Below, one piece after another: positions 1 to 64,000 of a stretch of 64,000 nt of DNA (position 1 is the first letter of the stretch; every line of letters begins with the position of its first letter). The DNA lies in assembly GCA_965226885.1 (NCBI GenBank), contig CBDDEL010000014.1:570248-634247 (forward strand). The letters run 5' to 3'. The position numbers were made by a program, and so were the translations under genes. The stretch comes from Opitutales bacterium (lineage in GTDB: Bacteria > Verrucomicrobiota > Verrucomicrobiia > Opitutales > UBA2987). The notes below the pieces were generated by a model. The model saw only the letters and a list, made by a program, of their open reading frames with translations. It had not been told where the DNA came from and ran no database searches.

Positions 1-510
1 AGCTTTACGACAAGGTATACTGTGGCCGCGGTGAAATGGAGAACCGAATCAAGGAACAGATGCAATTGTTCAGCGAGCGCACCAGCGCCCATCAATGGTG
101 GGCCAATCAGTGGCGATTGCTCTTGTCGGCGCTGGCCTACACCTTGATGGAAGCCATGCGCCGGTTAGCCTTAAAAGGGACGAAGTGGGCGCGGGCCCAA
201 TGCCACACCCTGCGGCTCAAATTAATCAAGATCGGAGCGGTCATCGTGCGCAACACCCGAACGATTCACTTTCACCTAAGTGAGAGTTATCCTTGGGCCA
301 GTCTTTTCAACCATGCGGCCCGCCGATTGGTGCCAACCTAAAGGGTGCATTGGTGCTGCCCCCGGCACTACCGAACCAATGGGGGAAAGGGGGCAGTGTC
401 TCTACACCCTGAAAAACACCTAAAAATCAAGACGATCTGCTCAAAATACAAAGAAATCCATCTCCAATAGCAATAACGAGCCAAACTTTACCCTTCATGA
501 AATATCCGGG
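1..510 (+). mobile_element. IS1380-family element, isoform A, 3' part (runs off window start)
   Basis: Transposase C-terminus (stop at 341) matches other copies; ends in IRR ...TTCATGAAATATCCGGG at 510, followed by CTAG. Confidence 0.95.
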
Positions 511-1194
511 CTAGTTCTTTTCTTGAAACCGTTTAGCTTCATTTAAGGGCGGATTTACCGGTTGAATGAGGGGGCAAGGGATCCCCGGTTGTCCGTGCCA
601 GCAGGAGCATACCATGTGTAATCTCACTAGTGGCGCTATCGGAAACAAAGGGCAGCGGTTGAGTTGAAATGCCAATACTGATGGGATTTGTCCCAACAAT
701 GGGTTCGTGGCCGGAGGGTGCGGCCACTCTGGGAGGTGAATTAGCCGCGACAACAGTTGCCACCCCCTTCCGCAGGCCATACGAACCCAATCACCAATCG
801 TTCTGCTCGGGTAGAGAGCGGAGCTTGTAGCGAAGCAGATGTCTTGCTTCTGAACCGCACGACAGCCCGCTTCCATTAATCTATGGAGAACCGGGTAACC
901 TAGATGTTAGGCTCCGTCCACATGGAGGCGCCCGGAACCAATACGCCGGGGAGCGGGCGCTGAGGCATTGCCATAAGGCCCAAATTTACCTGAGGAAACA
1001 AGATAATGAATGCGGATCAAGCCGTGGTCCGATTTGCCCGCCCGCTCAGAACGTATCAGATGATCCACCGTTATGGCGGCGTCTTCCCGGGGCAATTTAA
1101 GTTTTGTCTCAAGCATTCCAATCAATGGTTCCCTGAGCGAAGCCACCTTCACCCTGGTCCTGGGAAATTCCCCGTTTTTCATCATTTCCAACAA
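511..1194 (-). pseudogene. Ldh_2-family (malate/L-lactate/sulfolactate dehydrogenase-like) oxidoreductase pseudogene
   Basis: Family-like motifs GKSDHGLIR, VDG.xHLG, GTNPISIG, DSATS spread over three ORF pieces; in-frame TAA at 907-909, frameshift near 770, 3' end cut by IS1380. Confidence 0.75.
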
Positions 1195-1252
1195 AGGGGC
1201 AAGCCGTTGAGGCTTGTGCTTTGGAGGCTTAAATTATAGCTTAACACCGACC

Positions 1253-2015
1253 ATGCGAACTGTGAATTGGGATAAATTGAAACCGCCCACCGCCCTTCTG
1301 TTTTTTATTTTGACTTCAGTAGTGGCGATTTTGCTGGGTTTCTTCCTGCTCTCCAGGGAAACCATGGCCTCCTGGTTTCAGGCTGCGGGCTATTATTTTA
1401 TTTTCGCAACTTTTATTATATGGGCAGCCAGCCTGTGGCCGGAAAAACTGACTTTTGAGCGGTCCCAAGAGTTCATCCGCGGGCATTGGCCCGCCTTGGC
1501 GGTGGCCTTTATTCTGACCGCGGCGGGGATTTTAAACAGCCCGCCGAAATTCCGCATCCTGGCGGACGAAACGAACCTCATGGGCGTGGCCCTGTCGATG
1601 TACAGGGAGCGTTCCGTCGGCAACACCACAGAGGGGTATTATTATTTTGAGAGCTTTGAGCCGAAAACTACCGTTCAGGGCAAACGTCCGCTCCTTTTCC
1701 CCTTTCTCGTATCGGTTCTCCACACAGTTAAAGGTTACAGCGCCTCCAACGGGTTCGTGCTCAACGCCCTGGCCGGGTTCCTGACCCTATTTTTATTTTA
1801 CTTTCTGCTCCAGCGGATTTTTTCCAGTGGTTTAGCCCTGCTTGGAATGCTCCTTCTGGCCTCATTTCCAGTTTATGTTATCGGGGTCTCCTCTAGCGGG
1901 TTCGAGATCGTCAATTTACTCTTTGCTTTGATTGCATTCCTCCTGCTGGATGTCTATTTGGAAAAGCGGGAGCCTCGCCACGCGGAGTTGCTGGGGCTAA
2001 CCCTCGTGCTCCTAT
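1253..2015 (+). pseudogene. Multi-pass membrane protein (GT39/PMT-like glycosyltransferase), 3'-truncated by IS1380
   Basis: Several hydrophobic segments, ADE and RPLLFP motifs; frame runs into the IS1380 left end at 2016. Confidence 0.6.
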
Positions 2016-3588
2016 CCCGGATATTTCGTAAAAAAAGTATCGTTGATATGCTTAACTGCTGATATACAGCAGGATAGATCAATAATTAAAGCAATATCAG
2101 CGATGACAAAAGGTAAACAATTAAAGCTACAGTTGACAAGGGTAAAAGGCCGCCGTGTGCGGGTTGATTTCAAGGGCGGAGAGGTTACTTCGGATGCCGG
2201 ACTGCTTTTGATCCGGGAAGTGGATCGGCAGTTGGGCTTGACCGAACGAGCGGCCCGACAGTTAGTGGACAAACGGCAGAAGGGCAAAGTACGCCATGAG
2301 GTCTTGGGGATGCTGCGGCAGCGCGTTTACGGGCTGGTGGCGGGCTATGAGGATTTGAACGACTTTGATACCCTGCGCCACGATCCATTGTTGCAAACGG
2401 TAACGGGGCGCATTGAAACGTTGGCCAGCGCGCCGACTTTGTGTCGTTTTGAAAACGGGCAGGATCGGCGGGCGGCCTTTGCGGTAAACGAGCTGTTGGT
2501 CGAACAGTTCATGGGCTCCTTTGCCGAGGAACCCGAAGAGATCATCCTGGACTTTGACGCCACCGACAATCCGGTGCACGGGCTCCAGGAGGGACGTTTT
2601 TTCCACGGTTATTATGATCATTACTGTTTTCTGCCGCTATATGTTTTTTGCGGTGATCAGCTGCTGGTGGCCTACCTGCGGCCGAGCAAGATCGATGCCA
2701 GCAAGCATGCCGGGGCCATCCTCAAATTGCTGGTTAAACGGATTCGCCAAAGCTGGCCCCGTACGCGGATTATTTGGCGCGCCGACAGTGGATTTTGTCG
2801 AGACCGGATACTCTCTTGGTGCGACCGCAACGAAGTTAGTTACATCGTGGGGATGGCTCGCAATGCACGCTTGCAGCAAGACGCCCAGCAGTTGCAAAAG
2901 CAGGCCAAAGAATGGTTCGAACTAAGGGGTAAAAAACAACGGTTATTCCAGGACTTCGTCTATGCTGCCGATTCGTGGCGATGGCTGCGGTTGGTCATCC
3001 ATAAAGCCGAACACACCGCACAGGGGTCCAACCCGCGCTTCGTGGTGACGAACCTGCCGGGCGATCCCCAGGAGCTTTACGACAAGGTATACTGTGGCCG
3101 CGGTGAAATGGAGAACCGAATCAAGGAACAGATGCAATTGTTCAGCGAGCGCACCAGCGCCCATCAATGGTGGGCCAATCAGTGGCGATTGCTCTTGTCG
3201 GCGCTGGCCTACACCTTGATGGAAGCCATGCGCCGGTTAGCCTTAAAAGGGACGAAGTGGGCGCGGGCCCAATGCCACACCCTGCGGCTCAAATTAATCA
3301 AGATCGGAGCGGTCATCGTGCGCAACACCCGAACGATTCACTTTCACCTAAGTGAGAGTTATCCTTGGGCCAGTCTTTTCAACCATGCGGCCCGCCGATT
3401 GGTGCCAACCTAAAGGGTGCATTGGTGCTGCCCCCGGCACTACCGAACCAATGGGGGAAAGGGGGCAGTGTCTCTACACCCTGAAAAACACCTAAAAATC
3501 AAGACGATCTGCTCAAAATACAAAGAAATCCATCTCCAATAGCAATAGCAATAACGAGCCAAACTTTACCCTTCATGAAATATCCGGG
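2016..3588 (+). mobile_element. IS1380-family element, isoform A, full length
   Basis: IRL CCCGGATATTTC at 2016, IRR ends 3588; flanks CTAT/TTAG do not match; 6-bp tandem duplication near the right end. Confidence 0.95.
2103..3413 (+). CDS. IS1380-family DDE transposase (436 aa from MTKGK)
   Basis: Motifs TSDAGLLL, LDFDATD, RADSGF, YCGRGEMENRIKE. Confidence 0.95.
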   Translation: MTKGKQLKLQLTRVKGRRVRVDFKGGEVTSDAGLLLIREVDRQLGLTERAARQLVDKRQKGKVRHEVLGMLRQRVYGLVAGYEDLNDFDTLRHDPLLQTVTGRIETLASAPTLCRFENGQDRRAAFAVNELLVEQFMGSFAEEPEEIILDFDATDNPVHGLQEGRFFHGYYDHYCFLPLYVFCGDQLLVAYLRPSKIDASKHAGAILKLLVKRIRQSWPRTRIIWRADSGFCRDRILSWCDRNEVSYIVGMARNARLQQDAQQLQKQAKEWFELRGKKQRLFQDFVYAADSWRWLRLVIHKAEHTAQGSNPRFVVTNLPGDPQELYDKVYCGRGEMENRIKEQMQLFSERTSAHQWWANQWRLLLSALAYTLMEAMRRLALKGTKWARAQCHTLRLKLIKIGAVIVRNTRTIHFHLSESYPWASLFNHAARRLVPT

Positions 3589-4822
3589 TTAGTGGACAAA
3601 CGGCAGAAGGGCAAAGTACGCCATGAGGTATTGGGGATGCTGCGGCAGCGCGTTTACGGGCTGGTGGCGGGCTATGAGGATTTGAACGACTTTGATACCC
3701 TGCGCCACGATCCATTGTTGCAAACGGTAACGGGGCGCATTGAAACGTTGGCCAGCGCGCCGACTTTGTGTCGTTTTGAAAACGGGCAGGATCGGCGGGC
3801 GGCCTTTGCGGTAAACGAGCTGTTGGTCGAACAGTTCATGGGCTCTTTTGCCGAGGAACCCGAAGAGATCATCCTGGACTTTGACGCCACCGACAATCCG
3901 GTGCACGGGCTCCAGGAGGGACGTTTTTTCCACGGTTATTATGATCATTACTGTTTTCTGCCGCTATATGTTTTTTGCGGTGATCAGCTGCTGGTGGCCT
4001 ACCTGCGGCCGAGCAAGATCGATGCCAGCAAGCATGCCGGGGCCATCCTCAGATTGCTGGTTAAACGGATTCGCCAAAGCTGGCCCCGTACGCGGATTAT
4101 TTGGCGCGCCGACAGTGGATTTTGTCGAGACCGGATACTCTCTTGGTGCGACCGCAACGAAGTTAGTTACATCGTGGGGATGGCTCGCAATGCACGCTTG
4201 CAGCAAGACGCCCAGCAGTTGCAAAAGCAGGCCAAAGAATGGTTCGAACTAAGGGGTAAAAAACAACGGTTATTCCAGGACTTCGTCTATGCTGCCGATT
4301 CGTGGCGATGGCTGCGGTTGGTCATCCATAAAGCCGAACACACCGCACAGGGGTCCAACCCGCGCTTCGTGGTGACGAACCTGCCGGGCGATCCCCAGGA
4401 GCTTTACGACAAGGTATACTGTGGCCGCGGTGAAATGGAGAACCGAATCAAGGAACAGATGCAATTGTTCAGCGAGCGCACCAGCGCCCATCAATGGTGG
4501 GCCAATCAGTGCCGATTGCTCTTGTCGGCGCTGGCCTACACCTTGATGGAAGCCATGCGCCGGTTAGCCTTAAAAGGGACGAAGTGGGCGCGGGCCCAAT
4601 GCCACACCCTGCGGCTCAAATTAATCAAGATCGGAGCGGTCATCGTGCGCAACACCCGAACGATTCACTTTCACCTAAGTGAGAGTTATCCTTGGGCCAG
4701 TCTTTTCAACCATGCGGCCCGCCGATTGGTGCCAACCTAAAGGGTGCATTGGTGCTGCCCCCGGCACTACCGAACCAATGGGGGAAAGGGGGCAGTGTCT
4801 CTACACCCTGAAAAACACCTAA
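3589..4822 (+). mobile_element. IS1380 internal fragment lacking both ends
   Basis: Begins at an internal TTAG (…CAG|TTAGTGGAC) and stops at an internal CTAA in the right arm, each abutting another copy's IR. Confidence 0.9.
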
Positions 4823-5656
4823 CCCGGATATTTCGTAAAAAAAGTATCGTTGATATGCTTAACTGCTGATATACAGCAGGATAGATCAATAATTAAAGCA
4901 ATATCAGCGATGACAAAAGGTAAACAATTAAAGCTACAGTTGACAAGGGTAAAAGGCCGCCGTGTGCGGGTTGATTTCGGTTGATTTCAAGGGCGGAGAG
5001 GTTACTTCGGATGCCGGACTGCTTTTGATCCGGGAAGTGGATCGGCAGTTGGGCTTGACCAAACGAGCGGCCCGACAGTTAGTGGACAAACGGCAGAAGG
5101 GCAAAGTACGCCATGAGGTATTGGGGATGCTGCGGCAGCGCGTTTACGGGCTGGTGGCGGGCTATGAGGATTTGAACGACTTTGATACCCTGCGCCACGA
5201 TCCATTGTTGCAAACGGTAACGGGGCGCATTGAAACGTTGGCCAGCGCGCCGACTTTGTGTCGTTTTGAAAACGGGCAGGATCGGCGGGCGGCCTTTGCG
5301 GTAAACGAGCTGTTGGTCGAACAGTTCATGGGCTCCTTTGCCGAGGAACCCGAAGAGATCATCCTGGACTTTGACGCCACCGACAATCCGGTGCACGGGC
5401 TCCAGGAGGGACGTTTTTTCCACGGTTATTATGATCATTACTGTTTTCTGCCGCTATATGTTTTTTGCGGTGATCAGCTGCTGGTGGCCTACCTGCGGCC
5501 GAGCAAGATCGATGCCAGCAAGCATGCCGGGGCCATCCTCAAATTGCTGGTTAAACGGATTCGCCAAAGCTGGCCCCGAACGCGGATTATTTGGCGCGCC
5601 GACAGTGGATTTTGTCGAGACCGGATACTCTCTTGGTGCGACCGCAACGAAGTTAG
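4823..5656 (+). mobile_element. IS1380 5' half, frameshifted
   Basis: IRL at 4823; 10-bp duplication GGTTGATTTC at 4969-4988; ends at internal ...CGAAGTTAG. Confidence 0.9.
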
Positions 5657-7261
5657 CCCGGATATTTCATGAAGGGTAAAGTTTGGCTCGTTATTGCTAT
5701 TGGAGATGGATTTCTTTGTATTTTGAGCAGATCGTCTTGATTTTTAGGTGTTTTTCAGGGTGTAGAGACACTGCCCCCTTTCCCCCATTGGTTCGGTAGT
5801 GCCGGGGGCAGCACCAATGCACCCTTTAGGTTGGCACCAATCGGCGGGCCGCATGGTTGAAAAGACTGGCCCAAGGATAACTCTCACTTAGGTGAAAGTG
5901 AATCGTTCGGGTGTTGCGCACGATGACCGCTCCGATCTTGATTAATTTGAGCCGCAGGGTGTGGCATTGGGCCCGCGCCCACTTCGTCCCTTTTAAGGCT
6001 AACCGGCGCATGGCTTCCATCAAGGTGTAGGCCAGCGCCGACAAGAGCAATCGCCACTGATTGGCCCACCATTGATGGGCGCTGGTGCGCTCGCTGAACA
6101 ATTGCATCAATTGCATCTGTTCCTTGATTCGGTTCTCCATTTCACCGCGGCCACAGTATACCTTGTCGTAAAGCTCCTGGGGATCGCCCGGCAGGTTCGT
6201 CACCACGAAGCGCGGGTTGGACCCCTGTGCGGTGTGTTCGGCTTTATGGATGACCAACCGCAGCCATCGCCACGAATCGGCAGCATAGACGAAGTCCTGG
6301 AATAACCGTTGTTTTTTACCCCTTAGTTCGAACCATTCTTTGGCCTGCTTTTGCAACTGCTGGGCGTCTTGCTGCAAGCGTGCATTGCGAGCCATCCCCA
6401 CGATGTAACTAACTTCGTTGCGGTCGCACCAAGAGAGTATCCGGTCTCGACAAAATCCACTGTCGGCGCGCCAAATAATCCGCGTACGGGGCCAGCTTTG
6501 GCGAATCCGTTTAACCAGCAATTTGAGGATGGCCCCGGCATGCTTGCTGGCATCGATCTTGCTCGGCCGCAGGTAGGCCACCAGCAGCTGATCACCGCAA
6601 AAAACATATAGCGGCAGAAAACAGTAATGATCATAATAACCGTGGAAAACAGTAATGATCATAATAACCGTGGAAAAAACGTCCCTCCTGGAGCCCGTGC
6701 ACCGGATTGTCGGTGGCGTCAAAGTCCAGGATGATCTCTTCGGGTTCCTCGGCAAAGGAGCCCATGAACTGTTCGACCAACAGCTCGTTTACCGCAAAGG
6801 CCGCCCGCCGATCCTGCCCGTTTTCAAAACGACACAAAGTCGGCGCGCTGGCCAACGTTTCAATGCGCCCCGTTACCGTTTGCTAACAATGGATCGTGGC
6901 GCAGGGTATCAAAGTCGTTCAAATCCTCATAGCCCGCCACCAGCCCGTAAACGCGCTGCCGCAGCATCCCCAATACCTCATGGCGTACTTTGCCCTTCTG
7001 CCGTTTGTCCACTAACTGTCGGGCCGCTCGTTCGGTCAAGCCCAACTGCCGATCCACTTCCCGGATCAAAAGCAGTCCGGCATCCGAAGTAACCTCTCCG
7101 CCCTTGAAATCAACCCGCACACGGCGGCCTTTTACCCTTGTCAACTGTAGCTTTAATTGTTTACCTTTTGTCATCGCTGATATTGCTTTAATTATTGATC
7201 TATCCTGCTGTATATCAGCAGTTAAGCATATCAACGATACTTTTTTTACGAAATATCCGGG
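5657..7261 (-). mobile_element. IS1380 isoform A, both ends present, transposase disrupted
   Basis: IRR at 5657, IRL ends 7261; 9-bp (6099-6116) and 28-bp (6617-6672) tandem duplications and a 1-bp insertion near 6884. Confidence 0.93.
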
Positions 7262-7341
7262 TTAGGGTTTGGGAGTTGGTTTTGGGGATTGGCTTGGGGT
7301 CGGTGAGGAGGCCGGAGGCCGACGAGCCGGGCCCAAGGCGT

Positions 7342-8031
7342 TTATTGTTTTGTGCCACGGCGTCGAGCATCGCGCAAGCGGTAGCTTTGCCCGTTGGCTT
7401 CGAGGATATGCACCCGATGGGTGAGTCGGTCCAGCAGAGCTCCGGTGAGCCGTTCGGAACCGAGCACTTCGATCCAGTTCTCAAAGGGCAGGTTGGTGGT
7501 GACGATGAGACTGGTGCGCTCGTAAGCGCGGCTGACCACGTCGAAGAGCAGTTCGGAACCGGTCTTGGAAAAAGGGACGTAACCGAGTTCGTCGAGGATG
7601 AGTAGGTCGAGCCTTTCGAGTTGCTTCAGGATCCGCCGGCCCTGGGCACAGGCGGCAAAGCCCAGGGCGGTGGCCAGGTGCGTTTTACCGGTACCGGCGT
7701 TACCGAGGAGCAGCACGTTTTCGCGCTGGTCGACATACTCCCCGCGCATGAGCTCTCGGATGAGCGCTTCGTTGATCGAGGGCTGCGCTTCAAAGGCGAA
7801 GCTCTCGAGGGTCTTGAGCACGGGGAAACGGGCGTTTTTGATCCGCCGCTGGGCGGCCCGCTGTTCGCGTTCAATGAGCTCCCGTTCGACCAGATGCAAC
7901 AAAAAGGCGGCGTAATCGAGCCGGTCCCGGGAACAAGCCGCGGCCACCGCCGGCCATTCGCGCAGGATGGTGGGCAACTTCAGTTTCTTGAGGTGATGGT
8001 GTAACAGCAGCTGGTTTTTTTCTTCCTTCAT
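7342..8031 (-). pseudogene. istB: IS21 helper ATPase IstB with apparent in-frame internal deletion
   Basis: Walker A GNAGTGKT and Walker B LLILDELGY present, but the segment between them is unusually short (AQGRR|ILKQL). Confidence 0.75.
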
Positions 8032-9533
8032 AAAGCCCCTCCTGGAATCTTGAGCAGTTCGCTGTAGGCACCGAGGTCAGGGGCGGCCACACGGACGTGA
8101 CGCAGGTGTGGATGGCCGTCCAGCCGGAAGGTTCTGCTCCCGTAGTCTTCCTGAGGATAGAGATACTGGGCGATGGCCTCACGAGTCAGTCCCCCCACCC
8201 GCAGGGCCGAGACGACGGCCTGCTGCAAGGCCGCCATGGGGTGTTTCTCCAACAGCCGCAGCACCCGGATATACTCCCGGGTGCCTTCGCCCCCGCATTG
8301 GCTTTCGAGCCGGCGTCTGAGGACCTGCAGGCACTGCGGCAACTGCCAGCCCGAGAGTGGGCGGGCGAAGTCCAAAGCGCCCGGTTTTTTCTCCAGCAAA
8401 GCCAGGTAGTGCACCGGCTCGAAAGAGACTTGCTCTTTATCCCAAATGCGGCGGTGCCGGGCCACCTCTTGGCCCCCACAGAAGATCACCACCTGCCGAC
8501 AGGACCCTTCCACCACCACCGGATGGTGGGCGCAGCGCACCGGCACCGAATAGTCGTTGCACTCGAAGCGCACCAGCGAGAGGCTGCTGACGCAGGTCGA
8601 GCGTTTGCGGCTCGCTTCAAAGGGTATGGGCGGCAACGCCAGCATGACGGCGCGCTCCTCGGCCAGCAGTTCCTTTTTCACCGCCCTTTTCCCGCGTAAT
8701 TTACGCTCCATGTCCCGCTCACATGCCTCCAACAGCTTTGCGTTGAGTTCCTCCAGGTCCCGAACCTGCGGTACCGGTACCAGGAAGTTGGCCCGGGCAT
8801 AACGCACGATCCCCTCGACCACGCCCTTCTCGTTGGGCCGGGCGGGCAGACAGAAGTGTTCCTCGAACAGGTAATGGCTCTGTAGCTGCAGAAACCCGTC
8901 GGTCAGCTTGCGTTCACGCGAACCGATAATCTTACCCACCGCCACCTTCGAGTTGTCATAGCTGATGCGCCGGGGCACCGCCCCGAAAAACTCAAAAGCT
9001 CGCAGGTGCCCCTCCCAGAAGCTCTCCGTGCACTCCCGTTCGAACACCTGCACGAAAAAGGCATCGCTGTAGGGCAGGCTCATGGCAAAAAATGGCCGCC
9101 TACGCAATTGCCCCGCCTCCTTCACCAGGGCATGACCGAAGTCCACCTGTCCCTCCCCGGGGCGGTGCTCCAGCGGCACGAACACTTCCCGCCGCCTCGC
9201 TCGCAGCTCGGCCACCACCTCCTTGACCGCCGTGTAGCCCCCTTGGTAGCCCTTCTCCCGACCCAAACGCTGGTAGATCCGTTTGGCCGTATGGCGCTGC
9301 TTCTTGGGCACGTTCCGGTCCGCTTTGAGCACCTCCTCGATCCAGCCCACATACGGATCGATCTTGCGCTCTCGCCTCTTCTTGCGCCGGTATCCCGGCG
9401 GCTGGGAATAGGCCAGCATCTTTCCCAGGGTCTCCCAGTGCAGTCCCTCTTCTCGCATTACAGAGCGCTTGCTCTGCTTGTCCCGCAGCACTTTGTGCCG
9501 CACTCTTGTCCATTGCTTCATATCTCGATACAC
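8028..9533 (-). CDS. istA: IS21-family transposase IstA
   Basis: GQVDFG, YDN, EKGVVE and NDYSVP motifs; overlaps istB start. Confidence 0.93.
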   Translation of the reverse strand: MYRDMKQWTRVRHKVLRDKQSKRSVMREEGLHWETLGKMLAYSQPPGYRRKKRRERKIDPYVGWIEEVLKADRNVPKKQRHTAKRIYQRLGREKGYQGGYTAVKEVVAELRARRREVFVPLEHRPGEGQVDFGHALVKEAGQLRRRPFFAMSLPYSDAFFVQVFERECTESFWEGHLRAFEFFGAVPRRISYDNSKVAVGKIIGSRERKLTDGFLQLQSHYLFEEHFCLPARPNEKGVVEGIVRYARANFLVPVPQVRDLEELNAKLLEACERDMERKLRGKRAVKKELLAEERAVMLALPPIPFEASRKRSTCVSSLSLVRFECNDYSVPVRCAHHPVVVEGSCRQVVIFCGGQEVARHRRIWDKEQVSFEPVHYLALLEKKPGALDFARPLSGWQLPQCLQVLRRRLESQCGGEGTREYIRVLRLLEKHPMAALQQAVVSALRVGGLTREAIAQYLYPQEDYGSRTFRLDGHPHLRHVRVAAPDLGAYSELLKIPGGAL

Positions 9534-9607
9534 TCCTCCTTTCTAGGATAAGCGTACCGGTTTTAAAGCGCCCTCTTTACCGTACCGGTTTTTCCCCGGC
9601 GTTTACA

Positions 9608-9754
9608 AACAATACCCTGCGCCAACGACTGGGTCGTTTCACACGCAAAACCCTCTCCTTTTCCAAGCTTAAGAGTATGCATGAAACCTGTCTGAGACTT
9701 TTCATTCATCAATATAATCAAGAATTAGCCACCATTCCTACTTAATACACTACC
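9608..9754 (+). mobile_element. IS1-family right-end remnant
   Basis: Matches the 3' end of the IS1 at 21174-21974 and ends CACTACC; abuts the IS21 left end. Confidence 0.9.
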
Positions 9755-10992
9755 CAATAATCGATGAATGCGGTCACTCCTCTATTCGAGCGTGTTATTT
9801 ACGAATGGCTCGGAGTGTAGATACGCATGTTAAATCTTCGTCTCACATTCGAATTTCAGTTAATCTAAAAACGGGTGAGCTTGATGCGTTGGGGTATTTG
9901 ACTACTTGGCTTACTGTAGACAAGCATCCAGATACCGGTATTGCATTTGCAGGAAGAAGGATTCCTAATTTTGACAACTGCATTTCTACAGCTTTGGAGC
10001 TCTATAGATTGATTCCTTATGTGCGATGTGTCGGTTGGGATATGGTTGTTGATAAGGATAATGAGGTCAAGGTTATGGAGTGGAATTCAGGTCATAACGA
10101 CATAAAGTTTTCTGGGTTCTGGGTAGTGTTAACATGACGAATATTTGATATTGCTGTTGTATTCCCAGATGAACAAGCACAGGACGCGAAAATGCATGAC
10201 CAAAGACTTCGAGAATGACAGCGTTTTACGCACATAGCGTGACAGGGACTGTCGCAAGGTATTGTTCCAGCGTTCGATATGGGCGGTTTGGCCGGATTGT
10301 TTCCCGCTGGCGCGCTGGCGCTGTTGTGAGGGAAAACCTTGTCGTAGCTTTCCCAGTAATCGCTTACGGTGGCACAGTCGCGATAGGGCTGGGCGATGTT
10401 GTGATACAACTGCCAGCACGTTTGATCGCTACGATCACCCAGAGAAAACCCGACGACCTGTCGGGTACGTCGACACAAGGCTACCCATAGCCATACCTGC
10501 CCCGAACGCTTATCGCCCCAGAATGACCACACCTCGTCCAGTTCCAGCACATCACTACACTGGCGGGCAAGCAGAGTGGACTCCAGCTTCGGCAAACTCA
10601 GGACTTTTTTTTAATCCATTCAATGACCGTCTTTGGGGCTACCCCGAAGGTACGGTAAATGGCACGCAGGCTCATCCGGTTTTGGTGCGCACGGAGCACC
10701 TGCTTGACCAGCGCCGGAGGATGCTCACGACTTTTGGGGTGAAGCCGAAACTGATAACCACACCCCTTGCATCGATACTTCTGAACCCCTTTCGGATCCT
10801 TGCCGTGCTTGATGATGTGATCGCTTCCGCATTGAGGACATTTTACTGTGATATGGACCATTCCCAGTTCACAACATAATCACGCTAAAAAGTACAGCTT
10901 AAACATTCAAAATGCTAACACTACCGTTTTCTGAACAGACACAAGGTCCATGTTTCTCAGATTTAGGATGGGAGAAATTATGGCAGCAGTAG
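9755..10992 (+). pseudogene. C-terminal fragment of a sugar-transfer-associated ATP-grasp protein, split by IS1
   Basis: HPDTG...IP.F...VGWD...MEWN motif; after IS removal the frame continues FSEQTQGPCF...WQQ* to 10992. Confidence 0.7.
10122..10925 (-). mobile_element. IS1-family element (second type): insA 10598-10861, insB 10129-10595 frameshifted
   Basis: IRs GGTAGTGTTA(A/G)CAT; 8-bp TSD GTTTTCTG; InsA CPQC/CKGC zinc ribbon; A-run slippery site; 8-bp duplication at 10305-10320 breaks insB. Confidence 0.9.
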
Positions 10993-11004
10993 AAGCTAAC
11001 CTAG

Positions 11005-12844
11005 AGGCTGTCCCAAAAATATAAAGATTTTATAGTCAACTGGATGACGTTGATAAAAAGAGCCGGAAAGAGCAAGTTTTTGCTCGATCCGGCCAAAAAA
11101 GGGTTCTATAATTGAGTTAGCGAAAATCAATATAGCCCTTTCTATGATAGCCCTTTCTATGAAAAACTATGAAAAATATAGCCATCCAATGCCTCCTGCG
11201 TCCAGCTTTAACTGTGGTCGACCGGTGCCTCGATTACGATAACTTCCGCGCCACCATTGATCGAATCGATCGGCTGCTGATCGACTCGGAGGTGGAATCG
11301 CAGGCCATTGAGCTGGCCTTGGAGGGGTGGCCGCCAATGGGTCTAAAGGCCCGGCGGCAGCGGGCCAGTTTTGCCATCAAGGCACTGCGCATGGATACGC
11401 TGGGCCGTCTGCTCGGAGGGATTTCGTTTCGGCATTTGTCGCGGGCTCTGGGCAGCAGCGATCTGTTGGCCGACTTTTGCCGTGTCCGGCAGATCGATGG
11501 CATCAGGGGCATCTCCAAAAGCACCCTGGAGCGGGCCTCGAAGTTTTTCAGCGAAGAGCAGTTGAGGGCCTTGCACCGGACCTTGACTGAGGTGGTGGGC
11601 GATGCCCTTCTGGCCCGGCAGGTGGGATTGGACAAGCCGATTGACACCACCATTTGCCTGATCGACGGCACCTGTTTGGAGGCTAACATTCATTGGCCGA
11701 CGGACTGGGTATTACTCAAGGATGTAGCCGGCACGTTGCTCAAAGCGATCCGGCTGATCCGCGAGAAGGCCGGTTTGCGCCATCGCATGCCGATCGAACC
11801 GGAGCCCTTGGCTCGGCAGATGAATCGGCTGTGCATACAGATGACCCACAGCCGGCGGCGAAAGGACAGCGCGCGGCAGCGCAAGGGTATCTTGAGGCAG
11901 ATGAAAAAGCTGCTCAAACGGCTCGGGGAGCATGCCCGCAGTCACCGGGAATTATTGCAAGCCTGCTGGGAGCAAAGCGATTACAGCGAAAAACAGGTCC
12001 AACAGATCCTCGCCCGGATGGAGCGCATGAGCGAGCAAATCCCGGTGGTCATCAAACAGGCGCACGAGCGGATCATTGGCGGCCGCCAGGTGAAAAACGC
12101 AGAGAAAGTCTTGAGTGTTTACGAACTCGATGGGCAGGTGATTGTGCGAGGTAAAGCGGGCCAAGAGGTCGAGTTCGGCAACACCCTGTTTTTGGGAGAA
12201 AGCGTTGAAGGGTACCTGCTGGACTGGAAACTCTACGGCAGCCGAACTCCAAGCGAAAATGAACAAATGCAAGAGAGTTTGCAAAGACAGAACCGCTTCA
12301 ACCTGGAAGAACCCATAGCGGCCATGTGCGCGGACCGGGGATTTGCCTCCCAGCGGGCCCGCCGGCAGTTAGCCCAGGAGGGAATCTACGACGCGCTCTG
12401 TCCACGCGATCCGAAGCAGTTGAAAAAACGGATGGAGGAACCACTGTTCAGACAATTGCAAAAGCGCCGGGCCAGCACCGAAGGGCGGATCGGGGTATTG
12501 AAGAATCGCTGGCAGGCCGGGCGGTTGCGCAGCAAAGGCTTTGCCAACCGCTCGATCAGCGTAGCCTGGTCGGTACTCTCGCACAACCTATGGAAAGTAG
12601 CCAAGATGCTGGCCCAGCAAGACGAACTAAAAACCAAAGCGGCGGCCTAGAGAGCGGAAAAGCAAGGACAATACTTTTTCACAGCCTTACTGTCGGCTCA
12701 TACAAAGAAAACCAGGCAACCGGACCCCAAAACCAGTATCCTAACGTCATAGGAGAGCAAAGTTGATACTCTCCCAAATGCAAATACCTCTAAAATGAGC
12801 GCCTATCAAAAGCCCTCGCAAAAATCACCCTTTTGGGACAGCCT
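11005..12844 (+). mobile_element. IS5-like element
   Basis: Terminal IRs AGGCTGTCCCAAAA / TTTTGGGACAGCCT; flanking direct repeat CTAACCTAG (boundary ambiguous by 1-2 bp). Confidence 0.85.
11169..12650 (+). CDS. DDE transposase, IS5-like
   Basis: DGT..EANIHWPTD, RGKAG..VEFG, ADRGF and R...EGRIG.LK motifs. Confidence 0.85.
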   Translation: MKNIAIQCLLRPALTVVDRCLDYDNFRATIDRIDRLLIDSEVESQAIELALEGWPPMGLKARRQRASFAIKALRMDTLGRLLGGISFRHLSRALGSSDLLADFCRVRQIDGIRGISKSTLERASKFFSEEQLRALHRTLTEVVGDALLARQVGLDKPIDTTICLIDGTCLEANIHWPTDWVLLKDVAGTLLKAIRLIREKAGLRHRMPIEPEPLARQMNRLCIQMTHSRRRKDSARQRKGILRQMKKLLKRLGEHARSHRELLQACWEQSDYSEKQVQQILARMERMSEQIPVVIKQAHERIIGGRQVKNAEKVLSVYELDGQVIVRGKAGQEVEFGNTLFLGESVEGYLLDWKLYGSRTPSENEQMQESLQRQNRFNLEEPIAAMCADRGFASQRARRQLAQEGIYDALCPRDPKQLKKRMEEPLFRQLQKRRASTEGRIGVLKNRWQAGRLRSKGFANRSISVAWSVLSHNLWKVAKMLAQQDELKTKAAA

Positions 12845-12889
12845 CTAACCTAGAAAGGTTCCAGCGATGTTGCTGCGGATCAAGGAAGT

Positions 12890-12949
12890 GCATAACAAAG
12901 CCTTGCACAAGACGCTCGTCCCATGCGCCGGTGAAGGCAAACGTTATCA
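12890..12949 (+). other. Integron attC-like recombination site
   Basis: ATAAC...GTTAT ends; GCCTT(G)CAC / GTGAAGGC stem with an extrahelical G; about 60 bp. Confidence 0.6.
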
Positions 12950-13079
12950 TCACTCGACGACCTTACGCATTGACATTATAAAATGCCAAACCCCATTGCG
13001 AACTCATCATTTTCCGGGCAATCCTGGATAAAAATGTCCTCATTTCCTTGGAATCAACAACTTTTGGGGCTATCTTGAA

Positions 13080-14936
13080 CTACCAGCGATAATTCGCGCT
13101 GAAGGAAATCTGACGCGGGCTGCCGGGAACAGCCGGTATTTCTTCGTAATCGCTATCGAAAAGGTTGTCTATGGAACCGATGACCTCAATTCCCTGAAAA
13201 AATGGAACTTTCCAGGAAATACTTAGATAGGAAATTACGGCCTTGCCTGAACTTCGTCGCAGGGAGTTGGGTTCTTGTATGCGAATTTCGTTGTCCGATC
13301 GAATTTCCCAATTGGTTAAAGGGCGCCAAACAGCGGCCATGGTAAAACGATGACGGGGAAAATTTAGTGCGTAGAAGCTGGCATCGACTGTGGCAGAGCC
13401 ATAATCCTCAGCTTTTCGCAGGAAAGTGTATCCCAAATTGAAGTCCACTTTCAGCCATCTTCGGGCATAATTCAATTCGAGCCCGAAGGTGTCAATGTCA
13501 ACGTTATTAGCAGTTCTGGCAAATGAGTTTTCAAATGTAAAGGTCCAGTCGAGCAGGTCATTTTCGAGGCGGTACCAAACGGCAAAATGCCCGGACCATG
13601 TCTCTCGTTTAATATCGAAGCCAGCTTCTAAATTGGAACTGTTTTCTCGTGAGAGGCGCTGATTGCCCCGGAACAGGCCGCCATTGGGATTAGAGGCTAT
13701 GGCAGTGTAACCGGCGACCTGACTGCTTTCTGAGTATTCGATATAAAAACGCTCTTGAGATTGTTTATTTTTGCGATTTATCAAATCCAGCCCAAGCAGT
13801 GGGGAACCGGTCGAACCGTCCCTATTGGTATAGTCGAGTGTTGCTCCCGCTTTGATGATCAATTCCCGGTTTTGGGCAAGATTGATTCGCTTTTCCGGGA
13901 TTACTGCTATTTTGGCATAACTACGGGACTGAAAATTCCCGAATACCAGTGCCGTGGAATCAATTTCGTCGGCGGTGAATTGACCGCTGTAGTTTACATA
14001 AAATTGAGAAGCAGAAAAGGTATGCCGTCCTTCAAAACCAGCTGACAAGACCGTTGTCTCATGAAAGCCTTGAAATATTTCCGGTTGGAATCGATCGAAG
14101 GTATAGTGGTCCTTATGCCGCCTGTAGTAGCCGGTTATTTCAATAAAATCGCCCGATCCATAAATCCTGCGGTGGTTGAGCAAGAGCAGGCTTGTCTGCA
14201 GTTCTTCCCTTTCGTTACGGCCAAACGGAGTATACATATTGGGCCATCCAAAGTTTTTTGATTGATAACCGGCCAGGAAATCCGTCTGCGTATTCAGCGC
14301 TTGGATTTGCATCCTGCCAACGTAACGATTGAATTCGTGATCGCCATAAGGCAAAACGCCGTCGCTTTCTGAACGCGCCATATCGAAATCGAACCCAAAC
14401 TTTCGCTCAGAATTACCTGGATGGTTAGCGATGGCCCCATAAATACCCTGCCGATTGAGGCCACCTTCACCGACACCAAAGTTAAGCGCTCCATGAAATC
14501 CCTCCGCAATTGGAGTCAGGCCGTATCGAAGGGTTCCCACCGTGGAATTGAAACCAGCCAGGGAGTTTTGGAGGCCAGTTATGATCTCCGGTTGGCTCGT
14601 CATGGCCGGACTGATGGGAATCTCCGCGGAGTAGTGGCCGGTCTGGGGATCGAATAAAGTGGAAGCGCCCACCTTAAAAGAGGTGTTCTCGAATATACCA
14701 CCCCGCAGAGAGACATCGCCCTGCGCTTCGGCAAGGTTTCTGCTTTGCAAATCGACTTTCGGTTGGAATCGCAAATTTGAAACCAATTGCGGATAAGTTC
14801 CAGCCGGCTCGAAGTTAGCCACACGTCTTTCCAGCACTGAAAACTCCGGGAGATTTTGAAATTGCAAGTCAGTTGGCTCAGTATCTGCCAGCAATATCGA
14901 AGGAAGCATGCCGATTGCCATGAAGAGTTTTTTCAT
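13080..14936 (-). CDS. TonB-dependent outer-membrane receptor
   Basis: Signal peptide, plug-like SLRGG motif, IDNLFD..Y and C-terminal aromatic YRW. Confidence 0.85.
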   Translation of the reverse strand: MKKLFMAIGMLPSILLADTEPTDLQFQNLPEFSVLERRVANFEPAGTYPQLVSNLRFQPKVDLQSRNLAEAQGDVSLRGGIFENTSFKVGASTLFDPQTGHYSAEIPISPAMTSQPEIITGLQNSLAGFNSTVGTLRYGLTPIAEGFHGALNFGVGEGGLNRQGIYGAIANHPGNSERKFGFDFDMARSESDGVLPYGDHEFNRYVGRMQIQALNTQTDFLAGYQSKNFGWPNMYTPFGRNEREELQTSLLLLNHRRIYGSGDFIEITGYYRRHKDHYTFDRFQPEIFQGFHETTVLSAGFEGRHTFSASQFYVNYSGQFTADEIDSTALVFGNFQSRSYAKIAVIPEKRINLAQNRELIIKAGATLDYTNRDGSTGSPLLGLDLINRKNKQSQERFYIEYSESSQVAGYTAIASNPNGGLFRGNQRLSRENSSNLEAGFDIKRETWSGHFAVWYRLENDLLDWTFTFENSFARTANNVDIDTFGLELNYARRWLKVDFNLGYTFLRKAEDYGSATVDASFYALNFPRHRFTMAAVWRPLTNWEIRSDNEIRIQEPNSLRRSSGKAVISYLSISWKVPFFQGIEVIGSIDNLFDSDYEEIPAVPGSPRQISFSANYRW

Positions 14937-15400
14937 AGCCCCTACCCAATGGCTAGGAGCAACATTGAGTCAATTGTTAACTAAAAATATATTTTACTTA
15001 ACAATCTTTAAATCTAAGCGATCGCCCGTCATCATTCCCATCCTTTACCTGTCCAGCATATCGCTTTCGCAATGGAGGTGCAATTGCAATGAGGTGCAAT
15101 TGCAATCGTAGTTTATTGAGACTTTTCAGATAGATTTCAGAGAATTTTTTAACACCAGGAACAGACCAAATTGACTTTAGACAGTGGCATGATGGTGCGG
15201 TAATTCATGGATTTGATCGAGGTAGTCGTGAGATTATTCGCCATCCCGGGCAAGAGCAGGTAGATTGCCGTTGACCCAGAGCGTTAACCCCACAAAATAC
15301 TGGGATTCAACAGGATTTAGCCGTTAATCCAGATGAGACTACTTACACCTTTTAGGATATAACGCTTTAAGTTATTGATGGTCAGTAAATAATCCAGCCG

Positions 15401-16360
15401 ATGAGCCTCATCAACGAAGCCCTCAAAAAAGCTCAGAAGGCGCACTCTGAAGGCATGGCGCCACCCCCTCCGATGGGACAAAGCCATGCCCCATCCCATT
15501 CCATGGGGAAAGGGCAATTGGTGAAAATCTTTTTTGTAGCGGTTATCGTTCTCGGGATTTTCGGCAGCGCGGTGGCTTTTTTGGTCTTGGGTCTGATCGG
15601 CGATAAAGAGCAAGAGCCTGCCGGCGCCCAAGCCTCCATCGCTTCCGCGTCCGCCGTTGCGCCCCCTGCGCCGGACCGGCCTGCGTCAACTCAGGACGTT
15701 ATCCCCGTCAACGTACCAAAACCGGCACAACCCCTGCCTGTGCCTAAAACAAAATCAGCGCCGACCCCCCTCAATACAATAGCGCAATCTGCGCCTCCAC
15801 CGCCCAAAGCCCCCGAGCCTGTGCCCGTACAACCCCAGCCAAAGGAAATTCCAAAAGCCCGGTTAAAGGGATTCGCGCTTGTCAGGCAAACCGTGGCCAA
15901 GGGTAGTGCCAATGCTGACATCGTCGACAGCGTGGTTGAAAGCGCAGCCAAAGCGCCTCCGCCCGTCGCGCCCAAACCGGCTCCGGCCGCCGCCGTTCCG
16001 CAGACTCCCCCAGCCCCGGCCCAGATTTCCCCTACCCCGATACCTCAACCGACTATCGTCACCCCCAGGCCGGTTGCGCAAACCCAGCCCCGGCCTCCGC
16101 CGGTTGCCAGGCCGCAGCCATCCGCCCCCCCGGCAGCTCCCGCCCAAAATCCAGTCGTTCTGGAATTCATCGAAAAAATGGTGATTCAAGGAGTTCGACT
16201 TTCGGGAACCGGAACCAACAGCAAGGTTCTTATGGACAACAAGGTTTATAGGCTTAATTCTTTTGTAAACCATGACTTGAAATTAAGAATAATTTCGGTT
16301 AACAAAGAACGAATAATTTTTGTTGATTATGCCGGAGTCCAATACGCCAAATTCTACTGA
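15401..16360 (+). CDS. GspB/ExeB-like Pro-rich single-pass membrane protein
   Basis: N-terminal MSLINEALKKAQ, one TM helix, Pro/Ala linker, small C-terminal beta domain. Confidence 0.6.
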   Translation: MSLINEALKKAQKAHSEGMAPPPPMGQSHAPSHSMGKGQLVKIFFVAVIVLGIFGSAVAFLVLGLIGDKEQEPAGAQASIASASAVAPPAPDRPASTQDVIPVNVPKPAQPLPVPKTKSAPTPLNTIAQSAPPPPKAPEPVPVQPQPKEIPKARLKGFALVRQTVAKGSANADIVDSVVESAAKAPPPVAPKPAPAAAVPQTPPAPAQISPTPIPQPTIVTPRPVAQTQPRPPPVARPQPSAPPAAPAQNPVVLEFIEKMVIQGVRLSGTGTNSKVLMDNKVYRLNSFVNHDLKLRIISVNKERIIFVDYAGVQYAKFY

Positions 16361-17822
16361 TGGTCCTGGAGACGAGGGATCTCAAAATCCCCAAAGCCCT
16401 CCCAAGCTTCGATTTTCCCTCCGAAAACCGGCTAAAGCCTCTGGGGATCAGGTTCCTGAGGAAAAACCCCCTCCTCCTGCAGAACCGGAAAAAGCGGAAG
16501 AGCCGAAACAGGAAACTCCGGCATCGGAATCCGTAGGCGGTGGAAAGCTGAAACTTTCATTGGGCCCCAAAAAAGTAGAGCCGGAGCCACCCAAGGAGAA
16601 AGAAGAAAAAAGCGAAGAAGAGGCTCTGGCCGCCGATCCATTCGATATTAAACCAAAACCCGTCGAGGGCGGCCCTTCGATTAAACTGGGAATCAAACCC
16701 AAAGCGCCAGCCGCTGAGGAAAAACCACCACCGGCCGCAACAACACCGGCCACGCCACCACCGGCCAGAAAGAAAAAGAAATCCGGTATTACCATCAGAG
16801 GGCGCTCAACACAGCCTTTTGCAGAGAAAGACTCGCCAGGGATCGAAATAAATGAACCCTCGGCCCCGGTTGCGGATGATCCGGTTACCGAAAGTGAATC
16901 TTCTCCGCCAGTTGTAGAGGCTCCTCCGCCAGCAAGCAAAGCGCCACCACCACCCGGAAAAAAGAAACCGGTCCCGGCACCGCCTCCACCTGGAAAAAAG
17001 AAAGCCGTCCCGGCCCCTCCCCCCAAAGGCAAAGTAAAACTTTCCAAACCACCTGAACCAGAGGGGAAAAAAGAAAAGGCTCCCCCGTCGCCATCGGGTA
17101 AAAAGGTAAAAGCAGAGGCCAAAGCCAAACCAAAAAAGGCTCCCAAGAAGCCGGGAGCCGCCAAGGCGTCACCGAAAAAAATGATTCTCGCCGTGCTTTT
17201 CATGGGCGGAATTTTTGTGGCCGCTGGTTATTTTGCCATTTCCGCCTTTATCGGAACTCCCGCCGAGCCGCCCCCCAGACCAGTTGCCGTCGCCCCTGCA
17301 GCCGGCACCCCAACATCTCCAACCCCACCACCACAACCTCAGCCAGAGACACAACAATCGCAGGCCGAGATCAAGGCAGAGGCCGGAGCCGAGGCATCCG
17401 AAACGGAGATGGTCGAATTCTCTCTGCCCATGCCACAACCGTCCATAGTGGAGGAAGCAGATATTGCTGAGGCTGCATCAAAAGCTCCCATATTTCAATT
17501 TGCTGTCCAGGAAACGGCAGAAGATTCTGAACCGCTGGTGATGGAAACCGAATCAGAAACAGAATCCGTATCCGAACCGGAGATTTATCAGCCTCCCCCG
17601 CCGGAACAGGACCCGAACGTCATCGCGCTAGTGGAAAGCCTGGTTTTCAAAGGCGCCAGAGGGGACGGCAGCACAGCCAGAATAATGGTCGGCAATTACT
17701 TATACAACGTGGGAGATATTGTCGATGAAGACCTTGGCGTGCGCTTTACGGGCATTAACAATTCCAATCGCCAAATCATCTTTACGGACAGTGAAGGGGC
17801 CACCTATTACAAACCATTTTAA
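16329..17822 (+). CDS. Pro/Lys/Glu-rich membrane protein with a C-terminal domain paralogous to the upstream gene
   Basis: Long low-complexity N-terminus, one TM helix, C-terminus QDPNV...IIFTDSEGATYYKPF aligns with QNPVV...IIFVDYAGVQYAKFY. Confidence 0.65.
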   Translation: MPESNTPNSTDGPGDEGSQNPQSPPKLRFSLRKPAKASGDQVPEEKPPPPAEPEKAEEPKQETPASESVGGGKLKLSLGPKKVEPEPPKEKEEKSEEEALAADPFDIKPKPVEGGPSIKLGIKPKAPAAEEKPPPAATTPATPPPARKKKKSGITIRGRSTQPFAEKDSPGIEINEPSAPVADDPVTESESSPPVVEAPPPASKAPPPPGKKKPVPAPPPPGKKKAVPAPPPKGKVKLSKPPEPEGKKEKAPPSPSGKKVKAEAKAKPKKAPKKPGAAKASPKKMILAVLFMGGIFVAAGYFAISAFIGTPAEPPPRPVAVAPAAGTPTSPTPPPQPQPETQQSQAEIKAEAGAEASETEMVEFSLPMPQPSIVEEADIAEAASKAPIFQFAVQETAEDSEPLVMETESETESVSEPEIYQPPPPEQDPNVIALVESLVFKGARGDGSTARIMVGNYLYNVGDIVDEDLGVRFTGINNSNRQIIFTDSEGATYYKPF

Positions 17823-17890
17823 ACAGTATTCACCGTTTAGTTTGTAACATTCCTCCTATCCTGGCAGGAATTTTTATAAAATCCCTGAAA

Positions 17891-19792
17891 TCAATCATCC
17901 AAAGAGGGGACGTACTCCGGGACATAGTTTTTCAGCATTTCCTTGCACTGGTTGATGTTTGCGCATTTTCCATTATCAAGATTTTGCTGAACCTGATCGA
18001 AGTTTCGCCGCATGGACTCGATTGACTCAGGATCGCTTAAATAGCGCAAAATTCGCTCATGCCGCGTTTCCGCCAGTGTCTCCTCATCCCGGTGGATTTC
18101 CTCAAAGAGCTTTTCTCCGGGACGCAAACCGATGATTTTTATCTCAATGTCGGCTTCGGGACGAAAACCGCTTAATTCGATCATTTGTTTGGCCAATTCC
18201 AAAATTTTGATCGGTTCTCCCATATCGAGAACGAAAATCTCTCCGCCAGTTCCCTGTGTCGCGCTTTGCAAAACCAGCCCAACGGCCTCCGGAATTGTCA
18301 TGAAATAACGCTCAACATCAGGATGTGTAACGGTAACTGGTCCACCACGGCTTATCTGCCTGCGGAAAATGGGAACCACGCTTCCGGAGGAACCGAGCAC
18401 GTTGCCAAAACGCACCGCCATGAAGTTCGTCCGATTATCGGGAACATAATTAAGAGCCTGGATGTATTTTTCCGCCAAACGTTTGCTGGCGCCCATCACA
18501 TTGGTAGGATTTATCGCCTTGTCCGTGGATATGAAAACAAATTTTTCGACCCCGAATTCCATCGAAATATCGGCCATCAGTTTTGTCCCCAAAACATTGT
18601 TTCTCAGAGCCTCCGCGGGCTGGCGCTCCATCAGGCTGACATGCTTGTGCGCAGCTGCATGAAAAACAATTTGCGGGCGATGTTCCCGTATGATTTCCCG
18701 TATGTTATTTCTATCCTGAATATCCGCTACGAGCGGCTGCAAAATAGGTTCATGTCCTTCCTCCATCAGGTTTTGTTCGGCCTGGAAAAGCTGGATTTCG
18801 GCCCGATCAAGTATCAGTAGCCTTTCGGGACCATAAAAAGCCACTTGCCTACTTAGTTCGAAGCCAATACTTCCCCCAGCCCCGGTAACCAATACCCTTC
18901 GATTTGAAATCATTTCCCGTATGTTATCCGACTCAAGCTGTATGATCTCCCTGCCGAGCAAATCTTCTATTTCCACGGGACGCACCCGGCTGGCTCTTAT
19001 CCGCCCTGTCGTTAATTCAGCCAATGACGGAACAATTTCCGCTTTTAGGCCGATCTTGGCGGCCAAATCCACGATCTCGCGGATGCGCCGAGCAGGCGCA
19101 GAAGGCATGGCGATTATGATCTCTTCGATGCCGAATGTTTGGCAAATGGCTTCCATCTTGTCGGGTTTGTCCACCACCTTGATGCCGTGAATATGTTTTC
19201 CCCATTTTTTGCGGTTGTCATCCAGAAAAATTATTGGACGCATGCCCAAACCCCGGTTAGCCAGCATATCCGCAGCCGTTGCCGCGCCAACATCACCGGC
19301 GCCCACGATGGCAATCCGGCGCTGTTTTTTTGGGGTTTCTCCATTCCCCGTAAAATACCTTTCCCTGGCTACTCTTAAAGTAATTCGAAACCCTCCGATT
19401 AGAATCAGGGAAAAGATAAAATCTCCCAGGATAACGCCCCGTGGCGGAATAGGATTCCCCCCCATTACGAACCAGGTAATGGTCAATATAAAACTGGCCA
19501 AGGATAAAGCAAAGAAGACACGGTAAAAATCCGGGAGACGAAAATAACTTAGCAACCCTCCAAACTGTCCAAAAAGCAGAAGTAAAAACAGTTTGAGAGG
19601 CACAATCCATAAAATATTTTCAATTCGCAGTTCTTTCCATTCACCTGGTACGACAAAATCGAACCTTAATTCATAAGCCAGAAATAGGCTGGCCGCCAAA
19701 GCGCCGGAATAAGCCAAAAAAAGGAAAGGCGTTCGCGATGGCAGCAAATACCGATAGAGCCCGGAAAATAGCAATATTTTATTGGACATCAA
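17891..19792 (-). CDS. pglF: Membrane-bound UDP-GlcNAc 4,6-dehydratase (PglF/CapD family)
   Basis: N-terminal TMs; TGAGGSIG, HAAAHKHV, STDKA, RFGNVLGS.GSV. Confidence 0.9.
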   Translation of the reverse strand: MMSNKILLFSGLYRYLLPSRTPFLFLAYSGALAASLFLAYELRFDFVVPGEWKELRIENILWIVPLKLFLLLLFGQFGGLLSYFRLPDFYRVFFALSLASFILTITWFVMGGNPIPPRGVILGDFIFSLILIGGFRITLRVARERYFTGNGETPKKQRRIAIVGAGDVGAATAADMLANRGLGMRPIIFLDDNRKKWGKHIHGIKVVDKPDKMEAICQTFGIEEIIIAMPSAPARRIREIVDLAAKIGLKAEIVPSLAELTTGRIRASRVRPVEIEDLLGREIIQLESDNIREMISNRRVLVTGAGGSIGFELSRQVAFYGPERLLILDRAEIQLFQAEQNLMEEGHEPILQPLVADIQDRNNIREIIREHRPQIVFHAAAHKHVSLMERQPAEALRNNVLGTKLMADISMEFGVEKFVFISTDKAINPTNVMGASKRLAEKYIQALNYVPDNRTNFMAVRFGNVLGSSGSVVPIFRRQISRGGPVTVTHPDVERYFMTIPEAVGLVLQSATQGTGGEIFVLDMGEPIKILELAKQMIELSGFRPEADIEIKIIGLRPGEKLFEEIHRDEETLAETRHERILRYLSDPESIESMRRNFDQVQQNLDNGKCANINQCKEMLKNYVPEYVPSLDD

Positions 19793-19836
19793 TTATTCTA
19801 TTCGAAAAACTTACTCTTGCCTCATCTGTCGGCAAA

Positions 19837-20973
19837 TCAATAGCAACTTCTTATGACAGCAACCACGCGTTTCAGTTGTTCAAGGGTTAAGGCAGAACCC
19901 GATGGAAGGCAAAGGCCGGTGTGAAACAACTTTTCCGCAACTTCTCCTCCAACTTTTTCGCAATTGGAATAAAGCGGCTGCAAATGTAGAGGCTTCCATA
20001 CAGGTCGGCATTCTATGTTCTCCTCCTCCAGGTGCAATCGAATTTTATTTGGCGATATCCCAGATAATTCTTCATTAACCGTAATGCAGGATAACCACCG
20101 GGTGCCCTTGCCATATTCTGCTTCAGGCATAAAATCAATTCCCGGCAAATCGCATAACGCCGCTTGATAATAATCAAATACTTTTCTCCGGGCCGAAATA
20201 AAATCAGCCAGTTTCACCAATTGCCCCCGCCCAATTGCAGCCAGAACATTGCTCATACGGTAGTTATAACCTTGTTCGGAATGTTGGTAATGGACAGCCG
20301 GATCACGCGCTTGTGTCGACAAAAAAAGCGCCTTATCAGCCACGGCCTTATCTTTGCAAATGATCATGCCGCCGCTGCTGGTCGTCATAATTTTGTTACC
20401 GTTAAACGAGAATACTCCAAACGGCGAGGAAACACCGGCGCTGCGTTCTTTATAGGTTGCCCCAAGAGCTTCCGCGGCATCTTCGATAACGATCAGATCA
20501 TAACGAGCGCAAATTTCTTGGATAGAATCGAGATCCGCGCACTGACCGTAAAGATGGACCACATTTACCGCTTTTGGCAGCCGATTGGATGCGGCTCGCC
20601 GGCCAAGCCAATCCTCTAATAAGTTTGGGTCCATATTCCAGGATTGAAAGTCACTGTCTATAAATATCGGTTTGGCGCCAATATAGCGAATCGGATTTGC
20701 GGAGGCTACAAACGTTAATGTGGAACACAAAACCTCATCCTCTGCCCGAACTCCGGCTAATACGAGGGCGAGGTGCAAAGCGGATGTTCCGGAGTTCAGG
20801 GCAACGGCGTGGTCTGCGCCGGTACATTGGCAAAACTCCTGTTCAAAGGCTTTCAACTGCGGTCCCGCTGGCGCTATCCAGTTCGATTCAAAAGCATCTT
20901 TCACCATTAGCCACTCTTCCATCCCTATATCTGGAGGTGAAAGATAAATGCGTTCTTTATTCAGATTTGTCAT
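19837..20973 (-). CDS. pglE: DegT/DnrJ-family sugar aminotransferase (PglE-like)
   Basis: IYLSPP, WIAP.G, EDAAEALG, SFNGNKI.TTS.GG. Confidence 0.88.
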   Translation of the reverse strand: MTNLNKERIYLSPPDIGMEEWLMVKDAFESNWIAPAGPQLKAFEQEFCQCTGADHAVALNSGTSALHLALVLAGVRAEDEVLCSTLTFVASANPIRYIGAKPIFIDSDFQSWNMDPNLLEDWLGRRAASNRLPKAVNVVHLYGQCADLDSIQEICARYDLIVIEDAAEALGATYKERSAGVSSPFGVFSFNGNKIMTTSSGGMIICKDKAVADKALFLSTQARDPAVHYQHSEQGYNYRMSNVLAAIGRGQLVKLADFISARRKVFDYYQAALCDLPGIDFMPEAEYGKGTRWLSCITVNEELSGISPNKIRLHLEEENIECRPVWKPLHLQPLYSNCEKVGGEVAEKLFHTGLCLPSGSALTLEQLKRVVAVIRSCY

Positions 20974-21009
20974 TCTCCATTAGAAAAGTTTCCACAAATT
21001 CAGGGATCC

Positions 21010-22457
21010 TCATGTTTGAGTTACCGGTCTCGCCGGAATACCCAACACAGTAGTGTCCGAAGGAACATCATGAGTAACAACACAACCGGCTCCCAAAACG
21101 GCATTATCGCCTACTCGGCAACCCGGAAGGACGGAGGCATGGCTGCCCACAAATACTCCCTGCCCCAATTGCGGGTAGTGTATAAAAAAGAATGTCATTT
21201 TGTATTTTTAGCTGTACAAATAGCGCTAGGCAGTTTATTCTTAGTGCATGGTTACTAAAATTATTAATTGTCGGCACTGTGGAAGTGAAAATATCATTAA
21301 ATTTGGCAAGACGCCCAACCATAAACAGCGCTACCGCTGCCATGATTGTGGTAAACAAAGCCGCGAAAACCCCACAGTGAAATACACCGAAGAGCAAAAA
21401 GAAATGATCCTTCGAGTCTATCAGGAACGCAGCAGTCTACGCGGTTTACAGCGCGCCTTCGGGGTGAGTCCCAACACCGTTTTGAGTTGGTTAAAAAAAA
21501 CGACAATCGCTGCGACCGCTCAAAAGCACGATTCTTGCGGCCCGCCGCCATGATGTCATTGAACTGGACGAACTGTGGTCTTTTGTGGGGCGCAAGAGCG
21601 ATGCCCAATGGGTTTGGATCGCTCTTTGCCGACGCACCCGTCAAATCCTCTCCTATGCCATTGGGCCTCGGGATTGGTATCGTTGCCGGGAACTTTACGA
21701 GCGTCTGCCACGGGCCTACAAAAGATGTGCCACCTACAGCGACTTTTGGAGCACTTATGATGAAGTCTTTCCTCATAACCGATCCGTGGGAAAAGAAACC
21801 GGTGAAACGGCCCATGTGGAACGATGGAACAATACCCTGCGCCAACGACTGGGTCGTTTCACACGCAAAACCCTCTCCTTTTCCAAGCTTAAGAGTATGC
21901 ATGAAACCTGTCTGAGACTTTTCATTCATCAATATAATCAAGAATTAGCCACCATTCCTACTTAATACACTACCCAATTGCGCATGTCCCGAAATATCGC
22001 AAAAACAGCTAAATTGGCAAAAATCTCCAATTACAACAATATGATTTAAACAGTAAATTAGATTAATTCTTACATAATTACCGATTATCAGGTCAATCGT
22101 TAGTATAGCCCTAGGGCATATAACATTTCCATCTCCCATTGTGATGTTGTGCCCCAAAATAGCCGTTGGATGTATAATATTCACAAATCTACCACCTCGG
22201 CTTAGCATTTTCTTTACACATTTCCTTTTAATTGAAGGGATGCCAATAGCGCATACAAACACATCAGCTGACTCAGGTTGATAATTTTCAATAGTATCTA
22301 TTATGCCAATCGTAAGAGTATATCCTCGCAATGCATCCAGGTTATCATCCAGAAACCCTTTAATAACCCATTTATTATTATGTTCCGGGCACTGACTAGC
22401 CCAAGTATAAACTTTTCGCCCAAAATCTCCCGCGCCAATAATAATTAATTTTTTCAC
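21010..22457 (-). pseudogene. pglD: PglD/NeuD-family sugar acetyltransferase interrupted by IS1
   Basis: IIGAG, hexapeptide repeats; ...ISGHAQLG resumes as QGVFVGSHAS...GIPARP* beyond the IS. Confidence 0.85.
21174..21974 (+). mobile_element. IS1-family element (insA 21248-21553, insB to 21965 via -1 frameshift)
   Basis: GGTAGTG...CACTACC ends; 8-bp TSD CAATTGCG; A8C slippery site near 21493. Confidence 0.93.
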
Positions 22458-22460
22458 GTG

Positions 22461-23090
22461 CTATTTGAGATCATAACGGGTATTGGATTCATTTCCCATA
22501 AACTCTTGTGTTGTCGCGTGTCCTTCTTGCGTTATGCCTTCACATTTAAATGTTTTCACCACAGTTAATATAAGAATTTTCAAGTCGAGCATAATACTTC
22601 TGTTATCCACATACCAAACATCCAACCTGAATTTATCTTCCCATAAAATTGCATTCCGTCCATTGACCTGTGCCCAGCCGGTTATGCCAGGTCGTACCTC
22701 GTGCCGCCGAGCTTGTTCGGGGCTGTAACGTTTGAGGTAGCGCATTAATAACGGCCTTGGTCCTACAAGGCTCATATCACCCCGTAACACATTAATCAGT
22801 TCAGGCAGTTCATCTAAACTCGTGCTGCGCAAAATGGTACCAAATTTTGTAAGGCGTTCCTTATCCGCCAAAAGTTCTCCCTCATTATTATAAATATTTA
22901 GCATGGATCTGAATTTTAACAACGTAAATTTCCGACCGTCCAACCCAGGTCTGTCATGTCGAAATATCACTGGCGTTCCAAGCTTTATTCTTATCAATAG
23001 AACAATTATCAAAAAAACCGGTATAAACATAATCAACAAAATGGTTGAAGCTAGAATATCGATGCCTCTCCTCATTTTACATAGATTCAA
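22461..23090 (-). CDS. pglC: Phosphoglycosyltransferase (PglC-like sugar transferase)
   Basis: KFRSM, SLDELP, MSLVGPRP, RPGITGWAQVNGRN. Confidence 0.92.
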   Translation of the reverse strand: MNLCKMRRGIDILASTILLIMFIPVFLIIVLLIRIKLGTPVIFRHDRPGLDGRKFTLLKFRSMLNIYNNEGELLADKERLTKFGTILRSTSLDELPELINVLRGDMSLVGPRPLLMRYLKRYSPEQARRHEVRPGITGWAQVNGRNAILWEDKFRLDVWYVDNRSIMLDLKILILTVVKTFKCEGITQEGHATTQEFMGNESNTRYDLK

Positions 23091-24264
23091 CCAATGGAAG
23101 ACAATTCTTCAGAAATACTTCCTTGCAGTAATTCTTTTTCACAAAGTCATATCCGTTTTTAATAATATATTTATATGCCACCGGATTTTCTAACGCGTCA
23201 ATAATCATTCTCGAAAATTCTTTGGATTCATTGCCGCACAAAAAATGTTTTCCGGGAATTCCCTCAATACCTTGAATTCCAACTCTTGTTGAAACAAGCA
23301 ATTTTCCCCATGCCATTGCAATCAAACTTTTTATTTTAATGCCAGACCCACTATCTTGTGTATTTAAAAAAATAAATCCATTTTCCAATATAGGTTTCAC
23401 ATCTGATATATATCCTAATCCCCTTATACCAATCGATGTGTTATTAAAAGATTCTGTATTTTGTCCACCAAGTATTAACAATGCATGAGGTATCTTCGAT
23501 TTAATTCTTGGCCAGTCCTGCTCGATAAATTTACGCAATCCGCCTTCCTTTCGATAATCGATAGTAACAAGACTAATTATTGTGTAGAAATCTACTTTTG
23601 ATATGTTGTGTTCTTCGGGAATATCGACATATACCCCAAACACGCCATTTGAATCCACTCCAAGGTTCTTCTTATAAATATTGGCATCTCTTGCTGTAAT
23701 TGACCAAACCAAGTCTGCCATATTTAAAGTTCTCAATTCAAAATACTTTACTTTAGCCACTTCTATAGTCCACGCAATGCGTATCAATAAATTACCCTGT
23801 TTACTGAAATTTGAAAAAGCCTCAAAAAGCACGTCGTGACTTCTAACTACTGTTTTTATACGATGATTTCCTTTTTTTAAGTATTTTTGAAAAATTGCAA
23901 TTGGGATGCCTTCAAATATCACAACTGGCATTACTCCATACTTAGATTTATATTCTTCAATTACTTCCGAAAGCGCATAATAAAGGGATTTGTCCCTGAA
24001 TTGCTGCACACAGGCTGGTAAAGAGCTTAACAAACTTGAAATGAATCTTCTTAATAAACTGTGGCGTTTTATAGAAAGATGTCTAAATTCAATATTAGGA
24101 AATATGTTCTTTATATTTTCAACTAATTCCGATTCTGTTACACCTACATAACAAATGTTTAAATATTTCTGCCTCATAGCTGCAATCGTAGAACTTGTAG
24201 CTATGCCATATCCAGAATTGTTATCCGGCCAACCATGAGCAACAATTATCACAGATTTAGACAA
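23077..24264 (-). CDS. GT4-type glycosyltransferase
   Basis: GSGIKIK...AMAWGK..VST..G..G C-terminal GT-B motif. Confidence 0.75.
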   Translation of the reverse strand: MSKSVIIVAHGWPDNNSGYGIATSSTIAAMRQKYLNICYVGVTESELVENIKNIFPNIEFRHLSIKRHSLLRRFISSLLSSLPACVQQFRDKSLYYALSEVIEEYKSKYGVMPVVIFEGIPIAIFQKYLKKGNHRIKTVVRSHDVLFEAFSNFSKQGNLLIRIAWTIEVAKVKYFELRTLNMADLVWSITARDANIYKKNLGVDSNGVFGVYVDIPEEHNISKVDFYTIISLVTIDYRKEGGLRKFIEQDWPRIKSKIPHALLILGGQNTESFNNTSIGIRGLGYISDVKPILENGFIFLNTQDSGSGIKIKSLIAMAWGKLLVSTRVGIQGIEGIPGKHFLCGNESKEFSRMIIDALENPVAYKYIIKNGYDFVKKNYCKEVFLKNCLPLVESM

Positions 24265-24266
24265 TT

Positions 24267-25097
24267 TTATAGATTCCCAACAGATATTTTTTTTAATTTA
24301 ATTTTTATTAATTTATAGCGGGATTCACTCTTCCGTGGTATAAATACGATATTTTGACCACATTTTTCATCAAACAGTTTTTTTTTTATCGAAAAATCAG
24401 ATAATATGTACCCATCATAATTTCTTTTATACATAAACGAAAATATATCCTTCACGTCATAACCGTATCGATGTCCGTGACCGATTTCGAGTATAATAAT
24501 GCAATTGTTTTTTTCTATAATTTTCTTTGCACCTCGCAATACGTGCATTTCATAACCCTCAACATCACATTTCAATAGACTTGTCTCTAATAATTTTGGA
24601 TGTACATGAATTAAATCGTCCAATTTTTTTAAAATGACCATAATTTTATTTGAGACTATTCCATCGCCAGAATATGCTAAATGACTCAAACCCCTGAATC
24701 GACGACCGATGGAATCACAGACATTTAGGTAATGTTGTTCCTCCTTATCGGATAGGCCGTATTCAAAAATAATTGTGTTTTTTAAGGATAACAGCTTAAT
24801 TGTTTTTTTTGTTACCTTTGCATAATAAGGGTCGATTTCAAAAGCGTAAACTTGTCCTTCCAGGCCAACGGCTTTTGAAAGATGGTATGTCCAATTTGCT
24901 CCATTGGCACCTGCATCAACAGCTACTTCCCCCTTCATCAAACATAGAGATATTATATTCATTTCCGGTTCACGGTTTTTACCCTTCTTTATCAAATAAA
25001 CAAATCGGAGGGCATGAATCCATTCCAGTCCCCCTTCACCGAATAAGGCTTTAAGAATCGTTACAATTAACGACTTCATTAATTTTTCTCCACCCAA
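24267..25097 (-). CDS. FkbM-family methyltransferase
   Basis: VDAGANG, VYAFE, KCDVEGYE..VL.GA. Confidence 0.88.
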   Translation of the reverse strand: MGGEKLMKSLIVTILKALFGEGGLEWIHALRFVYLIKKGKNREPEMNIISLCLMKGEVAVDAGANGANWTYHLSKAVGLEGQVYAFEIDPYYAKVTKKTIKLLSLKNTIIFEYGLSDKEEQHYLNVCDSIGRRFRGLSHLAYSGDGIVSNKIMVILKKLDDLIHVHPKLLETSLLKCDVEGYEMHVLRGAKKIIEKNNCIIILEIGHGHRYGYDVKDIFSFMYKRNYDGYILSDFSIKKKLFDEKCGQNIVFIPRKSESRYKLIKIKLKKISVGNL

Positions 25098-26212
25098 TTC
25101 ACAGGCACATTACCAGTTAAAGTTTCGTAAAGTTTTTCTGGAGTGTTCTGAATTAGATATTTTTTTATAACTGAATTATTTGTTATATTTGTTTTAATAT
25201 ATAACAACTCACTTAATTTTTTCCTGAAGTCCAATTCACTTTCCGCCGAAAATGTTTTTCCTGCAGAAAGTCTCATTACTCTTTTTCCAAGAATCCCCCA
25301 ATTTGTAGCCAAAACTGGCACCCCGTTATAAATTGAGTCGACGAAAATACCACTGCTTCCACCAAAGTATATATATGGCAAAATCACAGCTGAGGCATTC
25401 GAGTATAAATAATACATTTCTTGCTCTGACAATTTCCAATCCATTAATATTACTTTCACTGGATAAACAAATTTTTCACATAGCATTTTAATTTCAGGTG
25501 ATTTTTCGATTGAACCACCTATAAATACTCTCAATGGAGTGTCCCATTTCAGTAATGCACGAAGTGCCCAAGAAGTACCTTTATGTGGTAAATGATATCC
25601 CATAAATACTATTGTTGGTAATTTACTTTCCTCTTGTACATACTTGGATGTAATCTCATTAGTACGTCTTTTGAAGGGGTCTGGACACCACTCTACTTGA
25701 TTGCTAATCAAATGAATGTTTTTAAAATATTTTACTATATCTTCGTTCACAAAGTATATTTTTGTATTCTTAAAACATATTAAAAACATTATTATAAAGC
25801 CTGATACCAGTAATTTTTTGACCCAATCAATTAAAAAATATTTTCTAGGATAAAAGAAGCTGCCACCAAACCAAATCCCTTCGATATTAGGAATTTTCTG
25901 AAATAATAATCCTTTTTCTATAAAAAACATTATATTTGAATATAACAAATAATCAAAGTGAAGATGAAGGCATTCTGTAACTTGTTTATTATAATTCAAT
26001 AATTTGATTATTTTTTCAAGCTCCTCTTTTGCTAGTGGCATTTTTTTGAATGGAATATACACTGTAGCTTTGCAATTTTCTTTTACACAGTTTGATACTT
26101 CATTCCATAAGGATTGAGAGGTCAACAAAATGCCATCAAATCCACTTCTTATCATTATTTCGACATAATTGGGATGGTGACCGGTCGGATTAAAATCAAC
26201 AATCAATTTCAT
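25079..26212 (-). CDS. GT4-type glycosyltransferase
   Basis: N-terminal GHH, HKG, ILPY...SSG...GVPVLAT. Confidence 0.75.
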   Translation of the reverse strand: MKLIVDFNPTGHHPNYVEIMIRSGFDGILLTSQSLWNEVSNCVKENCKATVYIPFKKMPLAKEELEKIIKLLNYNKQVTECLHLHFDYLLYSNIMFFIEKGLLFQKIPNIEGIWFGGSFFYPRKYFLIDWVKKLLVSGFIIMFLICFKNTKIYFVNEDIVKYFKNIHLISNQVEWCPDPFKRRTNEITSKYVQEESKLPTIVFMGYHLPHKGTSWALRALLKWDTPLRVFIGGSIEKSPEIKMLCEKFVYPVKVILMDWKLSEQEMYYLYSNASAVILPYIYFGGSSGIFVDSIYNGVPVLATNWGILGKRVMRLSAGKTFSAESELDFRKKLSELLYIKTNITNNSVIKKYLIQNTPEKLYETLTGNVPVNWVEKN

Positions 26213-26219
26213 TATCTGC

Positions 26220-27173
26220 TCAATCCACTTTCCTTATTAACCCGCGTATAATTGATTTTAATATAATTTTAAAATTATACATTTTATCGTCACTCGCTTC
26301 GAATATAGCTCCAATACACTCTTTAATCCCCTTTAGATCCAAATTAGCCACTTTAAATCCGAGCAAGTAACCGATAACTCCAACGTGATATTTTCGCATC
26401 CTATGCTCTCCTCTGTCATCGCCGTACCAATCAATAAATACAGGAAGCCACTTTTTAACAAATCGATTAACCCCATCGAGTCTAGAGCGGATATCATTCA
26501 TCATGGTAAATCGATTTAATCGGCTGTAGGATATAACTAATGGCTCCTCTACCACTACACATCTAAAGCCCTTGAGCGCAACTGCCATCCATATATCGTG
26601 ATCTATTCCTGAAGTCAATGACTCATCGAATCCACCAGCTTGAAGAAGAGCTTGTCTGGAAAACATTGACGAAGATGAAATTGTTTGAATGCCTTCCTTG
26701 ATAATAGCTTCCTTGAGAATACCATTGTTGGCAGCCCTTAACAATTTTGGAGATCGACGGCTTCCCGGAAATCGTGTTTCCAGGCTTGAATGGATTACGC
26801 CAAAATCTCTTTTTTTGTCCTCTCCCAGTTCGATTATCTTATCTATAAGGATTTCAATTCTATTTTTTTTCCACTCATCATCATCATCTAAAAAAGAAAT
26901 ATATTTTCCTTTGGCCAGGTGCAAAGCCACATTTCGAACAAATGGTAAACCGTGGTTTTCTTTAAGGCGCTTGTAAAATATATTGGATAGGTTATTTTGT
27001 GAAAACCACTTTTCAATACCACTTGTAGAACCATCTTCTACAACAATTATTTCGAGTTTTTCATATGATTGCCCATTAACGCTTAATATAGCTCTTTTTG
27101 CTTCCCAAAGTCTGTCATAGGTTGTCACAACAGCAGTGACTAGTGGCTTTGTATTTTTTAAATTCTTCGTCAT
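26220..27173 (-). CDS. GT2-family glycosyltransferase
   Basis: VVTTYDR, VEDGS, FLDDDDEW, GGFDE. Confidence 0.9.
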   Translation of the reverse strand: MTKNLKNTKPLVTAVVTTYDRLWEAKRAILSVNGQSYEKLEIIVVEDGSTSGIEKWFSQNNLSNIFYKRLKENHGLPFVRNVALHLAKGKYISFLDDDDEWKKNRIEILIDKIIELGEDKKRDFGVIHSSLETRFPGSRRSPKLLRAANNGILKEAIIKEGIQTISSSSMFSRQALLQAGGFDESLTSGIDHDIWMAVALKGFRCVVVEEPLVISYSRLNRFTMMNDIRSRLDGVNRFVKKWLPVFIDWYGDDRGEHRMRKYHVGVIGYLLGFKVANLDLKGIKECIGAIFEASDDKMYNFKIILKSIIRGLIRKVD

Positions 27174-27368
27174 TTATAGTTATTTTTAAGGGTAATATTA
27201 TGCAATATTATCCATATTACCGCAGTAGATGAGGATTATGGTTCGATAGTTTTGGAAGTTTCGTAAGCTTTACGCATTGGCTATTCTAATCTGAATTTTT
27301 ACGTTTGAACCTATGATTGCAAAATATTTGATATGCAGTTAATGGTGAGTTATGATCCGCTCCTACAA

Positions 27369-28793
27369 TTATCTGTAAATGCTTTTTATGGAGGGTATTA
27401 TCGATTTATCTATTTTAATTATAGCCAAACCATAAATTATGAATGCCGTTAATATTATCAACAAGAAAACTATCCAATTTCCGGGAGTGATTTTAATCAA
27501 CAAAGAAACTGCCAAAGCCATGATTGAAACCGGAAGAATCGTTTTGCCAAATCCATGAATCCATTCGAAATAACCGCCCACCCGTTTATGGACAAAATAA
27601 AGACTGATTGGAAGAATGAGTAAAGAGGAAATTGCGGAAACAGCGGCAATACCAACTAAACCGGCCAAATTGTATCCAAAATAAAGCAGAGCACCAATTG
27701 ACATTGCCCTAACAGACTCCAAGACCAAAATTGGCTTTGGTTTTCCAGTGGCTTTAAAAAAGGCACCTCCCAACCCGGCAACACTTCTAAATAACCCTCC
27801 TATTACCAACAGGGAAAGGGGCAACGCAACCGACTCCCATTTATCCCCTAAAATGAGGGGAGTAAACTTAGGTGAGAGGAGAGCTACCCCGATGGCAGAA
27901 GGCGCGACAAGAAGGATAGAATAGCGAAGGGTAAGACTGAATGCCTGCCGCAATTTCACGGAATCGTTTTGCAGTTTTGCATAAGCCGGTTGCGTGACTC
28001 TGCCGACGACCTTGACGAATTCTGTGGTCGGAAGGTTTGCCAGGTAAACCGCCATGAAATAAATACCTAAAGTTTCTGTATCAAGGAAATGTCCGATAAA
28101 TATTTTATCCAGATTGAGAGCCAGGTAACTGACAATACCAGCGAGGAAAAGCCATACTCCATAATTCCAAAGGAATGCTGCTTTTCCCAATCTAAATTCA
28201 AATCTTGGACGGTATGGATGGAATAAAAACGAGGTAATTGTCGCCACCAGTTCACCTGCGAATAAACCGTAAACCATTCCCAAAACGTTTTTAAAATAAA
28301 AAGATAAGGTTATAGTGGCAATGAAAGTAACACCGACAAATATAAGATTGAAATAGGATTCCTTTTTAAAATTCAAATCTCGCTGAAGAAGGATAATACC
28401 GATGCTCCGGAAACCGCGAACAAATTGAGTTAGAGCCATGAATTGAGCAACTTTGACAACAGCAGGCTCATGAAATATTTTTCCCATTAATGGAGCCAAA
28501 AGCAGGCATAAAATTGCCAATATTATACCTCGATATACCTGAATCCAATAGCTTGTGTGGAGGAAACTTTCCAAGTCATCTCGAATATGAATCAAGGCAT
28601 CTTCAAATCCAGTTCTAGTGAACACCTCGAATGCCAGAATCATGATTGAAGCAAGTGCGAACAGTCCGAATTCTTCAGGGGCGAGCAGACGCGCCAGAAT
28701 TAAAGTGCGCAATAAGGCCAGACTCCTCTGAATTACTTGCAGACTGAGAACCCAAAAGCTGCCTTTAATAATTTTATGCGAAAGTTCTTTCAT
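27369..28793 (-). CDS. wzx: Wzx-type polysaccharide flippase
   Basis: ILARLL.PEEFG, many TMs, LG.KW; start taken at MKELSHK. Confidence 0.85.
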   Translation of the reverse strand: MKELSHKIIKGSFWVLSLQVIQRSLALLRTLILARLLAPEEFGLFALASIMILAFEVFTRTGFEDALIHIRDDLESFLHTSYWIQVYRGIILAILCLLLAPLMGKIFHEPAVVKVAQFMALTQFVRGFRSIGIILLQRDLNFKKESYFNLIFVGVTFIATITLSFYFKNVLGMVYGLFAGELVATITSFLFHPYRPRFEFRLGKAAFLWNYGVWLFLAGIVSYLALNLDKIFIGHFLDTETLGIYFMAVYLANLPTTEFVKVVGRVTQPAYAKLQNDSVKLRQAFSLTLRYSILLVAPSAIGVALLSPKFTPLILGDKWESVALPLSLLVIGGLFRSVAGLGGAFFKATGKPKPILVLESVRAMSIGALLYFGYNLAGLVGIAAVSAISSLLILPISLYFVHKRVGGYFEWIHGFGKTILPVSIMALAVSLLIKITPGNWIVFLLIILTAFIIYGLAIIKIDKSIIPSIKSIYR

Positions 28794-28818
28794 TAATGAA
28801 GGTGAAATTACAACTAAA

Positions 28819-29940
28819 TCACGATTCACCATAAAAATCGGCAATTAACGACACCACATACTCTTGCTGGTCTATGGTGAGTTCAGGGTAAATCGGAAGA
28901 GCCAGTGTTTCCTTTGCGGCTTTTTCGCTATGGGGAAAATCACCTTCGGCATAACCCAAAAAGGAAAAGCATTTTTGCAGGTGAAGAGGCACAGGGTAAT
29001 AAACCTCATGGCCAATCTCTTTTTTTCTCAAAAATTCGCACAACTGATCACGCCGGTCAGATTTTATGATGTATTGATTATAAACATGGCGTGAGGTTTT
29101 ATCGACAGGTGTTTTAATCAATTCCCGATTTATTAAGCCCGATTCTTTAAAAAGGCGGTTGTAGCGTTGGGCATTGATCTGACGAGCCATAGTCCAGCTA
29201 TCTAGATAGGATAGTTTCACGGTTATGACTGCCGCCTGTAAAGCATCTAAACGGAAATTTCCACCCACCTGGTCATGATAGTATTTTTGTTGCGACCCGT
29301 GATTACGTAATGATGCCATAATATCAGCTTTCTCCCGATCATTGGTTACAACCATTCCAGCGTCTCCGGCAGCCCCCAGGTTTTTAGATGGGAAAAATGA
29401 GAAACATCCATAACTTCCAAAGGTTCCAGCCCTCTTTCCATTATTTTCGGCTCCGATAGCCTGAGCGGCATCTTCTATTATAGTCAAATCATGTATTTTG
29501 GCCAAGGAAACTATGGGATCCATATCGGCCAATTGACCAAATAAGTGAACTGGTATAATTGCTTTTGTTTTTTTCGTTATTTTTTCCGTTATGGCGGAAG
29601 AATCTATAGTGTATGTACCAGGGTCGATATCAACAAAAACGGGTCGCGCCCCCAACCGGACAATTGAACCGACGGAAGCAAAAAAAGAGAAGGGAGTGGT
29701 AATTACCTCGTTGCCCTTGCTTATGTTCTCGGCCATCAGACTGATGATGAGGGCATCCGTCCCGGAGGAAACGCCGACTGCAAATTGGCAATCAGAATAA
29801 GCTGCCACGGCTTTTTCGCATTCAGTTACCTTGTCACCATTAATGAACATTTGTGAGGAAAAAATTTCGGCGACAACGGAATCGATCTCCGTTTTAATAG
29901 AATGGTATTGCGCTTTTAGGTCGAGCAGGGGAACTTTCAT
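28819..29940 (-). CDS. DegT/DnrJ-family aminotransferase (WbpE-like)
   Basis: VPLLDLKAQY, SSGTDAL, EDAAQAIGA, SFFPSKNLG. Confidence 0.9.
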   Translation of the reverse strand: MKVPLLDLKAQYHSIKTEIDSVVAEIFSSQMFINGDKVTECEKAVAAYSDCQFAVGVSSGTDALIISLMAENISKGNEVITTPFSFFASVGSIVRLGARPVFVDIDPGTYTIDSSAITEKITKKTKAIIPVHLFGQLADMDPIVSLAKIHDLTIIEDAAQAIGAENNGKRAGTFGSYGCFSFFPSKNLGAAGDAGMVVTNDREKADIMASLRNHGSQQKYYHDQVGGNFRLDALQAAVITVKLSYLDSWTMARQINAQRYNRLFKESGLINRELIKTPVDKTSRHVYNQYIIKSDRRDQLCEFLRKKEIGHEVYYPVPLHLQKCFSFLGYAEGDFPHSEKAAKETLALPIYPELTIDQQEYVVSLIADFYGES

Positions 29941-30036
29941 AAAAATAATGGGATTATAATTTTCTATCCTATGAAGGGATTGGTATTAGATGTTCTCTGA
30001 AGCCGAAATGATGGCGGGAAGCCAGCTTCTATTTTC

Positions 30037-31993
30037 GGTAGTGTATTAAGTAGGAATGGTGGCTAATTCTTGATTATATTGATGAATGAAAAGTCTCAGA
30101 CAGGTTTCATGCATACTCTTAAGCTTGGAAAAGGAGAGGGTTTTGCGTGTGAAACGACCCAGTCGTTGGCGCAGGGTATTGTTCCATCGTTCCACATGGG
30201 CCGTTTCACCGGTTTCTTTTCCCACGGATCGGTTATGAGGAAAGACTTCATCATAAGTGCTCCAAAAGTCGCTGTAGGTGGCACATCTTTTGTAGGCCCG
30301 TGGCAGACGCTCGTAAAGTTCCCGGCAACGATACCAATCCCGAGGCCCAATGGCATAGGAGAGGATTTGACGGGTGCGTCGGCAAAGAGCGATCCAAACC
30401 CATTGGGCATCGCTCTTGCGCCCCACAAAAGACCACAGTTCGTCCAGTTCAATGACATCATGGCGGCGGGCCGCAAGAATCGTGCTTTTGAGCGGTCGCA
30501 GCGATTGTCGTTTTTTTTAACCAACTCAAAACGGTGTTGGGACTCACCCCGAAGGCGCGCTGTAAACCGCGTAGACTGCTGCGTTCCTGATAGACTCGAA
30601 GGATCATTTCTTTTTGCTCTTCGGTGTATTTCACTGTGGGGTTTTCGCGGCTTTGTTTACCACAATCATGGCAGCGGTAGCGCTGTTTATGGTTGGGCGT
30701 CTTGCCAAATTTAATGATATTTTCACTTCCACAGTGCCGACAATTAATAATTTTAGTAACCATGCACTAAGAATAAACTGCCTAACGCTATTTGTACAGC
30801 TATTAATCCGTCAATTGAATAGTAACAGTTAAGCGGCGTATTGAACATCCCGATGATGGAAGAGTTTTTTAATCAAAATTGGTTTTCGTTGCCTGCTGCG
30901 CAGGTGGGTTCGCAGACTTCCCTGCAACTCAATTTGGCTGCGCGGGGCCGGCAGGTTCTTCAAGTTGGCTTTGACCGTGTTATTCAAATACTCATCGGGG
31001 TTCAATTCGGGACTGTAAGATGGTAGATAAAAAATCCCGATCCTATCGCGGTGGGCTTCAATCCAACCGGTTACTTTTTTAGCATGATGCACTCTCAGAT
31101 TGTCCACAATGAGAAAGATTTTCCGTTTGGCTCCTTTGATTAATTGGCGCAGAAATTTGATAAACAGTTCCACATTCAAGGCTCCCTTGTAAACCATGAA
31201 ACGCAGCTTTCCACGGTTGGTTATAGTCGAGATCATGCTCGTGCTAAAACGACGCGCACTGCGTTTGGCAACTGGCGTTTTACCGCGCGGAGCATAACCT
31301 CTTCCCCGATGATCTTCGCTACTGATGCCGGTGATGCCGGTTTCATCTCCCCAGTGGATTTGGGCCTGTTGCGCTTTGGCTCTGGCTTCGATGGCCGGGT
31401 AAGTTTGATCAAGCCACTTCTTAATCGCCTCAGGCTGCTGCTCATAGGCTTGTCTTCGAGGTTTTTGTGGAGTGAAACCCCAACGGCGAAGATACTCGCC
31501 CACCGTGCGGATCGGCATCTTCAAAGCAAACTGCCTTTCAATCAACTCTTGCACCGCTTGGCGCGTCCACAGGGCAAAGGGCATCTTAAGCTGGTCGGGT
31601 CTCTTATCGGTAATCATTCGGCACACCATGCGCTCTTGTTGGGAGCTCAATCTTCGACATTGGCCCTGCCGACGGCCCCGTTGTCCAAGCCGCAGGGCTT
31701 TTGGCCCTCCATTTCGGTAAAGGGCCCACCATTTGCGCACAGCGCTGATCGATACCTTTAAAACCACGGAAACCTCTTCATAAGTGCAACCCTCTCTTTT
31801 CAGATCCACCGCCCGACACCTCAGCTCATATATAGTCTCTTCGCTTAGTGAACGCGCATCATTCCTATTCATGAACCTACTTTAGCATAAGTTATTGATA
31901 TGTCACTATTTATTTGCCGGGTTATTGATATGTCACTATTTATTTGCCGGATTAATAAAAATACAAAATAACATTCTTTTTTTATACACTACC
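30037..31993 (-). mobile_element. IS1-family element with a nested IS630
   Basis: Same type as the 21174 copy; 8-bp TSD CTATTTTC; left arm split at a TA by IS630. Confidence 0.92.
30803..31955 (-). mobile_element. IS630-family element (transposase 30829-31872)
   Basis: TA duplication; IRs TTAATCCG(G/T)CAA..; WGDETG, VDN...H, LPSYSPELNPDE motifs; 9-bp and 30-bp tandem duplications. Confidence 0.92.
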
Positions 31994-33156
31994 CTATTTT
32001 CCAGGTGCCATTGAACCGTTTGCTTGAATCCATCTTCCGGGGTCATTGCAGGCTCCCAGCCAAGAATTCGTTGAGCTTTTGTGATATCGGCCTGCGTTTC
32101 CCGCATATCGGCGGAAATATTGGGACCAGGTTGAATCTTTGCTTTTTTGCCGGTTAGTTTTTCCAGCAATTGGAAAAGATTGTTTATAGGAAGTGGATTT
32201 TTTCCGCAGCCGATATTAATGATTTCATACCCCAAATCTTTAAGCCCAAGAATGGTCCCATCGACGACATCATCGATATAGGTGAAGTCACGCGATTGAT
32301 TGCCGTCACCGAATAATTTCAGGGGTTTATGGCCAAGAATCCACTCGATAAAACGAAAAGTCGCCATATCGGGGCGGCCGGCAGGTCCGTAAACTGTAAA
32401 ATATCGCAATACGGTTACATCGATTCCGTAAAGGTGATGATAGGTGTAAGCCAACGTCTCGGCTGACTTTTTGGATGCTGCATAAGGAGAGATCGGAGTG
32501 TTGGAAGGATGGGACTCGACAAACGGTGAATCCTCACCGGCATAAAGTGAAGAAGTAGAGGCGAGGACTAATTTCGCGGTTTTAAATTTTCGCATAGCCT
32601 CCAAAATATTGATTACGCCCAATGAATTAGTACGAAAATAATCTTGAGGAATTTGTAAACTCCGGCGGACTCCAGCTCGCGCAGCCAGATGGAGCACGGC
32701 CCGAGGTCGATGCTTGGCAAATATCTTGTTAATTTCAGTTTCATTTTCGATGTCCGCCTTATAAAAAATGAATTTGGGATTTTTCAGCAGTCGATCGAGG
32801 CGGAATTGTTTCAATTCGATGGGGTAGTAATCATTCAAATTATCCACTCCAATTACGCTGTGGCCCTGATCCAGTAATTTTTCCGTCGTGGCGGCTCCGA
32901 TAAATCCGGCAGCCCCAGTTAGAAGTATATTTTGCAAAGCTTTAATTCCTCACGGTTAGATACAGAATTACCGGTAACTGAAAGGATAAATTTATTGTTA
33001 ATGTCAATGCCAAGCTGCCGCCCCTGGCCGTTCGGCGTTTTGCTGAAGCCAGTCCGTATATCAGATTTTGACTGTGTGGATCCATAGAATCCGGCGGAAG
33101 CTTGCAGGCATTTCATGCTTCCGTAAAAAATTGAGGCGAAAAGGCCGTTGCCAGGA

Positions 33157-33726
33157 TCAGGTATCGATAAATTTCAATACCCAGGGCAAAAGTCCCCTCG
33201 CCTTTTTATTCCAGGTAAAAAGGTAACTCATTCTTTCCTCGAAAATTTTTCTTTTTTCAGACGGGCTATGGTCGAGAATTTGCTGGAGGTTGATCAGACG
33301 TTCCTCCCCGTTTTCAAGATGCGGCATGATGCGTTCCCGCAAAAAACCGGCGGAAAGATTGCGCAAACGCAGCTCGGCCACAAAATGATCTTTGCGCTCT
33401 CCGGCTATGTAGGTTGTTTTGACTGCTCGAATATTTCGCAAGAAACGAAGGCTCTGGCTTGTCGAGCCTTTGCTGATCTTCAGACGATGCATAATTTCGT
33501 TAAAAGTAAGAGGTTCGAGGGAGCAATAGAGGAGGCCATAAATCTCACCGACCGATTTTGGCAGACCAAGGACTTGGGCGGTCTGAACAAAAATATGGAT
33601 GATTTCGAGTTCAAACGGGCTGAGGTGGGAAGATATGGATGCGTCCGTAGAAATCTTGATCAAGGATGAGGATGAAATTGCAAAGGTTTTGCTTCGCTTC
33701 ACCTCTTTTTGCAGGTTAATGGCCAT
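33157..33726 (-). CDS. GbsR/MarR-family transcriptional regulator
   Basis: LGLPKSVGEIYGLLY...L.ISKGS.S..L..L...GERKDHF; start uncertain. Confidence 0.85.
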   Translation of the reverse strand: MAINLQKEVKRSKTFAISSSSLIKISTDASISSHLSPFELEIIHIFVQTAQVLGLPKSVGEIYGLLYCSLEPLTFNEIMHRLKISKGSTSQSLRFLRNIRAVKTTYIAGERKDHFVAELRLRNLSAGFLRERIMPHLENGEERLINLQQILDHSPSEKRKIFEERMSYLFTWNKKARGLLPWVLKFIDT

Positions 33727-33758
33727 AAATTCGCCAAATAATAGGGAGAAATCGACTG

Positions 33759-33778
33759 AGTTCAAGAAAAAATGAACT
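33759..33778. promoter_or_regulatory. Inverted repeat AGTTCA-N8-TGAACT, candidate operator
   Basis: Palindrome just upstream of the GbsR-like gene, with an extra TGAACT half-site at 33782. Confidence 0.4.
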
Positions 33779-33858
33779 ATGTGAACTTAAAATTTCCGGA
33801 AATATTTAAATTTCTATTTATCAGTGATCCCGAGGTCGGGTAGGGAATGCCGAATAAG

Positions 33859-34365
33859 TTATGAGGGGGTCTGTTCTAACTTTAGCAGCTTGGCAGTTTT
33901 TAGTTTATAGTAAAACCACAGGCCGCCTTGATACATAAAGGAAATTGCCAAAACCATTGAATAAAAAACGCGATTCGAGAAGGTTGCAAATTCTCCCAAT
34001 TCCTGGTCGCTCATCTCCAGGGTCAATCTAAGCATTTCCAGAATATCCGCTGGAACATCTTTTAAAGGATCGGAAGAATCGAATGAGAAAATGCTAAAAC
34101 AAACATAGGCGATGATCAAACTTAAAAGCCAGAGTTGGCTGCCTTTGAGCCATTTACCCGCATCCGACTGACCGTTGAGCAATTTTTTGCGGCCTTTCAG
34201 TTCCATGACACCGGAATAGGTGATGGCGATTCCCACGAGAGCATAGAGCCAATCCTGGAAGGCAAGCGAAAACAAAGTGCATAATCCGGCAAATACGGTA
34301 ATGCTACCGCCATTCCATTTTGAGACTGTCGCAACCCCACGAATTATTTTCTCTTTTGGGTCCAT
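33859..34365 (-). CDS. Hypothetical membrane protein
   Basis: 168-aa ORF with several hydrophobic segments and a GGAGG RBS. Confidence 0.7.
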   Translation of the reverse strand: MDPKEKIIRGVATVSKWNGGSITVFAGLCTLFSLAFQDWLYALVGIAITYSGVMELKGRKKLLNGQSDAGKWLKGSQLWLLSLIIAYVCFSIFSFDSSDPLKDVPADILEMLRLTLEMSDQELGEFATFSNRVFYSMVLAISFMYQGGLWFYYKLKTAKLLKLEQTPS

Positions 34366-34401
34366 TTATTATCCTCCGCCGAAGTTCGGATTGTAGAATG
34401 G

Positions 34402-35225
34402 TTATTCGTGAGAATGCGGCACAAAAGCGACGATCCGCAAGGGGCCGCCGCCGCCTCCTTTTATTTTCATGGGAAGCGCTATAACACGAAAGAACCTAAA
34501 GCCGGCAGACTGGAAAGGCGAGCCACATTTTCAAATACCGGGATATTATGTTTTAATAAAATCCGATGGCTGATAAAGACGCTCGATTGGCCGAAATCGA
34601 TGCTCGGTGTGTCCAGTCCGATCGCCCCTACCCTTCTATTTTCAGTCAACCATTGAGCCGCCTTCGGGTCCAGACCTGGAAAATGAAGCTTGGCCACGGC
34701 TTGGGGGCCTCTTTCATCAGTTCCCATGTATTTTTTGCGGTCGGGCCAAAATCGATCGTAACCAGTATTTAGAAGCAGTATGGCACCATCGGGTATTTTG
34801 CCGTGAAGTTCTTCCCAAGCAATCAAATCCCCAATGCTGACGAGATAGTCCGGATCGGGAAGCGCCTTCTCTACGACATCAATGACGGCTGCGAATCCCA
34901 GTAATTTTTCAAGCGGAATTTCATCGGCAGTCATTTTCCCCTCCGCGAAATGGATGGGCGCGTCCAAATGAGTGCCGCCATGCTCGGAGGCCCGTAAAGT
35001 ATTGGATGCGTAAAACCATCCGCTCTCGGTCATGCCGTGGTAATCCACTTTGAGGGAAAACCCATCCGCGGTTGGCCAATAGGGAGTTTTTTCAGAAAAA
35101 TCATGGGTCAAGTCGATCCATTGACCCTCCCCGAAAGGCGATGTTTCTCGACCCGACAGGAACGAGCCCGCAACAAAAAGGCAAAGCAGTAATAATGGGC
35201 GCGAAATAGGAAATCTTCTTTTCAT
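34402..35225 (-). pseudogene. Cyclase-family (kynurenine formamidase-like) protein with a frameshift near the C-terminus
   Basis: EHGGTHLDAPIHF, FPG, GLDTPSID, FENV; conserved tail ALPMKIKGG.G.PLR is in another frame after a 2-bp GT duplication. Confidence 0.8.
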
Positions 35226-35248
35226 AACAACTTTTAATTATTGATAAA

Positions 35249-36976
35249 TTACCTGGAAAAATAATTTAAGACTTCGACCAAAGGTTTCGTATTGAGTACT
35301 TGATCCTTGCCAAGCCAACCTTTGCGGGCGGCGTTTACACCGGCGTGGTAATAGTGAAGCCCCTCGGTGCTATGGGCATCGGGATTGATGGCGCAAAGCA
35401 GGCCCTTTTCGGCAGCGCTTCGCCATAGCCGCCAGTCCATATCCAGGCGGCTCGGATTGGCATTGAGTTCGATAATTTTACCATTGGCGAGGGCCGCCTC
35501 GATCACTTTTAGGCGGTTGATTTTGTAGGGCTCCCGGCGTAGAAGGATGCGCCCGGTTAAATGACCCACCATTGTCGTATGCGGATGTTCAATGGCCTTG
35601 ATAATGCGCGCTGTCATCTCATCCTCACTTTGGCTGAAAGCGGAGTGTACGGATACCACCACATAATCGAGTTTTTGGAGCACCGAATCGCTGAAATCGA
35701 GTTGGCCGGAAGGTAAAATATCGCATTCCGTTCCGGTCAACAACCGGGTCGTGTATTTGCCGGATTCGTTGATGCGCCCAATTTCTTCAACTTGACGGAG
35801 CAAACGCTCCTCATCAAGGCCGCTGGCTTGAAAGCTGGCTTTCGAATGGTCCGCGATGCCGAGGTATTCCCAACCGAGCCTTTGAGCCTCGGCTGCCATT
35901 TCATCGAGGGTATTGTGCCCGTCTGAGGCGATAGTGTGATTATGGAATACTCCCTTGATATGGGATGGCTCGATCAAGCGGGGAATTTTTCCATTTTCGG
36001 CGGCTTCGATTTCGCCCAGGTCTTCGCGGATTTCCGGCGGAATGAAATCCAGTTTCAGAAAACGAAAAAGATCCGCCTCGCTTTCGATATTCACCTCCAG
36101 CAATTCCTCGCTCCCGCTCTCCGGGCGTAGGCCCCATTCGGTGAGGCTGAAGCCACTTTGCAGGGCTCGCTGCCGCATACGGACATTGTGGTCCTTCGAT
36201 CCCGTAAAATGATGGAGGGCAAATACGAATTGCCTGGGCGGAACCACCCGAAGGTCTGCCTGGAGACCGCCCTGCAGTCGCACACTGGATTTAGTTTCTC
36301 CGTGAGCCGTTACTTCTTTCACCGATGGCTGGGCCGTAAACCAATCCATGACCGGTTGCGGGTGGTTGGAGGCGACTAAAAAATCGAGGTCGCCAACCGT
36401 TTCCAGGCGGCGCCGGAGGCTCCCTGCATGTTCGGCCCGCTCGACCGCCGGCAAGCCCCGCAAGCCCTCCAAAATCGGTTCCGCGGCGGCAAAGGCTGTC
36501 CACCACAAATGCCGTTTGCCATAAGCCTGGCGATTTTTTATCCCGGCAATTATTTTTTCCTGCGACTTTTCACCGAATCCGGGCAGGTCGGCCACCTGAC
36601 CGCTATGGCAAGCTGCCTGTAATTTCTTTATGGTATCAACACCGAGAGACTCATGCACGGCCTTGATTTTTTTCGCGCCGAGGCCGGGAATTTCCAGCAT
36701 TTCTACCAATCCAGGCGGCACCGATGCAACCAGCTTGTCGTAATACTCAAGGCTGCCGGTTTGGTAAAGAGTCTCGATTTTCTGGGCCAGGGCTTTGCCG
36801 ATGCCCTTGAAGGAAGTCAGGCGGCCCTCGGCGACAACTTCGGCCAAATCCTCATCGAGACTTTCCAATATACGCGCTCCGGATTGGTAAGCCCGGAATT
36901 TGAAAGGATTTTCGCCCCTTAATTCGAGCAGCAAAGCGATTTCGGAAAGCACCCCGGCGATGGTGTTTTTATCCAT
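35249..36976 (-). CDS. polX: DNA polymerase X with PHP domain
   Basis: GENPFK.RAY, GSLRR..TVGDLD, TGSK.HN, PPE.RE, HNHT..SDG, DAH. Confidence 0.93.
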
Positions 36977-37009
36977 ATGCCGTCATTCAATCCCACGGCC
37001 CTGAGAGGG

Positions 37010-38353
37010 TCAAGCCCGCCCGGAATTCTTGTTAAAAACCGGTTCATAGGCGCAACCTTTTGGATAAGTTTCGCACATTTGAATTCCTTTTTGCAAAAAA
37101 TGCATTTCGGCAGAATTCGTAGCCAGTGAAAAGGCCTTATTAAAAAAGTTTCCGGCTTTCTCCGTTTGGCCGTTGCGTAAAAGCATTTCCCCCATGGTGG
37201 CGGGCAAAAGGTAGTAATTCATTAACGCTTCAGTGTTTCTGAGCAGCTCCAATTCCGCCAGAGCAGCGGCGGGTCCTGCAACCATCCCCAGGTCTACAAT
37301 TTTATTCAAAGCGTAAATCGGGGAGGAATCACTCTGGCAAAGACAATCGTAATAAAACAGGATATTCTCCCATTCGGTGGCTTCGTAACTTTCTGCTGAG
37401 GCGTGGCAGGCGGCTATTCCAGCCATTAGATGGTATCGGCTGAGGGCTTCCCCTTTACCCGCGCGGTCGAGATGATAGAAACCATGCTGCAAAGAACTTT
37501 TGTCCCACTTCGAGCGATCCTGCTCCGATAGTAAAAGCAAGTTTCCGACCGTATCCACCCTGGCTTCCGAGCGTGAATTTTGAAAATGCATCAGAGCCAG
37601 CAAAGCGTGTACCACTGGCATATCGCCAACCGGGTGATTCACCAAAAAATGAGCCAACCGAATGGCCTCCTCGCACAAATCTCGCCGAATCAGCGAATCA
37701 CCCGCTGTCGCAATGTAACCTTCATTGAACAGAAGATAGATGGTTTCGAGAACGGCCTCCAACCGCCCCGGCATATCTTCGCTTTTCGGTAATTTAAACG
37801 GGATCCTGGTTTTCCTGATTTTGCGTTTGGCCCGCACCAGACGTTGCGCTACAGTTGTTTCCTGCAGAAGGAAAGCTCGTGCAATTTCAGAAACGCCAAA
37901 TCCCCCTACAGTTTTCAGGGCCAGCGCTACCTGGGACTGGCGGCCAATTATCGGGTGGCAGCAAATAAAAACCAAGGTCAGTTGGTCGTCCTCAAGGGAA
38001 TCGTCTTTATTAAATAGAGATTTAAAGGGCTCCTCAACGTTAAATTCGTTAGAAATGAGATTCAATTTTTCCCGAAGACGTTTCTCCCTTCTTAATAAAT
38101 CGAGAGCACAGTTTTTAGCTACCCGAAAGAGCCAGCCGCCGGGGTTTGCCGGGATTCCATAAAAGGACCATTTCCGAAGCGCCTTGAGCATGGTTTCTTG
38201 AACCACATCTTCAGCCAAATGCAGGTTTTCCGGCCCAAACAGGCGGGTCAAGGAAGCGATCATTTGTCCCGCTTTGTGCCGGAACAAATGTTCGACTAGG
38301 ACCTGAACTTCTTCTTCAGCCGAGTCGGCCCCGTCTTTTCCTTCTCTCTTCAC
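37010..38353 (-). CDS. ECF sigma factor with long C-terminal (TPR-like) extension, ECF42-type
   Basis: AEDVVQE, F.CCHP, EIARAFL...AQRLVRAK, YLLFNEGY; adjacent DGPF gene. Confidence 0.88.
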   Translation of the reverse strand: MKREGKDGADSAEEEVQVLVEHLFRHKAGQMIASLTRLFGPENLHLAEDVVQETMLKALRKWSFYGIPANPGGWLFRVAKNCALDLLRREKRLREKLNLISNEFNVEEPFKSLFNKDDSLEDDQLTLVFICCHPIIGRQSQVALALKTVGGFGVSEIARAFLLQETTVAQRLVRAKRKIRKTRIPFKLPKSEDMPGRLEAVLETIYLLFNEGYIATAGDSLIRRDLCEEAIRLAHFLVNHPVGDMPVVHALLALMHFQNSRSEARVDTVGNLLLLSEQDRSKWDKSSLQHGFYHLDRAGKGEALSRYHLMAGIAACHASAESYEATEWENILFYYDCLCQSDSSPIYALNKIVDLGMVAGPAAALAELELLRNTEALMNYYLLPATMGEMLLRNGQTEKAGNFFNKAFSLATNSAEMHFLQKGIQMCETYPKGCAYEPVFNKNSGRA

Positions 38354-38356
38354 TGG

Positions 38357-38707
38357 TTAATCGAGAACATCAATTTCACGCAATTCTATGTTGCCACCGT
38401 CGGGAAAAATAGGGCAGTTGGCTAGAAGCAATGCGGCCTCATCATAATCAGTGGCTTTAATGGTAATAATTCCACCAATAGTTTCCTTGGTTTCAGAAAA
38501 AGGACCATCAAGGACGATTTGGCCATCTTTCGAATTTAAAAAACGCACCCCGTCGTCCGTCAATTTATCTCCTCCGCTGAGAATTCCTTTTTCAGCCAGG
38601 GATTGCGTCCAGTCCCGGTAACGCTGGATGGATTGCTGGGTTTCCTCCGGCGACATTTTTTTAAAGGATTCATATCCTCCCCTCAACATTACAATGAATT
38701 TAGCCAT
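38357..38707 (-). CDS. YciI/DGPF-domain protein
   Basis: DGPFSETKE.IGG motif. Confidence 0.9.
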   Translation of the reverse strand: MAKFIVMLRGGYESFKKMSPEETQQSIQRYRDWTQSLAEKGILSGGDKLTDDGVRFLNSKDGQIVLDGPFSETKETIGGIITIKATDYDEAALLLANCPIFPDGGNIELREIDVLD

Positions 38708-38845
38708 TTGTTTTCTCCTTTTAAGTGTGTTTATTCACATTACATTAAAGTGGAAAATTTTTAAATATTTTCCTGATTAATAAACGAACTGTAACGCTAT
38801 GAATCGACATAATCGGAGAAAAAATTCAGCCTCCCCGATGGTTTA

Positions 38846-40822
38846 ATGATTGAAAGAAAAGGAAATATTAAAATAGGGACAACTGCGATTCTGATATTAT
38901 TTGCTGCCGTCAACCTCATGTTGGGCGATTTTGAGCGGCTCTCCTACCGTAATCCTGGCTTGATAATCGATCTTGGTGTGGGCCTTTGGGCAAATCCGAT
39001 GCCCATGGATTTTGACGGCGATGGCGATCTGGATTTGCTGGTTTCGACAGATGACGTGCCGAGCAATGGTGTTTACTTTTTCGAGAATGTTGATGGCAAA
39101 GTGAAGTTTCCCGTATTCAAACCGGGCATTAGGATCGGCCCCGGTATTCGCAGTGTGGATATTTCTTATGTCAACGGAAAGCCCAAAGCGCTCGGCCCGG
39201 CGAAAGAATATGTTGATTTTCCTCAGCACCAATTTAATCGACCCGTACCATTGCCCTTGGAGACCGATATTTTTGGAGAGGGAAAAATTCGCGCCAACCA
39301 GTGGAAGCTTTGCGATTATGATGGCGATGGAAGCGTCGATCTAATCGTTGGAGTTGGTGTTTGGGAGGACTATGGCTGGGACAACGCCTACAACGAAAAG
39401 GGGGTGTGGACGAGCGGGCCGTTGCATGGATTTGTTTATCTGCTTCGAAATTCGGGCAGCGATGAGTCGCCATCTTATGGCGAACCGCTATTGGTAAATG
39501 CCGATGGCAAACCAGTTGATGTTTACGGGATGCCCTCCACTAACTTTGCTGATTTTGACGGCGACGGCGACCTTGACCTCATGTGCGGATCGTTCGTTGA
39601 CAGGTTTGCCTATTTTGAAAATATCGGGACAAGATGCGAACCCCGCTACGCTGCCGGGCGGGAGCTGACGCGAAATAACAAGCCGATACGGATGGATCTC
39701 TGCATGATTGTGCCGGTGGCCATCGATTGGGATGAAGATGGCGATGTCGATTTAGTAGTCGGGGAGGAAGATGGGCGCGTCTCTTTACTGGAACATACAG
39801 GAAAGGTGGTGGATGGGCTGCCTCAGTTTTTGCCTCCCAAGTTCTTTCAACAGGAGGCCGACGCGGTGAAATTCGGCGCATTGGCCACGCCCTTCAGTAT
39901 CGATTGGGACGATGACGGCGATGAAGACATCATAAGCGGAAACACGGCCGGTTATATTGGGTTTATCGAAAACCTGGACGGAGGATACCCACCCAAATGG
40001 GCGGCTCCTCGTTATTTAAAAGGAGGGGGAAAGACTATTCGGATTATGGCGGGCAGCAACGGTTCCATCCAAGGACCAGCCGAAGCAAAATGGGGTTATA
40101 CAGTGCTGAGCGCAGCCGACTGGGATGCAGATGGACTGACCGACCTGGTGGTCAACTCGATTTGGGGAAAAGTTATCTGGTTCCGCAATAGTGGGACTCG
40201 CGGAAACCCAAGACTCGATCCTGCCCGCCCGGTAAAAGTTGATTGGAATGGGAGCCCAGCAAATCCAGAATGGAATTGGTGGAGCCCGTCTGACAATGAA
40301 CTTGCCACCCAGTGGCGAACAACGCCACTGATTATTGATTGGAACGGTGATGAATTAAACGATCTGATTATGCTTGATGCAGAGGGCTACCTGGCATTTT
40401 TCGAACGTCGGCAAACGAGCGGGGGGCTGACCTTGACGACGCCCAGGCGAATATTCCGGGGACGCAATGGTTCGGTTTTTGGGAGGGACCACAGGATGAT
40501 TGAGGATGGAGAAGGGCTCCTTGTTTTAAACAATGGCTTTGCAGGTAAAAGCGGACGGCGAAAATTTGCCATGACGGACTGGGATCAGGATGGAAAAATC
40601 GACCTGCTGGTAAATTCGCGGAACATCAACTTCCTGCGAAACGTTTCCACTGAAAAAGACAGGGTCGTCTTTCGAGACGAGGGTCCGTTGGGAGATGCAA
40701 AACTCGCTGGGCATACCACGAGTCCGGCCCTCGTTGACTGGGATAATGATGGCATTAAGGACTTGCTGGTCGGGGCGGAAGACGGGTTTTTCTATTATTT
40801 GAAAAATCCACACTCAAATTGA
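38846..40822 (+). CDS. Secreted FG-GAP/VCBS-repeat protein
   Basis: Signal-like N-terminus; about nine D(W/F/Y)DxDGxxDL repeats. Confidence 0.88.
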   Translation: MIERKGNIKIGTTAILILFAAVNLMLGDFERLSYRNPGLIIDLGVGLWANPMPMDFDGDGDLDLLVSTDDVPSNGVYFFENVDGKVKFPVFKPGIRIGPGIRSVDISYVNGKPKALGPAKEYVDFPQHQFNRPVPLPLETDIFGEGKIRANQWKLCDYDGDGSVDLIVGVGVWEDYGWDNAYNEKGVWTSGPLHGFVYLLRNSGSDESPSYGEPLLVNADGKPVDVYGMPSTNFADFDGDGDLDLMCGSFVDRFAYFENIGTRCEPRYAAGRELTRNNKPIRMDLCMIVPVAIDWDEDGDVDLVVGEEDGRVSLLEHTGKVVDGLPQFLPPKFFQQEADAVKFGALATPFSIDWDDDGDEDIISGNTAGYIGFIENLDGGYPPKWAAPRYLKGGGKTIRIMAGSNGSIQGPAEAKWGYTVLSAADWDADGLTDLVVNSIWGKVIWFRNSGTRGNPRLDPARPVKVDWNGSPANPEWNWWSPSDNELATQWRTTPLIIDWNGDELNDLIMLDAEGYLAFFERRQTSGGLTLTTPRRIFRGRNGSVFGRDHRMIEDGEGLLVLNNGFAGKSGRRKFAMTDWDQDGKIDLLVNSRNINFLRNVSTEKDRVVFRDEGPLGDAKLAGHTTSPALVDWDNDGIKDLLVGAEDGFFYYLKNPHSN

Positions 40823-43111
40823 GTGGTCCTCGACCTGATGAAAATCGATTTTGCCAAGGTCATTTCGCGGAATTTCCGTAAGGCATTTCCAACTTTTTGG
40901 AACCTGGCTGGGGTTGAGACCCTTACTGATGGAGGCTTTGATACTATCCGGGGATGTTTCCGCTGTTAAAGGAACATAAAGGGCAACAACTTTTTGCCCC
41001 CACTCCTGGTCGTTGACTCCATAAACATAAACATCCGCAACCAGACCAGATTTCACAATCGCCTGCTCCACCTCGGCGGGATCAACCTTTTCCCCGCCAG
41101 TAATAATGATTCTATCCAAACGCCCGGTCACATGCAGGTTTCCGTCACAATCAAGAAACCCCTTGTCTCCGGTGGCAAAAGCAGATCCCGACTCCCTGGG
41201 CGTATCGGGATAATATCCCAGGAATAATGATTTTGAACGAATATGAATTCTGCCTTTTGTTCCAGTTTCGGATGATTGCACACTATCATCGCTAATATTG
41301 ATTTCCACACCCGGCATGGCCTTCCCCGACCCCTTTCGGCCGAAGAGAAATTCTGCGGGAGGGAGCGCCGCGCATACCGCCGCTGTTTCAGTCATCCCGT
41401 AGGAAGGGGCCAGGCGGATACCTTCATTTCGAGCCAGTTCGAGCAAATCATGGTCCACTTTGCCACCTCCCAGGAGAACCATTTTGAATCTTCTCAGCCA
41501 GGCGGTGGTTTCTTGGCAAGCAAGGAGCCGGCGCAATTGCAAAGATACCAGTGAAATAATAAATTCGCCGGGATTGAAATCGGGAAATCGTCCCGCCAGG
41601 AGTTCTTTACAGGAACCGAAAACCACCTTGCCCCCAGTCTGCCGGGCGCGGACCAACTGCATTAATCCGCTCACATGATGGAGGGGAAGGAGGCAATAGC
41701 TATTCACCGGAGCGATGCTGAACCCGGCCACGAAAGAATCCACCGCCGCCGTCAGGGTGTCCCGCGTATGAACCGCAAAGCGCAGACTGCCTGTGCTCCC
41801 GCCAGTTGGAATAAGGACGGCGCCCTCGGCCCTGAAGGCATCCTCCAAGCCGCCGCTTTTGCTTTTTTCAGGGATTGAAAGCCCCTCCGGTATTGAACCG
41901 CAAATTTCGTCAGGCTGTACCAGAATAAAAAGATCTTCCCATCGAGAAATCCCCCATTCGGTATCGGCCAGGAATATCCGGTTTTTTCCATCTTTTAAGG
42001 CCTCAGAAAAGAATTGTTGGAATTTTGCGGGGTCTTTCTCACAAAGGAGTATATCTTTTCCGTTTTGCTCCACCGGAATCGATGTTTTAGTTGGAGCATT
42101 CAACCGATTCCAGATTTGCGTAAAATCTTCCACTGTTAACAAATCCGGGTTCAGTTCCGGGCCATTCCCATGCAGGGATAGACCATCTTCGGCGAAATAA
42201 CGGTTGGTTCCGAACCCCAAAGCAAAATCCGTATTGCCAGCCTCCGCAGCCAACTTCAACCCGGCCTGAAAACCGATGGCCGTCTCGAAGGCGGAGGAAA
42301 AAATCAAAGGACAGGGACAATTGGACGACCATTTGAGAAAAGCCTTTGGCGAACCCACCATTGAAGTCTTCACCACCAGCGGGCCCCTCCAATCGTTGGC
42401 AACCAAATCTTTCAGACTGTGCAAACCAGTGGCCGATTCATCCAGAGCGATGGCCGTGGAATGAGTCTCCGCTAAATCCCGCATCCGTCCCAAAGACTCC
42501 ACGGGGAGAGGCTGCTCCAGAAACTCGATCTTGTCACAGCCTCGTAATAGTTCCAACCAGCGTTTGGCCTGCCATTGATCGAGGATTCCATTGGCATCGA
42601 GCCGGAGGCGGCCGCGGCCGCTTGGCGGTAGGGCGGTCACCAGCCGGTGAAATATTTTTTCTTCGGAATCGAAAACGTCCACCCCAATTTTCCATTTAAA
42701 AGTTGTGAAGCCCTCCTCTGCCAGGCGGATAACCTGATCAATAGCCTGTTTGCCGGAAGGAAGAAGGGCCGCCGTGCGCAGAGGGGGATTTACCTCAATC
42801 CGGATTGCACCTTGAGCGGCCATTGTTTGAGCCGATTCAAAGGCGAAGCGAACACAAGGAAGGGATTTGGGTATTACCTTGATCTGGCTATCTTCAGTTT
42901 CACCGCCTAAATTCTGGCAAAAATGCAGTGCCTCGGGCAGGCTTTCAGTAGCAAAATGGGGCAAAGGGGCCATTTCACCATAGCCGAATTTTCCAGCCTC
43001 GTCCTGTAGGCGGACGATGGCCCCTACCCTCTGTGCGCTATAAGCGGTTCCCAACCGGACCGGCTGGATGAATTTCCGTTTATAGGGCTTAAATTGAATC
43101 CGGTATTTCAT
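40814..43111 (-). CDS. menC-menE: Fused o-succinylbenzoate synthase (MenC) / OSB-CoA ligase (MenE)
   Basis: N half: GE.APL, KWKIG, RLDAN, EQP, ALDES; C half: TGGSTG, LPLHHVSG, YGMTET, TGD, GGEKV.P.EVE. Confidence 0.85.
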   Translation of the reverse strand: MKYRIQFKPYKRKFIQPVRLGTAYSAQRVGAIVRLQDEAGKFGYGEMAPLPHFATESLPEALHFCQNLGGETEDSQIKVIPKSLPCVRFAFESAQTMAAQGAIRIEVNPPLRTAALLPSGKQAIDQVIRLAEEGFTTFKWKIGVDVFDSEEKIFHRLVTALPPSGRGRLRLDANGILDQWQAKRWLELLRGCDKIEFLEQPLPVESLGRMRDLAETHSTAIALDESATGLHSLKDLVANDWRGPLVVKTSMVGSPKAFLKWSSNCPCPLIFSSAFETAIGFQAGLKLAAEAGNTDFALGFGTNRYFAEDGLSLHGNGPELNPDLLTVEDFTQIWNRLNAPTKTSIPVEQNGKDILLCEKDPAKFQQFFSEALKDGKNRIFLADTEWGISRWEDLFILVQPDEICGSIPEGLSIPEKSKSGGLEDAFRAEGAVLIPTGGSTGSLRFAVHTRDTLTAAVDSFVAGFSIAPVNSYCLLPLHHVSGLMQLVRARQTGGKVVFGSCKELLAGRFPDFNPGEFIISLVSLQLRRLLACQETTAWLRRFKMVLLGGGKVDHDLLELARNEGIRLAPSYGMTETAAVCAALPPAEFLFGRKGSGKAMPGVEINISDDSVQSSETGTKGRIHIRSKSLFLGYYPDTPRESGSAFATGDKGFLDCDGNLHVTGRLDRIIITGGEKVDPAEVEQAIVKSGLVADVYVYGVNDQEWGQKVVALYVPLTAETSPDSIKASISKGLNPSQVPKSWKCLTEIPRNDLGKIDFHQVEDHSI

Positions 43112-43291
43112 TGGCCTGGTCCTTCTTAGATTGAGTCAAAGGAGTTTCCGAAAAAAATAAATTAGGCAAGGCTGTTTTGCATTGAACAGTAAACGAGGTA
43201 ATGCCATAAGTCAGCGTTTTTGGTCTGAAAAGCAGGATAAACCGCTTATTAGGAACATCATTTTTTAGGATTTCCCAAACCCCAATTATTC

Positions 43292-44851
43292 ATGGCCTTA
43301 ACGCCTTTTTGCAGTAAATTAATAGCCGATGTCGGCATCAGCATGGGAGACGAGGGTAAAGGCCGCCTGGTCTGTGAACTGGTAAACGAAATAAACCATA
43401 ACGCGGACGCGGCAAAGGGTTCCCGAGTCGGAATGGTCATTAAGGTCAACGGCGGAGCCAATTCCGGTCATACTGCGGGAGGACTGAAATTCAACCTGCT
43501 GCCCTGCGGTGTGGTCACCCGTGAGGTTCCCTGCCTGGCCATCGGTTCAGGAGTGGTGGCCGACCCGTTCAAGTTCTGGTGGGAAATCAAGCCACTGGAA
43601 CGTCTGGGCTACAAAGTATTCGACCGCCTGCTTATCGACGAGCACACCATGGTCAGCGACTTGAGCCATCGCCTGCTCGACCTGGCATGGGAATATTACC
43701 GGGCCAACATATTGAAAGAATCGCCCCGCGGTTCAACCGGGCGCGGCATAACACCGGCCTATTGCGATGAGGTCGGTCAATGGCAGATTATCTATGCGGA
43801 TTTTTTAGGTAAAAAAGAGGATTTCGCCAATAAACTGAGGCAGCGCATGGACCGGGCGCTACGCACCATCTACTACGTCTGCCGGGTGGATGAAGAGGCT
43901 TGGGACAGCTTCTTTGAAACCCTCACCGTGGCGGAAGCCAGAGCCAACGCACAAGCCATCAAAGAGGGCATATTCCCCGCCCAGGAATTTAATTTCGAGC
44001 GTTTCAAGGCTCCCTCCCCCGATTATCTGAATTTTGAGGCGGTTATCGATGCCTATTGGGAGGCGGGCTCGGCGCTGGCCCCAGTAATTGGCGATGTCAG
44101 GGAAGCCGTGCTGCGGAATATGGCAAAGGGCAATTTTGTGATCGGTGAATTCGGCCAGTCCTACTGGCTGGACAAGCGCCACGGTTTTTCTCCCAACGTG
44201 ACCGCTTCCCACACCTACGTGCCGGAGTTTTTCCAATCGGCCGGAGTGCCGGCACAACCCATTCATACTGTCGGAGCCAGCAAAGCCTATGACACCAAAG
44301 TAGGCACACATGATTTCATTACACAACTGAATGATGAGCATCCCCTGGCCGGGAAACTAAAAAAACTGGAGTTCGGCGCCACGACCGGCCGACAGCGCAT
44401 GGTCGGGTGGTTCGATGCAGTGGAAAAGGGCGATGCCCTTCGTTTTGGCGGTTTCCAGGATTTGATCGTAAATAAACTGGACGCTTTGACTTACTCCGAT
44501 TCCTGGCAAGGAGGCGAACTGCTCATTTGCGTGGCTTATCAGTCACCCAATGGGACAAAATACCAACAGGTTCCACGAGACCAGGCCCTGCGGCGAACGC
44601 TGCGACCGGTTTTCCAGCAATACCCCGGATGGAGGGAGGATATTTCCAAAGTTCGCAGTTTTGACGCTTTACCGATAAACGCCAAACGCTATGTGGCCGG
44701 CATGGTCAAGGGAATATTGGATGTGGCCTATCGTGACGGCCATCGACCAAAGATACTGCCCAATCTGCGTTATATCGGAGTCGGTCCGGAACCCGCCCAG
44801 ATAATCGATGACGTGCCAGAAACGGAAAAATTGATTAGCTTACTGGAATAA
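43292..44851 (+). CDS. purA: Adenylosuccinate synthetase
   Basis: [41 protein letters not shown]. Confidence 0.95.
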
Positions 44852-44897
44852 ATTTAATTTTTCGGCCAACCAGCCGATATTTTAATATTGTACAGAC

Positions 44898-44929
44898 AAA
44901 AGGCCCGGTCTCCTTACGGAGGCCGGGCC
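44898..44929 (-). terminator. Intrinsic terminator for a minus-strand transcript
   Basis: Minus strand GGCCCGG-C-CTCC-GTAA-GGAG-A-CCGGGCC-TTTT. Confidence 0.75.
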
Positions 44930-45813
44930 CCTTGAAAGTTTGGAATGTCGTTCGCCACACGCTCTTTCCAAGTGCTGGCATTGGGCGCTTTCGATTGCTC
45001 GGAAGCTGCCAGCTCCCCGACGCTATTCCACGCGGCAACACGCGATTGTCGGTCTCATAGCAGGACCGTCGCCCCAATTGCTCCGGACGATTCTCAAGTG
45101 AGGCCTCTCGGCAGGGTTCGACCCGTGTCTGCCGACACCGGTGCGCCCTACTTGGAGCAAAACGCCCTGCAATAGGCTTTCTGCTCCTTCTGCCCGAGGG
45201 TCGGCCCGCAGATGGCTCCGCGGCGTTGGCCCCCGGTTACGGGTCTGACCTCTTAGCTCTCAGGATACTTTTCGCATTGCAGAGCGGTCGATGCGGTTTT
45301 TCACACCGCCCGCACTTTTTCGGAATTCACCAGGCTCAGCTTGCACTGATCCTCGTGCTCTCCCCGCCTCAAGGTGGCTTTTTCGTGCCTCCGGCGCTTG
45401 GCTTTCGGAGGCCTTGCGGCGAGTTTGCCCTCGCCAGTTCACCTTGATCGGACTGGTCTTCATGGTAGCATCCACGGCCCGTTGCCCGGGTCACCTTGTC
45501 GTCCTTCCTGATGATGCAAGCATCCTCAAAACGAACTCACTCAGCTCGCCGCTGGAACCATTATTACAGCGGCTCACTGCCGCGTTCCGCATTTCGTCAG
45601 GGCGCGAACCCCGGCGGCGGAACGGGTGGAATATGCCTCTTTCCCCATCGGCGAATCTCCCGAAAGAGTTCCTGTGATGGTTCCGAAGGAGTCAGGCCCA
45701 CCAGTTCTGGCCCGACTTTTGCCCGGTTTCTCAACCGGGAGTATCTTGAGACTCTCCACCGCCTTGGTCCGAAAACCCCGGCGGCGAATTGCCATATTTC
45801 TTCCAAAGAACTG
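44898..45813 (-). ncRNA. Candidate giant structured ncRNA (~0.9 kb; GOLLD-sized, family unverified)
   Basis: No credible ORF; dense GC-rich hairpins with GNRA/UUCG loops on the minus strand; promoter and terminator bracket it. Confidence 0.7.
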
Positions 45814-45819
45814 CCCATA

Positions 45820-45847
45820 AGATTGGACAGAAAAAAAGACTTGTCAA
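45820..45847 (-). promoter_or_regulatory. Sigma70-like promoter TTGACA-16-CAATCT
   Basis: Perfect -35 at 45847-45842 with AT-rich upstream DNA; -10 is imperfect. Confidence 0.55.
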
Positions 45848-46134
45848 ATAAAAAGTGTCCTAAAACACTGCAAAAGAACAAGTTGTGAATAAGTCGACTT
45901 TTCCATGTGAGCGTTTTGCGAACAACTGCGCATCCCTCCCAAACAGAGTCATTTAGAATTGAGGACAATCGCCCACCCCCTATCGTGAATAACGCTTTAA
46001 ACTTACCATCGCAAAAAAAGTTTAAGTTTTTTTTATTTTTTTTCAGAAAAATTGAGAATATTCGCGAAACTTTGCCTTCTACAAAAAAGATCCGCATTTA
46101 AGGTAATGCGATTTCGAAGAATGAGACTTCAGTT

Positions 46135-47427
46135 TCATTGCAGAAGGTGTTCCCGGACGGGGATTTCGTGGTAGATGCTCTCCATGATTTCACCGATTAG
46201 ATAAAGCGAACCGGTGGCGACGAGGGTTTCGCCGCCTTCGCCTTCGGAGCAGTAACCGGGAAAGGGGAAAAGGGATTCTACTTTCGATTTGCGCACACGG
46301 CCGGGGAATTCGCCGGGGATGGCTTCGCGCAGCATTTTGAAGGTGGCGGCGCGGGGCTGCATGGGCTTGAGGAGTATGATTTCACGGGCGTAACGGGCAA
46401 TGACCGGCATGATGGCTTGAGCCCTTTCCGGACCGAGCACGCCAACCATAATGGTGGGTTTACGGCCGGTCTTCATGACCAGATCCTCTAAATTTCCAGC
46501 CAGCAACTCAGCGCCTTCCCGGTTGTGAGTGGTGTCGAGAATAACGGTCTTTGCCCCGACCGCATGCGCGTCCCAACGGCCGGGCCAATATACCTCTCGC
46601 ATGGCTCCCAGAGCGATTTCGCTATCCAGGGTAAAACTCGACTGGAGCGCTTGCCCGGTGAGCAGAGCAGTGGCGGCATTGCGCCGCTGGTAATCGCCGT
46701 GGAGATTAGTTAGAGGATAGTCAAGTGAAGTATTGCCGAATTGCTCGGCGATTGAGTGAACAGGCGCGTTTCTTTGGGAGGCTATCTCGCGAATGGTATT
46801 TTCCGCCTCTTTTGGCAGGCAACCCAATACAACCGGCCGACCTTCTTTGATAATGCCGGCTTTCTCCCGGGCTATGGCAGGAAGATCATCTCCTAATAGT
46901 TCGGTATGATCCAGGCTTATAGAAGTTATGACTGAAATCTCGGGCCGGACAATGTTGGTGGCGTCGAGCCGTCCGCCCAAACCTGTTTCGATGATTCCAA
47001 TATCGACGGCTTCCTCGGCAAATCGCATAAAGGCCATAGCGGTCATGAATTCGAAGAAGGAGGGATGGTCGGCGGCGTTTCTTGCCGCCAGTTTGTCGGC
47101 TATAGATTTGAGTTGGAGGGTGTATTTTACAATGGAATCGGGGTCGAGAATTTTGCGGTTTACCTGGATACGCTCCCCCTGGAAAACGAGGTGGGGCGAA
47201 GTGAAGAGTCCCGTTTTATAGCCGTTGAGCCGAAAAATCGCTTCGAGCATGGCGCAGGTAGAGCCTTTGCCGTTTGTTCCGGCAACATGGATGACAGGAA
47301 ATCGGCGCTCAGGGTGGCCGATCTTTTCCCCCAGCAGCCTCATACGGTCGATGCCGTATTTGGCTCCGTGGTGTTTCAGGCTATAGAGATAAGCTTTGGC
47401 TTCTTCGTAATTTCGGATAAGAGGCAT
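46135..47427 (-). CDS. folC: Folylpolyglutamate synthase / dihydrofolate synthase
   Basis: HVAGTNGKGS, FTSPHL, ETGLGGRLDATN, AREKAGI, WPGR. Confidence 0.95.
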   Translation of the reverse strand: MPLIRNYEEAKAYLYSLKHHGAKYGIDRMRLLGEKIGHPERRFPVIHVAGTNGKGSTCAMLEAIFRLNGYKTGLFTSPHLVFQGERIQVNRKILDPDSIVKYTLQLKSIADKLAARNAADHPSFFEFMTAMAFMRFAEEAVDIGIIETGLGGRLDATNIVRPEISVITSISLDHTELLGDDLPAIAREKAGIIKEGRPVVLGCLPKEAENTIREIASQRNAPVHSIAEQFGNTSLDYPLTNLHGDYQRRNAATALLTGQALQSSFTLDSEIALGAMREVYWPGRWDAHAVGAKTVILDTTHNREGAELLAGNLEDLVMKTGRKPTIMVGVLGPERAQAIMPVIARYAREIILLKPMQPRAATFKMLREAIPGEFPGRVRKSKVESLFPFPGYCSEGEGGETLVATGSLYLIGEIMESIYHEIPVREHLLQ

Positions 47428-47486
47428 GGGGTAGGTAAATGATCGGTCCGCGCAAAAAAGGAGATGGGTGTAATGTCCTCTTGTAA

Positions 47487-48356
47487 TTACTTGAGAACTG
47501 ATGATTGGCGACCGGTGTGAAGGGCGGAAAGCACCGAAATGAGACGATGCCGCAATTCCAGCCGGTGTACGATTTGATCGATCAACCCGTGTTCCATTAA
47601 AAATTCGGCCGTTTGGAAACTATCGGGCAATTCCTGCCGGGTAGTTTCCTTGATTACCCTGGGGCCCGCAAATCCAATCAGGGCCCTGGGTTCGGCTAAA
47701 ATAATATCGCCCAAGGTGGCAAAACTAGCCGTTACACCGCCAAAGGTTGGATTAGTTAACACAGAAATAAAGGGAACGCCGATTTCGCTGAGCTTGCCCA
47801 GGGCAGCGCTCGTTTTGGCCATTTGCATGAGACTGAGAATACCTTCCTCCATGCGGGCGCCACCGGAAGCGGAAACTATGATCAAGGGTACTTTTTTCGT
47901 TATAGATGACTCAATGGAGCGGGTAATTTTCTCGCCCACTACGGAACCCATGCTGGCCCCGCGAAACCGAAAATCCATAACTGAAATGGAGACAGGGATT
48001 TTGCCGATTTTGCCGGTTCCGCAAATGACGGCGTCATTCATTTTCGTCTTTTTCTGGTCTTTATTCAATTTCTCCCGATAGGAAGCCAGACCATTGAAGC
48101 CGAGGACATCGACCGGCTTGAGCATCTCGTCACACTCTGTAAAGGTATCGGGATCGAGAAGACTGTCGATGCGTGAACGGGCCTGGAGGGGAAAATGGTA
48201 GCCGCTTTTGGGCACCACCATGAGGTTTTTCTCCAGCTCTTTGTAATAGACGATTTCACCAGAGAGCGGGCAGCGGGTAAACATATCCTTGGGGATGTCC
48301 CGCTTCCTGACATCAACCGTGACAGTTGAATAACGTGGTTTTTTAAAAATAGCCAT
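47487..48356 (-). CDS. accD: Acetyl-CoA carboxylase carboxyltransferase beta subunit
   Basis: [41 protein letters not shown]. Confidence 0.95.
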
Positions 48357-48435
48357 GGATTTCCGTGATCTAGTCGGAAATTGAAACGCAATATCCAGTT
48401 TACGGCAAGAGTGAAACGCCCGGCCTTTCCCTTAG

Positions 48436-50002
48436 CCCGGATATTTCATGAAGGGTAAAGTTTGGCTCGTTATTGCTATTGGAGATGGATTTCTTTGTAT
48501 TTTGAGCAGATCGTCTTGATTTTTAGGTGTTTTTCAGGGTGTAGAGACACTGCCCCCTTTCCCCCATTGGTTCGGTAGTGCCGGGGGCAGCACCAATGCA
48601 CCCTTTAGGTTGGCACCAATCGGCGGGCCGCATGGTTGAAAAGACTGGCCCAAGGATAACTCTCACTTAGGTGAAAGTGAATCGTTCGGGTGTTGCGCAC
48701 GATGACCGCTCCGATCTTGATTAATTTGAGCCGCAGGGTGTGGCATTGGGCCCGCGCCCACTTCGTCCCTTTTAAGGCTAACCGGCGCATGGCTTCCATC
48801 AAGGTGTAGGCCAGCGCCGACAAGAGCAATCGCCACTGATTGGCCCACCATTGATGGGCGCTGGTGCGCTCGCTGAACAATTGCATCTGTTCCTTGATTC
48901 GGTTCTCCATTTCACCGCGGCCACAGTATACCTTGTCGTAAAGCTCCTGGGGATCGCCCGGCAGGTTCGTCACCACGAAGCGCGGGTTGGACCCCTGTGC
49001 GGTGTGTTCGGCTTTATGGATGACCAACCGCAGCCATCGCCACGAATCGGCAGCATAGACGAAGTCCTGGAATAACCGTTGTTTTTTACCCCTTAGTTCG
49101 AACCATTCTTTGGCCTGCTTTTGCAACTGCTGGGCGTCTTGCTGCAAGCGTGCATTGCGAGCCATCCCCACGATGTAACTAACTTCGTTGCGGTCGCACC
49201 AAGAGAGTATCCGGTCTCGACAAAATCCACTGTCGGCGCGCCAAATAATCCGCGTACGGGGCCAGCTTTGGCGAATCCGTTTAACCAGCAATTTGAGGAT
49301 GGCCCCGGCATGCTTGCTGGCATCGATCTTGCTCGGCCGCAGGTAGGCCACCAGCAGCTGATCACCGCAAAAAACATATAGCGGCAGAAAACAGTAATGA
49401 TCATAATAACCGTGGAAAAAACGTCCCTCCTGGAGCCCGTGCACCGGATTGTCGGTGGCGTCAAAGTCCAGGATGATCTCTTCGGGTTCCTCGGCAAAGG
49501 AGCCCATGAACTGTTCGACCAACAGCTCGTTTACCGCAAAGGCCGCCCGCCGATCCTGCCCGTTTTCAAAACGACACAAAGTCGGCGCGCTGGCCAACGT
49601 TTCAATGCGCCCCGTTACCGTTTGCAACAATGGATCGTGGCGCAGGGTATCAAAGTCGTTCAAATCCTCATAGCCCGCCACCAGCCCGTAAACGCGCTGC
49701 CGCAGCATCCCCAATACCTCATGGCGTACTTTGCCCTTCTGCCGTTTGTCCACTAACTGTCGGGCCGCTCGTTCGGTCAAGCCCAACTGCCGATCCACTT
49801 CCCGGATCAAAAGCAGTCCGGCATCCGAAGTAACCTCTCCGCCCTTGAAATCAACCCGCACACGGCGGCCTTTTACCCTTGTCAACTGTAGCTTTAATTG
49901 TTTACCTTTTGTCATCGCTGATATTGCTTTAATTATTGATCTATCCTGCTGTATATCAGCAGTTAAGCATATCAACGATACTTTTTTTACGAAATATCCG
50001 GG
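48436..50002 (-). mobile_element. IS1380 isoform A, intact (1567 bp)
   Basis: Both IRs, TTAG target duplication, uninterrupted transposase ORF ending at 48605. Confidence 0.97.
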
Positions 50003-50010
50003 TTAGCTAG

Positions 50011-50763
50011 TCAACCATGCCCCAAGGTTAGCACCTGTAACCGTTCCGCCCCCGCCGCCCGCAACGTCGAACAGCAGGCATTAAGAGTCGCTCCCGTCGT
50101 AAATACATCATCAATAACAACATATTTCCTTTCATCGGCAACCGGAGCACCTGCTTTCAGGGCGAATGCTTTCTCCATATTTTTTATTCGCTGTTCCCGT
50201 CCCAAACGAGTCTGAGTAGCAGTGTCGATGATGCGTTCCAGCAAATTCTCGACCGGCAAATTCCCGAAAACCGCGGCCACACATTGCGCCAAGAGCAGGC
50301 TTTGGTTGAAACCCCTCTCCCTTAATTTTCGATGATGCAGGGGAACTGGAACCAAGGTCGTACCGGCCAGAAACTCTCCCAGGTTTTTCGCCTCCCGAAT
50401 CAGCCGCTTGAAATCCCCAAGCAAATAATGCGCCCGGTGGTATTTCAATTCGTGGATCAAAGTCCGGCCCAAAGCACGATAGAGGAAGAGGGTTCGGCCT
50501 TTTTCAAAAACCGGGTCCAGTTCGAGGCAATGGGGGCAATTTCGGTCGCTTTCCAACATGCCATAAAAAGGATACCCGCAGGTCGCGCACCAAGGCTGTT
50601 CGACCCGGTATAATTCATCCACACAACGCCGGCATATATAGTCGAATCGATCGTCTTCGACGAGGTTTCCGCAATTAATGCAATCGCGCGGGTAAACTAG
50701 GTCCAGAAAACGGTTCAGAACCGGCTTGATGGCAGGTGGGAGGGTTGGTTTTTTAAACTTCAA
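50011..50763 (-). CDS. comF: ComF-family protein (zinc ribbon + phosphoribosyltransferase)
   Basis: CxxC pairs, VPVPLH....RGFNQS, IDDVFTTGAT. Confidence 0.9.
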   Translation of the reverse strand: MKFKKPTLPPAIKPVLNRFLDLVYPRDCINCGNLVEDDRFDYICRRCVDELYRVEQPWCATCGYPFYGMLESDRNCPHCLELDPVFEKGRTLFLYRALGRTLIHELKYHRAHYLLGDFKRLIREAKNLGEFLAGTTLVPVPLHHRKLRERGFNQSLLLAQCVAAVFGNLPVENLLERIIDTATQTRLGREQRIKNMEKAFALKAGAPVADERKYVVIDDVFTTGATLNACCSTLRAAGAERLQVLTLGHG

Positions 50764-50777
50764 GATTCGTCACTCAA

Positions 50778-51767
50778 TCAATCCGATTGTTCGTTTTTTG
50801 GAACCTTCCAGCCTTTGCAAAGCCAGCTACATAGTGAAAGCAGAAGAATGGTGGCAAAATAACCATCCAAAATAACACCGCTGCCCCAGAAGCTATTCGA
50901 TGATTGGCTTCCCAGATTAAACCATTTGTCATAGAGGCTACGGACAAAAACAACTCCGCCATGAAACCCGGCACAAGGCCAAAGGGAGCCCGTCCGCAAG
51001 AAGAGCAGGCAAAGGATTGTTCCGAACAGAAAGAGGTTTAAAAATCGAACTAACTCGAATGTCTGCACGACACTCAACAGCGTCCAAAACCCGACATAAA
51101 AACCGCTCCCGATTGTCACCATCGCCGAGTCGTTATTCCAGATTTCTTCCGGGATTTTTTTGAAATGAACGGACGCAAAAAACAGGGAGCTTAAGAGAAT
51201 GGAAGGGATCGGCTTCAGGGCGGTATAAAACATCCTCAGGATCATTCCCCGAAATACGGCTTCTTCGATAAAACCTATCAACAAAGCCGAGGCAAAGGCC
51301 GTCAGTAGAATTTGCACGGCCTCGAGAGCTGTTAATGCAGTTTCGATTTCAAGCCCCATAGCCATACCCTGCCCTACCGCGGCAATCAGGATGAGACCGG
51401 CTCCTATCGCTATCCATCGAAGGGTCGGCCCGCCTATTGCGGTTTTCCGAATCGATCCGAATCCCAACTTTTGCAAAGAAAACAGGCGGCATCGTTTTAA
51501 CAGCCAGGGCAAAAGTAGAATAACGGGGAGCCAGCGGAGGCGATCGAAGTAACGGAGGAAATCTTTATCCGCCAGGTAAGTGTTAAGCTGGTTGGGTGCG
51601 GATTCGGCCCAGGTCTGCATGGCCCAGTAAACTAGAGGGCCGAAAATGGAAGCAAAAATAATGGCTCCCATATAAACCAGAACCAACAGCCAGACGCCAC
51701 GCCAGGAATACTCTTTTTCCTCAAGGTCAAAAAGCAGGAAACTGCCATCTCTTGGAACCCGCACCAC
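50778..51767 (-). CDS. CPBP (Abi/CAAX) family intramembrane metalloprotease
   Basis: EEAVFRG, FFASVH, GSLW...GFH, multiple TMs. Confidence 0.88.
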   Translation of the reverse strand: MVRVPRDGSFLLFDLEEKEYSWRGVWLLVLVYMGAIIFASIFGPLVYWAMQTWAESAPNQLNTYLADKDFLRYFDRLRWLPVILLLPWLLKRCRLFSLQKLGFGSIRKTAIGGPTLRWIAIGAGLILIAAVGQGMAMGLEIETALTALEAVQILLTAFASALLIGFIEEAVFRGMILRMFYTALKPIPSILLSSLFFASVHFKKIPEEIWNNDSAMVTIGSGFYVGFWTLLSVVQTFELVRFLNLFLFGTILCLLFLRTGSLWPCAGFHGGVVFVRSLYDKWFNLGSQSSNSFWGSGVILDGYFATILLLSLCSWLCKGWKVPKNEQSD

Positions 51768-51848
51768 AGGCTGGAAGTTTTCCTTTGGCCCCCGATCAAG
51801 TCAAGCCAAGAGCTTATTGCTTTAAGGGGAGAACATCTCCAACCAGGT

Positions 51849-52787
51849 TCATGACCGCGGATGGGCTTTCTTGTGCGCTTCCTTCAGCCTCCCAATTCCG
51901 ACATGGGTGTAAATTTGAGTGGTGGACAAGCTGGCGTGGCCGAGCAAATCCTGCAACAGGCGCAAATCAGCTCCACCGTCCAACATGTGAGTAGCGAAGG
52001 AGTGGCGAATTTTATGTGGAGTAAGATCCATCGGCAGACCGGCCAGACCAAGGTATTTTTTAACCAATAACTGAACTTCGCGAACCCGCATCCTGTTCCC
52101 CTTTTTGCCTGTAAATACAGGATCGTCATGCCCGTTTTTTGTGGTGTATTGGTCGCGGTGATGGCGCAAACACTTAGTGGCTCTCGGTCCCAGGGGGCAA
52201 AGCCGTTCCTTCCCCCCTTTGCCGGTGACCCGTGCAATTCCCCTGCCGGTTTCAATCATGCCGAAATTCAAACTCACCAGTTCGCTCACCCGCAGCCCCC
52301 CGCCATAAAGAATTTCCAGGGCCAGTTGGTCGCGGGACGCCTCGGCCGGTTTAATCCCCTCGTTTTCGAGCAGAAGCAAGGGCGCCTCAAGCAACTGCAC
52401 CATTTGTTTTCGAGTCAGGTACTTGGGCAAACTCTTTCCCAGCTTGGGGAGGGTTAATCCTGCAAAAGGGTTTTTCTCCACATGATGATTCTTGACCAAA
52501 TATTGAAAAAGCGACCGCAAAGCGGATACCTGATTGTGGACTGTGCGGGGGGAAAGGCGCCTCCGGCTCTCAATGACGAAATCCCGAACGTTCCGGCTGC
52601 TGATTTTTGCAGCCTCCCCATGCCAGTCGTTCTCCTTTCGCATCCAGGTAAAGAACCTGACAGCAGCGTGGCTGTAATTGCGCGATGTGTAGGGGGAGTA
52701 TCGTTTTTCCAGGGCGAGGTAGGCGAGAAAGCGTTCCACCCAATCTCTTTCAGGCAAGGGGAGGTCCTCGACCGGGTTCGAACGCAT
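51849..52787 (-). CDS. xerC: Tyrosine recombinase XerC/XerD
   Basis: GLRVSEL, GKGGKER, TPH..RHSFATH.L..GADLR..Q.LLGH.SLSTTQIYTH; start taken at MRSNP. Confidence 0.88.
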   Translation of the reverse strand: MRSNPVEDLPLPERDWVERFLAYLALEKRYSPYTSRNYSHAAVRFFTWMRKENDWHGEAAKISSRNVRDFVIESRRRLSPRTVHNQVSALRSLFQYLVKNHHVEKNPFAGLTLPKLGKSLPKYLTRKQMVQLLEAPLLLLENEGIKPAEASRDQLALEILYGGGLRVSELVSLNFGMIETGRGIARVTGKGGKERLCPLGPRATKCLRHHRDQYTTKNGHDDPVFTGKKGNRMRVREVQLLVKKYLGLAGLPMDLTPHKIRHSFATHMLDGGADLRLLQDLLGHASLSTTQIYTHVGIGRLKEAHKKAHPRS

Positions 52788-52795
52788 GGGTCGGG

Positions 52796-53350
52796 TCAAT
52801 CCAAGCCGAGCACTTTGCGCCCTTCCTCGGAAATCATATGCGGTGTCCATTGCGGATCCCAGACGATCTCCACCTCCGCCTCATCCACACAAGGGATGGC
52901 TTCGACCTTGGCCTTGGCGTCTGCCGCAATGGCCGGCCCCATCCCGCAACCCTGCGCGGTCAGAGTCATTTTAACCCCAACCTTGTAGCGATCCTCGTCC
53001 AGGTTTTGCACCCGCAGGTCGTAAATCAGTCCCAGGTCCACGATATTGATGGGGATTTCGGGATCGAAACAAGTCCTCAAGGCGCCCCAAATCATTTCTT
53101 CCTGGAAAGGCCCGCTCTCATCGATGGAAACAGCCGATTCCATCTCCAGACTCTCCGCTATCTCCGCCCCCAGGGCATCCGCGTCCTCTTTACCGATACG
53201 GAAAAGACCGCCTTTGCTCCGCACGGTCAGGGAGCCGCCCAGGGTCTGGCTGATTTGCACCACCGTCCCGCTCGGCAGCATGACCTCATCCCCGGCAGGA
53301 ATAAGAGTTGCCTTGCAATCGCGCTGAAGTGTTGCTTCCCGATATTCCAT
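52796..53350 (-). CDS. sufT: SufT / PaaD-like Fe-S cluster assembly protein
   Basis: DPEIPINIVDLGLIY, MTLTA.GCGMG, VWDP.W. Confidence 0.88.
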   Translation of the reverse strand: MEYREATLQRDCKATLIPAGDEVMLPSGTVVQISQTLGGSLTVRSKGGLFRIGKEDADALGAEIAESLEMESAVSIDESGPFQEEMIWGALRTCFDPEIPINIVDLGLIYDLRVQNLDEDRYKVGVKMTLTAQGCGMGPAIAADAKAKVEAIPCVDEAEVEIVWDPQWTPHMISEEGRKVLGLD

Positions 53351-53393
53351 AACAAATGGTTTCCTTTAAATCACTATTTGTCAATCCGCCTAA

Positions 53394-54960
53394 CCCGGAA
53401 ATTTCATAAAAAAAGTATCGCTGATATGCTTATCTGCTGATATACAGCAGGATAGATTAAACATTAAAGCAATATCAGCGATGACAAAAAGTAAACAATT
53501 AGAACTACAGTTGACAAGGGTAAAAGGCCGCCGTGTGCGGGTTGATTTTAAGGGCGGTGAGGTTACTTCGGATGCCGGGCTGCTTTTGATCCGGGAAGTG
53601 GATCGGCGGTTGGGCTTGACCGAGCAAGCGGCCCGGCAATTAGTAGACAAACGGCAGAAGGGCAAAGTGCGCCATGAGATGCTGGCCATGATCCGGCAGC
53701 GCGTTTACGGGCTGGGGGCGGGCTATGAGGATTTGAACGACTTTGACACCCTGCGCCGCGATCCTTTGTTGCAAACGGTAACGGGGCGCACTGAAGCGTT
53801 GGCCAGCGCGCCGACTTTGTGTCGTTTTGAAAACGGGCAGGATCGGCGGGCAGCCTTTGCCCTGAACGAGTTGCTGGTCGAACAGTTCATCGGATCCTTT
53901 GCCGAGGAACCCGAAGAGATCATCCTGGACTTTGACGCCACCGACAATCCGGTGCACGGGCTCCAGGAGGGACGTTTTTTCCACGGTTATTATGATCATT
54001 ACTGTTTTTTGCCGCTGTATGTTTTTTGCGGCGATCAGCTTCTGGTGGCCTACCTGCGGCCCAGCAAGATCGATGCGAGCAAGCATGCCGGGGCCATCCT
54101 CAAATTGCTGGTTAAACGGATTCGCCAAAGCTGGCCCCATACGCGGATTATTTGGCGTGCCGACAGCGGATTCTGCCGGGATCGGATTCTCTCGTGGTGC
54201 GAGCGCAACGAGGTTTATTTTATAGTGGGAACGGCCCGCCATGCACGCTTGCAGCAAGCGGCCCGGCAGTTGCAGGAGCAAGCCAAACAATGGTTCGAGG
54301 GTAGCGGCAAAAAGCAACGGCTGTTTCAGCACTTCGAGTATGGGGCAAAATCGTGGCGGCGCCAACGCCTTATCATCCACAAAGCCGAACACACCGCACA
54401 GGGGTCCAACCCGCGCTTCGTGGTGACGAACCTGCAGGGCGATCCCCAAGAGCTTTACGACAAAGTATACTGTGGCCGCGGTGAGATGGAGAACCGGATC
54501 AAGGAACAGATGCAATTGTTCAGCGAACGCACCAGCGCGCATAAATGGTGGGCCAACCAGTGGCGATTGCTCTTGTCGGGGCTGGCCTACACCTTGATGG
54601 AAGCCTTGCGCCGGTTCGCATTAAAAGGGACGAAGTGGGCGCGGCTCCAATGCCACAGTCTACGGCTAAAATTAATCAAGATCGGAGCGGTCATCGTGCG
54701 CAACACCCGAACGATTCACTTTCATCTAAGTGAAAGTTATCCATGGGCCAGTCTTTTCAACCATGCGGCCCGCCGGTTGGTGCCAACCTAAAGGGCGCAT
54801 TGGCGCTGCCCCCGGCGCTACCGAACCAATGGGGGAAAGGGGGAAGTGTCTCTACACCCTGAAAAACACCTCAAAATCAAGACGATCCGCCCAAAATACA
54901 AAGAAATCCATCTCCAATAGCAATAACGAGCCAAACTTTACCCTTCATGAAATATCCGGG
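53394..54960 (+). mobile_element. IS1380 isoform B, intact (transposase 53481-54791)
   Basis: Both IRs, CTAA duplication; many substitutions versus isoform A. Confidence 0.96.
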
Positions 54961-54992
54961 CTAAGGCCCTCATTTAGCATCCAGCTTCTTGC

Positions 54993-56810
54993 TTAATTGA
55001 GAAAAAGGTCCAGGGGAAGGCGGGCATAAATTCCCTGCGGATCATTGAACGCGCTCAGTGCATTCCATTCTTCCCGCATTAATCGCATAATACCGCTAAG
55101 GGGGTCGTGGGAGGAAAGCGGTTTTCTCTTCCGGCCTCCCTCCATTATCATACGGAAAAATTTGTTCTTCTCAGACTCCTCCGGCATTTCCACCAATCTC
55201 CAGTTTTCCCCCAATCCGGCCAGGGCGGCGGCTTCATTAATCGCATTGTCGAGCCCCCCGATTTGATCGACCAGTCCCACTTCCAGCGCGTCGATCCCGG
55301 TCCACACTCGCCCGCTGGCGATTTTCTCCACCTCCTCCGGCCTGAGATCGCGGCCCTCGGCTACTTTGTTGACAAACTCCGCGTAAATCCAATCCACCAT
55401 TTCTTGAAACTTGGCCAGCTCGGCCGGCGTTTTAGGGCGCGAAAGGGTCAGGATATCCGCGTAGGGAGATGTTTTCACCCCGTCAAAAGTGACGCCGTGG
55501 TTATCGGCGATTTCCCCGATATTGGGCAGCAGGGCAAACACACCGATAGAGCCCGTAATGGTGGTTTCCTCCGCAAAAATGGTTTCGGCCCCTGCCGATA
55601 TCCAGTAGCCGCCCGAGGCTGCGTAACCACCCATCGACACCACCACCGGTTTTTCCGCTCCAGCCAGGACCACCTCGCGCCCGATCACTTCGGCCGCCAA
55701 GGCGCTTCCACCGGGGCTGTTTACCCGTAAAACGATGGCTTTGACCCCCTCGTCCTGCCGAGCCTTGCGCAGTTCCCGGGCAATCCGGTCCCCGCCTGCC
55801 CTCCGCGGATCGCCCTCACCATTCACGATGGCCCCCTCTGCGTAAATAACCGCTATCTTGGGTTGATTCAATCCCCCCAATCCCTCCAGCCAGCCATTCA
55901 CCTCGACCGCATAGTCAAAAAACTTAACCTGGGTAAAACTTTCAATTTCGTCGTCATAACCGGCGATTTCCGTCAGTTTGGCCAACGCCTCGTCGAAATA
56001 CCCGATCTCATCCACCAAACCGCTTTCAAGCGCCTTTGTGGCCGAAAAAATCCCGATCCTCTCGGAAAAATCGCGCAATTGCTCCGTATCGAGTTGGCGG
56101 TTTTCGGCAATATCCTGCAATATCGAATCCCACAAGCTCTCCAGCAACGCCTCCATTTGCAACACGCTCTCCGGGCTCATCCGATCGCTGGTAAAAGTCT
56201 CCACCGCCGACTTGAACTCCCCCACTCGCGCAATCTGGACGCCGATCCCGTATTTTTCCAAAGCCTTCCCAATAAAAACGGACTTCGCCGCCAGACCTTT
56301 CAAAACCACCAGGCCAAATGGATTTTGCAGGACCGTGTCCGCCCTTGAGGCCAGGTAATAATCCCGCAGGGAAGGATTGACCACATAAGCCACCACCGGT
56401 TTGCCGGAAGCCTTGAAACGCCCGATGGCCTCCCCCACTTCCCGCAACGCGGAAAAACTCGACCCATAGTTTTCCGATACCAGCCGGCCCTTGATGAACA
56501 ATGAAGAAATGCGCTCATCCACTGCCGCGCGATCCAGTGTGTGGACGACCTTTTTTAAGTTCAGCTGGGGCGGTCGCCCATCGCCCAAAGCATCCTCAAT
56601 AAAGGCAAATGGAGAAATCGCCTGAGGGGCATCCGCAATATTGAAAGAAAGATCCAGCACCAATGCGGCCCCATCCTCGACTAACACCTTCTCCTCCGAA
56701 AAGAAACTACCCACCGCCACCAGCAATAAAAACAAAAACCCCACAAAAAGGCCGGTCGCCAAAACCATGGCCGCAAAAAACTTAAAAACCGAAAAAATAA
56801 AATTCTTCAT
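54993..56810 (-). CDS. sppA: Signal peptide peptidase SppA (67K type)
   Basis: G.FKSAVE, LRVNSPGGS, SMGGYAASGGYWIS, TITGSIGV, GRVWTG. Confidence 0.95.
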   Translation of the reverse strand: MKNFIFSVFKFFAAMVLATGLFVGFLFLLLVAVGSFFSEEKVLVEDGAALVLDLSFNIADAPQAISPFAFIEDALGDGRPPQLNLKKVVHTLDRAAVDERISSLFIKGRLVSENYGSSFSALREVGEAIGRFKASGKPVVAYVVNPSLRDYYLASRADTVLQNPFGLVVLKGLAAKSVFIGKALEKYGIGVQIARVGEFKSAVETFTSDRMSPESVLQMEALLESLWDSILQDIAENRQLDTEQLRDFSERIGIFSATKALESGLVDEIGYFDEALAKLTEIAGYDDEIESFTQVKFFDYAVEVNGWLEGLGGLNQPKIAVIYAEGAIVNGEGDPRRAGGDRIARELRKARQDEGVKAIVLRVNSPGGSALAAEVIGREVVLAGAEKPVVVSMGGYAASGGYWISAGAETIFAEETTITGSIGVFALLPNIGEIADNHGVTFDGVKTSPYADILTLSRPKTPAELAKFQEMVDWIYAEFVNKVAEGRDLRPEEVEKIASGRVWTGIDALEVGLVDQIGGLDNAINEAAALAGLGENWRLVEMPEESEKNKFFRMIMEGGRKRKPLSSHDPLSGIMRLMREEWNALSAFNDPQGIYARLPLDLFLN

Positions 56811-57659
56811 AACAATTTACCTAACTATACTATAAAATATTTTTTAATAAAAATGAATATGTGCAGATTCCCCCAGGACCAGCCCAAGCCTCAATTGTTC
56901 AATCAATCATTCAACATTCGCGTCCATTAGAGTTCATTAGCGGTTAAAAAAAATTACGGTCGAGACAGAGACATAGGCGAGACATAGGCTTATGCGATAA
57001 AGCCGGGATATTACCATAAATCACCAAAAACGTCAACCGATACGTTGGCTCCGTTTGATGCGTTTGAATAAACCCTAAAAAAATCAAAGAAAATCCACAA
57101 AATGCGCCAAAATGTGCGCCAAAATGTCCCACAAAAAACAGAGTTTTCCCCTCCCTCAACCACAGTCGCATCCATTCGCGGTTAAAAATACCCCATCCCA
57201 CATCCTCATTCCACTCCATCTCAAGAAATACTTTGCGATCCTATTTTCAGCCAAAGATTTACAAATATTCTTGAAAATATCCCTAAAGTCCAGTATTCTA
57301 ATAGGAGCTCCTAACACAGTTTCTGCGTATTAGGTTGAATAGCTGCGTATTAGGTTGAATAGACAGGGGAACAAAACTCTACAAACCGGAGTCAGTCATG
57401 AAAATGAGATCGGCATTCAGAATCTTCATTGTAAGTTCCATCCTTCTGATCCCCAATGTGTTATCCGCCGAGACGGTACTTGTGACCGCCTCCGGAGGTT
57501 GCGAAGGGTTGCATATCCTCAGTGTCTATCAGCATGGTAGCGCCGTTTACGTAACTAAGTATCTGGAAAGAAGGGATGTTCCGTGTATTGCATCTGTTCA
57601 GCCACTAATGACCTCAGCAGAAATGGACTACCCATCCATTGCCCTCAGAGAGATCCAAG

Positions 57660-58984
57660 TGACGTGTACTGGATTTGTTGGACACGGGATTCTCTTATAT
57701 TCATTGTTTATTGATTAGTGTGTCAGGCGGCTTGTTTTGGTAAAGGGTTTTGTTTTCTCGTTGCCCCCCATGGGGGGCAAATATTTTCCTCGAATTGGAC
57801 TGGGCTTTGGTAACTCAGAGAGGAATGTTTGCGATATCGGTTGTAGAAGATTTCCACGTATTCGAAGACAGTTGATCGCAGTTCGCGCTCGTCGGCAAAG
57901 TGGCGGCCTCGAATCGTGCTGGTCTTGAAGCGGCCGTAGAACGATTCCATGGCCGCGTTGTCGTAGCAGTTGCCTTGGGCGCTCATGCTCGGCTTCATGC
58001 CTAGTTCAGAGACCAGCCTCTGATAGTCGTCGCTGGCGTAGGGGCTGCCCCGATCGCTGTGATGAATAATCCCGGTGCGCAGTGTGCCGCGGGTCATGGC
58101 CGCGGCTTTGAGGGCCTTGCCAACCAGCTTCGCGTCGTTGTGGTTGGAAACGCTCCAGCCCAGCAGGCGTCGGCTGAACAGGTCCATCACCGTGGCCAAG
58201 TACATCCAACCGGCCAGGGTCCGTAGGTAGGTCGTGTCCGCCACCCAGACCTCGTCGATATGGGTCGGCTGGCCATGCTTTTTAAGCACATTGGGGCTGT
58301 AACCATAGGGATGGTTACTGTTGGTTTTTAATGGCTTAAAGCGTTTACTCTGGGTGCTTTTGATTCCCATTTCACGCATCAGACGCAGAGCCCGGTCACG
58401 GCCGCAATCGATGCCCTCATCATCCTTCAGATGGCGGTGCATTGGCCGATGCCCATAGCGGCCCTTGGCCTCTTTGTGTACCTTCAGGATCGCCCCCTTG
58501 ATTCCCTCGTCCTCGATCCGCCGGGCCGAGGGCGCTCGGTGCCTCCAGCAGTAATAGCCACTGCGACAAATCCCCATCGCCGAGCATATTTCCTCGATCT
58601 TGAAGCGCCCCTCGTTGTCTTTGACAAACTGGTACTTCATTGTTCGTCCTTGGCAAAGTAGCCCACCGTTTTTTTTAGTATCTGGTTGATCCGCTCCGAG
58701 CGGCGCAGCTCTTTGCGAAGACGATCTATCTCGGCCGCCATCTCCTTCGGACTGCTCTGTCGCTTTGAGGTGGCTTCGCCCTGCTGATCGTCCAGATAGA
58801 GCCTCTTCCACCTATACAATTGGTTGGTGTTGACCCCAAGTTTGGTCGATACCTCGGTGGCGCTCAGACCATCGAGTATCATCAGTTGAACTGCCTCATT
58901 TTTGAACTCTATACTGCGTCTTCTTCCCATGCTTCGATTCTCCATTTAGGAGAATCTCGTGTCCACTTTTTCCAGTGCACATCA
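57660..58984 (-). mobile_element. IS3-family element (orfA 58637-58930, orfB 57723-58640)
   Basis: TG...CA ends with ~35-bp imperfect IRs; WVADTTY, HHSDRG, CYDNA..ESF; A8C slippery site and ATGA overlap. Confidence 0.93.
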
Positions 58985-59038
58985 TGTTTAAAGCTGATGA
59001 TGAATGGTCACTACTTTGGCAGAACGGAAACGTTCTAA

Positions 59039-60615
59039 CCCGGATATTTCATGAAGGGTAAAGTTTGGCTCGTTATTGCTATTGGAGATGGATTTCTTTG
59101 TATTTTGAGCAGATCGTCTTGATTTTTAGGTGTTTTTCAGGGTGTAGAGACACTGCCCCCTTTCCCCCATTGGTTCGGTAGTGCCGGGGGCAGCACCAAT
59201 GCACCCTTTAGGTTGGCACCGGTTGGCACCAATCGGCGGGCCGCATGGTTGAAAAGACTGGCCCAAGGATAACTCTCACTTAGGTGAAAGTGAATCGTTC
59301 GGGTGTTGCGCACGATGACCGCTCCGATCTTGATTAATTTGAGCCGCAGGGTGTGGCATTGGGCCCGCGCCCACTTCGTCCCTTTTAAGGCTAACCGGCG
59401 CATGGCTTCCATCAAGGTGTAGGCCAGCGCCGACAAGAGCAATCGCCACTGATTGGCCCACCATTGATGGGCGCTGGTGCGCTCGCTGAACAATTGCATC
59501 TGTTCCTTGATTCGGTTCTCCATTTCACCGCGGCCACAGTATACCTTGTCGTAAAGCTCCTGGGGATCGCCCGGCAGGTTCGTCACCACGAAGCGCGGGT
59601 TGGACCCCTGTGCGGTGTGTTCGGCTTTATGGATGACCAACCGCAGCCATCGCCACGAATCGGCAGCATAGACGAAGTCCTGGAATAACCGTTGTTTTTT
59701 ACCCCTTAGTTCGAACCATTCTTTGGCCTGCTTTTGCAACTGCTGGGCGTCTTGCTGCAAGCGTGCATTGCGAGCCATCCCCACGATGTAACTAACTTCG
59801 TTGCGGTCGCACCAAGAGAGTATCCGGTCTCGACAAAATCCACTGTCGGCGCGCCAAATAATCCGCGTACGGGGCCAGCTTTGGCGCATCCGTTTAACCA
59901 GCAATTTGAGGATGGCCCCGGCATGCTTGCTGGCATCGATCTTGCTCGGCCGCAGGTAGGCCACCAGCAGCTGATCACCGCAAAAAACATATAGCGGCAG
60001 AAAACAGTAATGATCATAATAACCGTGGAAAAAACGTCCCTCCTGGAGCCCGTGCACCGGATTGTCGGTGGCGTCAAAGTCCAGGATGATCTCTTCGGGT
60101 TCCTCGGCAAAGGAGCCCATGAACTGTTCGACCAACAGCTCGTTTACCGCAAAGGCCGCCCGCCGATCCTGCCCGTTTTCAAAACGACACAAAGTCGGCG
60201 CGCTGGCCAACGTTTCAATGCGCCCCGTTACCGTTTGCAACAATGGATCGTGGCGCAGGGTATCAAAGTCGTTCAAATCCTCATAGCCCGCCACCAGCCC
60301 GTAAACGCGCTGCCGCAGCATCCCCAATACCTCATGGCGTACTTTGCCCTTCTGCCGTTTGTCCACTAACTGTCGGGCCGCTCGTTCGGTCAAGCCCAAC
60401 TGCCGATCCACTTCCCGGATCAAAAGCAGTCCGGCATCCGAAGTAACCTCTCCGCCCTTGAAATCAACCCGCACACGGCGGCCTTTTACCCTTGTCAACT
60501 GTAGCTTTAATTGTTTACCTTTTGTCATCGCTGATATTGCTTTAATTATTGATCTATCCTGCTGTATATCAGCAGTTAAGCATATCAACGATACTTTTTT
60601 TACGAAATATCCGGG
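59039..60615 (-). mobile_element. IS1380 isoform A, full length, stop codon bypassed
   Basis: CTAA duplication; 10-bp duplication at 59211-59230 shifts the frame just before the stop, adding 27 aa. Confidence 0.95.
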
Positions 60616-61627
60616 CTAAACAGCTACAACCCGGCCTTCGGTACTGGATGGACTGATTCGGAGGTTTTGAGGTATATTTACCTCAGACAATACCCTTGGG
60701 TATACCATCCCGAATTGGGTTGGCTCTTTGTCAGAGAAGGTGCTATCATTGATCAGCATGAACTGAGCTTTTGGTTTCATTCTCCAGAACATGGATGGAT
60801 GTGGAAGAAGCCGTCTATGGACCGGTATTATCACCAAGATTCACAAACGTTCAGAGAGGTTTCATCGTTTGTCGTGTTGGGAAGTGAATTCAATCTTTCC
60901 TTCAATCAGGAAGTGACGGTAGTAAATGAAGATCTCAAGATTCAGTTTTCAGAAGTAAATGAGGATTCAAGATGTCCTGTGGACGTGATCTGTGTGTGGG
61001 AGGGAAGATTGGTAGTTACGTTGAAAGTAAACAATCTGGATTTGGAGCTATCAATTGGAGGGCAGTCACAGCCATCGAAAACAATTGATGGGTACAGAAT
61101 CACTCTGATGGATATAGTTGTCCCTGTGCCAAGATTGGATGAGAATCCGAAGGACTCTGATTATGTAATTACGTTCTTGGTGGAGAAGGCCTCGTAGTCG
61201 GGTTTCTTGATATAGAATATTCGAACAAAGTGCTTGAGCATTAATCGGTTGTTATAAAAAGGTTGATTCTCTAAAAATTAAATGCGTCACCATTCATAAT
61301 TCATATTTTTCTGGTTGCTTTATTTTGTATGAAAGAAAGTGCCAGGGGTTGAATGAGGCTCCCATTTTTCAACCACGGATTTCACGGATAACACCAACAA
61401 TTGGTTAAAGAGTGCTCCAATGGCGTTTTCTATAGGGTACGATACCTACGGGTACGATACCTACGTTTATTTGTGTAATCTGCTCCTTTTTGAGAATCAC
61501 CTTGCGATCATCTTCTCAGTCAAACAATTACGAATATTCTTGAAAATGCCGGTCGTAAAAGAATTCTACTTTATCGTCCCGGCGTATTTACCGCATACAT
61601 AAAATTAGGCATGGGAATAACGACAAA

Positions 61628-61913
61628 ATGAAGACAATTCTACTCATTGGTGACTCCATCCGCATGGGGTATCAGGAAAAGGTACGCCAGCAACTCGCAG
61701 ATTGGGCCTACGTCCAGGCGCCAGAAAAGAACGGAGGCACAAGTGAGAACATTCTTGCCCATCTGGACCAATGGGTGCTTTCGCGCCGCGCCGATGTAGT
61801 ACACATCAACTGCGGGCTCCACGACATCAAGAGAGAATTCGACCAGGATACTACTGCCGTTCCCCTGAGCGTCTACACGGCGAACGTTCGCTCTATCTTG
61901 ACACGGCTGCTAG
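61628..61913 (+). pseudogene. SGNH/GDSL hydrolase truncated by IS1380
   Basis: IGDSI and INCGLHD motifs; the DxxH block is missing and the frame enters the IS at 61914. Confidence 0.85.
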
Positions 61914-62660
61914 CCCGGATATTTCATGAAGGGTAAAGTTTGGCTCGTTATTGCTATTGGAGATGGATTTCTTTGTATTTTGAGCAGATCGTCTTGATTT
62001 TTAGGTGTTTTTCAGGGTGTAGAGACACTGCCCCCTTTCCCCCATTGGTTCGGTAGTGCCGGGGGCAGCACCAATGCACCCTTTAGGTTGGCACCAATCG
62101 GCGGGCCGCATGGTTGAAAAGACTGGCCCAAGGATAACTCTCACTTAGGTGAAAGTGAATCGTTCGGGTGTTGCGCACGATGACCGCTCCGATCTTGATT
62201 AATTTGAGCCGCAGGGTGTGGCATTGGGCCCGCGCCCACTTCGTCCCTTTTAAGGCTAACCGGCGCATGGCTTCCATCAAGGTGTAGGCCAGCGCCGACA
62301 AGAGCAATCGCCACTGATTGGCCCACCATTGATGGGCGCTGGTGCGCTCGCTGAACAATTGCATCGGTTCCTTGATTCGGTTCTCCATTTCACCGCGGCC
62401 ACAGTATACCTTGTCGTAAAGCTCCTGGGGATCGCCCGGCAGGTTCGTCACCACGAAGCGCGGGTTGGACCCCTGTGCGGTGTGTTCGGCTTTATGGATG
62501 ACCAACCGCAGCCATCGCCACGAATCGGCAGCATAGACGAAGTCCTGGAATAACCGTTGTTTTTTACCCCTTAGTTCGAACCATTCTTTGGCCTGCTTTT
62601 GCAACTGCTGGGCATCTTGCTGCAAGCGTGCATTGCGAGCCATCCCCACGATGTAACTAA
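61914..62660 (-). mobile_element. IS1380 3' half
   Basis: IRR at 61914; on the minus strand it starts at internal TTAGTTACATC, exactly complementing the 4823-5656 half. Confidence 0.92.
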
Positions 62661-64000
62661 CCCGGATATTTCGTAAAAAAAGTATCGTTGATATGCTTAA
62701 CTGCTGATATACAGCAGGATAGATCAATAATTAAAGCAATATCAGCGATGACAAAAGGTAAACAATTAAAGCTACAGTTGACAAGGGTAAAAGGCCGCCG
62801 TGTGCGGGTTGATTTCAAGGGCGGAGAGGTTACTTCGGATGCCGGACTGCTTTTGATCCGGGAAGTGGATCGGCAGTTGGGCTTGACCGAACGAGCGGCC
62901 CGACAGTTAGTGGACAAACGGCAGAAGGGCAAAGTACGCCATGAGGTATTGGGGATGCTGCGGCAGCGCGTTTACGGGCTGGTGGCGGGCTATGAGGATT
63001 TGAACGACTTTGATACCCTGCGCCACGATCCATTGTTGCAAACGGTAACGGGGCGCATTGAAACGTTGGCCAGCGCGCCGACTTTGTGTCGTTTTGAAAA
63101 CGGGCAGGATCGGCGGGCGGCCTTTGCGGGTAAACGAGCTGTTGGTCGAACAGTTCATGGGCTCCTTTGCCGAGGAACCCGAAGAGATCATCCTGGACTT
63201 TGACGCCACCGACAATCCGGTGCACGGGCTCCAGGAGGGACGTTTTTTCCACGGTTATTATGATCATTACTGTTTTCTGCCGCTATATGTTTTTTGCGGT
63301 GATCAGCTGCTGGTGGCCTACCTGCGGCCGAGCAAGATCGATGCCAGCAAGCATGCCGGGGCCATCCTCAAATTGCTGGTTAAAACGGATTCGCCAAAGC
63401 TGGCCCCGTACGCGGATTATTTGGCGCGCCGACAGTGGATTTTGTCGAGACCGGATACTCTCTTGGTGCGACCGCAACGAAGTTAGTTACATCGTGGGGA
63501 TGGCTCGCAATGCACGCTTGCAGCAAGATGCCCAGCAGTTGCAAAAGCAGGCCAAAGAATGGTTCGAACTAAGGGGTAAAAAACAACGGTTATTCCAGGA
63601 CTTCGTCTATGCTGCCGATTCGTGGCGATGGCTGCGGTTGGTCATCCATAAAGCCGAACACACCGCACAGGGGTCCAACCCGCGCTTCGTGGTGACGAAC
63701 CTGCCGGGCGATCCCCAGGAGCTTTACGACAAGGTATACTGTGGCCGCGGTGAGATGGAGAACCGGATCAAGGAACAGATGCAATTGTTCAGCGAACGCA
63801 CCAGCGCGCATAAATGGTGGGCCAACCAGTGGCGATTGCTCTTGTCGGGGCTGGCCTACACCTTGATGGAAGCCTTGCGCCGGTTCGCATTAAAAGGGAC
63901 GAAGTGGGCGCGGCTCCAATGCCACAGTCTACGGCTAAAATTAATCAAGATCGGAGCGGTAATCGTGCGCAACACCCGAACGATTCACTTTCATCTAAGT
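62661..64000 (+). mobile_element. IS1380 A/B chimera with two 1-bp insertions, runs off window end
   Basis: IRL at 62661; isoform-A alleles up to ~63733 and isoform-B alleles from ~63754. Confidence 0.9.

Follow-up and report, generated by a model that had tools for sequence, protein, structure and literature searches.

A MISL RNA gene present twice in an Opitutales bacterium has a boxA-like word at its predicted transcript start and DnaA-box-like sites upstream

The range of MISL RNA (RF03079) is, according to Rfam, the Verrucomicrobiota, and the family reportedly goes back to the supplement of Weinberg et al. 2017. MISL is a large, intricately folded, trans-acting RNA, among the largest bacterial non-coding RNAs without an assigned function; the family is already catalogued, and it matters as an orphan and not as a new class. 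With GOLLD, ROOL and OLE it shares a large size, an ornate fold, a transcription unit of its own and a poorly known or unassigned function, but it belongs to another phylum and has no phage or tRNA neighbours. Promoters regulated through DnaA boxes, whose classical consensus is TTATNCACA, are known for example from dnaA and nrd in E. coli, and Stringer et al. 2020 reportedly described boxA in the leaders of CRISPR arrays. In ribosomal RNA (rrn) leaders, boxA, for which GYTCTTTAANA is given as the consensus (PMC5725501, PMC3177189), is described as the site at which NusB and S10 nucleate an antitermination and folding complex (PMC12360218, PMC3177189, PMC5725501). The suhB leader and the CRISPR array leaders carry this Nus-factor site on a transcript other than rRNA, as we propose for MISL, and the CRISPR transcript is, like MISL, long and untranslated; the suhB site, however, promotes Rho termination (Baniulyte et al.), the opposite of what we propose here. 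Beyond one chemical-mapping example we found no experimental work on MISL. The name does not occur in the main text of PMC5737381, and in print, leaving aside the Weinberg et al. supplement, which may treat the promoters, we found none of the boxA-like leader, the upstream boxes and the concerted two-copy state of MISL.

Positions 44896-45847 on the minus strand of the window (the whole 64,000-nt stretch of DNA that was analysed) are, with near certainty, one of two genomic copies of the MISL RNA gene. The cmscan search matched RF03079 at 44947-45746(-) with 367.5 bits against a gathering score of 274.6 (E 1.6e-109), covering the model from end to end (positions 1-751 of 751), and the second genomic copy likewise gives a full-model match above the gathering score. 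The RNA body so delimited, to which covariation in 22 homologues and RNA-library contigs also testify, is identical in kind to the catalogued family, with the same covarying consensus helices. Outside the Rfam model lie a leader of about 65 nt with a boxA-like word, the upstream boxes and the concerted two-copy state. The explanation that we put forward, and consider very probable when taken as a whole, starts from this identity; we add, with less confidence, that the gene may be transcribed in the manner of an rrn operon under the lead of a boxA word, from a promoter that may be linked to DnaA, to yield a stable housekeeping RNA.

The unit shows no sign of coding for protein. Over its 916 nt each of the six frames contains 3-11 stops, open stretches reach at most 142 codons, and Pfam searches with the three longest ORFs that overlap the unit (166, 130 and 128 aa) gave no family. 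The G+C content of the RNA body is 60.1%, compared with 49.6% for the window and 36.3% directly upstream. The gene lies between purA (PF00709; 43292-44851, plus strand) and a folC-type Mur ligase gene (46135-47427, minus strand). Thus a reading of the sequence alone, which had noticed more than 900 bp of GC-rich DNA without a credible ORF among housekeeping genes, between purA and folC and with no phage or tRNA nearby, is borne out on each of these points. It had also spoken of an otherwise eroding region, which is not confirmed: all four genes flanking the unit are long, uninterrupted frames in which Pfam domains are recognised.

The fold of the minus strand goes beyond chance, given its energy of -354.5 kcal/mol (z = -7.2), which none of 20 shuffled sequences equalled. 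The plus strand, by comparison, reaches z = -1.9, and one of 20 shuffles was as good. The preference for the minus strand expressed in the sequence-only reading agrees with these values, as does the folding-energy control that it had proposed, and the eight hairpins it listed are all present on that strand at the positions given, with loops GAGA, UUCG (twice) and GCAA (three times). Evolutionary evidence was drawn from a MAFFT alignment of 22 MISL homologues, with 500 shuffled alignments and alignments with partners slid as controls. Pairing cells amount to 86.2%, against 70.5% in the shuffles and 36-43% with partners slid; compensatory changes are found at 132 of 193 pairs, against 94 +/- 4 in the shuffles, and on each of five measures none of the 500 shuffles reached the observed value. 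RNAalifold finds compensatory changes at 92 of 122 pairs. This covariation test, also suggested by the earlier reading, supports the MISL fold.

Contigs assembled from RNA libraries of four studies cover the body, from 44907/44953 to 45750-45763, and a single 865-nt contig from one study spans 44907-45762. Such contigs show neither strand nor transcript ends, and their depth figures cannot rank genes. They are absent over the promoter, the leader beyond 45763 and the flanks (purA 3.6, one run), where a lack of cover does not mean silence. In all four studies the contigs stop, with no loose ends, at 45750-45763. This stop, some 50 nt into the predicted transcript, is at most a weak hint at processing of the 5' leader, or might reflect strain divergence at this point.

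The RNA is part of a duplicated block (44889-46042) that includes the upstream boxes, promoter, RNA and terminator, and whose second copy resides on contig C16 of the same genome (hereafter G000), with the RNA at 905072-905871. The copies are 99.4% alike over 1173 nt (blastn). Within 44889-46042 they differ by one substitution (44916) and one 1-nt indel (46012); the RNA bodies are identical at 800 of 800 positions, and the substitution turns the terminator loop GUAA into GCAA, both GNRA. The block sits between the terminators of the neighbouring genes, as the terminator scan places hairpins of purA (44862-44877, plus strand) and folC (46092-46111, minus strand) just outside it, marking its boundaries. 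The 1.17-kb block is an autonomous unit. In the congener G004 both MISL copies occupy the same two loci as in G000, so that the copies appear to be old and homogenised, and not newly transposed. Comparison of the two genomes reveals 71 variable columns that are the same within a genome and different between genomes, while none follows the locus. From this pattern the two copies evolve in concert, homogenised within each genome, and their homogenisation by gene conversion would argue for selection on dosage.

Other identities for the locus can be weighed against these data. The sequence-only reading had proposed a GOLLD-like or new giant non-coding RNA; its large structured RNA of about 0.9 kb on the minus strand stands, but the class does not. 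Length, numerous GNRA and UUCG loops and a promoter and terminator of its own would all suit a new class or a relative of GOLLD, ROOL or OLE; yet an existing Rfam family is matched in full, and at 44700-46150 cmscan with permissive filters returned no other Rfam family at E<=1, whether GOLLD, ROOL, OLE, HEARO, RNase P, tmRNA or introns; in the window, too, MISL is the one family matched. As phage or tRNA surroundings are also seen at neither G000 copy, we regard this identity as extremely improbable. The Infernal search which that reading recommended has thus removed the novelty and confirmed the RNA, an outcome it had itself envisaged. Hardly any probability attaches, either, to a degraded protein gene or to an element acting in cis, as leader or 3' UTR, on folC or purA. 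MISL does follow folC immediately, in the same orientation, and in one relative (G008) it adjoins folC without a promoter of its own. Here, however, folC ends in its own terminator-like hairpin (46111-46092), after which come 300 nt of an A+T-rich promoter region, the second copy is found between a lexA-type gene and a symporter gene, and MISL neighbours vary by clade; a degraded gene is contradicted by the stops in every frame and the absence of a Pfam match. Finally, two copies with sharp borders and 99.4% identity, in a genome where an IstB-like IS helper gene occurs about 70 times, might suggest a mobile element or the RNA of one (compare the HEARO/omega RNAs of IS elements), and one G004 copy does have a DDE transposase gene as its neighbour, as locus L024 has an IS200-like gene. 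Against such an origin, which we judge very improbable, neither G000 copy has a transposase or terminal repeats in or beside it, eight genomes from four families share the order folC-MISL(-purA), G000 and G004 have both loci as orthologues, and 13 of the 16 positive genomes have a single match.

How MISL is made can be inferred from the anatomy of the unit, which is poor in ORFs and dense in hairpins, with TTGACA at one end and a hairpin followed by a U-tract at the other, as the sequence-only reading had also observed. The -35 hexamer TTGACA lies at 45842-45847(-), where TTGAC[A/T/C] is kept in the loci outside the f22-like clade, and 17 nt after it follows a -10-like hexamer, AATCTT (45819-45824, minus strand). 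The same geometry, with a -10 of the form NANNNT, recurs in 12 homologous promoters. A sigma-70 consensus scan called no promoter at the MISL unit, owing to the weak -10. At the far end, the intrinsic terminator (44896-44929, minus strand) consists of a 12-bp G+C-rich stem with one C.A mismatch, a GUAA loop and then UUUUGU; because of the mismatch the terminator scan did not call it. Homologues with enough trailer have a hairpin and U-tract 15-25 nt past the Rfam end. Between the boxA-like word and the Rfam start there is a leader hairpin (45759-45784, minus strand), whose equivalent in 15 loci of the f22-like clade shows compensatory changes in 7 of 21 predicted pairs. Since it covaries, the leader probably works as RNA, and transcription should begin upstream of it. 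Transcription is thus predicted to start near 45811-45813 from a sigma-70-type promoter and to pass through the boxA word, the structured leader hairpin and the 800-nt body to the intrinsic terminator near 44896; the primary transcript would measure about 916 nt. The A/U-rich trailer is a 5' extension of the terminator stem, and RNAduplex found no conserved pairing of leader with trailer that would resemble the pre-rRNA helix.

The predicted first bases of this transcript (45797-45811, minus strand) form a boxA-like word, GTTCTTTGGAAGAAA, that matches the words in the rrn operon of the same genome. Here the leader has GTTCTTTGGAAG, to be compared with GTTCTTTGAAAT upstream of 16S, where it stands at -128, and GTTCTTTGAAAG before 23S; GTTCTTTGAAAG is itself present in other MISL loci. 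The boxA-like stretch proper, GUUCUUUG, is distinct from the GAAC arm discussed below, and the purine preceding it roughly coincides with the predicted start at 45811-45813. In four relatives, G[T/C]TCTTTGAAA stands at -120 to -138 of 16S and a similar word recurs in the rrn spacer. The 5.48-Mb genome contains nine exact GTTCTTTG[AG]AA words, five of them inside long ORFs; the four non-coding ones are the two rrn sites and the two MISL leaders. The MISL word fits the published consensus at 10 of 11 positions. A G at position 8 is also given for the boxA of Aquifex (PMC5725501, PMC3177189), and the available text of PMC5725501, PMC3177189 and PMC12360218 documents no variant with A at position 5.

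The conservation of the word was followed in a wider sample. A pattern scan gave at least 118 stretches, mostly chance matches in other phyla, which were filtered with an nhmmer profile of the homologue alignment; at least 41 loci matched it among the matches listed, and the 24 of these that had a complete 5' end and upstream sequence of 260 nt or more were kept for leader counts. Among the matches listed, all 24 of these further loci have the boxA-like word. GTTC[T/C/A]TTG is kept in 22 of 23 MISL loci, and in the 12 promoters whose geometry was read the word lies 7-8 nt past the -10. Its 5' half is near-invariant and its 3' half variable, as expected of a single-stranded protein site. Within a genome the MISL and rrn variants show no co-variation: G032 has GTTCATTG in MISL and GTTCTTTG in rrn, and G097 has GTTCCTTG in MISL compared with GCTCTTTG and GTTCTTTG in rrn. 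NusB is encoded at C12:299000-299374 (112 bits) and a Rho RNA-binding domain at C12:349894-350112 (51.8 bits). In the mechanism that we put forward, the word at the start of the RNA, with a core identical to that of the genome's own rRNA-operon boxA, would recruit NusB/S10, which would build on the MISL leader an antitermination and chaperone complex of the rrn type; with this complex RNA polymerase would escape Rho termination over the roughly 0.9 kb that is not translated, and folding of the RNA would be assisted. That MISL is made by such a boxA-nucleated complex is a moderately favoured proposition. The likeness to the rrn leader lies in a boxA word, predicted to be promoter-proximal, that belongs to a long, untranslated, structured transcript and is followed by a hairpin. 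The MISL word, however, occupies the very first predicted bases and has an extra GAAC arm, MISL is without a conserved leader-trailer helix of the pre-16S type, and rrn promoters have no DnaA-like boxes.

Upstream of the promoter there are two 9-mers resembling DnaA boxes. The proximal one, TTATTCACA (45884-45892, minus strand), matches TTATNCACA exactly and is placed 36 nt upstream of the -35; the distal one, TTATTCACG (45984-45992, minus strand), matches at 8 of 9 positions. Among homologous loci read, the distance from box to -35 is 36 nt in 10, 26 nt in one and 37 nt in two, and L005, L006, L007 and L011 likewise have a second box, about 100-120 nt farther upstream than the first. Across 43 non-redundant loci among the matches listed, the 250-nt regions before the start (10.75 kb in all) contain TT[AG]TNCAC 116 times, with at least one in every one of the 43. 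The controls gave one in 33.4 kb of RNA body, one in 10.1 kb downstream and none in 10.75 kb further upstream, and the relaxed box has a genome-wide density of 0.206 per kb. Exact TTATNCACA occurs 32 times upstream, in 23 of the 43 loci, and in none of the three controls. The 1500 nt upstream of 16S contain no DnaA-like boxes in five of five genomes. Within the 64-kb window the three exact boxes, with 1.5 expected, are not significant. In five relatives the exact word showed no general enrichment over a reversed control, except in G019 (58 versus 20); G032 has 50 such boxes, and they lie nowhere more densely than in the group of three before MISL. The boxes at their fixed distance from the -35 may tie the promoter to DnaA, that is, to the replication cycle, and that DnaA is the protein that binds them we consider somewhat less than an even chance. 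Promoters regulated through DnaA boxes likewise have TTATNCACA-type 9-mers upstream, often two of them about 100-120 nt apart; the putative target here is a non-coding RNA gene. A replication origin formed by the boxes and the A+T-rich stretch was also considered and is ruled out by the absence of a GC-skew turn, by the presence of the block in two copies and by the count of only two boxes.

Both signals admit another interpretation. Most loci keep a palindrome, GTTC-N7-GAAC, of which the boxA-like word forms the left arm, and since the rrn boxA words have no GAAC arm, an operator or a 5' hairpin might exist at the MISL start: a palindromic operator over +1 for a dimeric repressor, or a small hairpin of the RNA, with the likeness to boxA incidental or secondary. 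Both arms are indeed kept in all 15 leaders of the f22-like clade, and the variants at position 5 (T, C, A) are independent of the rrn boxA in the same genome. Nevertheless, the 3' arm is lost here (GAAA) and in L004, L005, L008 and L026, and the near-invariance of the 5' eight bases creates an asymmetry unlike that of a symmetric operator or stem. Moreover, no putative stem pair has a compensatory change, L013, L016, L026 and the f22 clade have broken inner pairs, and the identity over 11-12 nt with rrn boxA of the same order is unlikely to be chance, the odds being estimated at about 1e-5 when a 12-mer is sought in a leader of 70 nt. We therefore consider the operator or hairpin unlikely. 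The upstream boxes, for their part, might be bound by some other regulator than DnaA, for instance an activator or repressor dedicated to MISL, or might belong to an extended promoter, for which their rigid 36-nt distance to the -35 and the presence of other conserved words (A[C/A]TTGTTC, TTTTATG) would be reminiscent of a class-I activator. No cluster of such boxes is seen beside dnaA or at an evident oriC of this genome, so that the consensus may not be the flavour of DnaA box used by the host; the genome has three clusters of at least three relaxed boxes, none an evident oriC, one of which contains a pair of TTATCCACA at C15:39729/39748. The variable position also differs, with T preferred in MISL (TTATTCACA) and C in the commonest exact box of the genome (TTATCCACA, 50 of 82). 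On the other hand, the exact classical consensus is present in 23 of 43 loci, and in other clades the word takes the form TTATCCACA and stands in both orientations, as is the case with DnaA boxes. A regulator other than DnaA is thus a serious possibility, though short of an even one.

Returning to the boxA- and DnaA-linked explanation, the boxA word, the DnaA-like boxes and the homogenised copies together favour a housekeeping role over one in a mobile element or in phage defence, and mature MISL is most likely a stable housekeeping RNA. It would act through its tertiary fold, as the scaffold of an RNP, a catalytic RNA or an assembly RNA, with dosage being important. GOLLD and ROOL, for their part, are stated to form homo-oligomers (10.1101/2024.12.08.627333). 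A bolder proposal, which we hold to be doubtful, is that MISL represents a third kind of rRNA-like stable RNA in Verrucomicrobiota, which would depend on Nus factors and boxA, be gated by DnaA and have its copies kept by gene conversion. If this is true, there would exist a large housekeeping RNP, or self-assembling RNA, made in step with chromosome replication and maintained in copy number as rRNA operons are. The boxA word at the start of the transcript suggests that MISL is made by the Nus-modified polymerase, which otherwise serves rRNA and would thus extend to an orphan non-coding RNA. Replication control, too, may be linked to MISL, as suggested by the DnaA-like cluster at fixed spacing, which every locus examined has and rrn promoters lack.

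MISL was matched in 16 of 41 relatives of this genome. Among the partial matches, that of G002 is cut by a contig end, and that of G008 is a genuine 5'-truncated variant, present in two copies, without boxA word, TTGACA or upstream box. Of the 28 titled loci among the matches listed, all but one are from Verrucomicrobiota, the exception being labelled Bifidobacteriaceae; the homologue records are titled Verrucomicrobiota, Opitutales, Opitutaceae, Verrucomicrobiales and Limisphaerales. No conserved protein partner is seen beside MISL, and what lies next to it changes from clade to clade: folC, in some cases together with purA, at eight loci, a DEAD/DEAH helicase at seven, a cysK-type PALP enzyme at seven, and four different tRNA synthetases.

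The RNA encoded on the minus strand between purA and folC belongs to a family already present in Rfam. The comparison with Rfam 15 that the sequence-only reading had proposed was run with Infernal, and returned a full-length MISL RNA (RF03079; 44947-45746, minus strand, model positions 1-751 of 751) above the gathering score (367.5 bits versus 274.6, E 1.6e-109), the sole Rfam match across the whole 64-kb window. What had been put forward as a GOLLD-like or new giant non-coding RNA is thus a correct observation of an already known RNA family. With permissive filters, MISL stands alone at E<=1 in 44700-46150, which rules out GOLLD, ROOL, OLE, HEARO, RNase P, tmRNA and introns. The family is reportedly described in the supplement of Weinberg et al. 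2017. The word MISL is absent from the main text of that paper, and among the matches listed in the searchable literature, as excerpted there, "MISL RNA" figures only as a chemical-mapping example.

The eight minus-strand hairpins noticed earlier were all found with the expected loops, and the minus-strand fold is better than that of shuffled controls (z -7.2, equalled by 0/20 shuffles); the plus-strand fold is no standout (z -1.9, equalled by 1/20). The absence of a credible ORF also holds, with 3-11 stops per frame over the 916-nt unit and no Pfam family for the three longest overlapping ORFs (166, 130 and 128 aa). The G+C content is 60.1% in the RNA body versus 49.6% for the window. The downstream hairpin and U-tract correspond to a terminator in which a G+C-rich 12-bp stem, closed by a GUAA loop, precedes UUUUGU (44929-44896, minus strand). 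The neighbours are indeed purA (43292-44851, plus strand) and a folC-type ligase (46135-47427, minus strand); further out come accD and a menC/menE-like fusion. Since all of these are intact frames, we see no "eroding region" around the RNA, as the sequence-only reading had supposed. The purA frame itself (519 aa) has a Pfam match in two stretches, the best one starting at profile position 168; its true start may lie further in than annotated, or there may be an insertion in the protein.

Matches to MISL were found in 16 of 41 related genomes, the window's genome counted (11 above the cut-off), and in 9 of 151 genomes of an even phylum sample, searched with stricter filters and four candidates scored per genome. 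When 22 homologues were aligned with MAFFT, RNAalifold predicted 122 pairs, and compensatory double changes were seen at 92 of these. A 193-pair consensus is paired in 86.2% of cells, versus 70.5% when shuffled and 36-43% with partners slid, and compensatory changes affect 132 pairs versus 94 +/- 4 in shuffles. None of five measures was reached by any shuffle (0/500). In 13 runs labelled RNA, 28-51% of sampled words of window 44600-46300 are present, and contigs of four studies, which show no strand, ends or level, cover the RNA body; a single 865-nt contig spans 44907-45762.

The alignment of 23 MISL loci, anchored on the Rfam start, uncovers a fixed order: the 9-mer TTATTCACA, 36 nt, a -35 TTGACA, a 17-nt spacer and a weak -10 NANNNT, followed by 7-8 nt, a near-invariant GTTC[T/C/A]TTG, a hairpin and the RNA body. 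In the window these are the TTGACA already pointed out at 45842-45847, a weak -10 AATCTT at 45819-45824 and the boxA-like word GTTCTTTGGAAGAAA at 45811-45797, all on the minus strand. From this layout, transcription is predicted to start near 45811-45813, in agreement with the proposed start near 45813, and to yield a primary transcript of ~916 nt. A consensus promoter scan made no call at the MISL promoter. The same promoter grammar precedes a full-length locus (L095) in a metagenome bin labelled Bifidobacteriaceae, more likely a mis-binned Verrucomicrobial contig than a true occurrence in that family.

By sequence match, the near-invariant word at the MISL start is the organism's boxA, the Nus-factor antitermination word of rRNA (rrn) operon leaders. 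This genome has one rrn operon, in which GTTCTTTGAAAT stands 128 nt upstream of 16S and GTTCTTTGAAAG precedes 23S; GTTCTTTGAAAG itself is found in many MISL loci. In four relatives, the rrn operon shows G[T/C]TCTTTGAAA between -120 and -138, and a comparable word recurs in the spacer. For exact GTTCTTTG[AG]AA, base composition predicts ~4 occurrences in the 5.48-Mb genome, and 9 are found: five fall within ORFs of 272-820 codons, and the other four, all non-coding, correspond to both rrn sites and both MISL leaders. GTTC[T/C/A]TTG is present in 22/23 aligned loci, the exception being a truncated variant in genome G008, and in 24/24 further loci from public genomes, among the matches listed. 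The MISL word fits 10/11 positions of the gamma-proteobacterial consensus GYTCTTTAANA, as excerpted from PMC5725501, and the deviating G also occurs in the Aquifex boxA of a NusB-NusE-RNA structure (PMC3177189, in excerpt). However, caveats apply to the boxA assignment: the GTTC word is also the left arm of a GTTC-N7-GAAC palindrome, this palindrome is absent from rrn, the MISL word variants do not follow the rrn boxA of the same genome, and the short G008 variant is devoid of the word. Just 3' of the word lies a hairpin for which a comparison of 15 leaders from another clade gave compensatory changes at 7 pairs. The leader therefore works as RNA and, judging from this covariation, transcription should start at or before the boxA-like word. 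With the word taken as boxA, MISL would be transcribed by an rrn-type Nus-modified polymerase, which would resist Rho on the untranslated RNA and aid its folding, the role ascribed to boxA in the available part of PMC12360218. NusB and Rho are both encoded in the genome.

Further upstream, exact TTATNCACA is found within 400 nt in 15/23 loci, on the sense strand every time. The relaxed DnaA-box-like word TT[AG]TNCAC occurs 116 times in the 250 nt before the start of 43 non-redundant loci (second copies, the G008 variant, a partial hit and one near-duplicate left out), at least once in 43/43, versus 1 occurrence in 33.4 kb of RNA body, 1 in 10.1 kb downstream and 0 in 10.75 kb further upstream; exact sites number 32 versus 0, 0 and 0. 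Given also that the 1500 nt before 16S contain none in 5/5 genomes, the cluster is real and MISL-specific. Genome-wide, the density of the relaxed word is 0.206 per kb, and the window on its own has 3 exact boxes versus 1.5 expected, which is not significant. The boxes fit the classical DnaA-box consensus, and it is solely from this fit that DnaA is their putative binder. No oriC-type cluster of the same word was found in the window's genome. Outside the window, 39458-39748 of contig C15, one of only three such box clusters in the genome, has two perfect TTATCCACA 19 nt apart and a third relaxed box within 300 nt, making it a candidate DnaA site or origin. One-strand arrays of DnaA-box-like 9-mers with an exact 99-bp period, also outside the window (C14:151270-151666 and C16:787510-787906), might represent either a 33-codon protein repeat or iteron-like arrays.

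A second full-length MISL copy resides on a different contig, with a lexA-type gene on one side and a sodium:solute symporter on the other. The two copies share a 1.17-kb block (window 44889-46042) that is 99.4% identical. Its differences are one substitution, which turns the terminator loop from GUAA into GCAA, and a 1-nt indel, whereas the RNA bodies agree at 800/800 positions. This block stops just inside terminator-like hairpins of purA (44862-44877, plus strand) and folC (46111-46092, minus strand), and so the repeated unit comprises upstream region, promoter, RNA and terminator. The congener G004 also has two copies, one flanked by purA and folC and one next to the symporter (tblastn), indicating that both loci are orthologous. 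Yet copies are 98-100% alike within a genome versus 91-93% between genomes; 71 variable columns are the same within and different between genomes, 0 track the locus and 15 follow other patterns. The two-copy MISL gene thus undergoes concerted evolution by gene conversion, as rRNA operons do. Matches at contig ends hint at unresolved repeats in four more genomes (G029, G020, G034, G002). Adjacency to folC is conserved in eight genomes from four families, and other clades have a DEAD/DEAH helicase (7 loci), a cysK-type enzyme (7) or tRNA synthetases (4) as neighbours; across the clades compared, position points to no protein partner.

This anatomy may be new for the MISL gene: it combines a 5' rrn-type boxA, a universal cluster of DnaA-like boxes, and a pair of copies whose identity gene conversion maintains. 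As far as can be read from sequence, it suggests a stable housekeeping RNA with rRNA-like synthesis, and this synthesis may be tied to replication.

Some copies are naturally reduced. Both G004 copies (L010, L018) share a 24-nt deletion equivalent to window 45738-45761, in which the 5' strand of the first Rfam hairpin is gone, and this hairpin therefore seems dispensable. The two copies of the 5'-truncated variant in G008 (L015, L019), one adjoining the 3' end of folC, lack approximately the first 190 model positions along with the TTGACA, boxA word and upstream boxes, which suggests that the 3' two-thirds represent the core domain.

Elsewhere in the window, a low-G+C island at 20000-30000 (34-42% versus about 50-53% around), probably horizontally acquired, holds a minus-strand operon for surface-polysaccharide synthesis, with two DegT-type aminotransferases, a PglD-like acetyltransferase, an initiating sugar transferase, four glycosyltransferases or methyltransferases and a flippase. 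A 270-aa frame that weakly matches the DnaA/IstB-type AAA family is also present in the genome as ~70 near-identical copies (e.g., on C10, C14 and C16), and most likely encodes the helper ATPase of a massively expanded IS21-family element.
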